64,000 bases of DNA, taken from positions 1,984,001 to 2,048,000 of the forward strand of contig BQFW01000001.1 of the NCBI GenBank assembly GCA_020891255.1, written 5' to 3'. This document shows, piece by piece, positions 1 through 64,000 of this stretch. How positions within the stretch are numbered: position 1 is the first letter of the stretch; the number at the start of each line of letters is the position of its first letter. Under the pieces are notes generated by a model. That model worked only from the letters and a program-made list of their open reading frames with translations, did no database searches and was not told where the DNA came from. This DNA is from Entomortierella parvispora E1425 (Eukaryota; Fungi; Mortierellomycota). The position numbers and the translations under genes were made by a program.

Positions 1-204
1 GGATCTAACAAGATTGTCAAGGACGAGGCCGAGGCTCGTGCTCGCGCCTTTGATTTCACCTTGAAGGTCGAGAGTGCCCGCGTCCGTGATGTCTATGGTG
101 CTCCCAACTCTGAGTTTGCCAACTTCGAGGTCATCCGCAAGGTCAACCCCTTCAACCCCAACCGCATCCAGGTTGTCATTGTCAACGATGCCCTTGGATA
201 CTAA
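1..204 (+). CDS. LUD-domain (LutC/YkgG-like) protein, paralog 1, C-terminal fragment truncated by the window edge
   Basis: Frame 1 reads GSNKIVKDEAEARARAFDFTLKVESARVRDVYGAPNSEFANFEVIRKVNPFNPNRIQVVIVNDALGY*, closely matching the C-terminus of the ORF at 2777-3667. Confidence 0.8.
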   Translation, partial: GSNKIVKDEAEARARAFDFTLKVESARVRDVYGAPNSEFANFEVIRKVNPFNPNRIQVVIVNDALGY

Positions 205-976
205 ATATTCACGCGCGCGCGCACACACACTCAAAAAAGATAGACATGTTCTCCGTTTCAACTTGTACACAAAACCCACCAATGATCGGAGGTGCGCGTT
301 TTTTTTACCCATGCAGCAACAATAAAAAAGTACCTGTTTCCTTGTATCTTGATGTTTGGCACAGCAATTGAGCAAATGTGGGAGAGTTGTTGGTCAGGAT
401 GAAAGCGAAGATAGAATGCGGAGCTCTTGATCTACACGAACCCCTCCTGTGGATCGTGAGTCTCCTCACTGGATTAGACACAAACGGTGTTTCCACACGC
501 AGCAGAACGATGCAGGACGAATGGTGTCCGTTGATTTTAATAAATACACCTGCATGCCTGATGCTGAGGGTAAAAAATGATTATGATGAATCACAATCGG
601 CTTATTTTCACGAAGGGCTTATGTCCAAGGCTGCCCATTGAACGAGATCTTGGCTCCTCCCCAAGTTCCTTCCTCTCGACCGTGATGAATAATTGGCCCG
701 GTACAAGCCACCGCCACCACAAATTAGGTTTCGCCTGACATAAATGAGAAGAATGCGAGACGAAACAGGCTGACAATTGCATGAAAATCCAGGTGGGTTC
801 ACATCGGGATACAGGCAACTATAACGGATGACTGACAACCTTGACAGATCTGGACCGATGATCAAAGTGCCACACCGTCAGCTATAAAAGCAATCTATTC
901 TTGACCACCCCGCATTCATTTTTGTTCTCTTTTATTCCTTCTTCTCCAATTGCACCCATCACCATCCTCATCAGTC

Positions 977-1923
977 ATGAATATGAATTTTGTACGCGCT
1001 CAGGCCAACACGATCGTCAGCCGATCCATTGTCCGCTCATCCCTGGCCCACCATCGCCCAGCCGCTGCAGTGTCTACTGTGGGAACATGGCGTCAGAACT
1101 TTTCGACTTCTTCCAACGCCAAGAATATCCCCAAGAGCACCTTTGGCGATGTGACCTTTGCCAGCTTGGCAGAGAATGACGAACAGCTGAAGCCTCTCAA
1201 GGATTCCCACTACCTCAAACCCGCCAGCGATGCCACGATAGCAAAGACGAAGGCGGCTTTGGAAAAGCGAGGTTTCAAGGTTCATATCGTCAAGGACAAA
1301 GCAGAGGCTTTTGAAAAGGTCAAATCCTTGATCCCAGCAGTAGGTGTTCTTGCCCGTTTTACTTTTGTTCTTTAGAAAAGTGCACCACATAGCGCGTCTC
1401 TCTCTGACCAATATTTATGTTTACTTTACAGGGTGCATCGTTGAACACGGCCCACTCCACCACTTTGGAAGAGATCTCATTTGTAAACTACTTGATTGAT
1501 GGCAAGCATCCCTGGAACAACCTCAAAGGCGTTATCATGGCCGAGAAGGACAAGGCAAAGCAGGCGATTCTCCGTCGAACTCTTGGAACAACGCCCGATG
1601 TGTTCTTGACTTCCATGTGTGCGATTACTGAGAATGGAGAGCTAGCCCATGGTGACAACTCGGGCACCAAAGTCGGAGGTGTCAGTTATGGTGCAGGCAA
1701 GGTCATTGTCGTGGCTGGATCCAACAAGATTGTCAAGAATGAGGAGGAGGCATGGAAGCGTGTTACCGACTTTTGCTTACCGGCCGTGAGCGCGTATGGC
1801 CGCAAGATCTTCAAACAGCCAGAGACCTTCATCACCAACTACCAGGTACTTCGTCAAGCAAACCCTATTGAGGCGCCAGATCGTCTGGAGGTTGTCCTGG
1901 TAAAAGAATCTCTTGGGTTCTAG
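977..1923 (+). CDS. LUD-domain protein, paralog 2, with predicted mitochondrial presequence; 2 exons (977-1339, 1432-1923)
   Basis: GT-AG intron 1340-1431 joins IPA|GAS, matching IPAGVS in paralog 3. Shared motifs: AHSTTLEEI, AITENGELAHGDNSGTKVGGV, VVAGSNKIV, ending SLGF. The N-terminus is Arg/Ser-rich with no acidic residues. Confidence 0.8.
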
Positions 1924-2627
1924 AAGTGTAGAGTTCAGATGTATAGTACAGTAGATAGAATAGTTTTAGCATGTCCTTCCAAAGTTCAGAAATGGTTCAT
2001 AAACAAAATTACAAAGAGCAATTTCGTCGTTATTCACTCCTTTTTTTTTTACGCGGGAGCGTTTGAGTGTCGTTATTTTCCAAAGGAATGACACAATCAA
2101 ATCAGGGATTGGGTTTCTACGACTTTTCACTGGGGCATGTGCTTCCATGTTTCCACGATACAGTAGCCACCGTGCGCGACTTGTCATTGTCGTAAGGATG
2201 GCACCGATGCGGACTGGAAGAGGATTAACCTTTTCGTTGAGTCCCTGGTGCCAAAACGCCGCCTGTCACCACCAATGGCCCGGAAAAAGAAAAAGAGAGT
2301 TGAAGGTCAGCTCAGCAAGCATTCCTCGCTGACAAGTGGACATTGGACATTTTCCAGCAGAACGTGGTGGAAGGGTGAGCAAATCGAATCTTGCAGGCGG
2401 TGGAAGCCCTTGATTGCTCATCGCAGCCAAGCCACCGCTTTTTAGCGTGACCCACACCGCTCTCAAAGCCTGTTTTCGGCTTGATTTCAAAGCGCCCACA
2501 CCGCGATCCTGCACCCGTCCACTCAGCGTGCGGCCTCCCTGCAGGGCTCTGTGCGATAGTGGTAATCAACGTTGACTTCAAGCACCGACCAGGACGGAGC
2601 TCAGACGTGGTCAACCATGTCCAAAGA

Positions 2628-2635
2628 TATATAAA
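2628..2635 (+). promoter_or_regulatory. TATA box of LUD paralog 3
   Basis: TATATAAA about 140 bp upstream of the ATG, followed by a pyrimidine-rich leader. Confidence 0.5.
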
Positions 2636-2776
2636 GGGTCTGCTTGTCCTTGGCCCCCCTCCTTCATCTCAACCAACCGACCTCATCAAGCCTGCCTTGT
2701 CTCCTTTGCTCTTTGAAAAACACTCAAACACTCTTTCTCTTTCACAACTTCACCCACATCACCAACCCTTCTCACC

Positions 2777-3667
2777 ATGCCTTCCGTCATCAAGTCTATC
2801 AAGAAGTTCTTCAAGTCGGACTCGAAGTCCAAGAAGACTGCCGCTGCTGCTGCTCCCGCTCCTGCTGCTGCTAAGCCTGCCCCCGTCAAGACTGCCGCTG
2901 CTGCCGCTGCTGCCCCCGTTGCCACCGCTGCCCCCGTCTTGGAGGCTGTTGAGGTTGCCGCCCCTGCTCATCCCGAAAACACTAACACCAACCACACCTT
3001 CGAAGCACTTGTCAAGGCCGATGCCCAATTGGCTGTTCTCGCCGATCATAAGTACACCAAGACCGCTTCAGCTGAGCGTGTCGCTGCCGCCAAGGCTGGT
3101 TTGGAGGCAAACGGTTTCAAAGTCCACGTCGTCAACGGAAAGGGCGAGGCTTTTGAGACCTTGAAGAGCTTGATCCCCGCCGGCGTCTCTGTCAACAACG
3201 CCCACTCCACTACCTTGGAGGAGATTGGCTTCATCACCTACCTCAAGGGTGAAACCGCCTGGAACAACGTCCACGCCACCATTTTGGCCGAGAAGGACAT
3301 GGGCAAGCAGGCTGAGCTTCGCCGCACCATTGGATCGACTGTCGATTACTACTTGACCTCAATGTCAGCCGTTACCGAGGACGGAAAGTTGGCCCATGCT
3401 GATCTCTCTGGCTCCAAGGTTGGAGGTGTTGCCTTCGGTGCTGCCAACGTCATTGTCGTTGTTGGTACCAACAAGATTGTCAAGGATGAGGATGAGGCCT
3501 GGACCCGCACCAACGAGTTTGCCTTGGCTGCCGAGAGCGCTCGTGCCCGCGATGCCTATGGTGTCCCTGCTTCAGCCATTGTTAACTACGAGGTGATCCG
3601 CAAGGCCAACCCTTTCAACCCCAACCGCATCCAGGTCCTCTTGATCAACGATGCCCTTGGATTCTAA
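2777..3667 (+). CDS. LUD-domain protein, paralog 3, intronless, with Lys/Phe amphipathic N-terminus and Ala/Pro linker
   Basis: 296-aa ORF with strong codon bias. The core (ASAERVAAAKAGLEANGFKV...AVTEDGKLAHADLSGS...VVVGTNKIVKD...ALGF) resembles bacterial LUD/lactate-utilization C-type proteins as I recall them. Confidence 0.8.
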   Translation: MPSVIKSIKKFFKSDSKSKKTAAAAAPAPAAAKPAPVKTAAAAAAAPVATAAPVLEAVEVAAPAHPENTNTNHTFEALVKADAQLAVLADHKYTKTASAERVAAAKAGLEANGFKVHVVNGKGEAFETLKSLIPAGVSVNNAHSTTLEEIGFITYLKGETAWNNVHATILAEKDMGKQAELRRTIGSTVDYYLTSMSAVTEDGKLAHADLSGSKVGGVAFGAANVIVVVGTNKIVKDEDEAWTRTNEFALAAESARARDAYGVPASAIVNYEVIRKANPFNPNRIQVLLINDALGF

Positions 3668-4395
3668 AGAGTTTTTTTTTATTCCATCCCCTACTTTGCA
3701 ACGCCCTGTACATCACAATCTGTAATTCATACTTCTTAATAATAAATACCATTGAATTGACCTATTAAACGCGCTAGTATCGTCTTCTGGAGATGCGTCT
3801 ACAGGCCTTGGAAGTCCACGGTGTCTCATTTGGATGAACTGATGCCTTAGAAAGCTTCGCCCCGTAGATAACCTCAAATTCCGACTCTAGGTTGTTGCAA
3901 GGCGAGAGCAATTGAGCAATGGCCCCCAAAGTCCAACGACCAAAGGGAGATAATGCACCAAACAGTCTACCACGCACATACCACCCACCCCTCCTCTATC
4001 CAGACAGCAGGAGAAAGCAATAACATGGTATTATTCCGTTGGAAGCACTCAATGCCAAAGGAGACAAACCTTAACTCCGTTGGTGAATCCTCGGTAACGG
4101 TGGATTCTCGGTAGACGTGTATTTATATCTGACGTCCTTCGTCATCCAGCAGGGCTACTGTGTCAGGATCCCTTCCATCTAGCCTCACTCCAAGCGGACT
4201 CACTTGCGACGGCGACTAGTTCCCCACGATTTGGTATAAAAGTCAGCTCAGCAAGGAGGACGCCTTGATTTTCCTTCTTTTTTTTTCTCTTCAGACATTC
4301 TCCTCCCCTTCCAAAGCCCTTACGCTTCACAATCTCAAACGCCTCTCTCGCCCAGTGTCCCTCAACTCCTAATTCACCTCTCCCTAATCTTTATT

Positions 4396-5001
4396 ATGAA
4401 GTTCTCCGTTACTATCGCTGCCTTGGCCCTTGGTGCCACTCAGGTTATGGCGGTCATCCCTGAGCCTGTCAAGGAGTGCACCAAGTCCGTCATCGTTTCT
4501 GGTATGACGTCGCTTGAGCCTCGTTGGAGACTTTTGGGAATTGTAGGCACGTCAGCTTTATTCATCAATCTAATACCGCTCTTCAATTGATCAGTTGCCA
4601 ATGATACCTGCGTGGCCTTTGCCGGCAGACATGGCACCACCTTTGACGACATGTTGAAGTGGAACAACAAGCTCCGTAAGGACTGCCTTAACCTCGACTT
4701 TGGTCACCCCATCTGTGTCTCTATCACCCAGGGTGAATGCTGCCTCAACATGACTGAGCCAGCTGGACCCTCCACCCCAGTTACCCCTCCCACCAGTGCC
4801 GTTTCAGTGACTCTCCCTGCCACTTCTGCCCCTCCTCCTTCCGGCACTGGTACCTCGGTCACTCCTAAGCCTACTGGCGGTCCCTCCACGACTGGCACTC
4901 TCCCACCTGCCAACACCCAGACCAGCGAGGCCGCTGGTGTCAAGGGCTCAATGATGATCGCTGCCGCTGGCGTCTTGCTGTCCGTCGCTTACATGCTCTG
5001 A
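4396..5001 (+). CDS. Secreted LysM-domain protein with Ser/Thr/Pro stalk and GPI-type C-terminus; exons 4396-4501, 4595-5001
   Basis: Signal peptide MKFSVTIAALALGATQVMA. Spliced LysM-like CTKSVIVSVANDTCVAFAGRHGTTFDDMLKWNNKLRKDCLNLDFGHPICV. Hydrophobic tail AAAGVLLSVAYML. Confidence 0.8.
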
Positions 5002-6645
5002 GATACACAAAAAGAAATGGAAGGACCTAGCGCGAGACAAACAACAAAAGACTAGACAGTCTAACCTGTACACCGAAAAAGTGAGCCCCTGGAGGGAACA
5101 ACTTTTTTTTGGGGGCTGGAAACTTTCATATTCACTTCCTCAGTGCATGTTCTCTAATACCCTCTTCATAAAAATGCATTGACGTCATTACACTCTCCTC
5201 TTTGTAAACGGCTGCCCCTGCTTGAGAAACAGAAACAAGAACCCTTCTTTTGTACTCGTATGATTCACGCTCCATGACTTTATTTGCCTTTAGAGTGGAG
5301 AAGACCCAGACTTGAGAAGGCATACCGCTCTCTTCTTCTCTCTCCTTTGACCTCTTTCGTCAGTTGCCCTCATTGTCAAGCCCTGTGAAGGCCATAGAAA
5401 GATACAAGTCAGTCGGCTGGGCAGCAGGAGAAGAAGAAAGAGGAGAATGTGACGGATGAAAAAAAAAAAGAACTTGCGCTCTCAACTTTGTTGTTTCTCG
5501 GTGTTCCATTTTTTTCATTTCACTCAACTGCACTGTACCAGGTTCCTCCAAGACTCCACGCGCGCACATCCACCCCTTTGGAGGCGGGACGTGGGGGTGC
5601 GGGGCCAGCTGCTCTCTCTCTCTCTCTCTCCTCTTTCCATGCTGCTCTGAAATGGTGAGACAAAGCAACCAAGTCGATCTACTCGTGGCGATGTTTGAAT
5701 GAGGGGAAGAGGGGCACTGTGCCGGCGGTGCGCCACTGACCTGAATAGAGTTCAATTGCATTTGGGTCATCCTGCCCGTGACGACGACCCGAGAGTGAAT
5801 CTCGAGCAAGGGAGTCTCAGTCTGCATGTGCAGTACCGAGGCTAGCACTTTCTGTTTGCTTTCCTAAAGAAAGTCCGAAGTCGCAGCTGTCATCTTGTCT
5901 TTCTGTTCGCCGGCTGAATATGTATCTTGAGATCGATATCCAGTTTTCTGGACACACAGAGTTTTGCCCGTTGGACATTATTATTGACTTTGTGCAACAG
6001 GAGGACAAGACAACAGCTCTGCTGGTACAAATCTGTCCAGGCGCACCAGATAATCTTGATGCCCAGCGCCCGACGGGGAGTACTGTTGTCTCCAGGGTGG
6101 TTGGCAAGGATATTAGGTATGCAGACAACCTGGAGCTGTGTGCAGTAGCCTGCTAAGCCTGTAATCCTATTCAAGAGACGGCCATATCTGGCTGCCAACC
6201 CTCCTTTCTTCGATGAGAGCGCAAAGGTGCTTATTTTGTTCTCAACGCCCGTACCCAAAGAGGCAGAGGAGAGCCCTTTTTGAGAAATCCCCTGGGTTTG
6301 CTCTGCCCAATTGGACTCTCGCCCTGATATTTGGAGCAAGAGAAGAGTGCCATTCACCAAGAAAAGGCCAGAACAGACCTCTTTGTGAGCTCCATGCCTC
6401 TTTCCCGGCTGTCGTCCTCGGGGCGAGGTTGGGGCGCGCTGTCAAGGATAAAAACAACCTTCTCCTCTTCTCTTCTCTTTTCTTTTTCTTGTCATTCCTC
6501 ATTCCCTACCCTATCCCTCACGCCATTCCCTGCTTTTCCACTTTTTTGCTACAATAAAAAAGACCCCTTCATCACCTTTCACCTATCTTCGACCGTCCTA
6601 GACCTCCCTTCTACCCTCTACCTTTCTACCCTCCAATTACTCATC

Positions 6646-7443
6646 ATGAAGTTCACTCTCTCTGTCGCTGTCCTCGCCCTCGCCGCCTCCCAGGCCATGG
6701 CTGTTGTCCCCACTCCCATTAAAGGATGCACCAAGACCGTCATTGTCCAGCGTACGTTGTCAGTTCGTCGTTGCATCTCTTTATCACAAGAAAGATCTTT
6801 GCTGCCACGCTACCCTTCTCGATGCTGACCCATCCATACCCGTTTTTACTCTACCAACTCAATAGCCACCGACCTCTCTTGCGTCGACTTTGCTACTGCT
6901 AACGGCTGCACCTTTGACGACTTGCTGAAGTGGAACACCAGACTCAGCAAGGCCTGCGACAACCTCGGTAAATACTCAATCATTTTCTCGGCTCATCACT
7001 CAAATTGAGATCGCTACCATGAGGGGGAATACTTTCTTTATGAAAAAGTCACCATTACCTAACCACTCATTCGCCCCTTGTCCCTTGAACTAACGGTTCG
7101 ATCATTTTTCTTTTCTTCCCAAATATAAGACGTTGGCGCCCCCATTTGCGTTTCAATGACCCAAGGTGCCGCCAGCACTGGTGCCCCCACCAATGTCCCC
7201 ACCACCGCTGGACCCGCTCCCACCAACCCCGCTGGCTCTGTTCCCCCCACCAGCGCAGTAGGTACCCAGACCTCTGCTCCCGCAGGCGGCGCTACTGCTC
7301 CCGCCGGTGCGACTTCGTCCACTGCAAGCTCTGCCACCACTGCTCCTCCTAGCCCCAAGGCCACTAGCAGCGCCTCTGGAAGCAAGGCTTCGATGGCCCT
7401 TGCTGCTGCCGGTGTTCTCTTGTCGGTTGCCTATATGCTTTAA
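6646..7443 (+). CDS. Secreted GPI-anchored LysM protein, paralog 2; exons 6646-6751, 6866-6967, 7130-7443
   Basis: Signal peptide, then CTKTVIVQPTDLSCVDFATANGCTFDDLLKWNTRLSKACDNLDVGAPICVS after splicing two GT-AG introns. Same AAAGVLLSVAYML tail as paralog 1. Confidence 0.8.
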
Positions 7444-8412
7444 AGGATCTTTGATTGCATACCACGTTAGATGAATGAATAAAAAAAATGATGCAGTAAT
7501 ATAATCTGACACTCCAAAACTCCCGACCCATGTGCCATGCCCACGTCGGTTTTCTATCTTCTTGATCGAGTGGACCCTCTTGTCACTATGACTTCTTGCT
7601 GGTCTGCAGATGAGCACCTCCAGCTAGTGGCAGGTGTGAACAGCTCTCTCTCTCTCTCTCTCTCACGTTCCCGAGCAAGTTCTCGCGTCGGTTTCGGTCA
7701 AGATGTCTTATTTTCATCATAGGCAAAAACTGGCTAAAAGGCGCCTCCAGGTCCTAGAAAGAACGGAACCGGAGAAGTACGTCGTCTTGGCTCCTTCAAG
7801 TCCAAAACTCCATACTTTCATGAGGACTGGTGTTCCGGGTGATAAATAAGACTAAAATAAAAACCCTCGGCCCTCGAGCTGGACCCGGCAGATTGGTCCT
7901 TTTCAGTGCACGTTCTCTTGTGGGGCCTCTTATTCTCTTCAAGCGTGCACATTCGAGGCACTCTTGTGCGATAGTTGGGACAGCAATTATAGACGCATGT
8001 CGTTTTGAGGAGTTGAAAGATCAACTTCGGTTGCTGCTATTTACCCTCCTAACATGGCTGAACTCCCGGTAACATACATCTCCTCACTACTACAGGTACA
8101 GTTCTACTTTTGGCCACTGTGTCTCTATCAGGAGCTGATGCAGTCCATTAAAAGAGCTCTCTGCTGGAAACCGGTCTAAGGCTGGAACAGGTCTGATTTG
8201 GGGATTGATTCACTCACAGCGCTGGTGCAGGTTTAGGTAGTAGGACATTTCTCCGATGACCCAACAACTCTCAGACAGCGAATAACAAACAAAAGTAGTT
8301 GGAAGGTCAACCTTCTTTATTTTTACAATCAACCCTCGCGCAAAGGAAAAGATAGGTTCCTCGATCGGTCCATCTTCCTTCCGAGTTTTCCACACAGCTG
8401 TTTTTTTTCCCT

Positions 8413-10275
8413 TTAAAGCTTTGACTTCACCGATTCCTCGCCGTCCTCTTCTTGAGCAATCTCAAGAGCCAATCCGAAGACCGACTCGACCATCGCAGCA
8501 TATACCTTGGCCTCTGCAGAACTGGCCTGGCCTCTCGCCACACGAGCCTTAATACCATGCAAAATCACAGCCAACTAGTTTGCAGGAAAAAAAAGTATAG
8601 ATTTAGCGACAAGTTTTTTCCGTGAATTTTTTGCGTTCATATCTGTTGTTGCTAGATCAAACCACGAGACTTACTCTGAAGAACGAGAACGCAATACAGA
8701 ACAGCCAGTTCTTAATAGGGAATGGCCTGGAGGTTTGTTGACAATAACGCTCGAGCAGTACGTTGACAGGGGGGATGGGCAACTCGTTCTCTGGGATGCC
8801 TCGTAGTCCTCCCATGGGACTGCCAGACATCGCGGGAACGTAGTAAGGGTTCAAAAGGTTGGCCAGATCCGAGAATGGATGACCGATTGTTGAAAGCTCC
8901 CAATCCAGAATTCCAATTACACGAGGTTCCGTTGGGTGAAAGACCAAGTTATCCATCTAAAATACAAGAAAAGGACAAGACATGGAGCAATTGAGTACAG
9001 AGTCCCTTTCCGAACAAGAGTCAAAAGGGCACGGCACACACGCATAAAAGGTACCTTATAATCACCATGGACGATCGATGTCGAATCTGGCACCTCGTGG
9101 CTCTTGAACCAGGCCGACAACTCTTCCATGCCCTCGATCGCTCCAACTTCAACACCATCCTTGTCCTTGGCAGCCGCCTGAGCAGCAGAGACTTTGGTCA
9201 AGGATCCAATCTGGCGACGGTAGAATCCTGCTGGCTTTCCATAGCCCTCCAATCCAACGGATTTATAGTCCACCTTGTGCAATTTTGCCAAAGTATCCAC
9301 GGCGGAAATCCAGCTATTGTCATTCAATTGAAGGGGCACGTTTATCAGCATTCTACTTATTACTTCTGCAGCAATGAAAAAGCAGAGATGTCTGTGTCTG
9401 CACAAGCTCCTACCATAGTTTACGCTCCTCAAAGGGCAACTTGCTCAAGGTCACATCCGAAAAGATACGTCCCTGCAAAAACTCCATGACCTAGGAGACC
9501 CGCAAGAAACCACATGGTCAACTCCCATCGAAAGTACATTCTCATCAATTGCTGTGTAGTATCAACGATAAAGACGACAGAGATACAGCATAGTAGCTTC
9601 TCTCGTGGAATGCCGGGATTGTAGTTTCTTTTCTTACATAGAACGGCGTTCCAATGACAGATGCATCCTCGCAAAGGGTATAAACTTTAGGAACAGGGAC
9701 ATCTGAGTTCTCGCCCAGGGCCTTCAAGATCCTGAACTCTCTCTCGACGGCATGGGCAGTCGACGACAAGAGTGCTCCAGCAGGCTTCTTTCGAAGGACA
9801 TAACGAGTGTTGCTGTCAAGGAAATGATACATATTAGACCAATGGCTTTTGCCTTGCTCCGGCTCCAGCTCCACAAAAGGGAAAACATTGAGAATCCTCA
9901 CTCTAATACAGCTCAACATTTGAATCCATGAAAAAAACATACTTGGCATCGGTCAAAAGGTAGGTAGGGTTGCTTTGTCCGAGCTTGAACTGAGATACCT
10001 TGACAGGTGTGGCGAATCCTGGGACATTTTTGATCAGGTAAGGCTCAAGCAATGCTGGCTCAAGCTGATATCTGGGGTGTAGTCAATTAGAAGGGTGTCG
10101 TTAGCCAAGGTCCAGCTTGGGTAGGAGCGAGGGGTCACGGAGCGAACGCCGCCTTTCCTGACCCGAGAACTCGTATTTCATTCTGCATGTTGAATGCATG
10201 CAAAGTCTAATGAATAAAAGAAAAGTACCCTTTGCGCACATCTGTTGTGCTCTGACCATGCTCCTTGGGCGCCAT
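8413..10275 (-). CDS. Phosphotransferase (APH/choline kinase-like) family protein, stand-alone ACAD10/11 kinase-like domain, with PTS1; multi-exon
   Basis: Exons encode [58 protein letters not shown]. The last exon ends ...EESVKSKL*. Confidence 0.85.
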
Positions 10276-10752
10276 TGTGGAATGAGATGAAAGGGATAAG
10301 ATGGGATTGGGGAGCAGTGAATGAATGAATTGAGAAGTAGAAAAAAGAAAGAAAGAAAGAGAAAGAGAGGGAACGGCTCGCGTCTCTTCGAGCGATCCAA
10401 TCCAGTGTGGGGTACGGACACACACAGACACACGGACTGCACACAACCGATCACATCACAGCCCGCACACGGCCCGGCTTCGACGGCCAGCGCTCCGACT
10501 TGATCAAGACACAGACAAGGTTTCCCCGTCTTGCTCTTTCCCTGGAGGTGATCGGCGGGGTATGGTTGTAGACTATGTTTGTTGAAAACAAATATATCAT
10601 GGGTGGCAGCAATTGATGAGTACGACGACAACACACATCCACAAGAACATCTTCATCCTGTCAAAGACCAGCGTTTTTATTGAATCCGCATCATAAGGTG
10701 GGTTAAAAACAGTGTGGTCCCAAACTTTTTAAAAAAAAAGGAAAAAAGCTGC

Positions 10753-11257
10753 TTAGGCACGACGCTTGTCCTGGGGCTTGGCAAGGAAGTCGGTGTACTG
10801 CTGGTAAGGCGACATGGTGAACTTGGTCTCGGCCCAGAGGTCGGGGGTCAAGTAGCTGTAGGTGTTACCAATGGCAGCGAAGGTGGCCTTGACAAAGTTG
10901 CCCAAGGTGCGGGTGGAACCGAAAGCCTGGGTGTAGCAGTCAGTGACACCAGCGAGCTGGAGAAGCTTCTTGGGGACGGGGGCGGCGACGATGCCGGTAC
11001 CGCGGGGAGCAGGGACCAAACGGGTGACGGCGGAACCGCACTTTCCGGTGACCTTGCAGGGAACGGTGTGGGGCTCGTTCAAGATGGAACCCCAGTATCC
11101 GCGACGGACGGGGATGACCGAGAGCTTGGCGAGGATGATGGCACCACGGATGGCAGTGGCAACCTCCTTGGAGCACTTGACACCGAGACCGACGTGGCCG
11201 TTGGAGTCACCAATGACGACGAAAGCCTTAAAGCGGGTACGCTGACCGGCACGGGTC

Positions 11258-11292
<35 letters not shown>

Positions 11293-12123
11293 CTTGAGGG
11301 TAGGAAGGAAGTAGTCGACGATCTGGTACTCCTTGATGGGGAGAGAGAAGAGGTAGATCTGCTCGATCGACTGGATCTTGCGGTCCTTGACGAGACGTCC
11401 GAGCTTGGTGACGGGAGTCCAGGTCTCCTTCTCATCCTTGCCTCCACGTCCACGTCCACGGCCACGACCGCGGTCACCTCCGCGACCACGACCACGTCCA
11501 AAACCACCACGTCCTGTAAATTTGAAAATAGCGAGCAAGAAGGTGAACAAAGGTACTTAGTAAATGGTCCTTGAATTCCATGAAATGACCTAGTTGTATC
11601 CTGGCATCTGGTCCTGATTCTCAATGTGGATGATGGACTGCTTCAACAGCTGCTTTCCATCCACAATACATGTCGATCGTGATTCCAGGTAAATATCAGC
11701 GATCTATGGATCTGTGCCGCATCTCTTCAATTCATAGAGTCGGCTATGATGGTAGTAGCGAGTGACGATCGAAAGCTCCATTGACGAAGAGTTCAGACTC
11801 AATCATTGCGTCTAGGTCGGCTGCTCTACTGCGGCTAAGCCCATCTCCTCTTTGTCGGTCAGCTGCTCTGATGTGTCACAGGTTCAGACAATGAAGTTTG
11901 AACAATCCAGCTCATCCATGCCCACTGCAGCACTACAGCTGATGATCTAACCATGAGATCTCGTCTGATTGATTCCTTTGAAAAGTAACTGTCCTGATCT
12001 GATCGCAGAAAGATCTCATCCAAAGACGATTGGTGCCACTGTTTTCCTGATGAAGTCGTCCCACATATTGATTGCTGGCTTGCTGTTATTACCACGAGTA
12101 TCGGCCGTTGCTTGATCAGCCAT
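10753..12123 (-). CDS. RPS2: 40S ribosomal protein S2 (uS5); exon 1 12093-12123, then a ~575-nt intron
   Basis: RGG-rich N-terminus; [40 protein letters not shown]. Exon 1 encodes [10 protein letters not shown] followed by a GTAATA donor. Confidence 0.97.
11850..12020 (-). ncRNA. Candidate intronic H/ACA box snoRNA in RPS2 intron 1
   Basis: Sense-strand layout: a hairpin closed by ATGAGATCT/AGATCTCAT, H box AGATCA (ANANNA; 11943-11948), a second hairpin closed by TCAGCTG/CAGCTGA, then ACA at 11853-11855. Target not identified. Confidence 0.55.
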
Positions 12124-12690
12124 GTTCTATGGTGGAAAGAAATAAGTGGGGTTAGCAGAATGCTCATCACTAACGCTCGACGGGATGGATGGATGGACAC
12201 CAAGGAGGCCATCGCGATGGATGGCTCCAAAGCATCCATTGTCCACAGGCCACATGTGATTACATTTTCTTGAATTGTTTGAGCGAAAAAAAGAAGGAAG
12301 AATCAAGGGCCATTTGGCCACCGTCTTTATCTCGAATTCGAATCCCGACCTCAGCCACATTCCGTGCGCCACCAATCTCGTCTTGCCACCATTTTTTTTT
12401 TTTTTTTTTTTTTCACTCCTTCCTCTTCGACTTTAAAGATTACTTCTCTCGTGCCATTGGGTAAAGAGACACAGAGGCCCATAGTTAGATATTCGTCGCA
12501 GCAACTGAAAGGAACGATCAACTGCCACGATAGTAGTTCTAGTGACGATGCGACAGAACTGCGAGCGCCTGCTCGCCTGCAGAAGAATCAAAGTACGATG
12601 CAAAGGGTTATGTATTTGTTATGGTTGTGAATGTTGAAAATGTATACGTGGTTGTTTCTTTCTAGAGTAAGTGGAGCTAATACAACGCTT

Positions 12691-15600
12691 TTACATCTTC
12701 ATAAACTTGCGCTTCTTTTCAGACTCGGCCTTCTTCTCCTCATCCTTGCGAATTGCCTCCTCATCAAAGAACTGGGACGTGTTGTTGGCCTCGTAGTCAC
12801 GTCGGATATAGTTAAGTGCGGCAACGTTGAAACCAATGAGATCCTACAAGGACAAAGTAGCAAGAAGGAGGCACGTTAGAAGGATATTCCATATAGACAA
12901 AGAGATGTGTTGTGAGCGCGCGCGTATATATATAGAGAGAGAGAGGGAGAGAGGGAGGACAGGTACCTTTTGTTTTTGCAATCCAGCTCTCAAGTTACGA
13001 CGAACAGAGTCCAACATAGGCCTCATCACCCTGTTGGAGACAATCTGATTGTGGTGGGACTTGATCAAGAAGAACAGAACACGGCAAACCAAGTTGATGT
13101 TGTACTCGCGCTGCACAAAGACATCGAGCCAGTTCAACAGACTTGTCACCGCCGAGAATGGCAACACCAATAGAGCCTCGTCCAACTCTGCGGGGCGAAC
13201 TCTCTGGATCTCGTTCCACACATGCTGCTCTGGTGTCTGTCTCATTGAGATCAACAGAGGTGAGCGTTGAGGCTTGGACAATCCGCGCTCGCCACGGGCT
13301 ACACCAGCATTGTACTCTTTCCATGCGTTGATCTCCTGGTCGGCCATCTCAAGGGCTTCCATAATGCGCTCTCCAGCCTTGAGGGTATCCATCGTTTGCT
13401 TGCCGGCAGATGCCAGCTCGTCTCCGTTGCTTGTGGAAGGCGCGCCGACATTGTCACCGTTATCGACCATACCAGTCTTCTCGAACGACGCGGTCAGAGT
13501 GGCCTCATAAAGGTCGTCAAGCTCCTGCTCACGCTCTTCCTCCAAGAATACCTGGTCCTCAGTCTTCTGCCAAATACGTAATGAGCGATCGTGCGAAGCA
13601 GAGACGACAATGTTACCATAGGTACCCACTGCCAATGCCCAGACCTCACCGTGATGTCCCTCCAGCTTCAAAATATTTTCAAACTTGTCACCATCCCAGT
13701 ACTTGATTGTCCTGTCTTTGGATGCAGTGAAGAAGTAATGGGTGTTCCAGACGAATTGGACCGCCATCACCGACTCCTGATGAGCAAACATCGATTTGTG
13801 ACAATCTCCGAAATCCAGACCCCAGAGCTTCACGTTCTTATCGGCGGAACATGTCACCAACAGGTTAGAGTCTGATGAGATATCCATCGAGAGAACAGGC
13901 AGCTTGTGTCCATACAGCGAAAGGAAGAATTTGAGGGTGTCGTGATAGAAGACCTTGACAGTCGCATCCAGTAATGAAACAGCCACCATCTTCTGGTCAG
14001 GTGAATATCGCACACAAAGAACATCGTCTGACATCTTGAGTGTACGCATGTGCACCAATGACAGGCGCTTCTTGACTGTCTGTCCGATCTGCTCCTCAAT
14101 CATGTCGAAATCCCAGAACTTGACATCCTTATCCGCACTTCCAGTAACCAATCCACGTCTGTCAGGGCGCAACTGAAGAGACCAAATGGCACCTTCGTGA
14201 GCCTCAATGGACTCGATCATGGACGAAGATCCCAGATCAAACAACTCCAAGTGACCAGATTTTGTTCCAACAATGACCTAATATTGTGGAAAGACATATA
14301 TAAGTAAAAATGCTGGCTGCTGAATATCGCATCATAATCTTCGAGTATTGAACTCACATGGCGGTTTCCAGGCAAGAAAGCACAGCAAAGAGCATATCCG
14401 CACTCCATGGTCCTGATGCACGACGTTGTCTTCACGTTCCAGATCTTAAGAGAGTCTACGGGAATCAAAGGACAATGTGATATCAATATCAAGGCGCTGA
14501 GTTATAGCTCCAAAATTTGAACTGTTACAATGGAGACTTGAAACTTACTGTTGGAAGCCGAGCACAAAAGCTCATCATCAGAGCTCAAGGCAACCGTGCG
14601 GATGTCGGAACGATGTCCAGCAAGCTCCAATGTATAGGCCTTGTTGGGCTCATCTGCCACATCCTCGTTCTTGGCTGCTGTAGGGTGAGGAACAGTCCAG
14701 ACCTCGACCGTGTTGTTGTTCAATGAAGCAACAAGTTGCAAATGGCCGACCTTTTCCACATCCTTGACAGGGGCAAAATCAAACGACCTGAATTTTCCAG
14801 CGGCTGAACGGATAATGTGCCAGGAAGTGATCTCATCCGTCGCCTGAATAGCCTCGTCGACTGGCTCCTCTGCGACAGCGCCCTCTGTATCACCCTTCTT
14901 GAGCAACTGTTGCTGCTTCTCTCTTTGACGCTTCTTTCTGCGGGACATCTTCTTCTTGATCTCGTCGATTGAACGTATCCTGAACAGCTCAATAGATTTA
15001 TCTGCAGCCTGGCATCCCAAGAACTGCTGCGAGATATGGAACTCAAGAGTGGTCACACGCTCCTTGGACTGTCGTGGAATAGATCCGTAGAATGTAATCG
15101 CCTTCAAATGAGCAGGAACCTCTCCATCGGCCATCTCCTCGTCATCGCCTGCCTCCTGTGCTTCCTCTCCAACGGCCAAACCGCTCTTCAGAATGGCGGC
15201 GTTAATTTTCCAGACCTTGATGTCGGCATCACCACCACCAGAGACCAACATGGTCTCATCGGCGTTAACATCGCAATCCCAGACTTCATTCCTGTGCGCC
15301 ACCAAAGTTTCCATGCAGTGCTGAGTCGAAAGATCCCAAAGCTTAATCAATGTATCCTTGGAGGATGAAAGAACATATCCATCTGTAGGCTTGCCTCCAT
15401 CCACCATGGAGGGTTTGGAAAGAAAGCGAACGGAAGTAACCTGATCCTTGTGTCCACGAAGACTGTATAATAATAAATAGTGATAGTGCTGTTAGATTAA
15501 GACTGAAAATATGCTCCTTTGTTTTGGCATTGAAGAACTGCCACATACCGATAAAGGCCGACTTCACCCTCGACATCCCAGACAATCAAGTCGGTGTCTC

Positions 15601-16093
15601 TTGAACCAGAGACCAAGCGAGATCCAGATTTATCAAAGGCAAGGGCGGTAACAGCAGAGCGATGTCCATTGAATGTCACCAGAACATCAGAAGTCTTCAT
15701 GCTCCAGATGCGGATTGATCCGTTAGCATATCCAACTGCGTAGCTATCCCGATCTACGCTACGGGCAATGCAGGTGACCTCGGATCTGTTGTCGCTGTCA
15801 TGCCATGTGCCAACCTGTAGTTTGAACGGTAAATGGGCATTTTGTTAATCGACTATTGCTGTCTTTCTGTGTTGGTAGAAAGAGTCCGGTTCTCAAGCTG
15901 AAGGGTAGACTGATAAACATCAACGAAACGCAGGCATTACCAATTCGCCCTTCTTAAGGTCCCAGATGCTGATATCTTCGAGGGTCGGGCTGATAGCGTA
16001 TTTGCCTTCAGCATCGTAGACAATATTGGAGTTTCCGCTGGCAACGACTCCAAAGATGGTGCGGGGAGTGTACCGCTGATAGGCCTTGACCAT
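12691..16093 (-). CDS. UTP12: WD40-repeat SSU processome component Dip2/Utp12 (WDR3); multi-exon
   Basis: Starts MVKAYQRY...FGVVAS. WD repeats (GHKLPVLSMDIS, LEGHHGEVW) and a C-terminal Utp12 domain (LEEAL-like ELDEALLVLPFS...DLIGFNVAAL). Confidence 0.93.
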
Positions 16094-16494
16094 GGTGGTG
16101 TATCAAGGGGTTTGTGATGAAACTTGTGATGTTTTTGTCGAGGGTTCAACGAAAGTATTCTCCTCGGGTCAAAGTATGTGTTGCTGTCAGTTGTAAACGT
16201 CCGCGTGCGGTGCGTTGTTGAGTAGTTGGTGTGTTGAAATGCAAAAAGGGGTTCACTGCCAGCCTTGGATGGATGAAAACAAGGATAAGAGGAGTGCGAA
16301 TGGACTGGAGCGATGAGATGGGCACAGACTGCGAGACTGTCTGGAGAGTACACAGGTAAAAAAAAAGAAAAAAGTTGTTGACATTTTTTCGCCAGTTTGC
16401 ATTCGAGAACTGAGCCAAAGCCACAACAAGTCACAAAATTTTGGCTGGGACGCGATGGAGTAGAACAAACGCATCGCTCATTGACTTGCCCATA

Positions 16495-16536
16495 CACACA
16501 CACACACACACATACACACACACACACACACACACA
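16495..16536 (+). repeat. (CA)n microsatellite immediately upstream of the CBC2 start codon
   Basis: Interrupted CA dinucleotide run directly before ATG 16537. Confidence 0.9.
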
Positions 16537-17376
16537 ATGGTATGGACAGTAGACTTGACAGGAATGGACACACAGAGCTGGAAAACGTGGCCAATACTTA
16601 CATCTTGTCTACCCATTAACTCATTATAGGCATCCATCGTGCAATCACTTTCAGTCCCCTCCACCTACAAAGACCAACAATACCAGGGCACGTCAGCTCA
16701 GTTGGCTGCAGACCTTGCCAACTCGACCACACTCTACGTCGGAAACCTCTCCTTCTTCACGACAGAGGAGCAGATCTATGAACTCTTTTCCAAATGTGGC
16801 GAGATCAAGCGTATCATCATGGGCTTGGACCGTCACCAAAAGACCCCTTGCGGATTCTGCTTTGTCGAGTACTATCATAATGCAGATGCGCTTGACTGCA
16901 TGAAATATATCAACAGCTCCAAGCTAGATGAGCGTATCGTCCGTTCGGATCTTGATCATGGATACAGGGAGGGCCGCCAATTCGGTCGTGGACGGAGTGG
17001 TGGTCAGGTTCGTGACGAGTATCGTCAAGAGTTTGATGCTGGCCGCGGAGGCTGGGGCCACGTCAGGGCTCTCCAGGAAGCAGAGCGCGAGAGAGACCAG
17101 AAGGCCAACTATGAGGCTATTACGACAATCCCAGAGGGAGCTAACTTGGAATATAAGGACAGAAAGGATGGCACAGGTAAAGCAGCAATTCATGATATAA
17201 CTGGCACATGCGATAAATGACAAGATATTGAACGCTAATTGTGTTGTTGACCGTTATCCTTTTCAGAACAACCCAAGAGAGAAAGAGACGACGATGAAGA
17301 CTCGGTCATGGAGCCACCATCAAAAAAGGCAAACCCTCGTTTCAGAGAAGGCGATGACGACGATGATGAGGCATGA
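16537..17376 (+). CDS. CBC2: Nuclear cap-binding protein subunit 2 (CBP20); exons 16537-16539 (ATG only), 16630-17176, 17267-17376
   Basis: [29 protein letters not shown]...IIMGLD...[10 protein letters not shown], and [18 protein letters not shown]. Confidence 0.95.
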
Positions 17377-17500
17377 GTTTTCAAACAAGGCAATACGACT
17401 GTGTTCGATAGCATCTTCGATATCCTTCCTCCTTCAAAGAATAAAATGACAGGAAAATGTATTTTGCAATGCTTTATTTGTATTGTTATCATCATCCAGA

Positions 17501-18404
17501 CTAAGCAGCTGTTCGCATTGGGGCATGGAAAGGGTTAAGAGGATTGGCCATCTGGGTTCCTGAGTTGTTGTATCCAGGCGCACTCTCCATACGACTCGAG
17601 CTCAGCAAACGCTGATCATTCTTGAAAAAGAATTGCATGGTATACATCTTCTGGTCCACATCCCAATGGCTCCACAGCTTTTCCTCAGCTCTGTCAATGT
17701 CTCTACTCTGGACCTTGAACGAAATAGTTTCATATGGCTCTGCGGCGATAACCAGGTACTGATGTGCCTTGTTGGGTGCTTGGATTTGTTGTTCGTAAGC
17801 AGACATGAATCTGTAGCGAGGCTCGACTCCTTGAGCAATCTCTGGATATGCGATTTCAAACAACAAGCCAACCTGGCGCGAGGTGGGGTCCCGGATCTTT
17901 GTAACCTTGTATCCTGGACGACCAATTTTGATAATATTGCGCTTAAAAGTCGGTACACCCTGCTTCAAAGCCTGTTGTTGTTGTGCTGTCAGAGGTGCCA
18001 TGCTGTCTGGCTTTTCCATTGCATCTTTAGCTGCGCGGCGACCAAGATTTGTCTGATGCTTCTTTCCTTGCGTATGCGCCAAATACGATCCTTCGTTGGT
18101 GTGGAGAGTCAAGCACAGTTTACATTCGTATGATCCCAAGTGATTCCTCATGAAATATGGGTCCTTAGCCAGGTCTATGGAGAATAAAACAAAACATACG
18201 TCAGTGAGTGGTATGGTATTGGATCTCCATAGCAGGGACACATTTGTCTGCAGCTGCGCAAGACTAACGAGAGAGTATGAACTTACCGATTGTTTCCAGT
18301 GCCAGCTTTCGCAGACGTTCTCTTCTGTCCACATTGCTTTCTGACGATCCTGCGACACCAGCGCCTCCAATCTTGGATCCAACACGATTCTGACGGTCAG
18401 CCAT
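17501..18404 (-). CDS. SF3A2: Splicing factor 3A subunit 2 (SAP62/Prp11)
   Basis: MADRQNRVGSKIGGAG...RRERLRKLALETI|DLAKDPYFMRNHLGSYECKLCLTLHTNEGSYLAHTQGKKHQTNL zinc finger; IGRPGYKVTK. Confidence 0.95.
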
Positions 18405-18815
18405 TGTTATTGTTGTACTGTTGAAGTATTAAAAAGAGTTGGGTGGTTGTCGATTTCAAAGGTTGTGGTGTTTGGTCCTTATGTATCTTCGAAGGGTGGT
18501 TGTTGTTTATCCTAGAAGGATAGGAGACTGAATGAATAGGCAGGTTGTTAATGAGTTGCAGGCTTTGGCATTTTAGTAGGTTAGAATTGGGACAGCGCCT
18601 GTGAAGTGTTGAGGCAATGCCTTCAAAGTATACCTTTGCTACTCAGGGTCAAGCGGGGATGGAGGAGTCGTGAGGAGCATCTCTGCTCGTCTTGCAAATG
18701 TTGAAGAGTGATCTCGAAGTGCAAAGCCACCCATAATGTCATGTGACCGATTCGCCAACATTTTTTTTTTTTTTTTTTTTATTGAATTGCAAAAATTGGT
18801 ATAAAGGAAGAGGAA

Positions 18816-21242
18816 CTAGTTTCGGCTTTCGTGCCTTTGATCGGGGTGAACAATAAACTCGTGAAGTCCAGAAGCAGCTGGTGCCATTGGGTAAACATGC
18901 TCGGCCTTGCATACCTTAGCCTCCATCACAACAGGACCATCATGAGCGAGGAACTCGGCCATGACACCAGGCAAATCCTGCATATTGTGAGCGCGGAGAC
19001 CTTTGATGTTCATAGCCTCAGCCAGCTTGACAAAGTCGGGGTTGAACATTTGGGTACCGGAATAACGCTCTTCGTAAAAGAGATCCTGCCATTGCTTCAC
19101 CATGCCCTGGAAGTCATTGTTCAAGATCAGGACCTTGACACCGATGTTGTACTGGGCCGCGGTAGCGAGCTCCATTCCAGTCATGCAGAAACTGGCATCG
19201 CCATCAATATCAACAACAATATGATCAGGTTTGGCTACCTTGGCACCAATTGCTGCTGGAAGACCAAATCCCATAGTGCCCAACCCTCCAGAAGTGACGA
19301 GAGAGCGGGGATGGCGCCAGCGGAAGTACTGAGCCGCCCACATCTGATGCTGACCAACCCCTGTGGTGATGATAACTTTTTCCTTCATGTTCTCAGTCTG
19401 TTTGTTCAGTTCCTGAATCACAGTCTGGGGCTTCAAGATTCCGTTGGGATCCTGGACGTGGTAGAAAGGGAAGCGCTCCTTCCACTGGCCAAGCTTGCTG
19501 AACCATTCCTTGCGCTCTGAGCTCTCGATCAAAGGCAGGAGCTTTGACAGGTTCTCAGTGACGTCACCTTCAATGGCTTCTGTGGCCTGAACCACCTTGT
19601 TGATGTTCTTTGGCGAGATTTCAAAATGAATGATTCCTCCACGGTTTTCCGAGGCGGCTTTACGCGCTTCAGGGGCAAATCGAGGCACACTGGCCGTGAC
19701 ACGGTCATCAAAACGCGCTCCCAGGGCAATGACAACATCAGCACTCTGCATGGCCAAGTTTGCATAGGCAGATCCGTGCATACCCAGCATGTGAAGCGAG
19801 CGAGGATCCATTTCGTCGAATGCACCCAATCCTTGAAGGGTAGTCGTGACAGGGATGTTTCCATTATGGGAAAGCTCCTTGAGGCGAGCTGGGCCATCAG
19901 GGTGTGACAAAACACCTTGGCCGGCGTAAATCAGAGGTCGCTTGGCTGCGTTAATCAATTGAGCAGCTCGAAGGATCTGAGGCGAGGTGACCTGTGATGC
20001 ATCTTTGGCGAGTCCTGAGAAAAAGGGAGCCTGGCTGGCGGGGGGTCTTGCGGGCACGCTTGGTGCTGCTGGGATTGCCTTTGTCAAGATCGCGGCAGTG
20101 ACGTCCTTTGGAAGATCAACCAGGACAGGGCCAGGGCGTCCAGACGTAGCAATCTCGAATGCCTCATTGATGCGTCTAGGGAGATCGGCGATATCCTTAA
20201 CCATAACGTTCCACTTTGTGCAAGCACGAGAGATACCAACAACATCGGCTTCCTGGAATGCATCCGAACCAATGGCACCGACAACAACTTGTCCTGAGAA
20301 GACGACCATAGGGGTGCCATCTGACAGGGCATCCTGCATGGCTGTGATAACGTTGGTTGCTCCGGGACCTAGAAGAAGAAAGTAATTGATAGAAGTTTCA
20401 GCCGGCTGGGAGGGTAGAGTAAAAACCTGTAAGCTATCCATTGGTTGATGACCTACCGGAGGTGACAAGGACAACTCCGGGCTTTCCACTGTAAGATTGT
20501 CATGTGCACATGCAAAGGAGAGGAGACCAATAAGAGACACAAAAGGTTAATCTGATTGCCTCCGGAGAATAAAGTGGCAACGGCATGTTCTCCAGAAAAG
20601 CACAAGCCCACTCAAAACAAAAAAAAAAGAAAAAAATTCAATCGGCGGTTCCACCGAGATAAGCGAAACCATAAAAAGGAAAGTGACAAGGATGACTTAC
20701 GTGACTCGAGCATATCCTTCAGCGGCGTGTCCTGCTCCTTGCTCAGCTCTGGGCAAGATGAATTCGAAGTGCTTTGAGTTGTAGATGGCATCAAACACAG
20801 GCAGGATGGCGCCTCCAGGGTAGCCAAAAACATGCTTCACCTCATGTCTCAACATCATTTCGTGAAAGATCTGACCACCGGACATGCCGACGAACGAGTG
20901 GTCATGGCCAGGTTTGGACGCTCTCCTAGATGGAGCCTGAGACGGATGTTCCAAGGGCTGGAGGAGAGCGGAGGATGGATCGGCGATGATGCTACGTCAG
21001 GGCGAGCTCCTATGAGTACACGTTCTTTTTCATCTTTTTCTGACGCCCGCATTAATGAAGGGAGCAGAGGCTTACCTTGGTTGAGGGGGGGCCACCTCAA
21101 CAGTTGCAGCAGAGGAGCGGAAGCGAGCTTGGGAAGCTCCTACTTTTGGCGCCCTAGAAAGACTGTAGGCCTGAGTTCTGTAGTGCCTAGTTGCAGTCGA
21201 GAGCGAACCCCGAGCTAGGCGGGCAATTGGTTGTGCTTGCAT
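18816..21242 (-). CDS. ILV2: Acetolactate synthase (AHAS) catalytic subunit, mitochondrial; multi-exon
   Basis: Presequence MQAQPIARLARGSLSTATRHYR; FGYPGGAILP, GPGATN, DAFQEAD, GARFDDRVT, TSGGLGTMGFGLP, ThDP motif GDASF...LNN, GMVKQWQ. Confidence 0.96.
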
Positions 21243-21913
21243 GGTGTCTGTGTACCGAAAGGGAAAGGGCGCAGACAGAGGCTAAGAAAGGAAAAGAGTG
21301 GGGAGGTTTGCGAACAAAAAGCAGTTCGGGGGAACACAGGAGACAAAGTAATAGACAGCGTGTTGAAGAAGGTAGAAAGAGAGAAAAAAAAAAAAAGAGA
21401 GAAGAGGAGAGGAACTTCGATCGATCAAAAGTCCAACCCCCAAGCGCCCATCTCCTCCTTGGTTGACAAAGACATTCAAGCGAGCACCGAGCACCGAGCA
21501 CCGAGAATAAGGAGCAAGAGTCCGTCTCCACATTCTGGCCATCGTTGATTTTCATGTGTAATCCAAAAAGTCACTGTCGCGGCGACAGCAACGGTGCACC
21601 AGGCAGCGCGACCCTTGACACCAATTAGTCACAACACGCGATCCAATCAGCGCCCTGTCCCGATCAGTAGGACAATATCCCTGTGGCCATGACTGCCTTT
21701 CCTCTCCGCACCCTTATCTTCCGACTCATTTGCATGACCTGAATGAGTGGGCACCTCAATTGATCAATGCACAGGCACAAAGACAAAATTACAGGACAAA
21801 CCGCCAGATCACTTTATCGGCTCTCCTCAAGGACCCACAGCATTCACTCACTCCCGCCCGCAACCACACACGATTTTGTCCTCCATGGATCCGATCGGGT
21901 GCCTCCTCGTGCC

Positions 21914-21920
21914 TATATAA
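21914..21920 (+). promoter_or_regulatory. TATA box of ILV5
   Basis: TATATAA about 170 bp upstream of ATG 22087. Confidence 0.45.
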
Positions 21921-22086
21921 CAGAGCGAAACATCCCGGACATTTTTTTTTCTTTCTTCATCACTCTCATTCTCAGTCCTCCTTTCTTCATCGATCTAAAC
22001 CTTCGATACCCAACGATCTTCTTCCAGGACCTCCCCTCTCTCCACTCCTCTATTCCACCTTTTTCATTTATCTTAATTCTCACATC

Positions 22087-23390
22087 ATGAGCTTTATTGC
22101 CCGCTCCGCTCTCCGCCAGTTGACTCGCGTCGCTGCGCCCTCTACTCGCTCCTTCTCCGTTATGGCTCGCTCTGCTGCCATCACCCAGATCCCTCGCGTT
22201 GCTGCCTGCAAGGTAAAATAGACTCCTTTGATCAACTATATCTGTGCTCTGAGATATGTGCCTGAATATTCGTAGATCTCCTTTTGCACATCACTGACTG
22301 TAATAATCTTTGATCTTTGCAGGCTGCCTTCATCCAGACCCGTGGAGTCAAGACTATGGACTTTGGTGGCACAAACGAGGTTGTCTATGAGCGCACTGAT
22401 TATCCTGCTGCTAAGCTTCAGGAGACTTTCAAGAACGATACCCTCACTGTTCTTGGCTACGGTCCCATGGGACGTGGTCAAGCCCTTAACCTCCGTGACA
22501 ATAAGTTGAATGTCATCATTGGCTCCCGCAAGGGTGCTTCTTGGGACAAGGCCGTGTCTGAGGGTTGGGTTCCCGGAAAGACTCTTTTCGAGATTAACGA
22601 GGCCTGCGACCGCGGCACTGTCATCATGAACTTGCTCTCGGACGCTGCTCAGTCCAAGCTTTGGAACGAGATCAAGCCCTACCTCACCAAGGGCAAGACT
22701 CTCTATTTCTCACACGGATTCTCTGTCATCTACTCTGAGGACACTGGCGTTATTCCCCCTAAGGACATTGATGTCATCCTTGTTGCCCCCAAGGGTTCAG
22801 GAACTACTGTTCGCAACCTTTTCCTTGAGGGTCGCGGAATCAACGGATCTGTTGCAGTTTACCAGGATGTCTCTGGCAAGGCCAAGGAACGCGCTGTTGC
22901 CCTCGGTGTCGGTGTCGGCACTGGATACTTGTACGAGACCACTTTCAAGCAGGAGGTTTACTCTGATCTCTATGGTGAGCGCGGAGTGTTGATGGGTGCT
23001 ATCCAGGGTCTCTTCGTTGCTCAGTACGAGGTCCTCCGCGCTCGCGGACACACCCCCTCTGAGGCTTTCAACGAGACCGTGGAGGAGGCCACTCAGTCGC
23101 TCTATCCCTTGATCGGCGCGAACGGCATGGACTGGATGTATGCCAATTGCTCAACCACTGCCCAGCGTGGCGCCCTTGACTGGTGGAAGAAGTTCCATGA
23201 CGCTTCCAAGCCTGTCTTTGAAGAGCTCTACGAGTCTGTCGCCAACGGAACTGAGACCAGGAGGTCCCTCACCAAGAACTCTGCACCCAACTACCGCGCC
23301 GAGTTGGAGGCCGAGCTGGCCGAGATCGCCAACCACGAGATGTGGGTCACTGGCAGGTCTGTCCGCAAGTTGAGACCCGAGAACCAGTAA
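22087..23390 (+). CDS. ILV5: Ketol-acid reductoisomerase, mitochondrial; 2 exons
   Basis: Presequence MSFIARSALRQLTR; ALNLRD, NLLSDAAQ, FSHGFS, VAPKGSG, EVYSDLYGERGVLMG, SEAFNETVEEA, CSTTAQRGA. Confidence 0.96.
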
Positions 23391-23634
23391 ATTCTACATA
23401 GCACCCTGGACATCAGTCCGCTCTCTCATCTTCCTTCATAGACGGGTGTCCACCCTGCGATACATTCGCTTGTAAATTACCATAAAAATATATCATCGAA
23501 GTGCATGCATGACTTTATTTACCGTGACGACATCAATTTTTTTTTTTTTTTTGAGAATTACGGTTGGAAATCTTCCCACAGTCCAATTCTTCGGTTCCTG
23601 TTTCCTTTATCCATCACTGCCTTCGACAATCAAC

Positions 23635-25532
23635 ATGCTGCGAACGTTCCGAACCGCCGCCAAGGTGTCACCTTCATTCGTTGCCCAGAACCGCATTCGC
23701 ATGGTCAACGGTTGGCTCGGAGCCAGAGTCAATGTACGTTTATGGTGCTGTACCTGAACACAGAATGTTATTTTACAGACGCGCTTCCAGGGCTAATGTG
23801 TATTGCTGCTCCCCTGGACATTTTAACCATGTCATTAGATGTCTACCACCGCTGCGAAGGATGCCCCTGAGGTAATTTCGTCATTTCATTACATTCAGTA
23901 GAGGCGGTTGAATTGCAAGCCTTGAACTGGACCAAAATACTCACCTCAATATGTTTTTACCAGGCCGATGTTTTGCACCGGAAGCATCTTTCCAGCAGGA
24001 CCTTTGTTCTCAACAGACCCAAGGCCCTGAACGCTTTGAACTTGAGCATGGTCCGCAACATGACCCCTCAGCTGCAGGTCAGTTCCTTGTCATTACTCAC
24101 CGATCAATCCTAAAAGCATGATCCAGGGACAGACCCGCTAATATTTTACTCGATCCACCTTCCGTTGGAATAGGCCTGGGATGCTTCGGATCTTTGCAAA
24201 GTTATTGTCATCAAAGGATCAGGAGAGAAGGCTTTTTGCGCTGGTGGAGATGTTCGTCAGGTCGTCGAGCTGGCCCAAAACAAGAAGCATGACGAAGCAT
24301 TGGCTTTCTTTGCCGAAGAGTACAAGCTGAACCACATGATCGCCACTTTGAAGACCCCATTCGTCGCCATTCTTAATGGCATCACCAGTATGCTGACAGT
24401 GACATTTAGGACATGATTTGGAGAAAAAATGTACACGATTACTGACATTTCCGCGTTTGTTTGTTTATAGTGGGTGGTGGCGTTGGACTCTCTGTTCACG
24501 CTCCTTTCAGGATTGCCACCGAGAAGACATTGTTTGCGATGCCTGAGACCAACATTGGATTGTTCCCTGATGTTGGAGGATCGTTCTTTTTGCCTCGCTT
24601 GGATGGTGAGACCGGCACATACCTTGGCCTCGTTGGCACCCGCCTTAAGGGCATTGACACTGTGTAAGAAGCTGGATGGACAAGTATACTGGAACGCTCT
24701 GTCGCAAGCACGCACTTTTACTCACGTCACATGCATGTCTGTTTGAAACTTTAGCTATGCTGGAATTGCCACCCACTACGTTCCTTCTGAGCGCTTGGTT
24801 GCATTGGAGGACCGTCTCAGCGAATTGGAAACTGACAACCACGACGTGATCAACATGGCAATTGAGGATTTCGTCAGCGAGCCTCTTCACGATCACAAGT
24901 ACGCTATCTCTGACAACCGTAACGCCATCGACCGTTGCTTCCGTTTCAACACCATCGAGGAAATTGTCGCCGCCTTGGAGCAGGAGAACACCGACTTTGC
25001 CAAGAAGACCTTGAAGACCCTTCGATCTGTCTCCCCTACTTCCCTCAAAATTACCCTCCAGCAGATCCGCGAGGGCGCACATCTTGGTATTGCCGACTGC
25101 TTCAGAATGGAACACCAATTGGCCCGCGAGTGCTTGTATGGCAATGACTTTGCTGAGGGTGTCCGTGCGTTGTTAATCGACAAGACCAACGAGCCCCACT
25201 GGCAGCCTCCCACTATCGAGGCTGTTGACCGCGAGCAGATGCTGGGACAGTACTTCAGAAACGAAAGTCCCGTGCCTCTTGAGCTCTCGAGCACGACCAC
25301 ATACAACGAGTACCCTTACAGACGTTATGGTCTCCCCACGGAGGACGAGATCCGCTCAGTTGTGACTGGTGAGGCCGAGGGCAGTGGACCTTTGCAGTTG
25401 ACTGCTGAAGAGGTCGCTGATGTTTTGGTCAAGAAGAGCGGAGGCAAGATTGGTGTGCGCGAAAAGGTCATGGAGGTCCTTTCGCGCAAGGTCAGCAAGG
25501 GCGCTGAGGGCGAGCTCAAGTGGATCGACTAG
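23635..25532 (+). CDS. HIBCH: 3-hydroxyisobutyryl-CoA hydrolase, mitochondrial (crotonase family; HIBCH/EHD3-like); multi-exon
   Basis: Presequence [10 protein letters not shown]; [76 protein letters not shown]. Confidence 0.93.
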
Positions 25533-25913
25533 AATGAAGGCGTAGAAAAAAATCCAGATACATGTACACAGTAAAATTAGTTATCCTATCCTAATTACCT
25601 TAAGTTGTTTGTGAAACGAGGCCTTATCTTGCGCCCTATGGAAGCAGTCCGACGTGAGTAATACTGGTCATGAACTCTGTCGAAGAAAACGCTCCACAGA
25701 CCAGTCAACTTACTGTTGGACTGACTCGCCTCGAGCTCTTTCATGTGCCGTTCGTTGCCCTCTCTGTGGTACAGAACCCTTCTCTCATCGCACTAGATCG
25801 ATTCGTCCCTCGGTCTGTGCCTGGTTCTTTCTTGTTTTAAAATCTACGATTCGCCTCTTGTTTTTTTCACTCTTTCCTTTCAAATCGCCCCGACCCCTCT
25901 GTTTTTTTTCCCA

Positions 25914-27080
25914 ATGTGGTCCAAATTCTTGACCACGGCCACTAAGGCTCCTCAGGTGCGTTGCCAACAACCTCTGCGACCCCCCTTCTCTTAACCAGCA
26001 ATGGAACGCAGGAACCATACTTCTAAACCGCGATCCTGACTCTTTTCCTTCTTCGTCCACGTTGTCCACAGGTTGCCTCCAATGCAGGATCGCTCATGGC
26101 AGCCACCGCCGTCCGATCGCATCGAGTCATGAACCCAGTCTTTGCGCGACAGTCTTCCTCTTCGACGTCAGCCATCTCTTACAAAAAATCGCATCCTCAC
26201 AAGCGTCACCCAGCCTTGACCTCGCAATATCTCCACCCAGCCCCACCTTCAGCAGAGGAAGCCGTCTCCAACATTCTTTACAACACACCACCCATTGGAC
26301 GAGGCCAGACCAAGCAGCGTCATATCTTCAACTGTTTGGTTCAGAACGAACCTGGAGTGCTGAGTCGTGTCTCTGGTATTCTTGCAGGACGAGGCTTCAA
26401 CATTGACTCGCTCGTGGTCGCAAAGACTGAGGTTGCAGACCTCAGTCGTATGACGATTGTTCTTCGTGGCGAATCTTCCACAATTGAACAGGCCCGGAGG
26501 CAATTGGAGGACTTGGTAAGAAAACAAGACATGGATCACCCCCCGTTTTATTTTCCTTTGGTCACAGTCTCCCTAATCTCACCTCTTTCTTTCTCTCACG
26601 ATCCATTTTCAGGTGCCAGTGTGGGCGGTCTTGGATTACACTGGATTCAAAGTGATTGAGCGCGAGTTGTTGCTGATCAAGGTCTCGATCTTGGGACCAG
26701 AGCATGTCCGGGCCCAGATGACATCTCGTCAACCCAACAACTGGCAACTGGTCCATGAGGAAGCTGAGGACGATATGACGCCCTCGAACGCGTTGCGTCA
26801 GACACACGCTCATCTCAAGTCCTTGACTGAGCTTGCGAGGCTGTTCCAAGGCAAGGTTGTGGATGTCAGCGGTGAATGTGCTGTGATCGAGTTGTCGGCC
26901 AAGCCTGATCGTGTAGATGCGTTTGTGAAGCTGGTTAAGCCCTTTGGTATCTTGGAGGCCGCAAGAAGTGGAATGATGGCCATGCCTCGTTCGCCCATCT
27001 ATGACCGCCACGAGAACGAGGACGATGAGGTCCAAGAGGAGGGATCCGGTGTGGATGCCTCGTTGTTGCCTCCTGGATAA
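25914..27080 (+). CDS. ILV6: Acetolactate synthase regulatory (small) subunit, mitochondrial; 3 exons
   Basis: ACT domain HIFNCLVQNEPGVLSRVSGILAGRGFNIDSLVV; VPVWAVLDY; RELLLIKVS; FGILEAARSGMMAMPR. Confidence 0.96.
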
Positions 27081-27539
27081 AAAAAAAAAAGCGTCAATGA
27101 ACCAACACCCTTGTAAAAAAAAAAGTACTGCTTGCTACGATAATAAAAAGTGACAACATATTCCCACAATCTAAACTTGCATCGATCTGCGTTCCAACAT
27201 GGTCGGCCAACAGCCACAAGATTGAGTCAAGACAGTAAATTTTTTGAACGATTCCTTCGCCTTGAGTGACACTGCGCCAGTGGGTGATAAGAGTCAACGG
27301 ACTGTCAGGAGAATTTGCTGAAGGAGCAACAACGACGACAGCACTACGACAGATCGCCGAGGTGATACGCCCACGGATGCCAGCAAGAGGAATATCCGGA
27401 GGCGATCTTTTGACAACAAACACCGTGTTGTGGGGATGAACCAAAAGGGCGCTAGAGAGGAATCGGTCCGTCGACAGCAGCGACGGCAGCGACGGCAGCG
27501 ACAGCGTACACACAGAGCACCGAGGTTGATCCGGAGACA

Positions 27540-27630
27540 CATAGCAGACAAGACAGACAAGACAGACACACAGACACAGACAAGGCAAACAGACAAGGCA
27601 GAGAGACAGACAGACAGACAGACAGAGGCA
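27540..27630. repeat. Compound (GACA)n/(CAGA)n microsatellite between ILV6 and the LEU2 fusion
   Basis: Runs such as gacaagacagacaagacagacacacagacacaga and gagagacagacagacagacagacaga. Confidence 0.8.
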
Positions 27631-27869
27631 GGCAGCCCAAAAAGACAGCAAACAGTCATAACTCACACAGGCCCCTTTTAGGTTTGTGATGGATGCGGGT
27701 GTGTGGTGCGAGTGCTTGCATGGGATTTGTGCGAGCGATAGGCGGATAGACTCATGTGGGTCACTGATTCTGCTCTGCCTGTGATTGTCCCCTGCTGATC
27801 CTATGCCAAATGCGGAAGAGATGCCCCGAGGTCGCCGAGACTGGCTGCATGTAGGCCGAAGGGCGAGCG

Positions 27870-27876
27870 TATAAAG
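27870..27876 (+). promoter_or_regulatory. TATA box of the LEU2-dehydratase fusion gene
   Basis: TATAAAG about 265 bp upstream of ATG 28136, followed by a long pyrimidine tract. Confidence 0.45.
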
Positions 27877-28135
27877 AGACGGCCGCTCGTCGTCGCCCTC
27901 TTCTTCTTCTTCTTCTTCTTTTTCCTTATACTCATCATCCTCTTCTCTCTCTTCCCCTCCTCTCCCCAGTCCTTCTTTCTCCTTGGCGAGCTTCTTTCTA
28001 TTTGATCTACATCTTTCTTGCTCCTCAATCCGATCTCTCTTGTTCGTTCATACCCCTTTCTGACAAAGTAACGAAACAGCTGTACACTTTTCCCACCCTC
28101 CTCCCTTTTCTAAAACAACCTCCCCCATATACACA

Positions 28136-31100
28136 ATGACCGTTACCCCCAAGCAGTCCACAGTCGTTCTCTTGCCCGGAGACGGAGTCGGTCCCGAGGT
28201 AATTGCCGAGGCCAAGCGCGTCCTTGAGCTTGTTGCCCAAGTCCGCCAACACAAGGTCCAGATCACATTCAAGGAAGAGCTGATCGGCGGTGCTTCTATC
28301 GATGCTTCTGGTAAGTCCCTGGTTTCCCTCTTCTTTTTCTTTCCCCTTGGTGCAGCAGTGGATAACAAAAGAGATGGGTGGGAGGTACAAGCGCAAGCGC
28401 AAGTCGAGTTTATTCATGCAAACGCTACGAAAAGGAGATAGCAGGCGGCGATGTGGGGCCACGAAAGAGTTTACCTTAACTAGGTGACTGACTGACACAC
28501 AATTGGCTCGGATTCTAATCTCGCTGCTCCCATTGAACCATAGGCACTGCGCTCACGGAAAAGGCTCTTGCTTCCTGCAAAGCCGCAGACGCCATTCTCC
28601 TCGGTGCAGTAGGAGGCCCCAAGTGGGCCACTGGAAACCCCAGACCTGAGCAGGGCCTCCTCGCTCTCCGAAAGAGCCTTGATCTCTATGCCAACCTCCG
28701 CCCCTGCACCTTTGCTTCGGACGCCCTCATCTCACACTCACCTCTCAAGGAATCAATCGTAAAGGGAGTCGATTTCATGATGATCCGCGAGTTGGTTGGT
28801 GGCATCTACTTTGGTGACCGCAAGGAGGCCACCGAGGAGGATGGCTATGCCTATGATACCCTTCCTTACTCAAGGGCCGAGGTTGAGCGTGTCACTCGTC
28901 TCGCCGCCGCGTTGGCTCTCCAGCACGAGCCTGCCTGGCCAATTCACTCGATCGACAAGGCAAACGTCCTTGCCTCCTCTCGTCTCTGGCGCAAGACTGT
29001 CACAGAAGTCATTGAGAAGGAGTTCCCTCAGCTCAAGGTCAACCACCACTTGGTCGACTCTGCCGCCATGTTCTTGGTCAAGAACCCTCGCGGATTGAAC
29101 GGTGTCATTTTGACTGAAAACATGTTTGGTGATATTCTCTCGGACGAGGCATCGGTCATCCCCGGATCCCTCGGACTCTTGCCCTCTGCCTCCTTGAGCG
29201 GTCTTCCTGAGAAGGGCAAACCTTGCTTGGGAGTCTATGAGCCTATTCACGGATCAGCACCCGATATCGCTGGCCAGGGAATTGCCAACCCTGTCGGTAC
29301 CATTCTTTCTGCCGCCATGTTGTTGCGCTACTCTCTTGACATGGAAGCCGAGGCCGTTGCCATTGAGGATTCTGTCCGCAAGGTCTTGGATGACGCTGAT
29401 CGTGCTGGATATGCCTTCCGCACCCGCGATTTGGGCGGTAACAAGTCCACCAAGGAGATGGGTGACAAGATCTTGGAGGTTCTCGAGAAGGAGCTCTACG
29501 GTCTTAACGCCGCGGAGGGGGCTCCCGTTTTCCGCCCCTTGGCCATTGGCCGCCCCGCTGGTCGCCGTGGAATGACCATCTCTGAAAAGATTATTGCTCA
29601 CAACGCCATTGGTCTTTCCGCACCTGGAAATGTTAAGCCTGGCGATATGGTTTGTGTTTCAGTAGACTGGACTTTGGCCTCCGAATTGACCTGGAAGGGC
29701 ATGGACAAGACTTACGACTCTATGGGCCGTCCTTCGGTCTACCGTAACGATCGTTTCTGGCTCGCCATTGATCACACTGTCGACCCCAGCATCAACCATC
29801 TCCCCAAGCCCACCGAGCTCATCAAGGCCTCGACCGACTTTGCCAAGGAGGCCAAGCTTATTGATTTCTATGGCGCCAACTACTCCATTCTTCACACCGA
29901 GTTCTACCGTGAGCGTGCTCAGCCTGGTCAGATGATCATTGGTGCCGATTCTCACTCGTGCTCTGCCGGTGCTGTTGGTGCCTTTGCTGTCGGACTCGGT
30001 GCTGCTGATGTTGTGATGCCTTTGGTCACTGGTGAGACGTGGTTCAAGGTTCCCGAGACTGTCGAAATTCGCTTTGTGAACCAGCCTCCTTTCGGTATTG
30101 GTGGAAAGGATGCCATTCTCTATGTCCTCCAGCAGCTCAAGCGCAACACTGTTGCCTTCGAGCGCTCTGTCGAATACACTGGACCTGGTCTCAAGCACTT
30201 GTCTTGCGATGCCCGCTTTGCCTTGTCCAACATGGCCACTGAGTTTGGTGGTATTGCTGGTGTGTGCGAGGCTGATGAGACTACTGCCGCCTACATTGCC
30301 AAGCGCAAGAACCCTCAGCACAAGAACTCTGCCCTGTACTTCAAGGCCGATGAGGATGCTGAGTATGCCGAGACCCACATTATCGATTTGTCCAAGGTTG
30401 AATCTTTGGTCGCCTTGTACCCCGATCCCGATAACTGCGTCGATGTGGATGCCTGCGCCGGAACCAAGCTCGATGGATGCTTCATTGGAGCCTGCACAAC
30501 TGCCGAAGAGGATTTGATTTTGGCTGCTTTGGTCTTGGAGGCTGGTCTCAAGAAGGGTCTCGTCCCTGCTTTGGGAGGCAAGCGTAAGGTTACCCCTGGA
30601 TCCGTCCCAATTGTTGCCAAGCTCCGTCGCTTGGGATTGCTCAAGATCTACGAGCAGGCTGGTTTCGAGATTGGTGCTCCTGGATGCTCTTACTGCATTG
30701 CTGTCGCTGCCGATCAGGCTGGTGAGGGTGAGGTTTGGTTGTCTTCTCAGAACCGTAACTTCCGTAACCGCATGGGCAAGGGTGCCATCGGTAACTTGGC
30801 CTCGGCCGCCACTGTCGCTGCTTCTGCCTTTGATATGAAGATTCGCAACCCTCGCGATCTTTTGGACAGCATTGACCGCGTTCGTTACGAGGAGATGTTG
30901 GAGCAGTGGATTGAGAAGGGCAAGCCTGTCGTCTACTCTGAGCCCGCTCCCATCCTTTACAACGCCGCCACCGACAGCGGTTCCCTCCCTGCCCCTCCTC
31001 CTTCGTTCTCGGCCACCATCACTGGACGCGTCCAGCGCTTTGAGGACAACATTGATACCGATGCCATCATCCCCGCCCAATTCATGCCCGGAACTTCAGA

Positions 31101-31611
31101 CAAGGACTTGGGTACCCACGCTTTCCAGTTTGTTAAGCCCGAATTCAGGGAGTTGGCCGCTCAGGGTTACGACATTGTGGTCGGAGGCAGTGGTTTTGGA
31201 TCTGGTTCGTCTCGTGAGGAGGCTCCTCGTGCTCTTTTGGGTGCTGGCATTAAGGCCGTCATTGCCAAGTCGTACGCTTTCATCTATGCCCGTAACCAGC
31301 CCAACATGTCGTTGCTCGGAATCACCATCGAGGACGAGTCCTTCTATGAGCATGCTCAGGAGGGAGCTGAGATCTCGATTGATGTCAAGGAGCGCAAGGT
31401 GCACTGCGGCGGTCAGGTCTATCCCTTTGGTTTGTCTTTGATGGAGGAGCGTCTCTTGGCCGGAGGTGGTGTCACTGAGATGTACAAGACCTACGGCAAG
31501 CAGTTGTTCCGTGTCGCCACTGCTCCCGAGGCCAAGTCCAGCTCATGCGGAACTGAAGTCAAGGCTGCCTCCAAGAGCAACTGCGGCGATGACAGCGAAC
31601 TCGCCTGGTAA
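28136..31611 (+). CDS. LEU2: Fusion protein of 1080 aa: 3-isopropylmalate dehydrogenase + aconitase-family (isopropylmalate-dehydratase-like) large and small subunits; exons 28136-28310, 28544-31611
   Basis: IPMDH motifs [68 protein letters not shown]. The same frame continues without a stop into [53 protein letters not shown]. Confidence 0.92.
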
Positions 31612-31752
31612 ACCAACATCATTTGCAAGCATTCATAAACCCAACTCAATAAATGTATATAATTGTCATTGTTATAAAAACGCGAGCGTCATGGTATTGT
31701 AAAAAAAAAAGGTGATGTTGAAAAGCTAAGAGGGCGAAGAATTATTTTCTGT

Positions 31753-33352
31753 TTACTGCTCCTTCTTGGTTTCCTCCTTGGTCTCCTTGTCGTAGTAGCG
31801 ATCCAACACTTCCTTTGTCCACTCGCCAAAGTTTCGACCATCTTCGGTAACGATGGTCTCGAGCGAGGGCTGCATGAAGACTGCAAAAGTGTTGCGAGCC
31901 AAGGTTGAGTAGCGAGTAGGATCCTCTTCAGGGGCAGTGGCGCCACGAACGCAATGGGGCGTTGCGGCCAAGAGACCTCTGGTCGCCAACTGAAGAGCCT
32001 CTCCTGTCTGGAAAGCGAGATGGTCTCTTGGGATCGAGGCCTTGATTACCTCTTGACCACGGTTACGAATGTAAAGACCAGCATCAGGGTCTGGGCAAGC
32101 GACTTCCTTCAGTGTCAACTTGCCGTCCTCCGAAACCTGCGACTCATCAATGAACATGGCGCTGGTCAGCCCAGTAAGAGATCCATGATCCAAATGCCAT
32201 CCACACCAAGAATCCATGTCATCCTTCTTTTCCGTGCTTGCACCATCCTCGGTAGCTGTGGTTTGAGGGTAGTAGTGCAAAAGACGGGCTTTCGTGGTCT
32301 TTGACTTTTCAATCACGTCCTGAAGATGAGTTGCAGAAAAGGATCCGTGGGCCAATTTGGCAGCCACAAAGGCATCGCAGGCCTTGCCGACCAATTTACC
32401 GACTCCCACAATGAACTGGCCCAACTCCTTGAAAGCGACCTCCAGCTCTGGCAAGTCATCCGAGGGCCACACGTTAGGGTGGCAGTACTCTGGGAATTGC
32501 TCCTGAAGTGTTTTGGAAGCCTCGGGCTCATCGATCACAGGGTTGGCATAGTAACTTCCCTTGGACAAGTCTAAACCACGGACCAAATGAAAGAAGGTAA
32601 AAAAAAAAGTGGGTCAGAGAGGCGTCCAACAACAAAAATCCGGGGTATGCATGATCCAACGTCGCACAATTGCCAAATCGGCGGCATTCTCGTTTGAAAA
32701 ATAACAACGGCGGAGGTACTTTTGCAAATGTACTCCAGCGAAGTGGTCCGGTTCAATCGTCCGGAGGTCCCATCCTTTAAGCATCATGGATGAGTCCAGA
32801 AATCAACTTTCCCACGCCTTCCCTCCCTTCACCCCCCACAGTTTTTCCCACACAGCAGAGGTGAATGCGTGCTCCAAGTTGAGATGTCCGTTCTCCGTGG
32901 CACACAGAAGGCATACCTGGCTTTCCATTCATGATTTCTTTGCCACAGCTCCAGCCAAAGCTGTAACGACTGTCCGCATGGACCGTCTTTTCCTTGACTT
33001 CCTCTGGCAAAGCAGCAAAAACAGAAGCCAATCTCAAGAGTCTTTCACGTTTGGCCAGATAGTCCGAGGGCAGGTTCTTGACCAACAAAAGTCCAAGACA
33101 AGAGTCGTGGGCACCAAAGGCTCTCTCGATGTCAGAGGAGATGTCCTTGTTCGAGACCAAGTCCTGGTAATCAATCACAACGACTGAGTTTGGGTTCTAG
33201 ATGGATGTTTTTTTTTAAAAAAAAAAGAAAAGTCCAAGGGAAAGAAACAGAGTACAGAAAGGGTGAGGTTCAGTTTTTTTTGTTCAATTAGTTTTGGAGC
33301 TGACATGCATGTAGTAGCCAAGTACGGTCGAAATATAATTTACCGAAGCCAT
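31753..33352 (-). CDS. 2-oxoglutarate/Fe(II)-dependent dioxygenase-like (clavaminate synthase-like fold); multi-exon, first exon ATG GCT TCG
   Basis: DIOX_N-like VVVIDYQDL...GLLLVKNLP; YSFGWSCGKE; KGSYYANP; ARLLHYYP; HxD motif WCGWHLDHGSLTGL; distal His ATPHCVRG. Confidence 0.88.
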
Positions 33353-34656
33353 GTTGCAGAGAGATGAATGAGTGAGGTGAGTAAGTGCTTGGTGAGGGCT
33401 ACTTGAGTCCAGAATAATGCGAAAAGAAGAAAGGGAAGGGGATGTGAAGAAGAATGATTTCAAGATGCCAGACACAATGAACGGGACCGAGGAGACGCCA
33501 CCAAAAGTCATTGTTGAGCACGTGAATGATGTTGACCAAAATGCGTTGCACACGACCTCGAAACAAAAACCGCAAGGATTTCGGACACAAACAACGGTAG
33601 CCTTCCATTCGTACCAGTTCGGCCCCAGTCATCACAGCCGGCTTTCATGGTCATCATCATCTTCTAACTCTATGACAGGCCGAAGAGTTGGCGATGGCGC
33701 GGTCGACTCCATGGTTGTCCCGGCATTTGAAGGGGCCAGGTGAAGCAATTGAAGATGAAGCAATTATGGTTTCCGTCCTTCTGCCATCGGACAGCGGGTC
33801 AATCCAGTCCAGTCCACCTTCGTTCTCCCCTTTCTGCAATTGTCGATATGCCTCAATGTTGTTTTGATGATGGCTAGCCATACCAAAGCACAACAAGACT
33901 TGGTCAATAAACATCACAGATTAAATTTCATTGTAGTTACAATATTTCAATGCCTACACGTTGTTGTAGGATACGAACAAGGCCCTGAACATGCGCCTTA
34001 ATATCGGACTTTGCCAAGGGTAGTTTATACACCAGATGTGACCCAAAGACCGATACGCATGAATTTGTGGGAATTTGTGGCACCTGGAAGGATTTAAAGG
34101 CGTGGTCTATTCTGAAATGTTACCCTTCGAGGAATTTGGAGCTATAGCCTATAAATGCTTCAAGGGAGAGTAAGCAGGAGAATACTCACCTCCAACGCTG
34201 AGGAGACAAGGTGAATATTGAATTTTGCCGCTCCTGGTCGCATTGTGTCTCTGACTGCGTGCTCATCCCTATTACGTTCGCTCTTGTACCCTCTGTCATT
34301 TCACATGGACTCCTTCGTTCTCATCGAGCGTGGCGTGTGTGAAGAGTGAAGAGTGGGCGACTGTGCTACATTGCGTTCAGTTGCAGCTCACTCTCTCCTT
34401 TTCCTTCTGTGTCTTTTCTCGATTCTTTCATCGGTCTCCGCTCTTGACGTGAGATTCGTTGCTGGCTGGATTATCTGCTGGGCAAACGGTGGTCTGCAAG
34501 GAAAATACGTACACTCGGGACAGTGCCACTTTCCGTCTTTTCCTTCCGCTTTTCTTTCTCTCCGTCTTCACAGTTGCTTGCCTTTTTTTTTTTTTTTTTT
34601 TTTTTTTTGGCCTCACTCAGGTACATCATCTGACTCCATCAAATACAACCAGTGAA

Positions 34657-35408
34657 CGGATCTGAGAATGGGCCGTTTCTTGACGAGTTGGGCGAAAAAC
34701 ACAGATCCTTGATTTTACAAGCTGGATCGAAACTCCAAGTCAAAAGAAACACATCGCATCTGGTCCTGCATGCAGGCGACAGCCTTTCATTAGTGAACAT
34801 TGCTGTCCAAAGTGAGGATCACCTTATTATAGGACGGCATCCAACGAGCGCACGGTCGGTTTTGAACGAGTTGTTTAAAAAAAACACGAATCGCAATGAT
34901 TTTAGCATGGACCGATGTTCCTCGACGAGTGAACCACAGCGCACCTGATCGTGCATGCGGGCGGCGATATTTTGCTAGTCAACATTGCTACTTAAAGCCT
35001 ACATTTCAATATGTCAACTGCCTAAGATGCAATCGTTATGGGGACAAGGGATTTCTGCTCCACACGGACAGCAATGTTCACTAATGAAAGGCTGTTGCCT
35101 GCATGCAGGATCAGACGCGATGTGTTTCCGTTGACTTGGAGTTTTCTTCCAACTAGTAAAATTAAGGATCTATGTTTTTCGCCAAAGTCGCCAAAAAACG
35201 ACCCTTTCTCATATCTCGATGGATGCTGTCCTGGAGTCAGGTGATCCCCACTTTGGACAGCAATGTTCACTAATGAAAGGTTGTTGTCTGCATGCAAGAC
35301 CAAGTGCGCTGTGATTTTTTCGGTTTGGAGTTTCGAACCATCTGGTAAAATCAAGGATCTGTGTTTTTCGCCCAACTCGTCAAGAAACGACCAATTCGCA
35401 AATCTGCA
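34657..35408. repeat. Four ~150-bp homologous units arranged as two direct plus two inverted copies (large quasi-palindrome); possible non-autonomous foldback/MITE-like element
   Basis: Units: A ~34666-34825 (+), degenerate D ~34853-34997 (+), B ~35061-35207 (-), C ~35239-35397 (-). A versus reverse-complemented C differs at about 17 of 150 ungapped nt by manual alignment. Confidence 0.85.
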
Positions 35409-36792
35409 TCTTGCTCGCCCCATTGAGACGCCACCAAAGTAGTGTCTGACCACGTGAGCTCAAGAGGTGGACACGACAGGCACAGCAAGGCTGTTGTTGA
35501 TGCTGCTGTGTTGCTCTTGTCATGTTTCGAAGCTTTCCGTAGAGGGATGTCCAATCTTTGGATATTACTAAGTCGGCTCAAGTGGGTAAAGAGGTCAAGT
35601 TTGCACCTCTACGCTCTGGGTCAATAGATGTCATGAACTGTTCCACCTCTGTCCTTATTCGTGGAGTGTGTGCTCCTTGTTATTTCATTTTTGGCAGTTG
35701 AGAATCAATGGCACCTGCCGCAATCTTTGACGGCAAAGCTGATTTCCTAAGCAAAACATGAAAACATGGAGTCCTCTTCACTAGCTCACTCTTTTTTTTT
35801 GGGTCGACTCTTTGTTTGCGCCACCAGCAGTGAGATGCTCTGTCATCCCGTTGCATTGACCCTAAAAAATCCTGCGCGCTAGTGTTGCAGGAAAGGTGAT
35901 CGAGTGAGAGAACCATATCTTCAAGGAGAGAGAACCACCTCATAGGAAACTGCTTGATTTTGAATGACACCGCGGAGAAACCTTGATGAGAATTGCGGCT
36001 CTCATCAAGAGGCGCGAAAAAGCATGTCCACGCCTCCGAATTGCTTAATTGGCCAGAGGGCTCTGAACACAACGAGGGTTAAAAAGCAATTAGGCTAGGC
36101 TTGGGTCAATTCGTCATACAAAAGAAAAAAAAAAGATACCCGGTGGCAAAATCTGGGCTGGGGGTGAACCTTTCACTTGTCCTTTGGAAATGCAACCAGC
36201 AGACGCGTGGAAGAGTGGATCCAGGCGCTTTGTTGTGGGACTCTGTTGTCACTGCTCTCATGTTGTCCCTTTATTTTCTCCGCTTCTCCCTCCACTGCAG
36301 CGGATGCACTGGGGGTGGGTACATTTGTCCATCCACAACACAGCAGGAGGGGCATCCGTCATCTTGCCAACAGCCCCTTGTCTGGGTCTTTGAAAGGAAA
36401 GCGTCGGCCGCCGCCGCCGCCGCCGCCTTCTGTTTAACCCCATTTGGCTCTCAGACGACAGTGCCTCACTTGCTCTCTCTCCCCTTGACTGACAAAACGA
36501 GCAGTGTGGCCCGCCTGTCAATCTTGTATTCCCCTTCCCCTTCGGAGCACGCTTGCTCGTCTTGTCTATCTCTCCTTATAAAACAGACAGGCCTGGATCT
36601 TTTTCACACTTTTGTTTTCTGTTTTCTCTTTCCTCTTTCTTTTTTCCTTCTTGTTCCTTTCCTCCCACGCACATTCTCCCCTCTCTCCCTTTCTTTCCCT
36701 CTCTTCCTTTTTGTTCATCCCTTCTACAGATTCCGTTGTAACGTTTCTGACTCTCCTCGATCCCGATTCTGACAGTTTGAGAACCTCCAACA

Positions 36793-38659
36793 ATGTCTTA
36801 CTTTCGACGCCCTGCAGAGTTCTACAAGCGAACGCGATGGTCTTATCCAGGTAAAGTGACTTCTCGATCTCCTCTGTGTCAATCTCCTTGAAGGTGGTAG
36901 AACATTCTTCACGGTTTGCCGTTGGATTGACAGGAGCAACCAAAAGTAGCGTCCATCAGCACAGCCAGGAACAAACACCAAAAAAAAAGCTGTCGATCTC
37001 GAAACAGGCCACAGGGACTGGGTTGAAAACCCCACAGTAGTTCATTTGAGTTTGTCCACAAGGGCTTCGTTGTCTTTTTTCAGGCTAGGGTCGTGTGTGC
37101 AACCCAATTGCCATCTGCAAGGAAGCGAGTTGCTGACCACAATCAATCACAAACAAACAAAAACAAGGCTCGATAAGAAAAATGGTTCTAACAAACTTGG
37201 GCCCGTTGTTCTTGGCTTCATGATTGTTAGACACCCTCCGTATTCGCGGCTCCGTTATCCCCGCGGTGACGACGGACGTGTTTGTTATTACCACGTTTAG
37301 TGCTGTGGTCATGTCCTTGGAGGCCAGCCATATCTTTGATTTCACGCTAAACATTCCCAGTGTCATCGGTAAGCAGAAACAGAGGAAGACCCCCTTTCTA
37401 AAGAGGACGTCGAGGAGAAGGCGCAGACAGGGCTGTTTTTATCATTTTCTAACGATGGTCACTTCACTTTGTGATTCAGTTCCCGCATTGTCCGTTGTTG
37501 TCGGTTTGATCTTGGCTTTCAGAACCAACACGGCCTATGACCGTTACTGGGAAGGTCGCAAGCTCTGGTCGTCTCTTGATGTTCAGATCCGCAACTTTTC
37601 ACGAATGATCTGGGTGGGTATGAAGGAAACTCAGCATCCTGCTGGCACAGAAACGGAGAGGCGGATCCTTCACAGCCATCTTTTGTTTGGTCGTAGCAGC
37701 AGCTCGTTGCTCAAAGCCAGCAAGAATGGCAAGTCGAGCTCTTCCAACGGCTCCAACAACTCCACCATTACCTACGGTGCCACCCACAAAACCGACAACA
37801 TCTCTACTTCGACCCTGATCGAAGTGGATGGAAGTGACAATACCAACCACCGCCGTGTCCAAACTCAGGAAGATCATGATGATGACTATGAAAAGGTCAT
37901 TGTGATCAAGCTTCTCTTGGCCTATGCCGTCGCTGTGAAGCATCACCTCCGTCAAGAGTTTGGAATCCGCTATTACGATCTTGAGGGACTCCTTCCCGTT
38001 GGATATGAGCCTTGCGCCGCCACTGACAGTGTTGAGATCAAGATGCCTCACGACCATACCCTTGGTGATAGCCAGCGCCATTACTCCCATGAACCCTGGA
38101 CAATTGAGACCGGAAACGACGACGGACAAATGTCATTGCCCTTGGAGATTGCTCACGGTCTCTCACTCTGGGTTATTGGAGAGAACAGGGCTGGAAGAAT
38201 CGAGCCTGCTTTGGTGGGCACCCTTTTGGGCAGCATCAACACCATGGTCGACATCTTCACCAACATGGAGCGTATTGTGTTCACCCCTATTCCTATGGCC
38301 TACGCCATTCATTTGCGTCAGGTCGTTTACCTCTACTGCTTGGCCCTGCCCTTCACGTTCTTGGAGGCCTTGGGTTGGTTGACCGTCCCCTTAATGTGCC
38401 TGGTTTCCTTCACCTTGTTTGGTATGGAGGCCATTGCTACCGAGATTCAGAACCCATTCGGCAAGGACGAAAATGATCTGCATATGGTAGGTGTTTTTTT
38501 GGTGTGGTGATTGATGTCATATCCATTTTTTAGCCTGCGTATGAATCCATTGACTTACGTTTTGCTTTTGCTCTATAGGACGAGTTCTGCCAGGATCTCA
38601 AGAGGGAGCTTGACTACACTGTTAACCTCAAGAACACTGTCCCAGGAGCCCATGCTTAA
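36793..38659 (+). CDS. Bestrophin (UPF0187/RFP-TM) family anion channel; multi-exon
   Basis: LSVVVGLILAFRTNTAYDRYWEGRKLW; ERIVFTPIPMAYAIHL; EAIATEIQNPFGKDENDL. Exon 1 encodes MSYFRRPAEFYKRTRWSYP. Confidence 0.9.
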
Positions 38660-38925
38660 AAAGAGAGAAGAGATCTCTCTCCACAATCTGGCGTGCTGCC
38701 TTGAACATCCAATTCATACCCTGAACTCCTTATGACCCAAAAATATCCAGCATCTGTCAATAAAAAAAAACAAACAGTAGCATTGTAGCATTCAAACTTT
38801 GATAATGAACAAGAAGTGCCCGTATACTCACTTTTGCTTCTCTATCCTACTCAGGTCATCTGCAGAGTTCTTGACCAAAAAAAAAAAAAAAAAAAAAATC
38901 TATTTATTTGTACTGGAAAGGCCAA

Positions 38926-40858
38926 TTATTTAGATAGAGTCGTGGCCCAGCGATCAAAAGTTCTTGCGTTTGGTGAACGGGAGGAGTTGGGACTAGAGGC
39001 AAATCGGGTAGAGTTCGAGCTGGGGGAAGATCGGGAAGAGTTCAAGCTGGAGGAAGATCGGAAAGAGTTCGAACTGGAGGAAGATCGGGAATAGTTCGAA
39101 CTGGGGGCAAATCGTGGTTTCTCTGGCTGCTCCGTGGATCGCGTCGGTGCCTTTTTTGATGCATCATACTTCGCCAAGATCTCATCCAGATCGACCTTGA
39201 TAGTTTTGGCTTCCTCCAGTCTTCTCTCTAGCTTGCCCTTCTCCATCTCGCCATCTTCAGAGGCCAAAACACTCGTGTAGATTTTGACCGCCTGTTCTGC
39301 GACATCCACATTAGCTCTTGGATAGTAGTTTCCTTTGACAACCCTGGTCCAGTGAGTATCCTCCAGAATACGGAATCCTTCCTTCAGATGCTTGGTCTTG
39401 ACAGCACACTTCAATACGGATGCGAGTGTCCATGCGTCCTGTTTGGTCACGACAGTGTGAGCTAATCCAGGACGGGGGGCGCCAGCTTTTTTGTTGACGC
39501 GAATTAGCCGCTGTTGCTCCGTATACATCTCCATCGCCTTGGGCCAGTTTCTGTCCTTGAGTGCCGCGTCCAGACCTTGCTTCAGGGTTGCAGGACTATG
39601 GCGAAGGTTATTTTCCGTAACCTTGTCCCATGTGGCGATCGCTGCTTCATAATTCTTGGAGGCGACCTGAAAGTGCATTACTGACGAAAGAAGCTGAGAA
39701 TCTGGTTTAAAATCCGGGTAGACGGTCTGGATATGGTCCAAGTATTGTTGAGCCCTGCTGAAATCTCGAAGTTTTAAGCAGAGTGACAACAGCAGCTCCA
39801 CAGTGCGGCACTGGATTACATCTCTCCGAAGGGCGGCGCCTAATCCAAAGCCTTTGCTGGGTGACAGAGCCCTCTCAGCTGCGGACATTGTTGCAGTCGA
39901 GTCTTTTGATTCCTTTGTTCCCAATCCTGATGCAGACGCAGTGGTGGAGGGCAACTCAAGCCCGTAAAGAGATTCGACCAATTTGTAACCACGTTTGATC
40001 AACGTCAGAGCTGTAGCCTGTCGACAGGCTAAAAGCACAGCATCGACCAATCTAGGGTCCAAGTCCAGTTCATCCGGCCGCTTTGTCCTTGCCTCCAAAA
40101 AGTCTTCCCAGGTCTTCCATGCAAGGTCAAATCCAGTATTGCCTCCCTTTCTGGCATATGCGTTGATCAAGATGTTATATGTGACGACATCGGGGGCTCG
40201 GGGTCCTGACTTTGGCATGGTATCGTAGATTTCCTTCATGGCTTCGAGATCTTCTGCACGACTACAGACCTTGAGGAAGGCGTTGGTATGGACAAGTTCA
40301 GGTTCGTTATCCTCGGATTCCTGCATCTGGGTATAAAGTTCTTTGGCTCTGGCGACGGTGTTGGGCGAATCCGAGTTGATGGCCAGGGCATTCAGGAGGA
40401 TGGTGAAGGTCCGGGCATTCGGTTCGATCCCTCTTTTCTTCATCTAGAAAATAAAAGCAACAGGGGGGGGGAAGTAAGTAAAGGAAGACTAGGCTGATCT
40501 GAGGATATGTCGAGCTGATCTGTTTTAACGTACATCATTCAAAAGTTGCCATGATTGACTGGCCTTGCCAAGTTTTGCGGATTCTTGAATGAGATGGTTC
40601 CAAACAACTTCGTTCTGGCGAGTCTTTGGGGCCTCGAGAACCAAGGCGATGGCATCATCCAGCTTTCCATTCCTTGCAAACTTGACGACCTTCTCAGAGA
40701 GCAGATAGGGATCTTTGGGCAGGGTGATCTTCTTGTTCAAAGACTTCTTCTCGATCGATGCGGCAGCAGCCAGTGAAGACTGCGAAAAGTTGGCCCGGGA
40801 AGCGACAGAGGCCAAACGCAGCTGGCGCAGGCGAAGGCCAAGGGCAAGGGAGGACATG
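38926..40858 (-). CDS. Mitochondrial pentatricopeptide repeat (PPR) protein; 2 exons
   Basis: Presequence MSSLALGLRLRQLRLAS; PPR-like motifs VVWNHLIQESAKLGK, MKKRGIEPNARTFTILLNALA, PDVVTYNILINAYARKG. Confidence 0.88.
38984..39118 (-). repeat. Five-copy 27-bp coding tandem repeat in the PPR C-terminal tail
   Basis: Plus-strand unit about GAGTTCGAACTGGAGGAAGATCGGGAA, encoding Ser-rich 9-aa units (RSSSSSNS-like). Confidence 0.85.
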
Positions 40859-41077
40859 AGGGGAATGGGAGGAATGAGGGGAATGAAAGGAATGCAAGTG
40901 CGTGAACAGAGAGAGAGAGAGGGCAACGAAAGGAAGACCCAAAAAGGGAACAAAGTCAACAGGCGAGGCAAGTGGCTTTGCACGCGGGAGTGGGCGAGAC
41001 AAAGACTGCACACACAAAAAATGCACACTCCGCCCGAGTGTGCAGTTCCTCGGACACAACCCACCCCTGTTTTGTCT

Positions 41078-41122
41078 GCCTGTCTGTCTGTCTGTCTGTC
41101 GGTCTGTCTGTCGGTCTGTCTC
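41078..41122. repeat. (GTCT)n microsatellite in the PPR/COX10 divergent intergenic region
   Basis: tgtctgcctgtctgtctgtctgtctgtcggtctgtctgtcggtctgtct. Confidence 0.8.
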
Positions 41123-41300
41123 TGGGACGTGTCTGCTCTTTCCTTCATTTCATTGCATTCGCTCATCCACTCATTCACTCTTTTCATTCCTCCCTCCCTT
41201 CTCGTCTCTCTCCGCCGAACGCCGTCAATCAAGGACTCCAACTCGCCTTTTTCAACCGACAACATATACCAGTGCGCGAGCCCCTCTGTTCTTGTGCGCC

Positions 41301-42719
41301 ATGCAGTCCGTCTCTCAGATCTCCTCCGGAGCACCGAGGCTGATCAGATCCGGATACAATTCATTTCAAGCGCGCATGCATTCAACCGCATGGTCCCATA
41401 GCCTAAACCGTTTGAACCAACGGTCGTCTCTTTCCTTCCTTCACGCATCCTCCTCCCGATCCACAGCCTCACTCAAAGGACCTCGGATCATTTTTACTCG
41501 GGCCTCGTTCTCGTCCAACAATACACGCTCTGCAGCGGCTGCAGCGGCCGGATCCGGATCCGGAACCGTTCCTGGAGATGTCACTGCCAAAGAGGATACA
41601 CCGGATGACACAGGATTCTTTACCAGCCGGGCCTATGCCCCTGCTGGATATCAAGACTATGACATTCGCTGGAAGGAAGTCAAAAAGCCAACACTAGCAG
41701 GATTGATTCCGATCTATCTCGACCTCTCCAAAGCTCGCCTCGGAGCCCTGGTTACTCTGACAACAATGTGTGGATACGCCATGACGACAGCTTCGACAAG
41801 TTTGACCACCTTGTTATCTCTCACAGCAGGAACTGCACTCTGCATTACATCCGCCAACGCCTATAATCAGTTTGTGGAGCCACCTTACGACGCACAAATG
41901 TCCCGGACACGGAACAGGATTTTGGTCCGCAAGGCTGTGTCGCCCCTGCACGCCTGGTCTTTTGCCACAGTAACAGGACTCAGTGGTACGGCTCTCTTGG
42001 CCGTGGCAGTGAACCCATTGACGGCAGTCCTCGGAGCAGCCAATTTGGTCTTGTACTCCGCAGTGTACACGCCCATGAAACGCATGTCTATTGCCAACAC
42101 CTGGGTCGGCGCCATTGTCGGAGCTATTCCCCCAATGATGGGTTGGGCCGCTTGCACAAACTCCTTGGATCCCGAGGCTTGGTTGTTGGGCTTCTTCCTC
42201 TACGCCTGGCAGTTTCCTCATTTCAACTCCCTTGCTTGGAACCTTCGTGCTGATTACTCCAAGGCAGGATACCGTATGATGGCCGTGACGGATCCCAAGT
42301 TGAATGCCCGTGTCAGTCTTCGGTACACACTGGCGTTGTTCCCATGTGTGGCATTGGCTCCCTATCTGGACATGACAACCTGGTGGTTCGCCATTGACGG
42401 CAATATTGTGAACGCAGTGATGTTGGCAGGCGCTGCCAACTTTTGGAGAAAGAGAGACGACAAGAGCGCTCGGCAGTTGTTCTTTGGCAGTTTGATCTAC
42501 CTTCCCGTGGTTTTGGCATTGATGATGTTCCACAAGAAGGGCAAGGATGCGTCTACACCATTGGAGGATGGTGCCCTGGCCTCTGCAGCTGCTGTCAGTG
42601 CCTCAAGCGGCTTACATACTATCGAGGACGATGACGATGAGTACGAATATGTAGATGAAGATGAGGACGACGAAGACGAGACCCACCATACCACTTCCGC
42701 ACAGATCAAGAAGCATTAA
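41301..42719 (+). CDS. COX10: Protoheme IX farnesyltransferase (heme O synthase), intronless
   Basis: LSKARLGALV; SANAYNQFVEPPYDAQMSRTRNRIL; YTPMKRMSIANTWVGAIVGAIPPMMGW; WQFPHFNSL; DYSKAGYRM. Confidence 0.96.
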   Translation: MQSVSQISSGAPRLIRSGYNSFQARMHSTAWSHSLNRLNQRSSLSFLHASSSRSTASLKGPRIIFTRASFSSNNTRSAAAAAAGSGSGTVPGDVTAKEDTPDDTGFFTSRAYAPAGYQDYDIRWKEVKKPTLAGLIPIYLDLSKARLGALVTLTTMCGYAMTTASTSLTTLLSLTAGTALCITSANAYNQFVEPPYDAQMSRTRNRILVRKAVSPLHAWSFATVTGLSGTALLAVAVNPLTAVLGAANLVLYSAVYTPMKRMSIANTWVGAIVGAIPPMMGWAACTNSLDPEAWLLGFFLYAWQFPHFNSLAWNLRADYSKAGYRMMAVTDPKLNARVSLRYTLALFPCVALAPYLDMTTWWFAIDGNIVNAVMLAGAANFWRKRDDKSARQLFFGSLIYLPVVLALMMFHKKGKDASTPLEDGALASAAAVSASSGLHTIEDDDDEYEYVDEDEDDEDETHHTTSAQIKKH

Positions 42720-42987
42720 TAAATTCCTCCAATTTCTCTACTCAAAACACACGCGACCATTCGGACGAAGTTCTGTTTTTGTATCCCGGGAATTCCGGGC
42801 TTCGTTTTAATAATATGTACAGGAGCGTTGGAGACAGTTTTTGTGTTTTTTTTTGCTCTCTTCCTGTATGGCTCTTGAGTTTCTATCCGATCAGTCCGTC
42901 TTTGTTGGTCCATCTCGGCAGACCCACAATGGACAGAAGCAAAAAAAAAAAAAACCACAAATCCTCAGGTAAAAAGGCAAAGGTAAT

Positions 42988-43479
42988 TTATACGCTCTTC
43001 TGGTCATCCAAGGCCGCCATCCGACTCAACTCGATACGGTTCTGTTCAAGTGCCACACGCTCCTCCTTGCGCTTCTTGTCGTAGAACATTCCTCCTCCCA
43101 AAAGTGCTGCGAGGGTGAAGAACTGGAATCCGACACGAGCTCTGAACATGTGCTGGGCAAATTCACGACGGCCGGTCCTGACACCGTAACTGGCTCCAAT
43201 GAATGCTGCAATGGTCAATCCGACTCCTGTTGATCCACGGAAATGGTTGAAACAGTGGTTGTAGCGTGTGCACATATGAGAGAGAGAAAGGATTAGTTTG
43301 GATGTCCAGGCCAAGAGATCAGGGGCCAAGGAGGAAAAGAGTGAAAAGTGGAAATCGAGAGTCGGGTGGGGAATGGACTTGCCTGCGCTGACAACTCTGT
43401 TCTCTACAAAGAGACGCTTGACCTTGTCAAGAGCGGTCTCGGTATCCTCGTCGTAGTAGTATTGATCGTCTGAAGACAT
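42988..43479 (-). CDS. RCF1: HIG1-domain respiratory supercomplex factor (Rcf1-like); exons 43383-43479, 42988-43226
   Basis: DKVKRLFVENRVVSAG|VGLTIAAFIGASY...QHMFRARVGFQFFTLAAL (HIG1 motif). The intron has a GC donor (GCAAGT). Confidence 0.8.
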   Translation of the reverse strand: MSSDDQYYYDEDTETALDKVKRLFVENRVVSAGKSIPHPTLDFHFSLFSSLAPDLLAWTSKLILSLSHMCTRYNHCFNHFRGSTGVGLTIAAFIGASYGVRTGRREFAQHMFRARVGFQFFTLAALLGGGMFYDKKRKEERVALEQNRIELSRMAALDDQKSV

Positions 43480-43775
43480 GGTGAATGGTAGTAAGGTAGG
43501 GTGGAGGGGTGTGTGTGTCCGAGAAGAGCAGGCACTGCGAGCATTGTCGCCCATGATGCCACTTCCGGGACTCGAATGACGCGGTGGCTTGTCTCTGTCC
43601 GCCTTTTGCCTTTCTTGTCCTGCCCTTTCTTTCCTGCTTTCCTGTCCTGTCTGCCCTTGCCACCAACTCTCCTTCGGTGCCTTTGCTTGTTGTTTGTTAT
43701 TGCGTGAACAGGCGCATGCATGTAACCCTACCTCGTCTTTCCTTCCCGTTCTCCATTCGCCATTGTACTTCTCAC

Positions 43776-44936
43776 ATGCCCGCCCAACCATTCTGGAAAC
43801 ATCCCGCCCACAGGATACCTACTTTGGCCCTCTACAAGGCTCTCCTCCAGTCGACATTTTTGCTTCCACAAGCCTGTGTCGCCCAGCCAGGAAAACCTCG
43901 ACGTCCGATCCAAGGCAAGGGTGTAGGCCCTCCAGGATCCGCTGCTCCAATACCACATCTAAACAGGACCTATCTTTTTGCCTATATTCGTGATCGTTTT
44001 CGGTTCAATCGACACTGTACAAGTCCCAGGATCACGGCTGGTTATCTCAAAGAGGCCGAAGATGCACTGCATAAATTACACCGGGCAACGATAGAGGACG
44101 AAGAGGGTCTCCAGATCAGGAGCGAGCTGACAGATATGGTCCAAGGACGGACAGGGCGACTCAAAGAAGTCATTGATCATGTAAAGAAGCCTTATATGTT
44201 GAAAAAGAAGCATCGCACTCAAAAAGAACCCACCCGCTCACTTTTTTTTTTAATGTGTAGCTACATGGGTTGATCGATTGGGATCCAAAAAAGACCACAC
44301 AAAAGGAACGATTCCTTCGACTGAAAAGGGCGCAGGAAGCCGTCTGGGATACGCGTCCACAGTCTTCGATCCGGAAGGACAAGGACATTTGCTATCGGAT
44401 ACCTTTGAACCCATCACTGTTTACCTTTCCGCCCGAACTGGATTATTACCCTCCCTCCAAATACCCCAACCAGTTCAAGAACCAGCGTGGCAAATTCACA
44501 AACTCTGGAGGCGTCTTTTTGACAGAAGTCACGACCTCTGAGGGCTCGCGATTCCCAAGGATCAGAGGTGGCACCCAGCCTGAATGGCTGAGTATGTTGT
44601 TGAAGTCGAGGGTCAAGAGGTCGGTCAAGAGAGTCGATGAGTGGAAAGAATTGGAGGAACTGAAGAGGATGATGATTATCGAGAAGCAATTCCAGCAGCG
44701 TTTGGGTATTCAGGAGGGTGATTATGGTAGGTTGTGAAACGTACCCTCGTCCTTTACCTCACCAGAACAGCTTCACTGATTTTTTTTTAATGTGACTTTT
44801 GTGCCATCTAGTTGAAAAAATAGACGAGCGACTCAAGGAACTCAAGGACAGACATCATGCTGACAAGAGAAGCACCACGAACACAAGGAACAGACTTTCA
44901 GAACCGCATCTTGAAGATAGAGATGACATGTTTTAA
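43776..44936 (+). CDS. LYR-motif (Complex1_LYR-like) mitochondrial protein; 3 exons
   Basis: LALYKALLQ and IRDRFRFNRHCTS...LKEAE LYR-like pattern; C-terminal QPEWLSMLLKSR. Confidence 0.65.
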
Positions 44937-44969
44937 TTAGAGCAATATTTGTAATGAAAAGGCACTTGA

Positions 44970-47900
44970 TTACAACTGCAAAGAGTCGACTACGGACTGA
45001 CAGCGAGTACAGAGAGTGTCCTGGGCAGGCGATACGAGGCTCCAGCAGCGGGGGCACTTGTGCATTGGGGATCGGCGTACAACCAGACGGCAAGATCCAA
45101 CTTTTGGCATCTCGACATCACGAGTAAAGGAGACCGCTTCACCCTCCGTCGCGGTATTGGACGTGTTAGGGGCTACCCTTGTAACAGTGACGGAAGAGGT
45201 GATGAAGAGCTTTGCAAAGTCATCTGCGTAGCTGTCAACAGTGTCAGCCAGAGTGTTCTCCTCTTTGTCGTTCTTTTCCTTGAGCTGGACCTCAACAGTG
45301 GCTTCGGCAGAGGGTCCAATGAGCTTTGCAGCACGGGCTTGCTCCAACAGCTGGTTGACTTCGGAGCGAAGCTGCTTCACTACTAGGAACTCTTCGCGCA
45401 AAGTAACATTGTTCCAAGTCTCAGGCGCATCTAGCCAACCAGCGCGGAAGACGGATGGCTGAGGATCATTGAAGCAATGGCTGTAGTTTTCGTACACTTC
45501 CTCCGCAAAGTGAGGTGCCAATGGAGCAATGCTCTTGTTGAAAGCAGTTAATACCTAAAAGAAGGAAGGAGTGCGTATGATTAGTGATGAGAAGGGCAAA
45601 ACGATCAAGTAAATATGAACTAAATTAGAAAATAGAAGAAAAAAAATACATACATGGAAGAGGACAGTCTGGATGCCACGGCGCTTCTCACTGTTTTCAG
45701 TCTCATTGTAAAGGGTATCTTTGATCACGTCCAAGTAGAATGAGGACAAGGTCGTGCTCGTAAGGAACTGTAGTTGAGTGAAGACTGGAGTCAACAAAAG
45801 AAGAAAGCAGGCAGTCAGCATCGATCGCCATAACGAACCATTCCAAAGTCAACATTATCATCGAATTGGAAGTCTACCTTTGTTGTACGCGAACTCATCG
45901 TAGGCCGCGTTCACACTCTTGCAGAATTGGTATACTTCAGAAAGCATGAATTTGTCTAACCGCGTCAAGTCCTCGTAGGGTACAGCCTGGGACTCATGGA
46001 ACCCATTCAAATTGCCAAGCATGAACCGAGCCGTTGTTCTGAACTTGCGCAAGCCTTCTGCGACTTGCGCCAAGATGGTCTTTCCGATGGCAATGTCCTT
46101 GGTGTACTCGGAGGAGGCTGCCCAGAGTCGGAGGACGTCCAATCCATATGCGGGATCCTTTTGGACGTTCTTGCCTCCATAGATGACTACGGCTGGGTCT
46201 ACAGTGTTGCCGAGCGATTTGCTCTGCTTAAGACCCTTGGCATCGAGCAAGAAACCGTGGGTGATCAATGTTCCGAAAGGCGCTTTGCCAGTCAGAGCCA
46301 CAGAAGTCAGAAGTGAGGACTGGAACCAACCGCGATGCTGATCACTGCCCTCACAATATACATCTGCGACAAATGGCAAATGAGGCCGAGGCATCTTCTC
46401 TTCGATCATGGTCCAGCTCGTACCGCTGTCAAACCAGACATCCATGGTGTCAGTACCACGACGATACGTCTTTCCATTGTTTCTGTACTGAGGTGCCAGC
46501 AATTCCTCCGTGGTCATGCTCCACCAAGCATTAGTGCCATGCTCCTTGACAGTATCCACAATGTGCTGGACGGACTCCTTAGTCAAAAGCGGCTCGTCCG
46601 TGTCAACCTCATACAGGACAGGGATAGGTACGCCCCAAGAGCGTTGACGTGAGATGCACCATTCGCTTCGGGAAAGCACAAAGCCCTCCAGACGGCGTCT
46701 GGCGCCTTCAGGTACAATCTTCACAGTCTCGATCGCCTTAAGGGCGTCCTCCTTGATGGTGCCAACATTCGCAAACCATTGCGAGGTGGCGCGCAAGATG
46801 ATGGGCTTCTTGGTTCTCCAGTCGTAGGGATACTTGTGCACATAGGCTTGTTCCTGGATCAGAGTGCCTTTGGCCTGCAACATCTCCAAGACTTTGGTCG
46901 TACCTTCGCCCTGAACATTCAGGCCCTCCAATTCGGGACCTGCCTCGGCTGTAAAGTCGCCGACATTGTTTACTGGGCAGAAGGCCTCAATGCCCAGGGG
47001 GAAACAGGCCTTGTAGTCGTCCATGCCATGACCGGGGGCTGTGTGAACCAGACCGGATCCAGAGTCCGAGGTGACATAGTCCGCAGTAATGAAGGGTAAT
47101 GACTCTGCAGTCAATGGATGTTGGTACCGAGTGCCCATCAACTCTTGTCCAGTGATCTGTCCAAGAAGTTCCAGGGTTGCAGCGTCGCCATCCTTGGGAG
47201 TGAATCGCTTTTGCATTTCTTCCATTCGCTCTGTTGCTGCGAGGTATACAGTCGAGGCGTCAGATGCTGTGCTGGAGCGGAATAACGTGTAGTTCATTCG
47301 AGGGTGGACAGCTACACATCTGTTGGCTGGTAATGTCCAAGGTGTGGTGGTCCATACTACAGCCTGTAATGATGCACCAGCGGGGGCTACTGCGGCTAAT
47401 GCATTGGCTAAAAGAACAAGACATGGAGGTATTAGAGCCTATTACTTTTGTACGCTTGTATTGACCATGTCGTACATTTGCTCCACTTACAAGGCTGGTC
47501 CAAGTAAAAAGCTACCCACGCAGATCGACTTTTGTGATCGTCCTTGTACTCGAGCTCTGATTCTGCGAGCGCAGTTCTGGACGAAGGAGACCAGTAGACG
47601 GGCTTGTTGGCACGGTAGATCAGACCTTTGCTCATCATCCCATAAAAGACGTTCAATTGACGGGTCTCAAAGTCCTTGTGCATTGTCAAGTATCCATTAT
47701 CCCAATCACCCATGACACCGTAGGAGAAGAATTCGCTGCGCTGGGCGTCTACGGCCGCTTGGGCCGTTGCCTGAGCGACCTCACGGACTTGAGAGGGACT
47801 GAGGTTGGAACGATCAGTGACCTTGAGTTCGGCAAGAGCCTTAAGCTCAATGGGCAACCCGTGACAATCCCAGCCAGGGCGATAACTAAGCAAGATGACA

Positions 47901-48289
47901 AAGCAAAGTATGTGTATGAGTCGCTGAATGAGACGAAGAATCAAAAGCGAGTGCATGCGAGGAATGGATTCTTACTCGACTTTGAAGCCTGCCATGACTT
48001 TCTGGCGGTTGACAAAGTCCTTGAGGAGTTTGTTGAGGGCATGTCCGAGATGGAGATGGCCGTTGGCATAGGGTGGGCCATCGTGGAGGACAAAGAGGTC
48101 TCCTTTGTTGTTCTCGCGTTGCCAAGCATAGAGATCTGTGGTGCAACGGTCGCGGAAGAGATGCTCACGCGCTGCTGCATCGGCGCGAAGAGGAAAATTG
48201 GTAGCTGGGAGCAAGAGAGTAGGGGCGTATTTCTGATCAGGCTTTTCTTTTTGAGCCCTCTTGGGCTTTGTTGCGGTGGACATGGCCAT
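44970..48289 (-). CDS. ISM1: Isoleucyl-tRNA synthetase, bacterial/mitochondrial type; multi-exon
   Basis: FVLHDGPPYANGHLHLGHALNK (HIGH), PGWDCHGLPIE, WTTTP, VHTAPGHG, EWCISRQRSWGVPIP, EGSDQHRGWF, KQSKSLGN (KMSKS-like), C-terminal KCPRCW zinc finger. Confidence 0.93.
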
Positions 48290-48606
48290 GACGACAGAGC
48301 TGAAGTTGGAACTGGAGATGGAGAGTGGAGTATATGAAGATGAAGGATGAAGATGATAAAAGGTGAAGTGAAAAGAGCAGCTTCACTTTCCCACGGTGCA
48401 GAACATGTAATGATGATAGAAAAAAAAGATGGGATGGACGCCCTCTTTTTATGTTGTGCACCGAAAAGGAAGTTCAAGAAGAAATGAAAGAAGGACGAAC
48501 CCTGAATAAAATTCAGACCGCGACGGAGAGCTGCGGCACGGAAGGACATTGGTTGCTGACAGTGCATGCGCTGTTCATCTGGCATCGTCCAGTCAGTTCA
48601 GTCATG

Positions 48607-48614
48607 TGACTCAT
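48607..48614 (+). promoter_or_regulatory. Gcn4/CpcA-type site TGACTCAT upstream of IleRS
   Basis: Consensus match about 320 bp 5' of the IleRS ATG. Confidence 0.35.
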
Positions 48615-49201
48615 TCCAGTCATAGCCACCATTGCAAGCAACAAATTGCTAGATCCTTTTGCATCTCTTCGCTCTCATCCGCGGGGTAAACATTTTAATA
48701 TCTCGTTCAGGCACACAACGTGGGCCGGAAATGTTCAGTTGCTGGGGGAGCCTCGAAGAGGTCAGTTCTATCCCGCAGGGAGGACTGCAGCACGAGTATG
48801 TGGTAGTCTAGCAAGCCATCAGCTTCCAGGGTCAGTTGTGTAGGGGAGTGTCCTTGTGGCAAATGAACAAAACTAGATGTTGTGGGCCACCTGTTGTTGC
48901 AGATATCAATAGCAAGCGGTCAGACCATTCCCGCTCCGAGTAGCCATGTTTTTCTTCGAAGTGCAAATAGTCACCTATCCAGTCCTTCTACTCCCAAAGT
49001 CCGGTGGCTATCAGTTGGTATATGCCGTTCTTCTGCTGTGCTTTTCGAACAGCTCCCGAAGCATGGAACTCAAAGCGGAGCGCGCAAAAGGAAGAGGGTC
49101 ACGTGCCATAGCCCCACCAGCTCCAGGAGTTTCAAGGAAGCACACATTGGACGTATGCATGCAAGCTCTTTCCTCCGCGATCGCGTCCTCTGATCAGGTC
49201 A

Positions 49202-52200
49202 ATGTCTGCCGAGACAGGACTCGATTCGACATTCAGGAACAAAGACACCAAAGATGCCATTCGGACATTGGATCACTATGGCCAATTAAGTGCGCCTACT
49301 GTGGACCCACCTGCCTTTCTTTGCAGAACAGGTATCGATGTCGACGGCTCCAACAAGACGCTACTCGTGGTTCACTCGCAACTTACACAGCTGCATTTAA
49401 TCGTGGATGATCGCCTTCAGGTAGGCTTATTTTGTCGAGCATTACTGTGTATAGCCAAGGTGAATGTATTTTGAAAGCCCAAACTCATTTTTGTGGTTAT
49501 CTGATGATTTTAAAAAAGAGGATCTGGAATTTCGAGAAAGCCATTGCCACATTTTGCTGGAACGACGCTGAAAATGCGGAAAAGGGCTCGAGAAACACCC
49601 CTGAGCTTCTTGTTGGCACGGCGGATGGACAGATCTGGAACGTTGCACTTCTGAAGCCGACTGTGGCACCTTTACCACCAAAAAAGATACCCGAGAGCGC
49701 GCTTCGCACCATCATCAAGATCGAGGACGATGACGATAATGATATCGAAGAGATCGAGCTTTGGAACGATGAAGATGGCTTGCTGGATGGGATCGATCAG
49801 ATACAGGATGTAGTAGAGCCACCTTTCAAACGCCAAAGAACTGGATCCTCGTCAAGTCAAATTTCCGAGAAGTTGGATAAGCATCAAGAACATAGGGTCG
49901 AAACCATCAAAATATCTGCATCTAACAACCTCATAGGATCTGAGGTAAGGAACTGAAGGTGGTGGCTGCTCTGCAGGTGTAGAAGCTTCTAATTTCTGGC
50001 GATAAAGACCTTGTGATATCTAACGATCAACATTACTTTTTTCATCTCCAGCCAGGTTTGGGGAGGATTGCAAAGGCATGGGACCGGCTAATGGTTTTTC
50101 GCCAAAACGAAGAACCAGTTTTATGGTCTTCAGAGAGTCGATTCCAACCAGGGCACACCGTATCGAAGGTTCTGGTACCCTTGGATCGTCCTTTCGGTAT
50201 CGCAACTGCAGATTGTCAGGATCAGGAGGAGGGCCTTTTCGTAGGAACAAGAGATGGGTCGCTTTGGCGCTTCACTGCATCACATCACGATAGGAAGTCT
50301 TTCAAGGCAACCGCAACATGTTGCAAGCTTATCGACGTATGTTCAATTAGGTCCTCTCTAGAAGTTCTGTTTCACAGGGTTCAAGAAGATTTACTCATTT
50401 TATTCAATTAGGAGCCGATCCTTGCATTGCAGAAACTGCACCTCAACAATAATCCAGGGAGCCAACTAGAAAGTATAGTGGCTGTAGGGTATGTTCACTC
50501 ATGCCACTTGGCGTGATAGTTTGAAGGTCGCGACTTTTCATGTACCTAACGGGATTCTTCTTCAGAGCTTCTGGAAACTTTGCTTCCTTAGATATACCAG
50601 TATCGCCTGATGATCCACTTGCAACTCAAAACATCCGGAGAAAGAATGTTGTTACTCCTGTTCATGGTGCTGTCGTAGCAGGGGTAGGTATATATGTGAT
50701 GCATCTCGACTTGAAGTTCACCTGTTATCTGTTGCTAACGAGGGATTTGGATAGGATTACTTCTACATCATGACAGCAATTGGGGAGGTTCACCGCATTT
50801 CACGGAGACCATTCCAGTCCTCAGATGTGGACGTCGAACTCGTGCAAGTACCTCCTCTTCTTGCTTTGATCCCAGTCGTGACAAGGAATGCCCTTGTAGG
50901 ATTTTACGGCCTTGCACAAGGCGGATCTGTAGTCCACATCACAATGGACCTAAAAACGTAAGCCTATTTGAATGCTGTGATTGGAATATATGGTACCCCG
51001 TATGCTTAGTCAATTTTCTGATCGATTGCTCCACAACTTCAGGACCAAGAGAGATCGCGAAATTATGGATTCTAGACACAACATCGACGACTTACTTCAA
51101 GATCTAGAAAGACTCAACAAACAGGCCAGAGACCTTGAATCAGAATGTCAGGTATGTCAGATCGCAGTGCGAGTTAGTCTAGAAACTTCTGGACAATATG
51201 TTAACCTGCGTGTCCATATACGTGTTTTACTACAGGCCCAAAACACCAGAATCGCAAGTTATAATCAAGTGGCCCACACTCTGCAATCAGCTGTCCTCGC
51301 GTTCAATAGCAACCAGGGTCAGGGAGAGCCGCTTGTGGACCTGTCGGTCACGGCCATTGTTCGAAATGTCACAAAGGGCTATACAGGACAACGTCAGAAT
51401 GTCGCACAGATCAGAATCTCTTCTACTCTTGACCTCGATTGGAGTCATGGTTGGTCAGGTACGTTTTGAACTGTTCTCTGCAAATGATGCTTCTCCATTG
51501 AAGCTGACATTTTGTGGTTCTGGGTGGTTAATATCTATAGTTGTCTTCAGAACGATGGAATCACGACCCACTTGTCCCCATGAGGACAAAATTGAGCGAC
51601 CTTTGCAACACGAAGTCTTTGCTGATCTGTCCGACCTCTCGCCTCGTAGCCCATGGATACAGGAGCTTGAGTTGGACATGAGTCAGACTCGGCTGCCTCT
51701 TTTGATCCACATTGGTCTCCAATACAGCGAAATGGCAGAATCAGGAGACCACCGATACACATCCTATTTTTTCATCGAGAGCTTTGGCCTGGACGTTCTT
51801 CATTTTAGCAATCCATTACAGGATCCAGTCAATGGAATTACAGGAAACCTCATGCTGAAGGGTAAGAGTGTGTCATCAGGGGACCAACAGACTCGTCATC
51901 AGCAGTTCTCAGGAACTATCGTAAAGGCAGGCGGAACATATTGTCCAAAATGCAAAGACGATGCCATTAGTGGGGCCCGTGATCCGCTGGTCTTTTCTTT
52001 CGACACAACCGACATCAAGTTCGAGCAATGTTTATCAGCGATTTTAGCGGACTCTCTACCCAGCGACAGAGTTCAGGCCATGATCCAAACTGCCGTGAGA
52101 GCCGCATTGGTTGTTCCTGATATCTGTCTTCCCGACGTCAACGTTGCGGAGCAAAATGCCAAAACGGTCGACACAAACAAAACAGTGTGGATAAATCTCG

Positions 52201-52322
52201 AGGAACAGGGTCGGCACGATACTGCCGTCAGCGCTTCTTTGCAGGTCAAAGGGGCAGACCCATGGCGAGTAGCTCTAGTTCATCAGGCACTCAGGAAGCG
52301 AATAGATGCGCTCTTTGATTGA
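49202..52322 (+). CDS. Multi-exon protein resembling Fanconi anemia core complex subunit FAAP100 (propeller-like N-terminus, coiled coil, C-terminal beta-sandwich); start uncertain
   Basis: Exons encode LLVGTADGQIW, FVGTRDGSLW, EPILAL, a coiled coil (DDLLQDLERLNKQARDLESE...AQNTRIASYNQ), LDLDWSHGW, and LPLLIHIGLQY. The family assignment is from recollection of FAAP100 architecture. Confidence 0.5.
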
Positions 52323-52376
52323 CCATTGTAACATTGTAATATATTAAAAAGGATGGCTACTGTCTAATTTGTCCAC

Positions 52377-54162
52377 TCATTGCTTAAAGGAAATGACGGC
52401 GTATTCGCCGCTGACCTGCCAGTCGTTGGCCAATTTGTCCATCTTTTCTTCCACACCCTCTGCAAGGCCAACGACTACGTCTGCTTTGCAAGTTCTAAAG
52501 GTTACAAGACTTGGTACATCCTCGCGACTGCCCAGAGGGCCAATGGCTTTCTTGAACGGAGTTGTTGTGGGCCACTGGCAATCATAGACCAGCTTTCTAT
52601 AGTTGAGATCACCCTTGAAGATCCAGAGGTCCGATTTCTTCATGTCTGTGAATAAGTCCTGTGCTGAGGGCAACGACGTCAAATGATAAAATGCGTAGCA
52701 CGACGTCCAGAAATCGTCCGAAGTGACTCGCCAAACGCCTTGATCCACATATGACTGCCACTTTGCGCCCAAATCCCTGAGGGCCTTCTGTTCTGCTGGA
52801 TCGGAAGGGTCGAAAAAGGGAGCACTATCGTTACTTGACGATGAGGCGTAGCGAAGCTGATCTAAAGTCCATTGAAAGTCTACGGGCATGACGTCCGACA
52901 CGAACCAGGGGATGGTCTTTGCATGGAAGACAACCTCTGAAGCGAATCCAGCGCGGATCAAATAATCAGCAAACATGAGATCGACGTAAAGCTCAAAGCC
53001 TACATCAAGAATAAAAAGAAAAGATGAATGTTAGGGCAGCTCTCTCATTCAGTGATGCTCATGCCTCGAATTACATATCCCCATCAAGTAGGTTACCAGC
53101 ATTGTCCAAGATAAAGTCGACGCGTCCCTTGCGCAAGCCCTTGACCTTAGCCCACAAGGCATTCAGATCGTTGGCCAAGATCTTTTCCTCGTGTTTTTGC
53201 AACTCTGATGTCTCCTCTCCGCCCTTTCCTTGCTGTTGTTCTTCTAATTGCTTGTCCAGACTCGTGGTGGACGAATTGTTGGAGGATGAGGCTGTTGACG
53301 TCATCATTCGCTTTTGGAGTTCCTCCACTTTGGCCAGATCAGGGTTGTCCAACAAGGACAAGTCTGTGGCGTTGCCCCACAGGCAGAACTGAGCCAACTC
53401 GAAGAATGCCTCCTCTGTTCCTACTGACTCTGGTCCCTGACTGACCAAAATATCCAATGAAGAGAGTCCCTCGGTACCATTGGCAGTACTGTCCTCTGAC
53501 GGGGACATTAACCGGACCGCAATTGCGACAACAGCCTTTTGAGAAGACTTGAACACTGTCTTTTTCTGCTCGTGAAAGGGGTCGTAATCTCTGAAATGCT
53601 GAGTCAATGCAAAAGTCTCCCGCACCCGACGGTAAAGATAACACTCTGCGAACAACCAGGGAGCCTTGAACCAACTGGAGCCTTCAAAGTGATCCGCCAA
53701 TGTTTGGTTCCATTCCTCGACATCATCCTCTGAATCTCGCAGAGGTCTAAACAGTATAAAAGTGGTTATTTAGAAGTTTAGAAGGAGAAAAAACAGACAG
53801 GTGATCAAGTTGGACTTTCAATCCTCCCCTCTATCCCCGAACGGTCTTTCATTATTCCCTTTCATGGTAAGAAAAGGGAGGGAGGGAGGGAGGAAGACGG
53901 GGTATTACCGAAACTTCTTGTCGTGCTGTAATTCATAGCGCAGTTCAGAAATGGTCGAGATGATATGTTTTGCCTCTTTTTCTTTTTCCTTCAGATCGAG
54001 CTCTGTGGAGGGCAGGTTATGGTAGGTCTGATAGACGTCATTGATGACCTTTGTAATGATCACAGGCAGGCGCGCCTGCATGGTCTTGTATCCAAATGAA
54101 TCACGATCGCTTGCGGAGAGAGCCTTGCAAGGAGGGTGGGAAGGATCGTACGAGGCTGCCAT
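52377..54162 (-). CDS. DUF89/ARMT1-family metal-dependent damage-control phosphatase; multi-exon
   Basis: SFGYKTMQARLPVII; WFKAPWLFAECYLYRR; CLWGNATDLSL; DFILDNAG; KTIPWFVSDV; IFKGDLNYRKL; RTCKADVVVGL. Confidence 0.92.
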
Positions 54163-54999
54163 ATCAGGGATTAAAACGGTTTGCCAGTGAAGGGGGGTGG
54201 AGGGGGGCAGGGATGAATAGGAGGTGCAATGAGAATGTTGTCGCGTATGGATGAGCGTGAGCGAATGAATGGAAGTGGAACGCAAGTCTTCAGGAGAACG
54301 ATGTTCAATGGGAACAGAATCAAGCGACACCGTCGATCAGCGGCTCATCACCTGACCTGGGCACAGCTCTCTGCAGCTGTGGACCGCTGCACAAGACCCT
54401 GCGCGGGTGGCTCTTCGATCAAGGCTGTGGTGGACCTCAAGGAACTGTTGGGGACTAGCGACCAGACCATTGAAAGTACAGCAGGGGTCTAGCTCGTGCC
54501 TGCTGGTAATGACTCCATAATCACGCCGTTGAGTCGAGATAGACACATGCAAGATTCTTCGGAGAAAAAAGCGCTCTCTGACAGGACAGACGAGGTGAGA
54601 AATGGAGACCAAGCTGGACTTGCCAGGGTGCAGGAGAGTCAGCAATGGGCTCCCCTGTGCCACGATACTCAGGCTGGCGAGGGGAGCGATTGTCGTGAGA
54701 ACGAGCTGACTTGAGCAGGACTCACTGGGCGATGACCAGTTCCCGACCTGGTCCCACAGCCTCGAGTTTATCGTGCGCCAAAAGTGAAAGTGACGTGATG
54801 AATGAATCCGTGGTCCATTCGCATGGTGTGGTTCAATAATATCGTTGCTTTGTCCCGCTGGTCTCTTTGCTCAGTCTCCTTTTTCTATTTTGGCATAGGT
54901 AACTTTTTTTTCCCTTCTTTCATTCTTTCATTCTTTCCTCATCCCATTCCATCTTTTTCATCTCTCTCCTCATCCACCAACCACTACAACTGCCACACA

Positions 55000-56573
55000 A
55001 TGAGCTCCAAAGACCAGTTTGATGACGAAGGCCCCGCTGTCGAGGTCCCTGCCGAACAAAAGGACTCATTCCGTTCCTTCGTGTCCACCCTGGCCCAGTT
55101 CTCGGGCGATCTCTCCAGCTTGACCTGCCCCAGCTTTTTGCTCAGCTCTGTCAGTTTGCTCGAGTACAGGCAAGTGAAAGAAACAATGCCGTCCAGTCGA
55201 ACCGCTTGCTGCTTTCTTTTATCATCAGACGATCGATCATTCATACGCACAACACGCGCACACGCGCAAACACAAGCCCGATCTAATCCTCGTTCTTTTT
55301 GGTGTTTGCTCTTGCCTTTTTTATAGTCAATACTGGGGCGACCATCCCAAGCTCTTTGCTTCCATCTCCGAGGGCGAGACTCCAGAGGAACGCCTCTTGA
55401 ATGTCACACGCTGGTTCATCTCGACTCTCTTTGGGTCATATTCCTCCCGATCCACCACAGCTGGCATGGAGAAGAAGCCCTACAACCCCATTCTTGGCGA
55501 GCAATACTTTGCCAAGTGGACTGGCGATGAACATACCGGCGACACTATCCTCCGGGCTGAACAAGTCAGCCATCACCCCCCAGTATGTCTCTTGCTCCTT
55601 GTTTCGTTTGACTGTGACATAACCTGACTTGCAAACATCGCCAAAGCAGGTTCTCCTCGAGCCGAATTGGAGTTGATCACACAGCCCACTCGCCACCTTT
55701 TTTTTTTTTTTGCATTTTTTTTTTTTTTTTTTTTAATATCCCTGCTTGCGTCACTCATGCCTTGTTCCTATCTTCATGTTGCCTTTTTGTTAGATCATGG
55801 GTTTCCACCTCGAGAACAAGAAGGCTGGTGTCATTTTGGAGGGACACTGTGGCCAAAAATCAAGATTTGCCATGCCTGCTGGAATTGACGTGTCACAGAC
55901 GGGCCACGCTATTTTGACTCTGCCTCACTTCAAGGAACATTACCTGATCACACTCCCTTCCCTCAACATCCGTGGCATGGTCACAGGACGACCCTCGGTC
56001 GAGCTCTCTGGAACGACCTACATTATTAGCAGTGCAGGAAACTTGGCCACGATCGAATACAGCACTCGCGGATACTTTTCAGGAGAACGCCACAGCTTTA
56101 AGGCTACGTTGAAGCCTGTCGAAGGAGGCTCTGCATTCTATACGGCCCAGGGTGTCTGGAGCGGTGTGTCCAACTTTACGGATGTCAAGAAGAACGAGAC
56201 CAAGCTCTTCTTTGATTCAGACACGGACAAGAGCATTGCTCCAGAACTGCAGTCTATTTCTGAGATGGGTCCCCTTGAGTCGCACAAGCTCTGGGCCAAT
56301 GTCACGAATGCCATCAACTCCAAGGACTACGCCACCGCCTCCAAGGAAAAGTCACAGATTGAGGAAGCTCAGCGTGCCTTGGCCAAGACTCGTAAGGAGA
56401 ATGGCGAAAGTCAGGCTGATGCTCTTCAGGTCTTTGAGCTTGTCACTGAGGACTCTGACGAGACTGGCAAGGCATTTATCGAACTCAAGGAGGAATTGAT
56501 TGACGCTGTGGGCGCCAAGGCCCTGAAGGAGGACGATAACAAGCCCCACTGGAGGCTGCGCCATGCCATCTAG
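55000..56573 (+). CDS. Oxysterol-binding protein (Kes1/Osh4-like); multi-exon, first intron GC-AG (55170-55326)
   Basis: GDLSSLTCPSFLLSSVSLLEY|SQYW; EKKPYNPILGE; signature EQVSHHPP. Confidence 0.92.
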
Positions 56574-56661
56574 ACTGTATCGACTGCAAAGACACGTAGA
56601 TGAATAAATCATATATATATATATATATTGAGATGTGCATGCCGCTTTTGCTATGAGACGA

Positions 56662-57363
56662 TTACTGAGAGAATGACTGGATCCTTGAGAAAAGGGCTTC
56701 ATCCCAGAGATGATATCCCTCTGTATTGAGATGGACATGGTCATCCAAGTGCTCGTCTTTGATCACTGCCTTCGGTGCCTCGCTCCAGAAGATCCTCTCC
56801 CTTCCCAGGTTGGCATTCATCTCTTTGACCATTGTATGAATCATATCATTTGCTTCTTCAATACAATGGTCCTCAAAGTCCTTGCGCTTGAAGAGTTCAC
56901 AGACCAGGATCTTTGTTTCTTCACCGCCTAACCTCAACAAATTTTGCAGGAGCAATCGATAATGATCGATTTCAGAGGAGCGAAGGCCTTTCTTGCGCAA
57001 GTTGTTCGTTCCAACCATAACTACCCAGAGCTTGACCTGCTGTTGTTCAAGAGGCGTGTTCATAAAGGACAGTCGGTAGAGGACATTTTCAATTTTGTCG
57101 CCTCCACATCCGGCATTCAAGGATCGTGGTAGGTTTGTATAGATCCGAGTAGCGGTGCCGGTGGTCTTGAATCTCTCCAGCATAGAATCACCAATAAGGA
57201 CGGTATCCAGAGAGGGTTGGGCCAAGAGTTCTGGAAGGTGGACTTCGTGACAGGTGGAGTGAGATCGGTCTTTGAAGGCCATGGTCGATCGGAGAAGCAG
57301 ATCAAAGGCGTCCTGGGGCAGGGCCAGATTTTCGACAGTATCTTGACTATGGGTTAGTGCCAT
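56662..57363 (-). CDS. SGNH/GDSL hydrolase (PAF-acetylhydrolase IB-like), intronless
   Basis: Blocks LIGDSML, NAGCGGD, VGTNN, DDHVH. Confidence 0.85.
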   Translation of the reverse strand: MALTHSQDTVENLALPQDAFDLLLRSTMAFKDRSHSTCHEVHLPELLAQPSLDTVLIGDSMLERFKTTGTATRIYTNLPRSLNAGCGGDKIENVLYRLSFMNTPLEQQQVKLWVVMVGTNNLRKKGLRSSEIDHYRLLLQNLLRLGGEETKILVCELFKRKDFEDHCIEEANDMIHTMVKEMNANLGRERIFWSEAPKAVIKDEHLDDHVHLNTEGYHLWDEALFSRIQSFSQ

Positions 57364-57864
57364 GGCAACAGAGGGTCTGGAGGGGAGGAGAGGAGAGGAG
57401 AGGAGGAATCTAGAGTAAAGAAGAAAGAAGGAAGGAGCAAGCAACGAAGAGGTTTTTGTGGTGGGCGGTGCTACTGCGCCCCCAACTGGCACGACCTGGC
57501 GCCACGGGCACTGGAGCAGAAAAGCCAGCCATTAACTCCCATGGCTCCGTTCTCGGTCTGTGCATCAAGTCTCGAGGCTGGTGCGACCTAAAGAGCGGTG
57601 AGCAGCATCAATGACGAAGGTGCAAAGTCGAGATGGACCAAGACAAAGGCCAAAAGGACGCAAGGACGCGAAAAATTAAAAAAAAAAAAAAAATGCCCGT
57701 TCCCCAGTGACGTGACGGGGAGATGGATGCCATGAAGGGAGAACCACTTTTGAGCAAGGGCTGTTGAACGGGCTGACCTCTTCAATTTTTTCCTTTTCTT
57801 TCTTGCTGTCTTCTCTCTTCATTACCATCCATCCTCCCCTCCTTGCACCCTTGCTGCAGTTCCA

Positions 57865-60110
57865 ATGCCGAGTGTGACCCTCCACAACCCCGAGGACAAG
57901 GCCGCCATCAAGCGTGCCTTGCCTACCACCACCCAAGTACGGCTCATGCCATCTCCATCAGGCCCAGTACTCAAATGCATGTACCATGGTCACTCATCAG
58001 TCTGCTTCTCTCTTTCTTTTTCTATATCTCCAACAGAAAATCATCACTGCCACCGTCGCTCGCCTCTATGTTGCATATCCTGACCCAAACTCTTGGACCT
58101 ACTCTGGCATCATGGGCGGACTTGCCTTTGTGCAGACAAAGAACTCATTCCTGTTCCGCATCGTCGACTTGATGGTATGTCAACCATGGAAAACGAGTTG
58201 CTCTCTGTTGACCTCAAATAACGCAGTAAAAGCTGGACTCCTAACCCTCCTGTCTCCCTTCATCACTGCAGGGTTCTCGCGGCGTCATCTGGGAGCAAGA
58301 GCTGTACGAAGACTTTGAATACAACCAAGAACGCTCCTTCTTCCACACCTTTGCCATCGATGTGAGTTTTTTTACCGGAAGCTGGACCCTTCGACATAAA
58401 TCTCTTGGCAGCACAACAGCAACGCCTGGGACGTTCCATAAACGGAGCCTATTTACTAACCGCTCCTGTTCTCCTTTGACTCCCCTTTTCGGTCCGATGC
58501 AGAACTGCCAAGCTGCGTTTTCCTTTGCCGATGATCAGGAAGCCGGTGTCTTTTACAAAAAGGTCTGGGGCCGCGACAAGCTGAAGAAAAGTAATGGCCT
58601 TTCCAAGTCTGCTCATCCAGCGCTCTGCTCTTTGTGAGAAAACATTCCTTTTATCCGCTCATAACTCACACGATTCTTTGTATTTATAGAAAACTCGCCT
58701 GATGGCTCTCCCGGTGGTACCCCCAAATCCAGAAAGAGTGGGTTCTTTGGCAGTAAGAAGGAAAAGAAGGGGCCCAAGGGCAAGCTGGACAAGACTCAGA
58801 TCGGATTGCCCTCAAACTTCCGTCATCTCGGCCATATTGGATGGGATCCCAACAAGGGCTTTAATGTAAGTCCCCATTGAATTATTTCTCGTTTTCCCTA
58901 TTCTTTTGGCTGACGAAATGCTAACTCGCCTCTTCACCTTTTGCATTGCTTGGATATGGACGTATAGGTGCAAAACATTGATCCAGAGTGGAAGAACCTG
59001 TTCGAGCAGCTGGAAAAGATGGGAGTCAGTCAGGACGAGATCCAGAACAATGCCGAGTTTGTCTCTCAATTTGTTCAGGCTCGAGGAGGCCCTGCTGCCA
59101 AACCGGCTCCCCCTGCCAGTCGTGCGCGTGCTGCTCCCTCCTCGGGAGGGCACCAGCAACACCCTTCCTCGGGCAATCCATCCGCTGCAGTGTTGCCCGT
59201 GATGAAGCCTACGGTGAAGCCTCCTCCACCACCTCCTCCTGCCTCGCGTAGAGCTCCCCCTCCCCCGCCTCCTTCCCGCATGTCGCGTGTTGCCCCGGCA
59301 CCCCCTCCAGCAGTGAGCGCGCCTCCAGCCCTCCCTAGTCGTGAGCCAGTCCACGTTGCGCCTCCTGCACCGCCTTCACCTGAACCCCCACGTCAGACGT
59401 TTGCACCACCCACCCCTGCTCGGGATGCTGCTCCTCCGCCACCCCCGCGTCCTGCTGCCTACACCCCCCCTACCTCAAACTACGCGCCCCCTCCTCCCCC
59501 TCCTCCAGTGCGTGGGGCCTATGTTCCCGTGTCGGCACCCCCACCCCCTCCACCCCCACCTTTCCATTCTTCGTCTGGTGGACCCCCTCCTCCTCCTCCA
59601 CCACCTCCTCCCCCAATGGGAGGATTCAACTCCGGAGGACCTCCCCCTCCCCCCCCTCCTCCTCCTCCAATGGGAGGATACAATGCTGGAGGACCTCCCC
59701 CACCTCCTCCCCCTCCTCCCCCCATGGGCGGTGCTGGTGGTCCCCCACCTCCACCTCCCCCACCTCCACCAATGGGTGGATCTGGTGTCCCTCCTCCACC
59801 TCCTCCACCTCCTTCTGGCGGTGGTGGCCCTATTCTTCCACCAGGCGCAGGCGCTGCAGGACGTGCCAATCTCTTGGAGAGCATTCGTGGTGCAGGTGGC
59901 ATTGGTGCTTTGCGCAAGACTGGCGGTGGTGATCCAGCCTCCTCTCCCTCGCGTGCTGTTCCTCCTCCACCTGCTGCCGACGCTGATGAAGGCGATGGCA
60001 GCACCTCTGACCTTGCTGCTGCCCTTGCTCTTGCTTTGTCCAAGAGATCCAGAGCTGTGGGCGGATCAGACGATGAAGAAGAGACTGATGATGAGAACTG
60101 GGACGATTGA
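57865..60110 (+). CDS. WASP/Las17 family actin nucleation-promoting factor: WH1, CRIB, polyproline, WH2, acidic tail; multi-exon
   Basis: WH1 ARLYVAYPDPNSWTYSG; CRIB IGLPSNFRHLGHIGWD; long PPPP tracts; WH2 GRANLLESIR...LRK; acidic tail DEEETDDENWDD. Confidence 0.93.
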
Positions 60111-60773
60111 ACAATTTAATGCCTGAGATGCATTCTCCTCCAATATTGATCAATAAAACTGCACACGCAAAAGTAGTGATGACAAAGATGACCTTCTATG
60201 AAAAGGATCCACCAGCGTGGATCGGGATAAACATCGATGAGGGTCCTCAGTTTCGAACTAATGAAAAAACATGGCGAAGTCTTTGATAGCACGGAGTCGT
60301 AACAGGCACCAAAAAAGAGCTGACGAAACTCAGAAGAATATGAAGACCTTGTCGTGTGTCCCTTTATTTTCTTGAGACGCGGTGTGGTCCGTGCCTCCTG
60401 TTTTTCTCTTTTTTTCTTACAGCCCTTCATTGTCGCGAACTGCTATTCAGACGCGACCCCATCAGAGCCTTGTATGCAGATTCCATCCGATGCTTGAAAA
60501 GAGAGCCAGAGGGGAAACGTCGCTAGTCTTTTTGCTATGATGCTCTTGAGGACGCCTTAACCCGAGGTTTCGGTGACCAGGCTATAAGAACATGAGAGCT
60601 CTCACTCTTCTCTTTTCGCTCTCTTTATCCCATCTCATTCTTCACGTCTCTGCATCTTTGAGAACCAACCGACGTTCACAAAAGTCAGCACTAGCATCAT
60701 CGACCCAATCATCATCGTCATCGGCATCATCTTTACTTTTTCACCATCCATCCTTCACAATCATCTGTCGCCA

Positions 60774-62483
60774 ATGAAGACTTCGGCCACGTTCTCCAGA
60801 AAGAAATTTCTGTTCACTACCACTGCTGCCGTTATCCTCTGCTGCTCCTTCGCGACCGTTTCCACTGTGGAAGCAGGCTTGAACATAGCCGACTTTCCTC
60901 CATCGTCTGAAGTCCCCCCCACCAACTCTCCTCAGGTGCAAAAATGGCTTTCAGAGATTGATCTTACAGGTGCACCCTCCATCGAGGCAAATTCAGGGGA
61001 TCCTCCCAACTGTCCATCCAAAGTTGCAGAGGGTGTCTGCTACTGGACCTGCGAAGACTGTGCAGCAGATGATATTATAACTTGCCCCGACAAGAACGTC
61101 TGGGGCTTGACCTTTGATGATGGCCCGACACCAGCCACACCAGACCTGTTGCAATTCTTGGATCAGCAAAAGGTCAAGGCGACCTTCTTCTTGATTGGAG
61201 CCAACGTTGTGCAGCATCCCGATGTCGTTCTGCAGGAGGTCAAGGCCGGCCACCATTTGGCTTCCCACACGTGAGTCTTATCACCCAAAAAATCTGTTTC
61301 TTGACTTCCTGCATCTTCCCTCCCTTTTTTTTTTTATCTCTCGCTCTCTTTTTTTCTTGCGCTCAGTCTTCTGCAGGAATCCTCGATATGACTCGGTCCT
61401 CCTTGAAACCGGGCCACCGTCTGGTTTCTTTTTTTTTCTTCAATTACTGATGCTGCCTGTCCACCCTTGATCTCTCTTCCCTTACTTTTTTCTTGAACAG
61501 ATGGTCACACCATGCATTGACGACCCTTACGAACGAGCAGATTGTCGCCGAAATCAAATGGACTGAAAAGGCGATCGAGGATGCGACCGGGTACCGCGTC
61601 CGGTACATGCGTCCACCCTATGGTGATGTCGACAATCGCGTCCGATTTGTGCTCAAAAAGCTCGGTTACACCGTAGTCGACTGGACTGGAGACACCTTTG
61701 ATTCGAACGATTGGAAAAGTACGCGAGTTTTTTTTATTCTTCTTGATTGACTTCCAACCTGGCCAAGCCAATCTTTGATGTGCTACTTCTTCATTTTAAC
61801 AGATTGTCTCTTTGTTTGTATGTGTAGTTCCTCAAGTCTCGGTGGACAGCACTCGCACCAAATACGAGAATGCAATCAAAAAGTATGCCGGTCCCACAGC
61901 CAACAACACGCAAGGGTTCATCACTCTGGAGCATGATCTCACCTCTGACACCGTTTCAGTGGCCAAGACAGCGATCCCCCTCGGACTCTCCCTCAAGCTC
62001 AACATCATGACGGTAGCCGAATGTCTCCACGATTCCTCCCCTTACGCAGCCGTGAACGGAACTTTGGCCGCCCTCCCTACCCTGACCAATGCCACGTTCC
62101 CGGTCGCCAATGCTTCCGCAGTCCCTTCTCCTACCTCTGCTTCTTCTCCTCCTTCAGACTCTTCGAGTTCCATCACCTCAGATGGCAACAGCATCCGCAA
62201 TTCAGGGCCTCTGAAGGCTCACAACGCCGCAGGGGTCTCCCTTCGGAGCGTTCGCGGTCAGCATTTTTTGGGACGATTTTTCCCTAGCGGGCAGTCGAAT
62301 CCATCCTCTCGATCGTCCAGATCTTGGTTCGCAGTGTCTTCCTCAGCGGCCTCTTCGGTCTCTGCAGCAGACATTCATTCTGCTGTGGCCCTTGTCCAAA
62401 AATCATCGACGCAGGCGATCCAGAAGGCGCTCTGGTCGGGGTTGGTCCTGGGATCCTTTGTCGCAGGCCTGGTCTCTTTGTAA
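60774..62483 (+). CDS. Chitin deacetylase (CE4 polysaccharide deacetylase), secreted and probably GPI- or membrane-anchored; 3 exons
   Basis: CE4 motifs TFDDGP, HT|WSH, RPPYG, DSNDW, LEHD; Ser-rich stalk; hydrophobic C-terminus. Confidence 0.92.
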
Positions 62484-62761
62484 TATTCCAAAAAAAAGAA
62501 GACTCTGTTTATGTCCACCTATATATCATTCATCTTGGCTTTATCATAATCTTCTCTTTCATCAGCATACTCGTCTGTTCCACTTTCTCATCGTTGCATC
62601 CTTTTGACTATCGCCACCATGACCATAGCCACTTAATAAATCAAGCGGGATTGCCAGATCAATCTGTTATCTGATTCCATGATCCGTTATCAGATCCTGC
62701 TCCTTTTTTTTTTTTTTTTTAATTTATTTTGGTGGGATTGAAAACGGCTGTAGATGGCTCA

Positions 62762-64000
62762 TTACAACAAACCGAGCACGTATTGAACAAACTCCTTGGC
62801 TTCCAGAGCTTCGAGGGCCGTTTCCTCTTCCTGCGTCAGTTCCACAGGGCTGATCTTTGCCTTAATTTCGCCTTCTTCGTCCTGTTCTGCAGCTGCGCCA
62901 TCCGTCAGTGGTCCTGCACCCGATTCTGACAACAGTTTAGTTCTTGCTTCCTCTGCCAATGCCGTGTTGACCTCGAGTCCATTTAAATAGGCTAAAAAAA
63001 ACAGACAGAAAATTCAAATGGTGAGTCTCTCTGGTATTTCTCTCTGGTATTTGAAACCCCTCACTTTTTGCGCCTGCAACAACGTTGTTTTTCTCACCTT
63101 GCAAGTTATCCTTGATATCATCCAAGGACTGGCCCCTCCGGTTCAGCAACATACGAACGCGTGCCTTGATATCGCTCTCCTTCTCTACGGCAGGGGTCGT
63201 TTCTTCTTCTTCAAGGTCAAGGTTCTCGGCGCACAAATGGGCGATAATGATGTCAATCAGCTGCATGACAAAGAGTCCTGACTCTAACCGCTGCAAGGAC
63301 CGCTCATCTTCCAGTTCTGCGATATCCTCCGCATCCAAGCCCTCTTCCTTGTCCTCCTGTTCAAACTTTTCGTTCAAAGTGTTGACACGGGCTTCATATC
63401 CTTCCCGGAGATCCAAGAGTCTTTCCAGTTTTGAGTAGTCCTCCTCGACAAACTTGCGCACCACTCTCAGACGGTGACCTGACTCCAGAGGTAGATTCCG
63501 GACTAGAGAGGCCATGATACCAATAATGTGCTCCTCCTCCTCGACCTCCGAAAACGACTTGTATGCCTTCTTAAGCTTGTCGACACCCTAATTCCAATAG
63601 CAAAGCGAAATGAAAAAAATGTGTCAATCGAGTATTATGAACAACAAGAGTGACATCTTTTGGCACCTTTTAGTCTAATAAAACCTCTTACCTTTCGTGA
63701 AAAAATGGAAAAAAGAGTCTTCAGTCCCATAATCTCGACAAAGCGCAAGCAATTGGCCGTTCCTGCTTTGGTCGACATGGCGTAATCCAAGACCTTGACT
63801 GCCCTAATTCTCGCCATCTTTTTTTCCTTGATCATGATCACCATCAACTCGATACCCTCTCCTTCCAAGAACAGTCGCTTGTTTTCCTTTTCGGCCAGAG
63901 CAGAGCACAATCCGTCAAAAAGATTCTCCATCATCTCAATCTCATCCGGGTCCTTGGGATCCTTGCGCTTATAAGTTGCCAGAAGCTGCAACAAATCGTC
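62762..64000 (-). CDS. CTNNBL1: Beta-catenin-like protein 1 (spliceosome Prp19 complex), 3' part, truncated by the window edge
   Basis: YKRKDP...EIEMMENLFDGLCSAL...FLEGEGIELM; GLKTLFSIF; EEEHI; KFVEEDYSKLERL; RLESGLFVMQLID. Confidence 0.9.

Follow-up and report, generated by a model that had tools for sequence, protein, structure and literature searches.

Five adjoining genes in the window (the whole 64,000-nucleotide stretch of Entomortierella parvispora E1425 DNA under analysis) make up a branched-chain amino acid (BCAA) cluster that is real, non-random and, judged by its introns and presequences, eukaryotic. At positions 18816-31611 the genes are, in order, ILV2, ILV5, a gene of the ECH_2/HIBCH family, ILV6 and a LeuB-LeuC-LeuD fusion, all identified with Pfam and NCBIfam models and all lying where the earlier note had placed them. 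Gene identities, adjacency, conservation and rearrangements are direct observations. We consider it likely that the locus is a native primary-metabolism cluster of the Mortierellaceae, built from divergent gene pairs, and not an operon.

Gene content and layout

ILV2 (18816-21242) lies on the minus strand, and ILV5, the ECH_2 gene, ILV6 and the fusion are all on the plus strand, separated by spacers of 844, 244, 563 and 1055 bp in cluster order. ILV2 encodes the catalytic (large) subunit of acetohydroxyacid synthase (AHAS), a protein of ~680 aa. Its limits were placed by tblastx and by the N-terminus, and its three exons by tblastx against the loci of Mortierella sp. GBAus27b, Actinomortierella ambigua and Umbelopsis. 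The start codon is at 21242 and the introns are at roughly 21100-20940 and 20700-20480, with approximate splice sites (18 frame-keeping GT..AG combinations remain). The segment 18816-20540 (minus strand) matches the Pfam domains TPP_enzyme_N, TPP_enzyme_M and TPP_enzyme_C as well as TIGR00118, biosynthetic acetolactate synthase large subunit (622 bits, cut-off 538), and among PDB structures it matches fungal AHAS 6wo1_A (E=8e-220) and yeast 1jsc (E=2e-204). The regulatory (small) subunit is encoded by ILV6 (26096-27080, plus strand; two exons, 26096-~26520 and ~26613-27080), which carries the Pfam domains ACT_AHAS_ss and ALS_ss_C, matches TIGR00119 on both exons, and is related to 6wo1_B (2e-40) and yeast 6u9d_C (1.5e-33). 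Both parts of an AHAS holoenzyme, a three-domain ThDP catalytic subunit and an ACT/ALS_ss_C regulatory subunit, are thus encoded here. ILV5 (22087-23390, plus strand; limits from the N-terminus and from tblastn with proteins P0126 and P0128) encodes a ketol-acid reductoisomerase (KARI) of ~397 aa in two exons, with the intron within 22216-22313; at 22317-23390 it matches KARI_N, KARI_C and TIGR00465 (336 bits, cut-off 226). ILV2 and ILV6 together form the valine-regulated synthase, and ILV5 is the next enzyme.

The N-termini of ILV2 (MQAQPIARLARG...), ILV5 (MSFIARSALRQ...), ILV6 and the ECH_2 gene are Arg/Ser-rich and acid-free, resembling mitochondrial presequences, and this suggests that ILV2, ILV6 and ILV5 act in mitochondria. 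The earlier note had ascribed presequences to the cluster genes at large; that holds for these four and fails for the fusion, whose N-terminus is the start of the 3-isopropylmalate dehydrogenase (IPMDH) fold.

ILV2, ILV5, ILV6 and the fusion are at least three non-homologous genes of one pathway within five consecutive genes, and represent four of the roughly nine activities for valine, isoleucine and leucine synthesis. Assuming 8,000-16,000 genes and 10-16 pathway genes per genome, the expected number of five-gene windows with at least four pathway genes is ~1e-8 to 6e-7 per genome (about 1e-7). As had been claimed, neither DHAD nor IPMS nor a transaminase turned up in the scan, which covered all but a few of the window ORFs of at least 150 aa. 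An isoleucyl-tRNA synthetase 13 kb downstream was considered as a further member and rejected, as it is separated from the cluster by several unrelated genes and Mortierella sp. GBAus27b has a different downstream flank.

It can be seen that, first, the description of the cluster as operon-like is not supported. ILV2 is read from the other strand, every gene starts at an ATG of its own, and the spacers reach from 244 to 1055 bp; the genes are not all co-directional and are unlikely to be one transcription unit. Secondly, an artefact, whether misassembly or bacterial contamination, has practically no probability left, and no observation in its favour was made. Misassembly is excluded because the same block occurs in independent assemblies of other species, and a bacterial source, which the earlier note had already rejected, is refuted by spliceosomal introns (one of them seen in RNA-derived contigs), presequences and fungal nearest relatives.

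The LeuB-LeuC-LeuD fusion

The fusion (28136-31611, plus strand; limits from tblastn and the N-terminus) encodes 1080 aa. With protein P0004, tblastn placed exon 1 at 28136-28309, a GT..AG intron at 28310-28542 and exon 2 at 28543-31611, and two contigs of relatives, from soil metatranscriptomes, contain the splice joint 28309/28543. The IPMDH domain extends to ~29470 and is followed by a linker, a LeuC-like domain (29569-~30980) and a LeuD-like domain (~31015-31440); at 28777-31611 the Pfam domains Iso_dh, Aconitase and Aconitase_C lie in a single open frame. A read-through of two genes was rejected on the grounds of this single frame and of more than 100 full-length orthologues of ~1080 aa. 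Proteins of this type occur in fungi, a nucleariid and Physarum.

By its sequence, the N-terminal half is a clear LeuB, that is, a 3-isopropylmalate dehydrogenase. Its matches in the PDB are IPMDH at 1.5e-94, homoisocitrate dehydrogenase at 3e-38 and tartrate dehydrogenase at 5e-31, and the best Iso_dh-type NCBIfam model is TIGR00169 (leuB). In alignment A1, an Arg/Tyr/Lys/Asp set and an E-x-G-L-L loop are invariant, which would be the substrate and metal residues of IPMDH. In the isomerase half, the same alignment shows an invariant Fe-S pattern C...CxxC (C709, C773, C776), D-S-H and S-S-Q-N-R-N-F. The nearest solved structures are M. jannaschii LeuC/LeuD and HacA/HacB (8.5e-59 for M. jannaschii 4nqy), and PRK00402 scores 315 bits against 143 bits for the bacterial-type leuC model TIGR00170, with no NCBIfam model reaching its cut-off. 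The small-subunit loop reads F-M-P-G. The Arg that homoaconitase has in its YLRT loop is missing from it, and this would fit a hydrophobic substrate. A LYS12-LYS4 fusion of the lysine pathway was rejected on the basis of this loop and of the IPMDH score, which far exceeds that of homoisocitrate dehydrogenase. Compared with canonical LEU2 and LEU1, the fusion resembles the former in its clear LeuB half and Leu1 in its C-terminal Trp; it differs in the joining of the two enzymes and in a dehydratase half that belongs to the archaeal LeuC/LeuD-HacA/B type.

The C-terminal tail is ...SELAW, and all 16 orthologues compared (alignment A1) end in this Trp. In fungal Leu1, a terminal Trp is the key signal for CIA targeting (bioRxiv 10.1101/2023.05.19.541488). 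The fusion is probably cytosolic, because it has no presequence and ends, as cytosolic Fe-S clients typically do, in a conserved Trp. Both cytosolic steps that lead from 2-isopropylmalate to 2-oxoisocaproate would then take place on a single polypeptide. In M. alpina, however, a canonical LEU1-type isomerase is encoded elsewhere in the genome (PMC8880518), and the function given here to the isomerase half of the fusion is therefore a candidate one.

Conservation and origin of the cluster

In Mortierella sp. GBAus27b the five genes are found in identical order in two assemblies, with no further gene called between the orthologues. In Actinomortierella ambigua the order is ILV2(-), ILV5(+), ILV6(-), fusion(+), with ILV6 inverted relative to the window and the ECH_2 gene missing. 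Upstream, each of the three genera has another neighbour (SF3A2 in the window, Pet100 in Mortierella sp. GBAus27b, Kelch in Actinomortierella ambigua), and the downstream neighbour is common only to the window and Mortierella sp. GBAus27b. Since the flanks differ among genera, the block outlasts its surroundings; this linkage beyond the surrounding synteny was seen in the three genera compared. Intergenic DNA was unalignable between genera by blastn.

The ECH_2 gene (23635-25532, plus strand) has at least five exons, at about 23635-23736, 23913-24086, 24171-24398, 24467-24670 and 24753-25532. It had been read as a valine-catabolic hydrolase, HIBCH. Its ECH_2 fold (24795-25532; Pfam ECH_2, 7e-42) and its match to PRK05617, 3-hydroxyisobutyryl-CoA hydrolase (NCBIfam), agree with this reading, but the closest solved relative is a chain of the N. 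crassa mitoribosome (6yw5_88, 1.5e-44), ahead of human HIBCH (3bpt, 4.4e-36). The gene is thus a 3-hydroxyisobutyryl-CoA hydrolase or an orthologue of mitoribosomal mS47 (Ehd3); the yeast chain 8d8l_8 bears both names, HIBCH and mS47. It left no tblastn trace at the Actinomortierella ambigua cluster, and the conserved linkage expected of a BCAA cluster member is lacking. It is probably a passenger and may be functionally unrelated to the cluster. In the lineage of the window, if we read the polarity correctly, ILV6 would have been inverted and this gene would have come to lie between ILV5 and ILV6.

The cluster is only partly new. In M. alpina, ilvB-ilvF1-ilvE1 and ilvF2-ilvE2-leuB1 were noted briefly in 2022 as two partially duplicated clusters (PMC8880518; Sonnabend, Seiler and Gressler 2022, J Fungi 8:196), with ILV3, ILV1, IPMS and BAT outside them, as is the LEU1-type isomerase. 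The M. alpina contigs concerned are ADAG01000936 and ADAG01001016. The claim of an undescribed cluster, which the earlier note had made dependent on the lack of any such documentation, is in part overturned. Judged from the published description, the same gene families are clustered in the same fungal family; the window differs in uniting ILV2, ILV5, ILV6 and the LeuB-type gene at one locus, together with the HIBCH/mS47 gene. In that paper LeuB1 figures simply as a dehydrogenase, without any use of the word fusion, and no comparison goes beyond M. alpina. The literature searched gave no other description of the cluster or the fusion. Absent from PMC8880518, and met in no other paper of the literature searched, are the head-to-head pairs of Umbelopsis and Calcarisporiella, the ILV6-ILV5 pair of a chytrid, and the likeness to bacterial ilv-leu operon content.

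Duplication of the cluster within core Mortierellaceae would account for the two partial clusters of M. alpina. Mortierellaceae KARI is monophyletic (100/100) with at least two paralogue lineages, and a paralogous ILV2-ILV5 contig with ~85% nucleotide identity is found in four related isolates. With such duplicates at hand, the paralogues in the window might be dedicated to feeding Leu/Val-rich lipopeptides or lipids while the other locus serves housekeeping; the Leu-rich malpinins and high BCAA turnover of M. alpina (PMC8880518) would suit such a role. It seems very improbable, however. The window holds no NRPS or tailoring gene, and all catalytic residues of the fusion are conserved. Moreover, M. 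alpina has no strong LEU2 homologue other than the fusion-type LeuB1 (1.4e-112 versus 1.8e-36 for LeuB2; PMC8880518), and the fusion locus must therefore serve primary leucine synthesis.

Outside the family, linkage was found as pairs. Umbelopsis has ILV2(-)<->ILV5(+), Calcarisporiella has ILV6(-)<->fusion(+) plus a second ILV6(-)<->ILV5(+), and in a chytrid ILV6 adjoins ILV5. In contrast, no linkage was seen in the sampled loci of Geosiphon, Gigaspora, Phycomyces, Neoconidiobolus and Entophlyctis, and the majority of the sampled non-Mortierellaceae loci are without it. Of nine loci not selected for linkage, three have another pathway gene as their neighbour (P about 1e-6). In yeast, ILV6 (YCL009C) and LEU2 (YCL018W) are both on chromosome III, at a distance of ~13 kb, so that the earlier note's description of these genes as unlinked in S. 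cerevisiae does not strictly hold. KARI and the fusion have their nearest relatives in other early-diverging fungi. It was claimed that the cluster was assembled from native genes; the fungal relatives bear out the native origin, but Mucoromycotina, too, have ILV2<->ILV5 and ILV6<->fusion, and the cluster may descend from older linked pairs.

The gene content is that of a prokaryotic ilv-leu operon minus leuA. In ilvBNC-leuABCD operons, exemplified by that of Bacillus subtilis, the large and small AHAS subunits, KARI, IPMDH and both subunits of IPM isomerase are likewise adjacent, whereas these operons are co-directional, polycistronic and intronless and in most cases contain leuA. In the fungus, starts, introns and targeting signals belong to the single genes, ILV2 is divergent, and LeuB/C/D are one polypeptide. 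A metagenome scan for eukaryotic fusion loci gave 80 loci, of which at least 79 appear to be prokaryotic; leu or ilv-leu operons are present in many of them. Loci L016, L039 and L067 are prokaryotic ilv-leu examples, and L016 is contiguous for ilvB-ilvN-ilvC-leuB-leuC-leuD. The fungal cluster and the scattered pairs might then be remnants of an ancestral prokaryote-derived ilvB-ilvN-ilvC-leu(A)BCD locus, the birthplace of the fusion. This would agree with the linkage of different pairs in distant fungal lineages and with the age and wide spread of the fusion, some proteins of which (1340-1573 aa, in EukProt transcriptome sets and unlabelled assemblies) carry an extra N-terminal IPMS-type domain, reproducing the operon order leuA-B-C-D. 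Nevertheless, we regard such a descent as unlikely. The genes are head-to-head rather than co-directional, the partners vary by lineage (ILV5 with ILV2 or with ILV6), and linkage is lacking in most sampled lineages. Most prokaryotic loci are ordered leuC-leuD-leuB and not B-C-D, the metagenome contigs repeatedly giving ilvB-ilvN-ilvC-(gap)-leuC-leuD-leuB on one strand. Retention for more than 1 billion years without an operon mechanism would be improbable.

Spacers and the maintenance of linkage

In the reading that we prefer, a native cluster of divergent pairs, the units are ILV2<->ILV5 and, ancestrally, ILV6<->fusion, each with a short common spacer. These spacers may act as bidirectional promoters, and the genes would stay linked because head-to-head pairs use them in common; the cluster would thus be maintained by selection. 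The presumed bidirectional promoter of ILV2 and ILV5 is the 844-bp spacer 21243-22086, and the divergent pair recurs in Mortierella sp. GBAus27b, Actinomortierella ambigua and Umbelopsis. ILV6 and the fusion stand in tandem in the window, where there is no head-to-head promoter between them, and the linkage persists nonetheless. Their spacer, 27081-28135, is not conserved in Mortierella sp. GBAus27b or Actinomortierella ambigua by blastn. An ORF within it (27094-27666, minus strand) has no Pfam match.

Motif scanning gave a single Gcn4-type TGASTCA site in the cluster, at 27223 in the ILV6-fusion spacer, and the motif is depleted in the window (4 observed, ~14 expected). Comparison of k-mers in the four spacers of three species returned purine/pyrimidine tracts only, and the ILV2/ILV5 and fusion promoters have no common sequence of at least 8 nt. 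In M. alpina, BCAA genes change at most ~4-fold by qRT-PCR, and unclustered genes respond alike (PMC8880518). Spacers without a common promoter motif and weak transcriptional regulation would also be expected from a neutral accident, in which a single chance joining in the Mortierellaceae ancestor has had too little time to disperse and the linkage has no function. In favour of this possibility, protein identities of 88-94% within the Mortierellaceae point to a fairly young family. We find it hard to credit, however, in view of the chance expectation given above, of flanks and internal order that were rearranged while four genes still remained together, of intergenic DNA that already cannot be aligned between genera, and of the same pairs in Umbelopsis and Calcarisporiella.

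Among known fungal primary-metabolism clusters are GAL1-GAL10-GAL7, DAL and the nitrate assimilation pair niiA<->niaD. Like the present cluster, they consist of adjacent non-homologous genes of one pathway, often in head-to-head promoter-sharing pairs, and are patchy and rearranged among relatives. Unlike it, they are mostly catabolic or assimilatory and strongly inducible, whereas the BCAA cluster is anabolic, weakly controlled by transcription and would span two cell compartments. In eukaryotes, clusters for anabolic amino acid pathways are hardly known.

Herbicides and antifungals are directed at AHAS and KARI, and Mortierella is an industrial lipid producer whose lipids and lipopeptides are supplied by BCAA flux; so compact a locus, with LeuBCD on a single chain, is a handy engineering unit. 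The wider linkage pattern forms a concrete data set for deciding between assembly and relic origin, and a relic, if that were true, would mean that an operon footprint has been preserved in eukaryotic chromosomes. In the Mortierellaceae, a cluster that is conserved, duplicated and rearranged and yet has not dispersed offers a case for why linkage lasts under weak transcriptional control.

Gene content of the cluster

The five adjacent genes that the earlier note had placed at 18816-31611 of the window were all found there, and its interpretation of them as an ilv-leu cluster was partly supported overall. The window is eukaryotic and of Mortierella type, with top protein matches in Entomortierella, Linnemannia and Mortierella (88-94% identity). 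Gene limits and exons were set by tblastn and tblastx against orthologous loci, together with reading of the N-termini. ILV2 (18816-21242, minus strand) carries TPP_enzyme_N/M/C domains and scored 622 bits with TIGR00118 (equivalog cut-off 538); against solved structures it matched fungal catalytic subunits of acetohydroxyacid synthase (AHAS; E=8e-220) and yeast Ilv2 (2e-204). ILV5 (22087-23390, plus strand), encoding KARI, carries KARI_N and KARI_C and scored 336 bits with TIGR00465 (cut-off 226). It is followed on the same strand by an ECH_2 gene of 3-hydroxyisobutyryl-CoA hydrolase type (23635-25532), by ILV6 (26096-27080), which combines an ACT domain of AHAS small-subunit type with ALS_ss_C and matches fungal AHAS regulatory subunits (2e-40 and 1.5e-33), and by a LeuB-LeuC-LeuD fusion (28136-31611) with Iso_dh, Aconitase and Aconitase_C on a single 1080-aa protein. 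The fusion gene has an intron at 28310-28542 (GT..AG), and the spliced joint was seen in two soil metatranscriptome contigs. The four spacers measure 844, 244, 563 and 1055 bp; their ORFs are not conserved and have no Pfam match, and in Mortierella sp. GBAus27b gene calling placed nothing further between the orthologues.

The other genes of the window are unrelated (WDR3/Utp12, an RRM protein, SF3A2, bestrophin, PPR, heme o synthase, HIG1, LYR, IleRS, ARMT1, OSBP, a GDSL lipase and others). DHAD, IPMS and an aminotransferase had been said to be missing, and indeed none was found among the ORFs of at least 150 aa, nearly all of which were scanned. A LUD-domain gene (LutC/YkgG-type) lies at 2777-3667. 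An isoleucyl-tRNA synthetase of bacterial/mitochondrial type (44970-48000, minus strand, two exons, TIGR00392 ileS 456 and 141 bits) sits some 13 kb downstream from the cluster. Its proximity is probably a coincidence, because several unrelated genes intervene and the downstream flank differs in GBAus27b.

The ECH_2 gene had been listed as HIBCH, a member of the cluster. A gene of that type does lie there, but its best solved relative is a chain of the Neurospora mitoribosomal small subunit (6yw5_88, 1.5e-44), and the match covers a C-terminal extension which human HIBCH lacks. Since yeast chain 8d8l_8 carries both names, 3-hydroxyisobutyryl-CoA hydrolase and mS47, the gene is, judged from these matches, an orthologue of the fungal mitoribosomal protein mS47/Ehd3. 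A role for it in valine catabolism is possible but not certain. Moreover, its linkage is not kept in Actinomortierella ambigua, where tblastn with the window proteins found no trace of it in the cluster locus, and for that reason it is probably a passenger. Its position among branched-chain amino acid (BCAA) genes makes it a moonlighting candidate.

By sequence, the N-terminal half of the fusion is a clear IPMDH (solved IPMDHs, E=1.5e-94, versus homoisocitrate dehydrogenase, 3e-38). The C-terminal half has the LeuC/LeuD and HacA/HacB pairs of Methanocaldococcus as its nearest relatives, along with NCBIfam PRK00402, and is not close to bacterial-type leuC, hence not to canonical fungal LEU1. 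An alignment of orthologues from 16 species shows no variation in its Fe-S cysteines or catalytic motifs. In this enzyme family an Arg in the YLRT loop marks homoaconitase; the small-subunit substrate loop of the fusion reads F-M-P-G and lacks that Arg, which fits a hydrophobic substrate, e.g. isopropylmalate. This fused protein is old and widely distributed, being present in Mortierellaceae, Glomeromycota, Endogonales, Calcarisporiella, Zoopagomycota, chytrids and Blastocladiomycota, and further in Neolecta, some Fusarium and Penicillium, a nucleariid and Physarum. No Mucorales protein was among the matches listed. In six proteins of 1340-1573 aa (P0093, P0096-P0098, P0101 and P0102, found in a EukProt transcriptome and in ENA and Logan assemblies without labels), HMGL-like and LeuA-type (IPMS-type) domains precede Iso_dh, Aconitase and Aconitase_C, so that three consecutive leucine-pathway enzymes, or four bacterial gene products, stand in the operon order leuA-B-C-D on one chain.

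Linkage across fungi and duplication in Mortierellaceae

The expected number of five-gene windows with at least four BCAA pathway genes is 1e-8 to 6e-7 per genome, assuming that a genome holds 8,000-16,000 genes, 10-16 of them acting in the BCAA pathway. Microsynteny, which the earlier note had named as a check, holds within Mortierellaceae. In both assemblies of GBAus27b the five genes have the order and orientation of the window, and Actinomortierella has ILV2(-), ILV5(+), ILV6(-) and fusion(+). An assembly artefact was ruled out by this recurrence of the block. The gene maps of the relatives were confirmed by tblastn with the window proteins; in the loci without linkage this search brought up no ilv or leu gene that annotation had missed.

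Outside Mortierellaceae, an adjacent pathway gene was found at three of nine loci (P about 1e-6). In Calcarisporiella thermophila ILV6(-) stands head-to-head with fusion(+), and at its KARI locus a second ILV6(-) stands head-to-head with ILV5(+); in Umbelopsis isabellina ILV2(-) is head-to-head with ILV5(+), matching the window. No ilv neighbour was seen at the fusion-centred loci of Geosiphon, Gigaspora, Neoconidiobolus and the chytrid Entophlyctis, nor any linked pathway gene at the KARI-centred loci of Phycomyces and Gigaspora. About 1 kb from the Calcarisporiella ILV6-fusion pair, two adjoining models with BCDHK_Adom3 and HATPase_c (locus L005, 4762-6719) are of branched-chain keto-acid or pyruvate dehydrogenase kinase type and may represent a further BCAA-related neighbour. 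The chytrid Polyrhizophydium stewartii was left out of the count, its locus having been picked for its merged model and thus not being an unbiased sample. There, ILV6 and ILV5 are adjacent on the same strand and annotated as a single 563-aa model, P0238 (locus L012, 10001-13556). A true ILV6-ILV5 fusion would agree with the annotation and is conceivable, but P0238 probably represents two co-oriented neighbours merged in annotation, because the ILV6 frame meets a stop about 40 codons past the last ILV6 domain.

The Actinomortierella layout consists of two head-to-head pairs in a row, ILV2-ILV5 and ILV6-fusion, of which the former is shared with Umbelopsis and the latter with Calcarisporiella. 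Because both pairs recur in this way, we infer that this arrangement is the older state. In the lineage of the window, ILV6 would then have been inverted and the ECH gene gained between ILV5 and ILV6.

Duplication was evident as well. In the KARI tree, Mortierellaceae are monophyletic (100/100) with Actinomortierella sister to the rest, and the core genera hold two or more paralogue lineages; M. antarctica, for instance, has one copy in each of two clades. In sequence runs of four related isolates (X3, X5, X6 and X8; window 20300-26200), one contig is orthologous to the window locus. A second contig matches ILV2 exon 2 and ILV5 only, at about 85% nucleotide identity and with a shorter spacer of 989 nt; the identity, the restricted match and the shorter spacer indicate a paralogous ILV2-ILV5 pair. 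Such a pair fits the two partially duplicated clusters of M. alpina, ilvB-ilvF1-ilvE1 and ilvF2-ilvE2-leuB1 (Sonnabend et al. 2022, PMC8880518). A 22.8-kb contig of X3 is about 98% identical to the fusion (window 27937-31658), but its likeness to the window ends about 200 bp before the fusion ATG and 47 bp past the fusion stop; in this isolate the sole contig aligned to ILV2/ILV5 was less than 90% alike. The fusion gene could stand in a different context in X3, or this could be a filtering effect.

Compartments and regulation

Mitochondrial presequences had been claimed for the cluster genes. The N-termini of ILV2, ILV5, ILV6 and the ECH gene are indeed presequence-like (Arg/Ser-rich and acid-free), but in the fusion, as in its orthologues, the IPMDH dinucleotide-binding motif begins after six or seven residues. 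The fusion ends in ...SELAW, and the terminal Trp is invariant in the 16 species. A C-terminal Trp tripeptide is an experimentally defined signal for the cytosolic Fe-S assembly machinery on fungal Leu1 and is missing in bacterial and organellar orthologues (bioRxiv 10.1101/2023.05.19.541488). From these termini, the cluster would encode three or four mitochondrial proteins and one cytosolic Fe-S enzyme, the fusion. This agrees with predictions for M. alpina, by which IlvB and IlvE are mitochondrial and LeuB1 is not (PMC8880518).

Gene identity, adjacency, conservation and rearrangement are direct observations, and a pathway may be proposed on them. In mitochondria, AHAS (Ilv2 with valine-sensing Ilv6) would form acetolactate or acetohydroxybutyrate, which KARI would reduce; DHAD and IPMS, encoded outside the window, would lead to 2-isopropylmalate. 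In the cytosol, one chain, the fusion, would isomerise 2-isopropylmalate and then yield 2-oxoisocaproate by oxidative decarboxylation. The short spacers shared by head-to-head pairs could be bidirectional promoters, as in the divergent pairs GAL1-GAL10 and niiA-niaD, and such sharing would most simply explain why linkage was kept.

The evidence against strong co-regulation is real. In M. alpina, qRT-PCR changes were at most 4-fold and unlinked genes responded alike, and basal fungi have neither a Leu3 homologue nor Leu3 sites (PMC8880518). Likewise, no motif common to the four cluster spacers was found in three species. In the whole window, Gcn4/AP-1-type sites (TGASTCA) are rare (4 matches, where shuffles average 14.2 with sd 3.7).

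Relation to known clusters and operons

The cluster cannot be called undescribed, as the earlier note had it, since the M. alpina clusters were already reported. It belongs with this Mortierella BCAA cluster, itself a rare eukaryotic primary-metabolism cluster. The closest description is one paragraph in PMC8880518, which covers neither the fusion nature of LeuB1, nor the HIBCH/mS47 gene, nor species other than M. alpina; literature searches for other accounts of the cluster or the fusion found nothing beyond it.

Prokaryotic ilvBNC-leu operons, numerous in a metagenome scan, have the same gene content as the fungal cluster, and one such locus (L016) reads ilvB-ilvN-ilvC-leuB-leuC-leuD in sequence. 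This likeness would favor a relic of an operon; however, the term operon-like holds for gene content alone, the fungal locus lacking the defining features of an operon, and we consider such a relic rather improbable. Preferably, and with fair confidence, we regard the locus as a native, duplicated primary-metabolism cluster, built from divergent pairs and kept by selection. What is new here is the broader pair-wise linkage pattern, together with the operon-like gene content.

Follow-up and report, generated by a model that had tools for sequence, protein, structure and literature searches.

In the 64,000-nucleotide window of Entomortierella parvispora E1425 DNA analysed here, positions 28136 to 31611 of the forward strand carry a single open reading frame for one 116-kDa protein, in which 3-isopropylmalate dehydrogenase (IPMDH) is fused to a complete aconitase-family dehydratase. 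The reading favoured here, at a probability of about 0.6, is that this protein is a cytosolic bifunctional isopropylmalate isomerase/dehydrogenase of the leucine-specific branch. In the proposed mechanism, the C-terminal 680 residues would form a single-chain [4Fe-4S] dehydratase converting 2-isopropylmalate via isopropylmaleate into 3-isopropylmalate, which the N-terminal 380 residues would convert by oxidative decarboxylation into 4-methyl-2-oxopentanoate. IPMDH normally dimerises, and the holoenzyme would therefore be a dimer bearing two dehydratase modules, possibly with channelling between the active sites. The Fe-S cluster would probably be inserted by the cytosolic CIA machinery, via a flexible tail ending in Trp.

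The gene consists of two exons. Exon 1 (28136..28310) starts with the ATG at 28136, supplies the first 58 1/3 IPMDH codons and ends in GCTTCTG before the GTAAGT donor, and is followed by a phase 1 intron of 233 nt (28311..28543, GTAAGT...CCATAG, a GT..AG intron) and by exon 2 (28544..31611), which is exactly 3068 nt long and closes with a TAA stop. Reading through the intron in frame meets stops in the list of open reading frames, and the spliced junction (IDASG|TALTEK) gives a gap-free alignment with two annotated orthologues (P0001 and P0121). The spliced coding sequence of 3243 nt encodes 1080 amino acids with a computed mass of 116.0 kDa, laid out as IPMDH, aconitase-family large domain and swivel (small-subunit) domain. 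In Pfam, Iso_dh matches exon 1 residues 9-57 (profile positions 1-47) and exon 2 residues 2-309, and Aconitase (248 bits) and Aconitase_C (58 bits) match exon 2 residues 377-762 and 871-930, respectively. Codon bias is strong and uniform across the gene, with an effective number of codons (ENC) of 37 overall and 35-39 in each of its three parts, versus 44-61 in most neighbouring genes.

These data bear out most of what the initial annotation had read from the bare letters: one 5' intron followed by an uninterrupted 3068-nt exon; a strong codon bias; no presequence, the Pfam profile beginning at residue 9; an IPMDH running to about 29500, followed by a short linker and a large subunit from near 29570 (found at 29499, 29500-29571 and 29572); a small subunit from near 31020 (domain start about 31015); and intact IPMDH catalytic residues, all motifs being present. 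An assembly or annotation artefact is ruled out, because the open reading frame is conserved across phyla.

The IPMDH domain begins without an N-terminal extension, with the GDGVGPE NAD-binding motif (28178-28198) in exon 1, and its remainder, identified as LEU2-orthologous by Pfam, TIGR00169, trees and motifs, occupies 28544..29499 of the forward strand. The complete set of IPMDH motifs is present, with the substrate and metal motifs lying at 28666-28704, 28786-28815, 28954-28971, 29053-29070 and 29119-29154; the substrate, metal and NAD motifs, including the two Arg, are mostly invariant or nearly so in alignment A1. Exon 2 alone scores 412.4 bits against the leuB equivalog TIGR00169 (cut-off 353.2). 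The domain shares 60-68% identity with the standalone LEU2 of fungi, which branches within the fused forms in a domain tree that mirrors fungal phylogeny. By these measures the IPMDH part is a true orthologue of characterised fungal LEU2. Fungal LEU2 and bacterial LeuB thus share with the fusion the N-terminal ~380 residues, all motifs, the equivalog score and orthology, but only the fusion adds a 700-residue C-terminal dehydratase.

A linker of ~24 residues (29500..29571, AlphaFold2 pLDDT ~71-85) leads into the aconitase-family large-subunit-like domain (archaeal-type LeuC/HacA-like, 29572..30858), which starts with MTISEK and contains FIGACTT (30481-30501) and GCSYC (30682-30696), together with the motifs AIDHTV, ILHTEF, GADSHS, SNMATEFGG and SQNRNFRNR. 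The three Cys of FIGACT and GCSYC, already proposed as Fe-S ligands, align with the cluster ligands of Methanocaldococcus jannaschii LeuC and pig aconitase. An inter-domain linker of ~50 residues (30859..31014, pLDDT 69-81), giving a LeuC-then-LeuD order, connects to the small-subunit-like swivel domain (31015..31482), defined by Pfam and a structure-matched alignment, which carries the F-M-P-G-T substrate-recognition loop (within 31054-31095) and the catalytic GSGSSRE (31198-31218). The module has the hallmarks of aconitase-superfamily [4Fe-4S] enzymes, namely both domains, three Cys ligands, the catalytic Asp-His, Asp-Ser-His, Asn/Glu and Asn-Arg..Arg, and GSSRE, and the assignments are backed by residue-by-residue alignment to 4NQY, 4KP2 and pig aconitase. 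The AlphaFold2 model of the whole protein is compact (pTM 0.82).

The protein ends in a C-terminal helix and disordered tail (31483..31611, ...CG...CGDDSELAW, then TAA; residues 997-1021 with pLDDT <50). A C-terminal [LIM]-[DES]-[WF] on a flexible tail has been described as a client signal of the CIA targeting complex (bioRxiv 10.1101/2023.05.19.541488). In the terminal L-A-W, the Trp and the hydrophobic residue at -3 fit this motif, and the Ala at -2 lies outside it; the terminal Trp, present in eukaryotic members of the family and absent from bacterial ones, partly resembles a cytosolic Fe-S assembly targeting signal.

The description of the dehydratase as LeuC-LeuD stands as regards a complete and intact enzyme, but the unit is of the archaeal type (type II), whereas fungal LEU1 has one of the bacterial type. 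Archaeal-type isopropylmalate isomerase (IPMI) models score best, all below threshold (PRK00402, 314 vs 385 bits; TIGR02086, 276 vs 410; TIGR02083, 246 vs 611), and canonical LeuC (TIGR00170) reaches 142 bits against a cut-off of 560. Homoaconitase models (fungal TIGR00139, 195 vs 530; HacA_Meth, 236 vs 550) and aconitate hydratase models (PRK07229, 282 vs 612; TIGR01342, 227 vs 719) are also missed, and the Arg of homoaconitase is missing from the specificity loop; scores and loop together rule out the homoaconitase and aconitase readings. Among solved structures, the M. jannaschii isopropylmalate/citramalate isomerase (200 + 88 bits) matches best, slightly ahead of homoaconitase (193 + 81 bits). 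In the loop (PMC7308503), FMPGT aligns with YLVYT of IPMI and YLRTT of homoaconitase; it lacks Arg, as would be expected for a substrate with a hydrophobic gamma-substituent, but its pattern FMPG[TVIK] has no characterised precedent. The dehydratase is accordingly placed by sequence in a separate archaeal-type lineage, not as a LEU1 orthologue. Fungal LEU1 resembles the fusion in its proposed reaction, LeuC-then-LeuD single chain, cytosolic location and C-terminal Trp tail, but is a bacterial-type LeuC-linker-LeuD protein of another, non-orthologous subfamily, and is not joined to LEU2. By contrast, M. jannaschii LeuC/LeuD (4NQY/4KP1, 3VBA) and HacA/HacB (4KP2, 2PKP) share the catalytic residues and Cys ligands of the fusion, but are heterodimers of separate subunits with different loops. 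Prokaryotic relatives were limited to two metagenome-assembled genomes among 185,579 species genomes, neither of them in a leu operon. Because no curated cut-off for IPMI, homoaconitase or aconitase is reached, the isopropylmalate specificity of the dehydratase is an inference; the earlier proposal of a bifunctional enzyme therefore holds firmly for two intact modules in one conserved open reading frame, and conditionally for the first of the two activities.

These scores bear directly on a less likely alternative, in which IPMDH is the housekeeping LEU2, the dehydratase acts on another 2-hydroxy acid (citramalate/2-methylmalate, in the route from pyruvate to 2-oxobutyrate and isoleucine, or another alkylmalate), and a LEU1 elsewhere performs the isopropylmalate step. 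The closest solved enzyme is a dual isopropylmalate/citramalate isomerase, the specificity loop is unprecedented and all curated IPMI cut-offs are missed, all of which would suit such a substrate. Related standalone dehydratase paralogues sit in PrpD/ICL-type clusters, pointing to a diverse substrate range of the family. The genomic surroundings are likewise compatible with it, as the neighbours are shared isoleucine/valine genes: the acetohydroxyacid synthase (AHAS) large subunit (18816-20540, reverse strand) and, on the forward strand, ketol-acid reductoisomerase (KARI, 22317-23390), an ECH_2/HIBCH-like gene (24795-25532) and the AHAS small subunit (26096-27080). The fusion gene thus belongs to a branched-chain amino acid gene cluster; the same gene order is found in Mortierella sp. 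GBAus27b (L001), and the AHAS small subunit also adjoins the fusion gene in Calcarisporiella (L004).

A further point for another substrate comes from Mortierella alpina. Its LeuB1 (381 aa) has 89-91% identity with the IPMDH part of the fusion, lies in the same KARI/AHAS small subunit neighbourhood and stops exactly at the point of the linker; no dehydratase remnant was found downstream. In the published work on this species, LeuB1 is treated as a plain IPMDH and the fusion is unmentioned; M. alpina, a leucine prototroph, is reported to have a canonical LEU1 homologue (E=0) that is repressed by leucine, and its gene set includes the threonine deaminase IlvA, a source of 2-oxobutyrate (PMC8880518). 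The fused domain can thus be dispensed with and is perhaps not the main isomerase; given the reported LEU1, it could be redundant or act on a different substrate. Canonical LEU1-type isomerases are also reported in Mucorales (PMC2904702) and in Aspergillus nidulans (PMC8262921), and the repeated, independent loss of the dehydratase part alone, in lineages for which such an isomerase is reported, fits functional redundancy.

Against a citramalate-type substrate stand the strict leuB equivalog as fusion partner, the 2-oxobutyrate already supplied by IlvA in M. alpina, and a set of four-domain relatives, found in Leptophrys vorax and metagenomic eukaryotes. These proteins of 1340-1573 aa have the same IPMDH-large-small order as the fusion and are ~50% identical to it, but carry an extra N-terminal catalytic domain of the 2-isopropylmalate synthase (IPMS) type, without the leucine-binding regulatory domain, and a different loop, AQ[RLH]ML[DV]R. 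Their condensing domain scores 507 bits as 2-isopropylmalate synthase, versus 252-292 as homocitrate synthase and 183 as citramalate synthase.

On balance, the bifunctional reading draws on the single open reading frame with intact residues, the leuB equivalog score, congruent trees and uniform codon bias; on the IPMS domain of the four-domain relatives (a Rosetta-stone argument), the M. jannaschii IPMI match, the Arg-less loop and the branched-chain neighbours; and on the eukaryote-specific terminal Trp, the LEU1-linked losses and the compact model. It is opposed by the missed cut-offs, a loop that is both unprecedented and unlike that of the four-domain proteins, the loss in M. alpina and the PrpD/ICL paralogues.

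The domain-architecture search across genomes, proposed in the initial annotation, confirmed the fusion as real, and showed it to be not peculiar to this genome but ancient and visible in databases. Proteins with this domain order are present in nearly all Mortierellaceae and also in Glomeromycota, Endogonales, Zoopagomycota, chytrids, Blastocladiomycota and Neolecta, as well as in several protists. It is kept in more than 100 species of several phyla, with the frame at the junction open and free of stops, and is under strong purifying selection; full-length fused open reading frames are found in transcriptome assemblies of other lineages. These observations make it quite improbable that two separate proteins are produced, through an internal start at Met402 (MTISEK), linker processing or an alternative 3' end, leaving a fusion at the DNA or mRNA level only. 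In favour of separate products, Met402 is the counterpart of the initial Met of archaeal LeuC and is retained in the consensus sequence, the linker is precisely where M. alpina LeuB1 stops, and short contigs from two soil metatranscriptomes (6% of words), which cover both halves, fail to bridge 29425-29524. These contigs are 90-95% identical and so appear to derive from relatives of the source organism; the gap thus reflects the shortness and foreign origin of the contigs and does not mark a mapped transcript end, and the compactness of the predicted structure, with its moderately confident linker, also argues for one chain. Least probable of all is that the dehydratase is catalytically idle and regulates IPMDH, or acts as its scaffold, in an Fe-S-dependent way, as in moonlighting of the IRP1 type. 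This would agree with the dispensability of the domain in M. alpina, its repeated loss and a reported link between leucine synthesis and iron status in Aspergillus, but is contradicted by the invariance of all cluster ligands and of the catalytic Asp/His/Ser/Arg in 35 diverse sequences, and by the conservation of the GSSRE motif and specificity loop.

As to the origin of the bifunctional candidate, identity to Glomeromycota is 75-79% for the dehydratase versus 62-64% for IPMDH, which makes the dehydratase no less conserved than its partner. Within the fused clade the tree of the dehydratase is congruent, and the trees of the domains agree with the species tree of the Fungi, so that the best explanation is a fusion ancestral to Fungi, and either older than Fungi or spread among eukaryotes. 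The standalone LEU2 proteins of Dikarya, Mucorales and M. alpina look like truncated derivatives, the dehydratase part having been lost repeatedly. An origin by fission was considered for the standalone dehydratases found in Mucorales and Dikarya and rejected, as they form a separate paralogue clade with another specificity loop and another gene context. A wider scenario is possible and is put forward tentatively: the IPMDH-isomerase fusion, joined in some protists to IPMS as a three-step ‘leucine synthase’, would be the ancestral eukaryotic or at least fungal form and would channel 3-isopropylmalate, yeast LEU2 would be a truncated relic, and replacement by a bacterial-type LEU1 would have allowed at least five losses of the isomerase.

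Both LEU2 and LEU1 are textbook genes that serve as standard markers, and the leucine pathway has been proposed as a target for antifungal agents. The pentafunctional AROM protein of fungi, a characterised multi-enzyme pathway fusion, likewise combines consecutive steps of an amino acid pathway in one cytosolic polypeptide, but comprises other enzymes and, unlike the IPMDH-dehydratase fusion, has been characterised. In agreement with the initial statement that no characterised example was known, searches of the full-text literature, with most subscription journals outside their scope, gave no published description or test of the fusion. Proteins of this type, at present called ‘isopropylmalate dehydrogenase’ or ‘aconitate hydratase’, can now be annotated correctly. 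If the fused isomerase is active, two consecutive leucine steps would reside on one protein in most early-diverging fungi, including arbuscular mycorrhizal fungi, the Mortierellaceae used in biotechnology, chytrids and insect pathogens, and the two-gene arrangement of Dikarya would be derived. The family would then offer a natural system for the study of enzyme fusion, splitting and intermediate channelling, a clean phylogenetic character in its repeated, datable fission events, and a compact two- or three-step open reading frame for engineering 2-oxoacid elongation.

The fusion gene (window 28136-31611, + strand) consists of exon 1 (28136-28310, ATG at 28136), an intron of 233 nt that opens with GTAAGT and closes with ATAG, and an exon 2 of exactly 3068 nt (28544-31611), whose last three bases (31609-31611) are the TAA stop. 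The spliced CDS encodes a protein of 1080 aa and 116 kDa, in which the splice junction, between IDASG and TALTEK, aligns without gaps with annotated orthologues. In Pfam terms, Iso_dh extends over both exons and is followed by Aconitase and Aconitase_C. The match to the 3-isopropylmalate dehydrogenase (IPMDH) profile starts at residue 9, and the protein therefore lacks a presequence. The IPMDH domain carries the full set of substrate and metal motifs, while the Cys residues of FIGACTT and GCSYC, like the catalytic residues of both dehydratase domains (large and small), correspond one-to-one to those of Methanocaldococcus jannaschii LeuC/LeuD and pig aconitase; the catalytic residues are all invariant among 35 diverse sequences. 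The AF2 model (mean pLDDT 84.6, pTM 0.82) suggests that the modules hold a defined arrangement. Codon bias is strong and even, with an ENC of 37 for the whole gene and 35-39 for each of its three parts, compared with 44-61 for most neighbouring genes; only the adjacent ketol-acid reductoisomerase (KARI) gene has a similar value (36). The initial annotation had read the intron near the 5' end, the uninterrupted 3068-nt exon, the missing presequence, the intact IPMDH residues, the three Fe-S Cys and the codon bias from the sequence, and these observations are borne out in every detail.

This is a genuine fusion, ancient and conserved, of two known enzyme types, and it can be seen in databases under misleading names. 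The same three-domain architecture, in proteins of about 1040-1120 aa, is widespread. Identity is 88-94% in Mortierellaceae, where essentially every genus has it, and 60-75% in Glomeromycota, Endogonales, Calcarisporiella, Zoopagomycota, Entomophthoromycota, chytrids, Neocallimastigomycota, Blastocladiomycota, Sanchytriomycota and Neolecta, with further examples in a nucleariid, a choanoflagellate, Physarum, a euglenozoan and Ancoracysta. Several of these proteins are complete ORFs from transcriptome assemblies, and a single mRNA therefore carries the fusion in those lineages. Public RNA data were limited to contigs of relatives in soil metatranscriptomes, none of which bridges the IPMDH-dehydratase junction. 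A full-text literature search, with most subscription journals outside its reach, found no published description of the fusion. Fusarium, Clonostachys and other Pezizomycotina contain a divergent fused paralogue (~50% identity overall, ~40% in the IPMDH part), which may have a role in specialised metabolism. At an Aspergillus sydowii locus (L012:8906-12295), a 379-aa Iso_dh model overlaps the start of a 719-aa ‘standalone’ aconitase-family model; the two models probably represent a single fused gene that annotation has divided, and a PEP_mutase/ICL-family gene, P450 genes and a fungal transcription factor are found nearby.

The maximum-likelihood tree of the IPMDH domain matches the fungal phylogeny, and in it fused and standalone forms are intermingled: standalone M. 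alpina falls inside the fused Mortierellaceae, standalone Umbelopsis and Mucorales are sister to fused Endogonales, fused Neolecta lies between standalone Saitoella and standalone Pezizomycotina, and standalone Basidiobolus is sister to fused Syncephalis. It follows that the fusion is ancestral to Fungi, and that standalone LEU2 arose through at least five independent truncations and looks like a truncated relic of the fusion. For the fused clade, the dehydratase tree agrees with that of IPMDH. Standalone ‘aconitase family’ proteins of Mucorales, yeasts and Aspergillus were considered as detached halves, but form a separate paralogue group in the dehydratase tree. One standalone paralogue (673 aa, Umbelopsis sp. 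PMI_123, L011:5155-10022) has a quite different specificity loop, IDKCIAD, and adjoins PrpD/MmgE, a PEP_mutase/ICL-family gene, a Zn-cluster regulator and a carboxyl transferase, a cluster that may serve a methylcitrate-type or other organic-acid pathway. Close prokaryotic relatives were limited to two bacterial MAGs among 185,579 species genomes, one from Calditrichaeota and one unclassified (L007/L014 and L009/L015). Their proteins (646-647 aa; ~53% identity for the dehydratase region as a whole, ~60% for its large domain) are nested inside eukaryotic sequences in the dehydratase tree, and may result from eukaryote-to-bacterium transfer. A second aconitase-like gene is present 7 kb away on the Calditrichaeota contig.

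A recent truncation can be followed in Mortierella alpina. A study of its leucine metabolism described two partly duplicated clusters, ilvB-ilvF1-ilvE1 and ilvF2-ilvE2-leuB1, handled LeuB1 as a plain IPMDH, and reported LeuA2 as a canonical, leucine-repressed LEU1 homologue (E=0 against yeast) (PMC8880518). LeuB1 (P0122, 381 aa) is 89-91% identical to the window IPMDH domain and ends exactly at the linker. Its locus (L006:1468-10669) contains KARI, AHAS small subunit and standalone leuB1, followed by an unrelated 2-oxoacid dehydrogenase E2 gene, and no dehydratase remnant was found there. As a natural and recent truncation of the fusion, LeuB1 shows that the dehydratase part is dispensable where a canonical LEU1 is present. 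The loss fits functional redundancy, but also fits a different, non-essential function.

Even with exon 1 excluded, the N-terminal part exceeds the leuB equivalog cut-off of 353 bits, scoring 412. For the dehydratase, which reaches no curated family cut-off in the profile comparison, the best models are archaeal-type LeuC/HacA families (PRK00402, 314 vs 385; hacA_fam, 279 vs 386; IPMI_arch, 276 vs 410), and the bacterial/fungal LeuC model gives only 142 vs 560. The initial designation as LeuB-LeuC-LeuD thus holds for the architecture, although the dehydratase does not belong to the LEU1 lineage. Among solved enzymes, the best matches are the M. jannaschii isopropylmalate/citramalate isomerase subunits (200 and 88 bits), with homoaconitase marginally behind (193 and 81 bits). 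These enzymes have a described specificity loop in the small subunit (PMC7308503), which reads YLVYT in the archaeal isomerase and YLRTT in homoaconitase. The window protein has FMPGT there, a motif that lacks Arg but has no characterised precedent.

The fusion lies in a branched-chain amino acid gene block (window 18816-33178), in the order AHAS large subunit (-), KARI, ECH_2/HIBCH-like, AHAS small subunit, fusion and DIOX_N-like (31753-33178, -). The order is identical in Mortierella sp. GBAus27b, and the AHAS small subunit still adjoins the fusion in Calcarisporiella; at the fusion loci of Geosiphon and Synchytrium this linkage is absent. Just upstream of the fusion in Calcarisporiella thermophila (L004:4762-8928), the AHAS small subunit is accompanied by two BCDHK_Adom3 models (branched-chain ketoacid dehydrogenase kinase-like). 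Elsewhere in the window, an ORF at 2777-3667 contains a LUD domain (LutC/YkgG-like).

Six single-ORF proteins of 1340-1573 aa (L010:585-5261; P0098, P0103, P0108, P0109, P0112, P0114), found in Leptophrys vorax (Rhizaria) and unidentified metagenomic eukaryotes, contain an extra N-terminal domain. As a bacterial-type 2-isopropylmalate synthase (IPMS; catalytic part only) this domain scores 507 bits, compared with 252-292 for homocitrate synthase and 183 for citramalate synthase. These proteins combine an IPMS catalytic domain, IPMDH and two dehydratase domains, without the leucine-binding regulatory domain.

The best-supported reading of the fusion product is a predicted cytosolic bifunctional enzyme, which would catalyze the [4Fe-4S]-dependent isomerisation of 2-isopropylmalate to 3-isopropylmalate, followed by NAD-dependent oxidative decarboxylation of the latter. 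This reading draws on the joining of the dehydratase to a bona fide LEU2 orthologue, the IPMS domain of its relatives, the nearest solved enzymes, the absence of Arg from the specificity loop, the gene cluster, the invariant catalytic residues, and the stronger conservation of the dehydratase than of IPMDH across phyla (75-79% vs 62-64% identity to Glomeromycota). The C-terminal tail, disordered in the AF2 model, ends in a Trp found in nearly all eukaryotic members and absent from the bacterial ones. It resembles the C-terminal signal reported for cytosolic Fe-S clients, including yeast Leu1 (bioRxiv 10.1101/2023.05.19.541488), but position -2 of the window L-A-W deviates from the motif as stated. 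In the last ~30 columns of alignment A1 (window 31534-31608), the majority consensus across phyla is CG-x9-CG-x5-LAW, and the window tail likewise has two conserved Cys-Gly pairs before the terminal Trp. The most notable points are LEU2 as a putative truncated relic, and the four-domain relatives, which would put the whole leucine-specific branch on one polypeptide.
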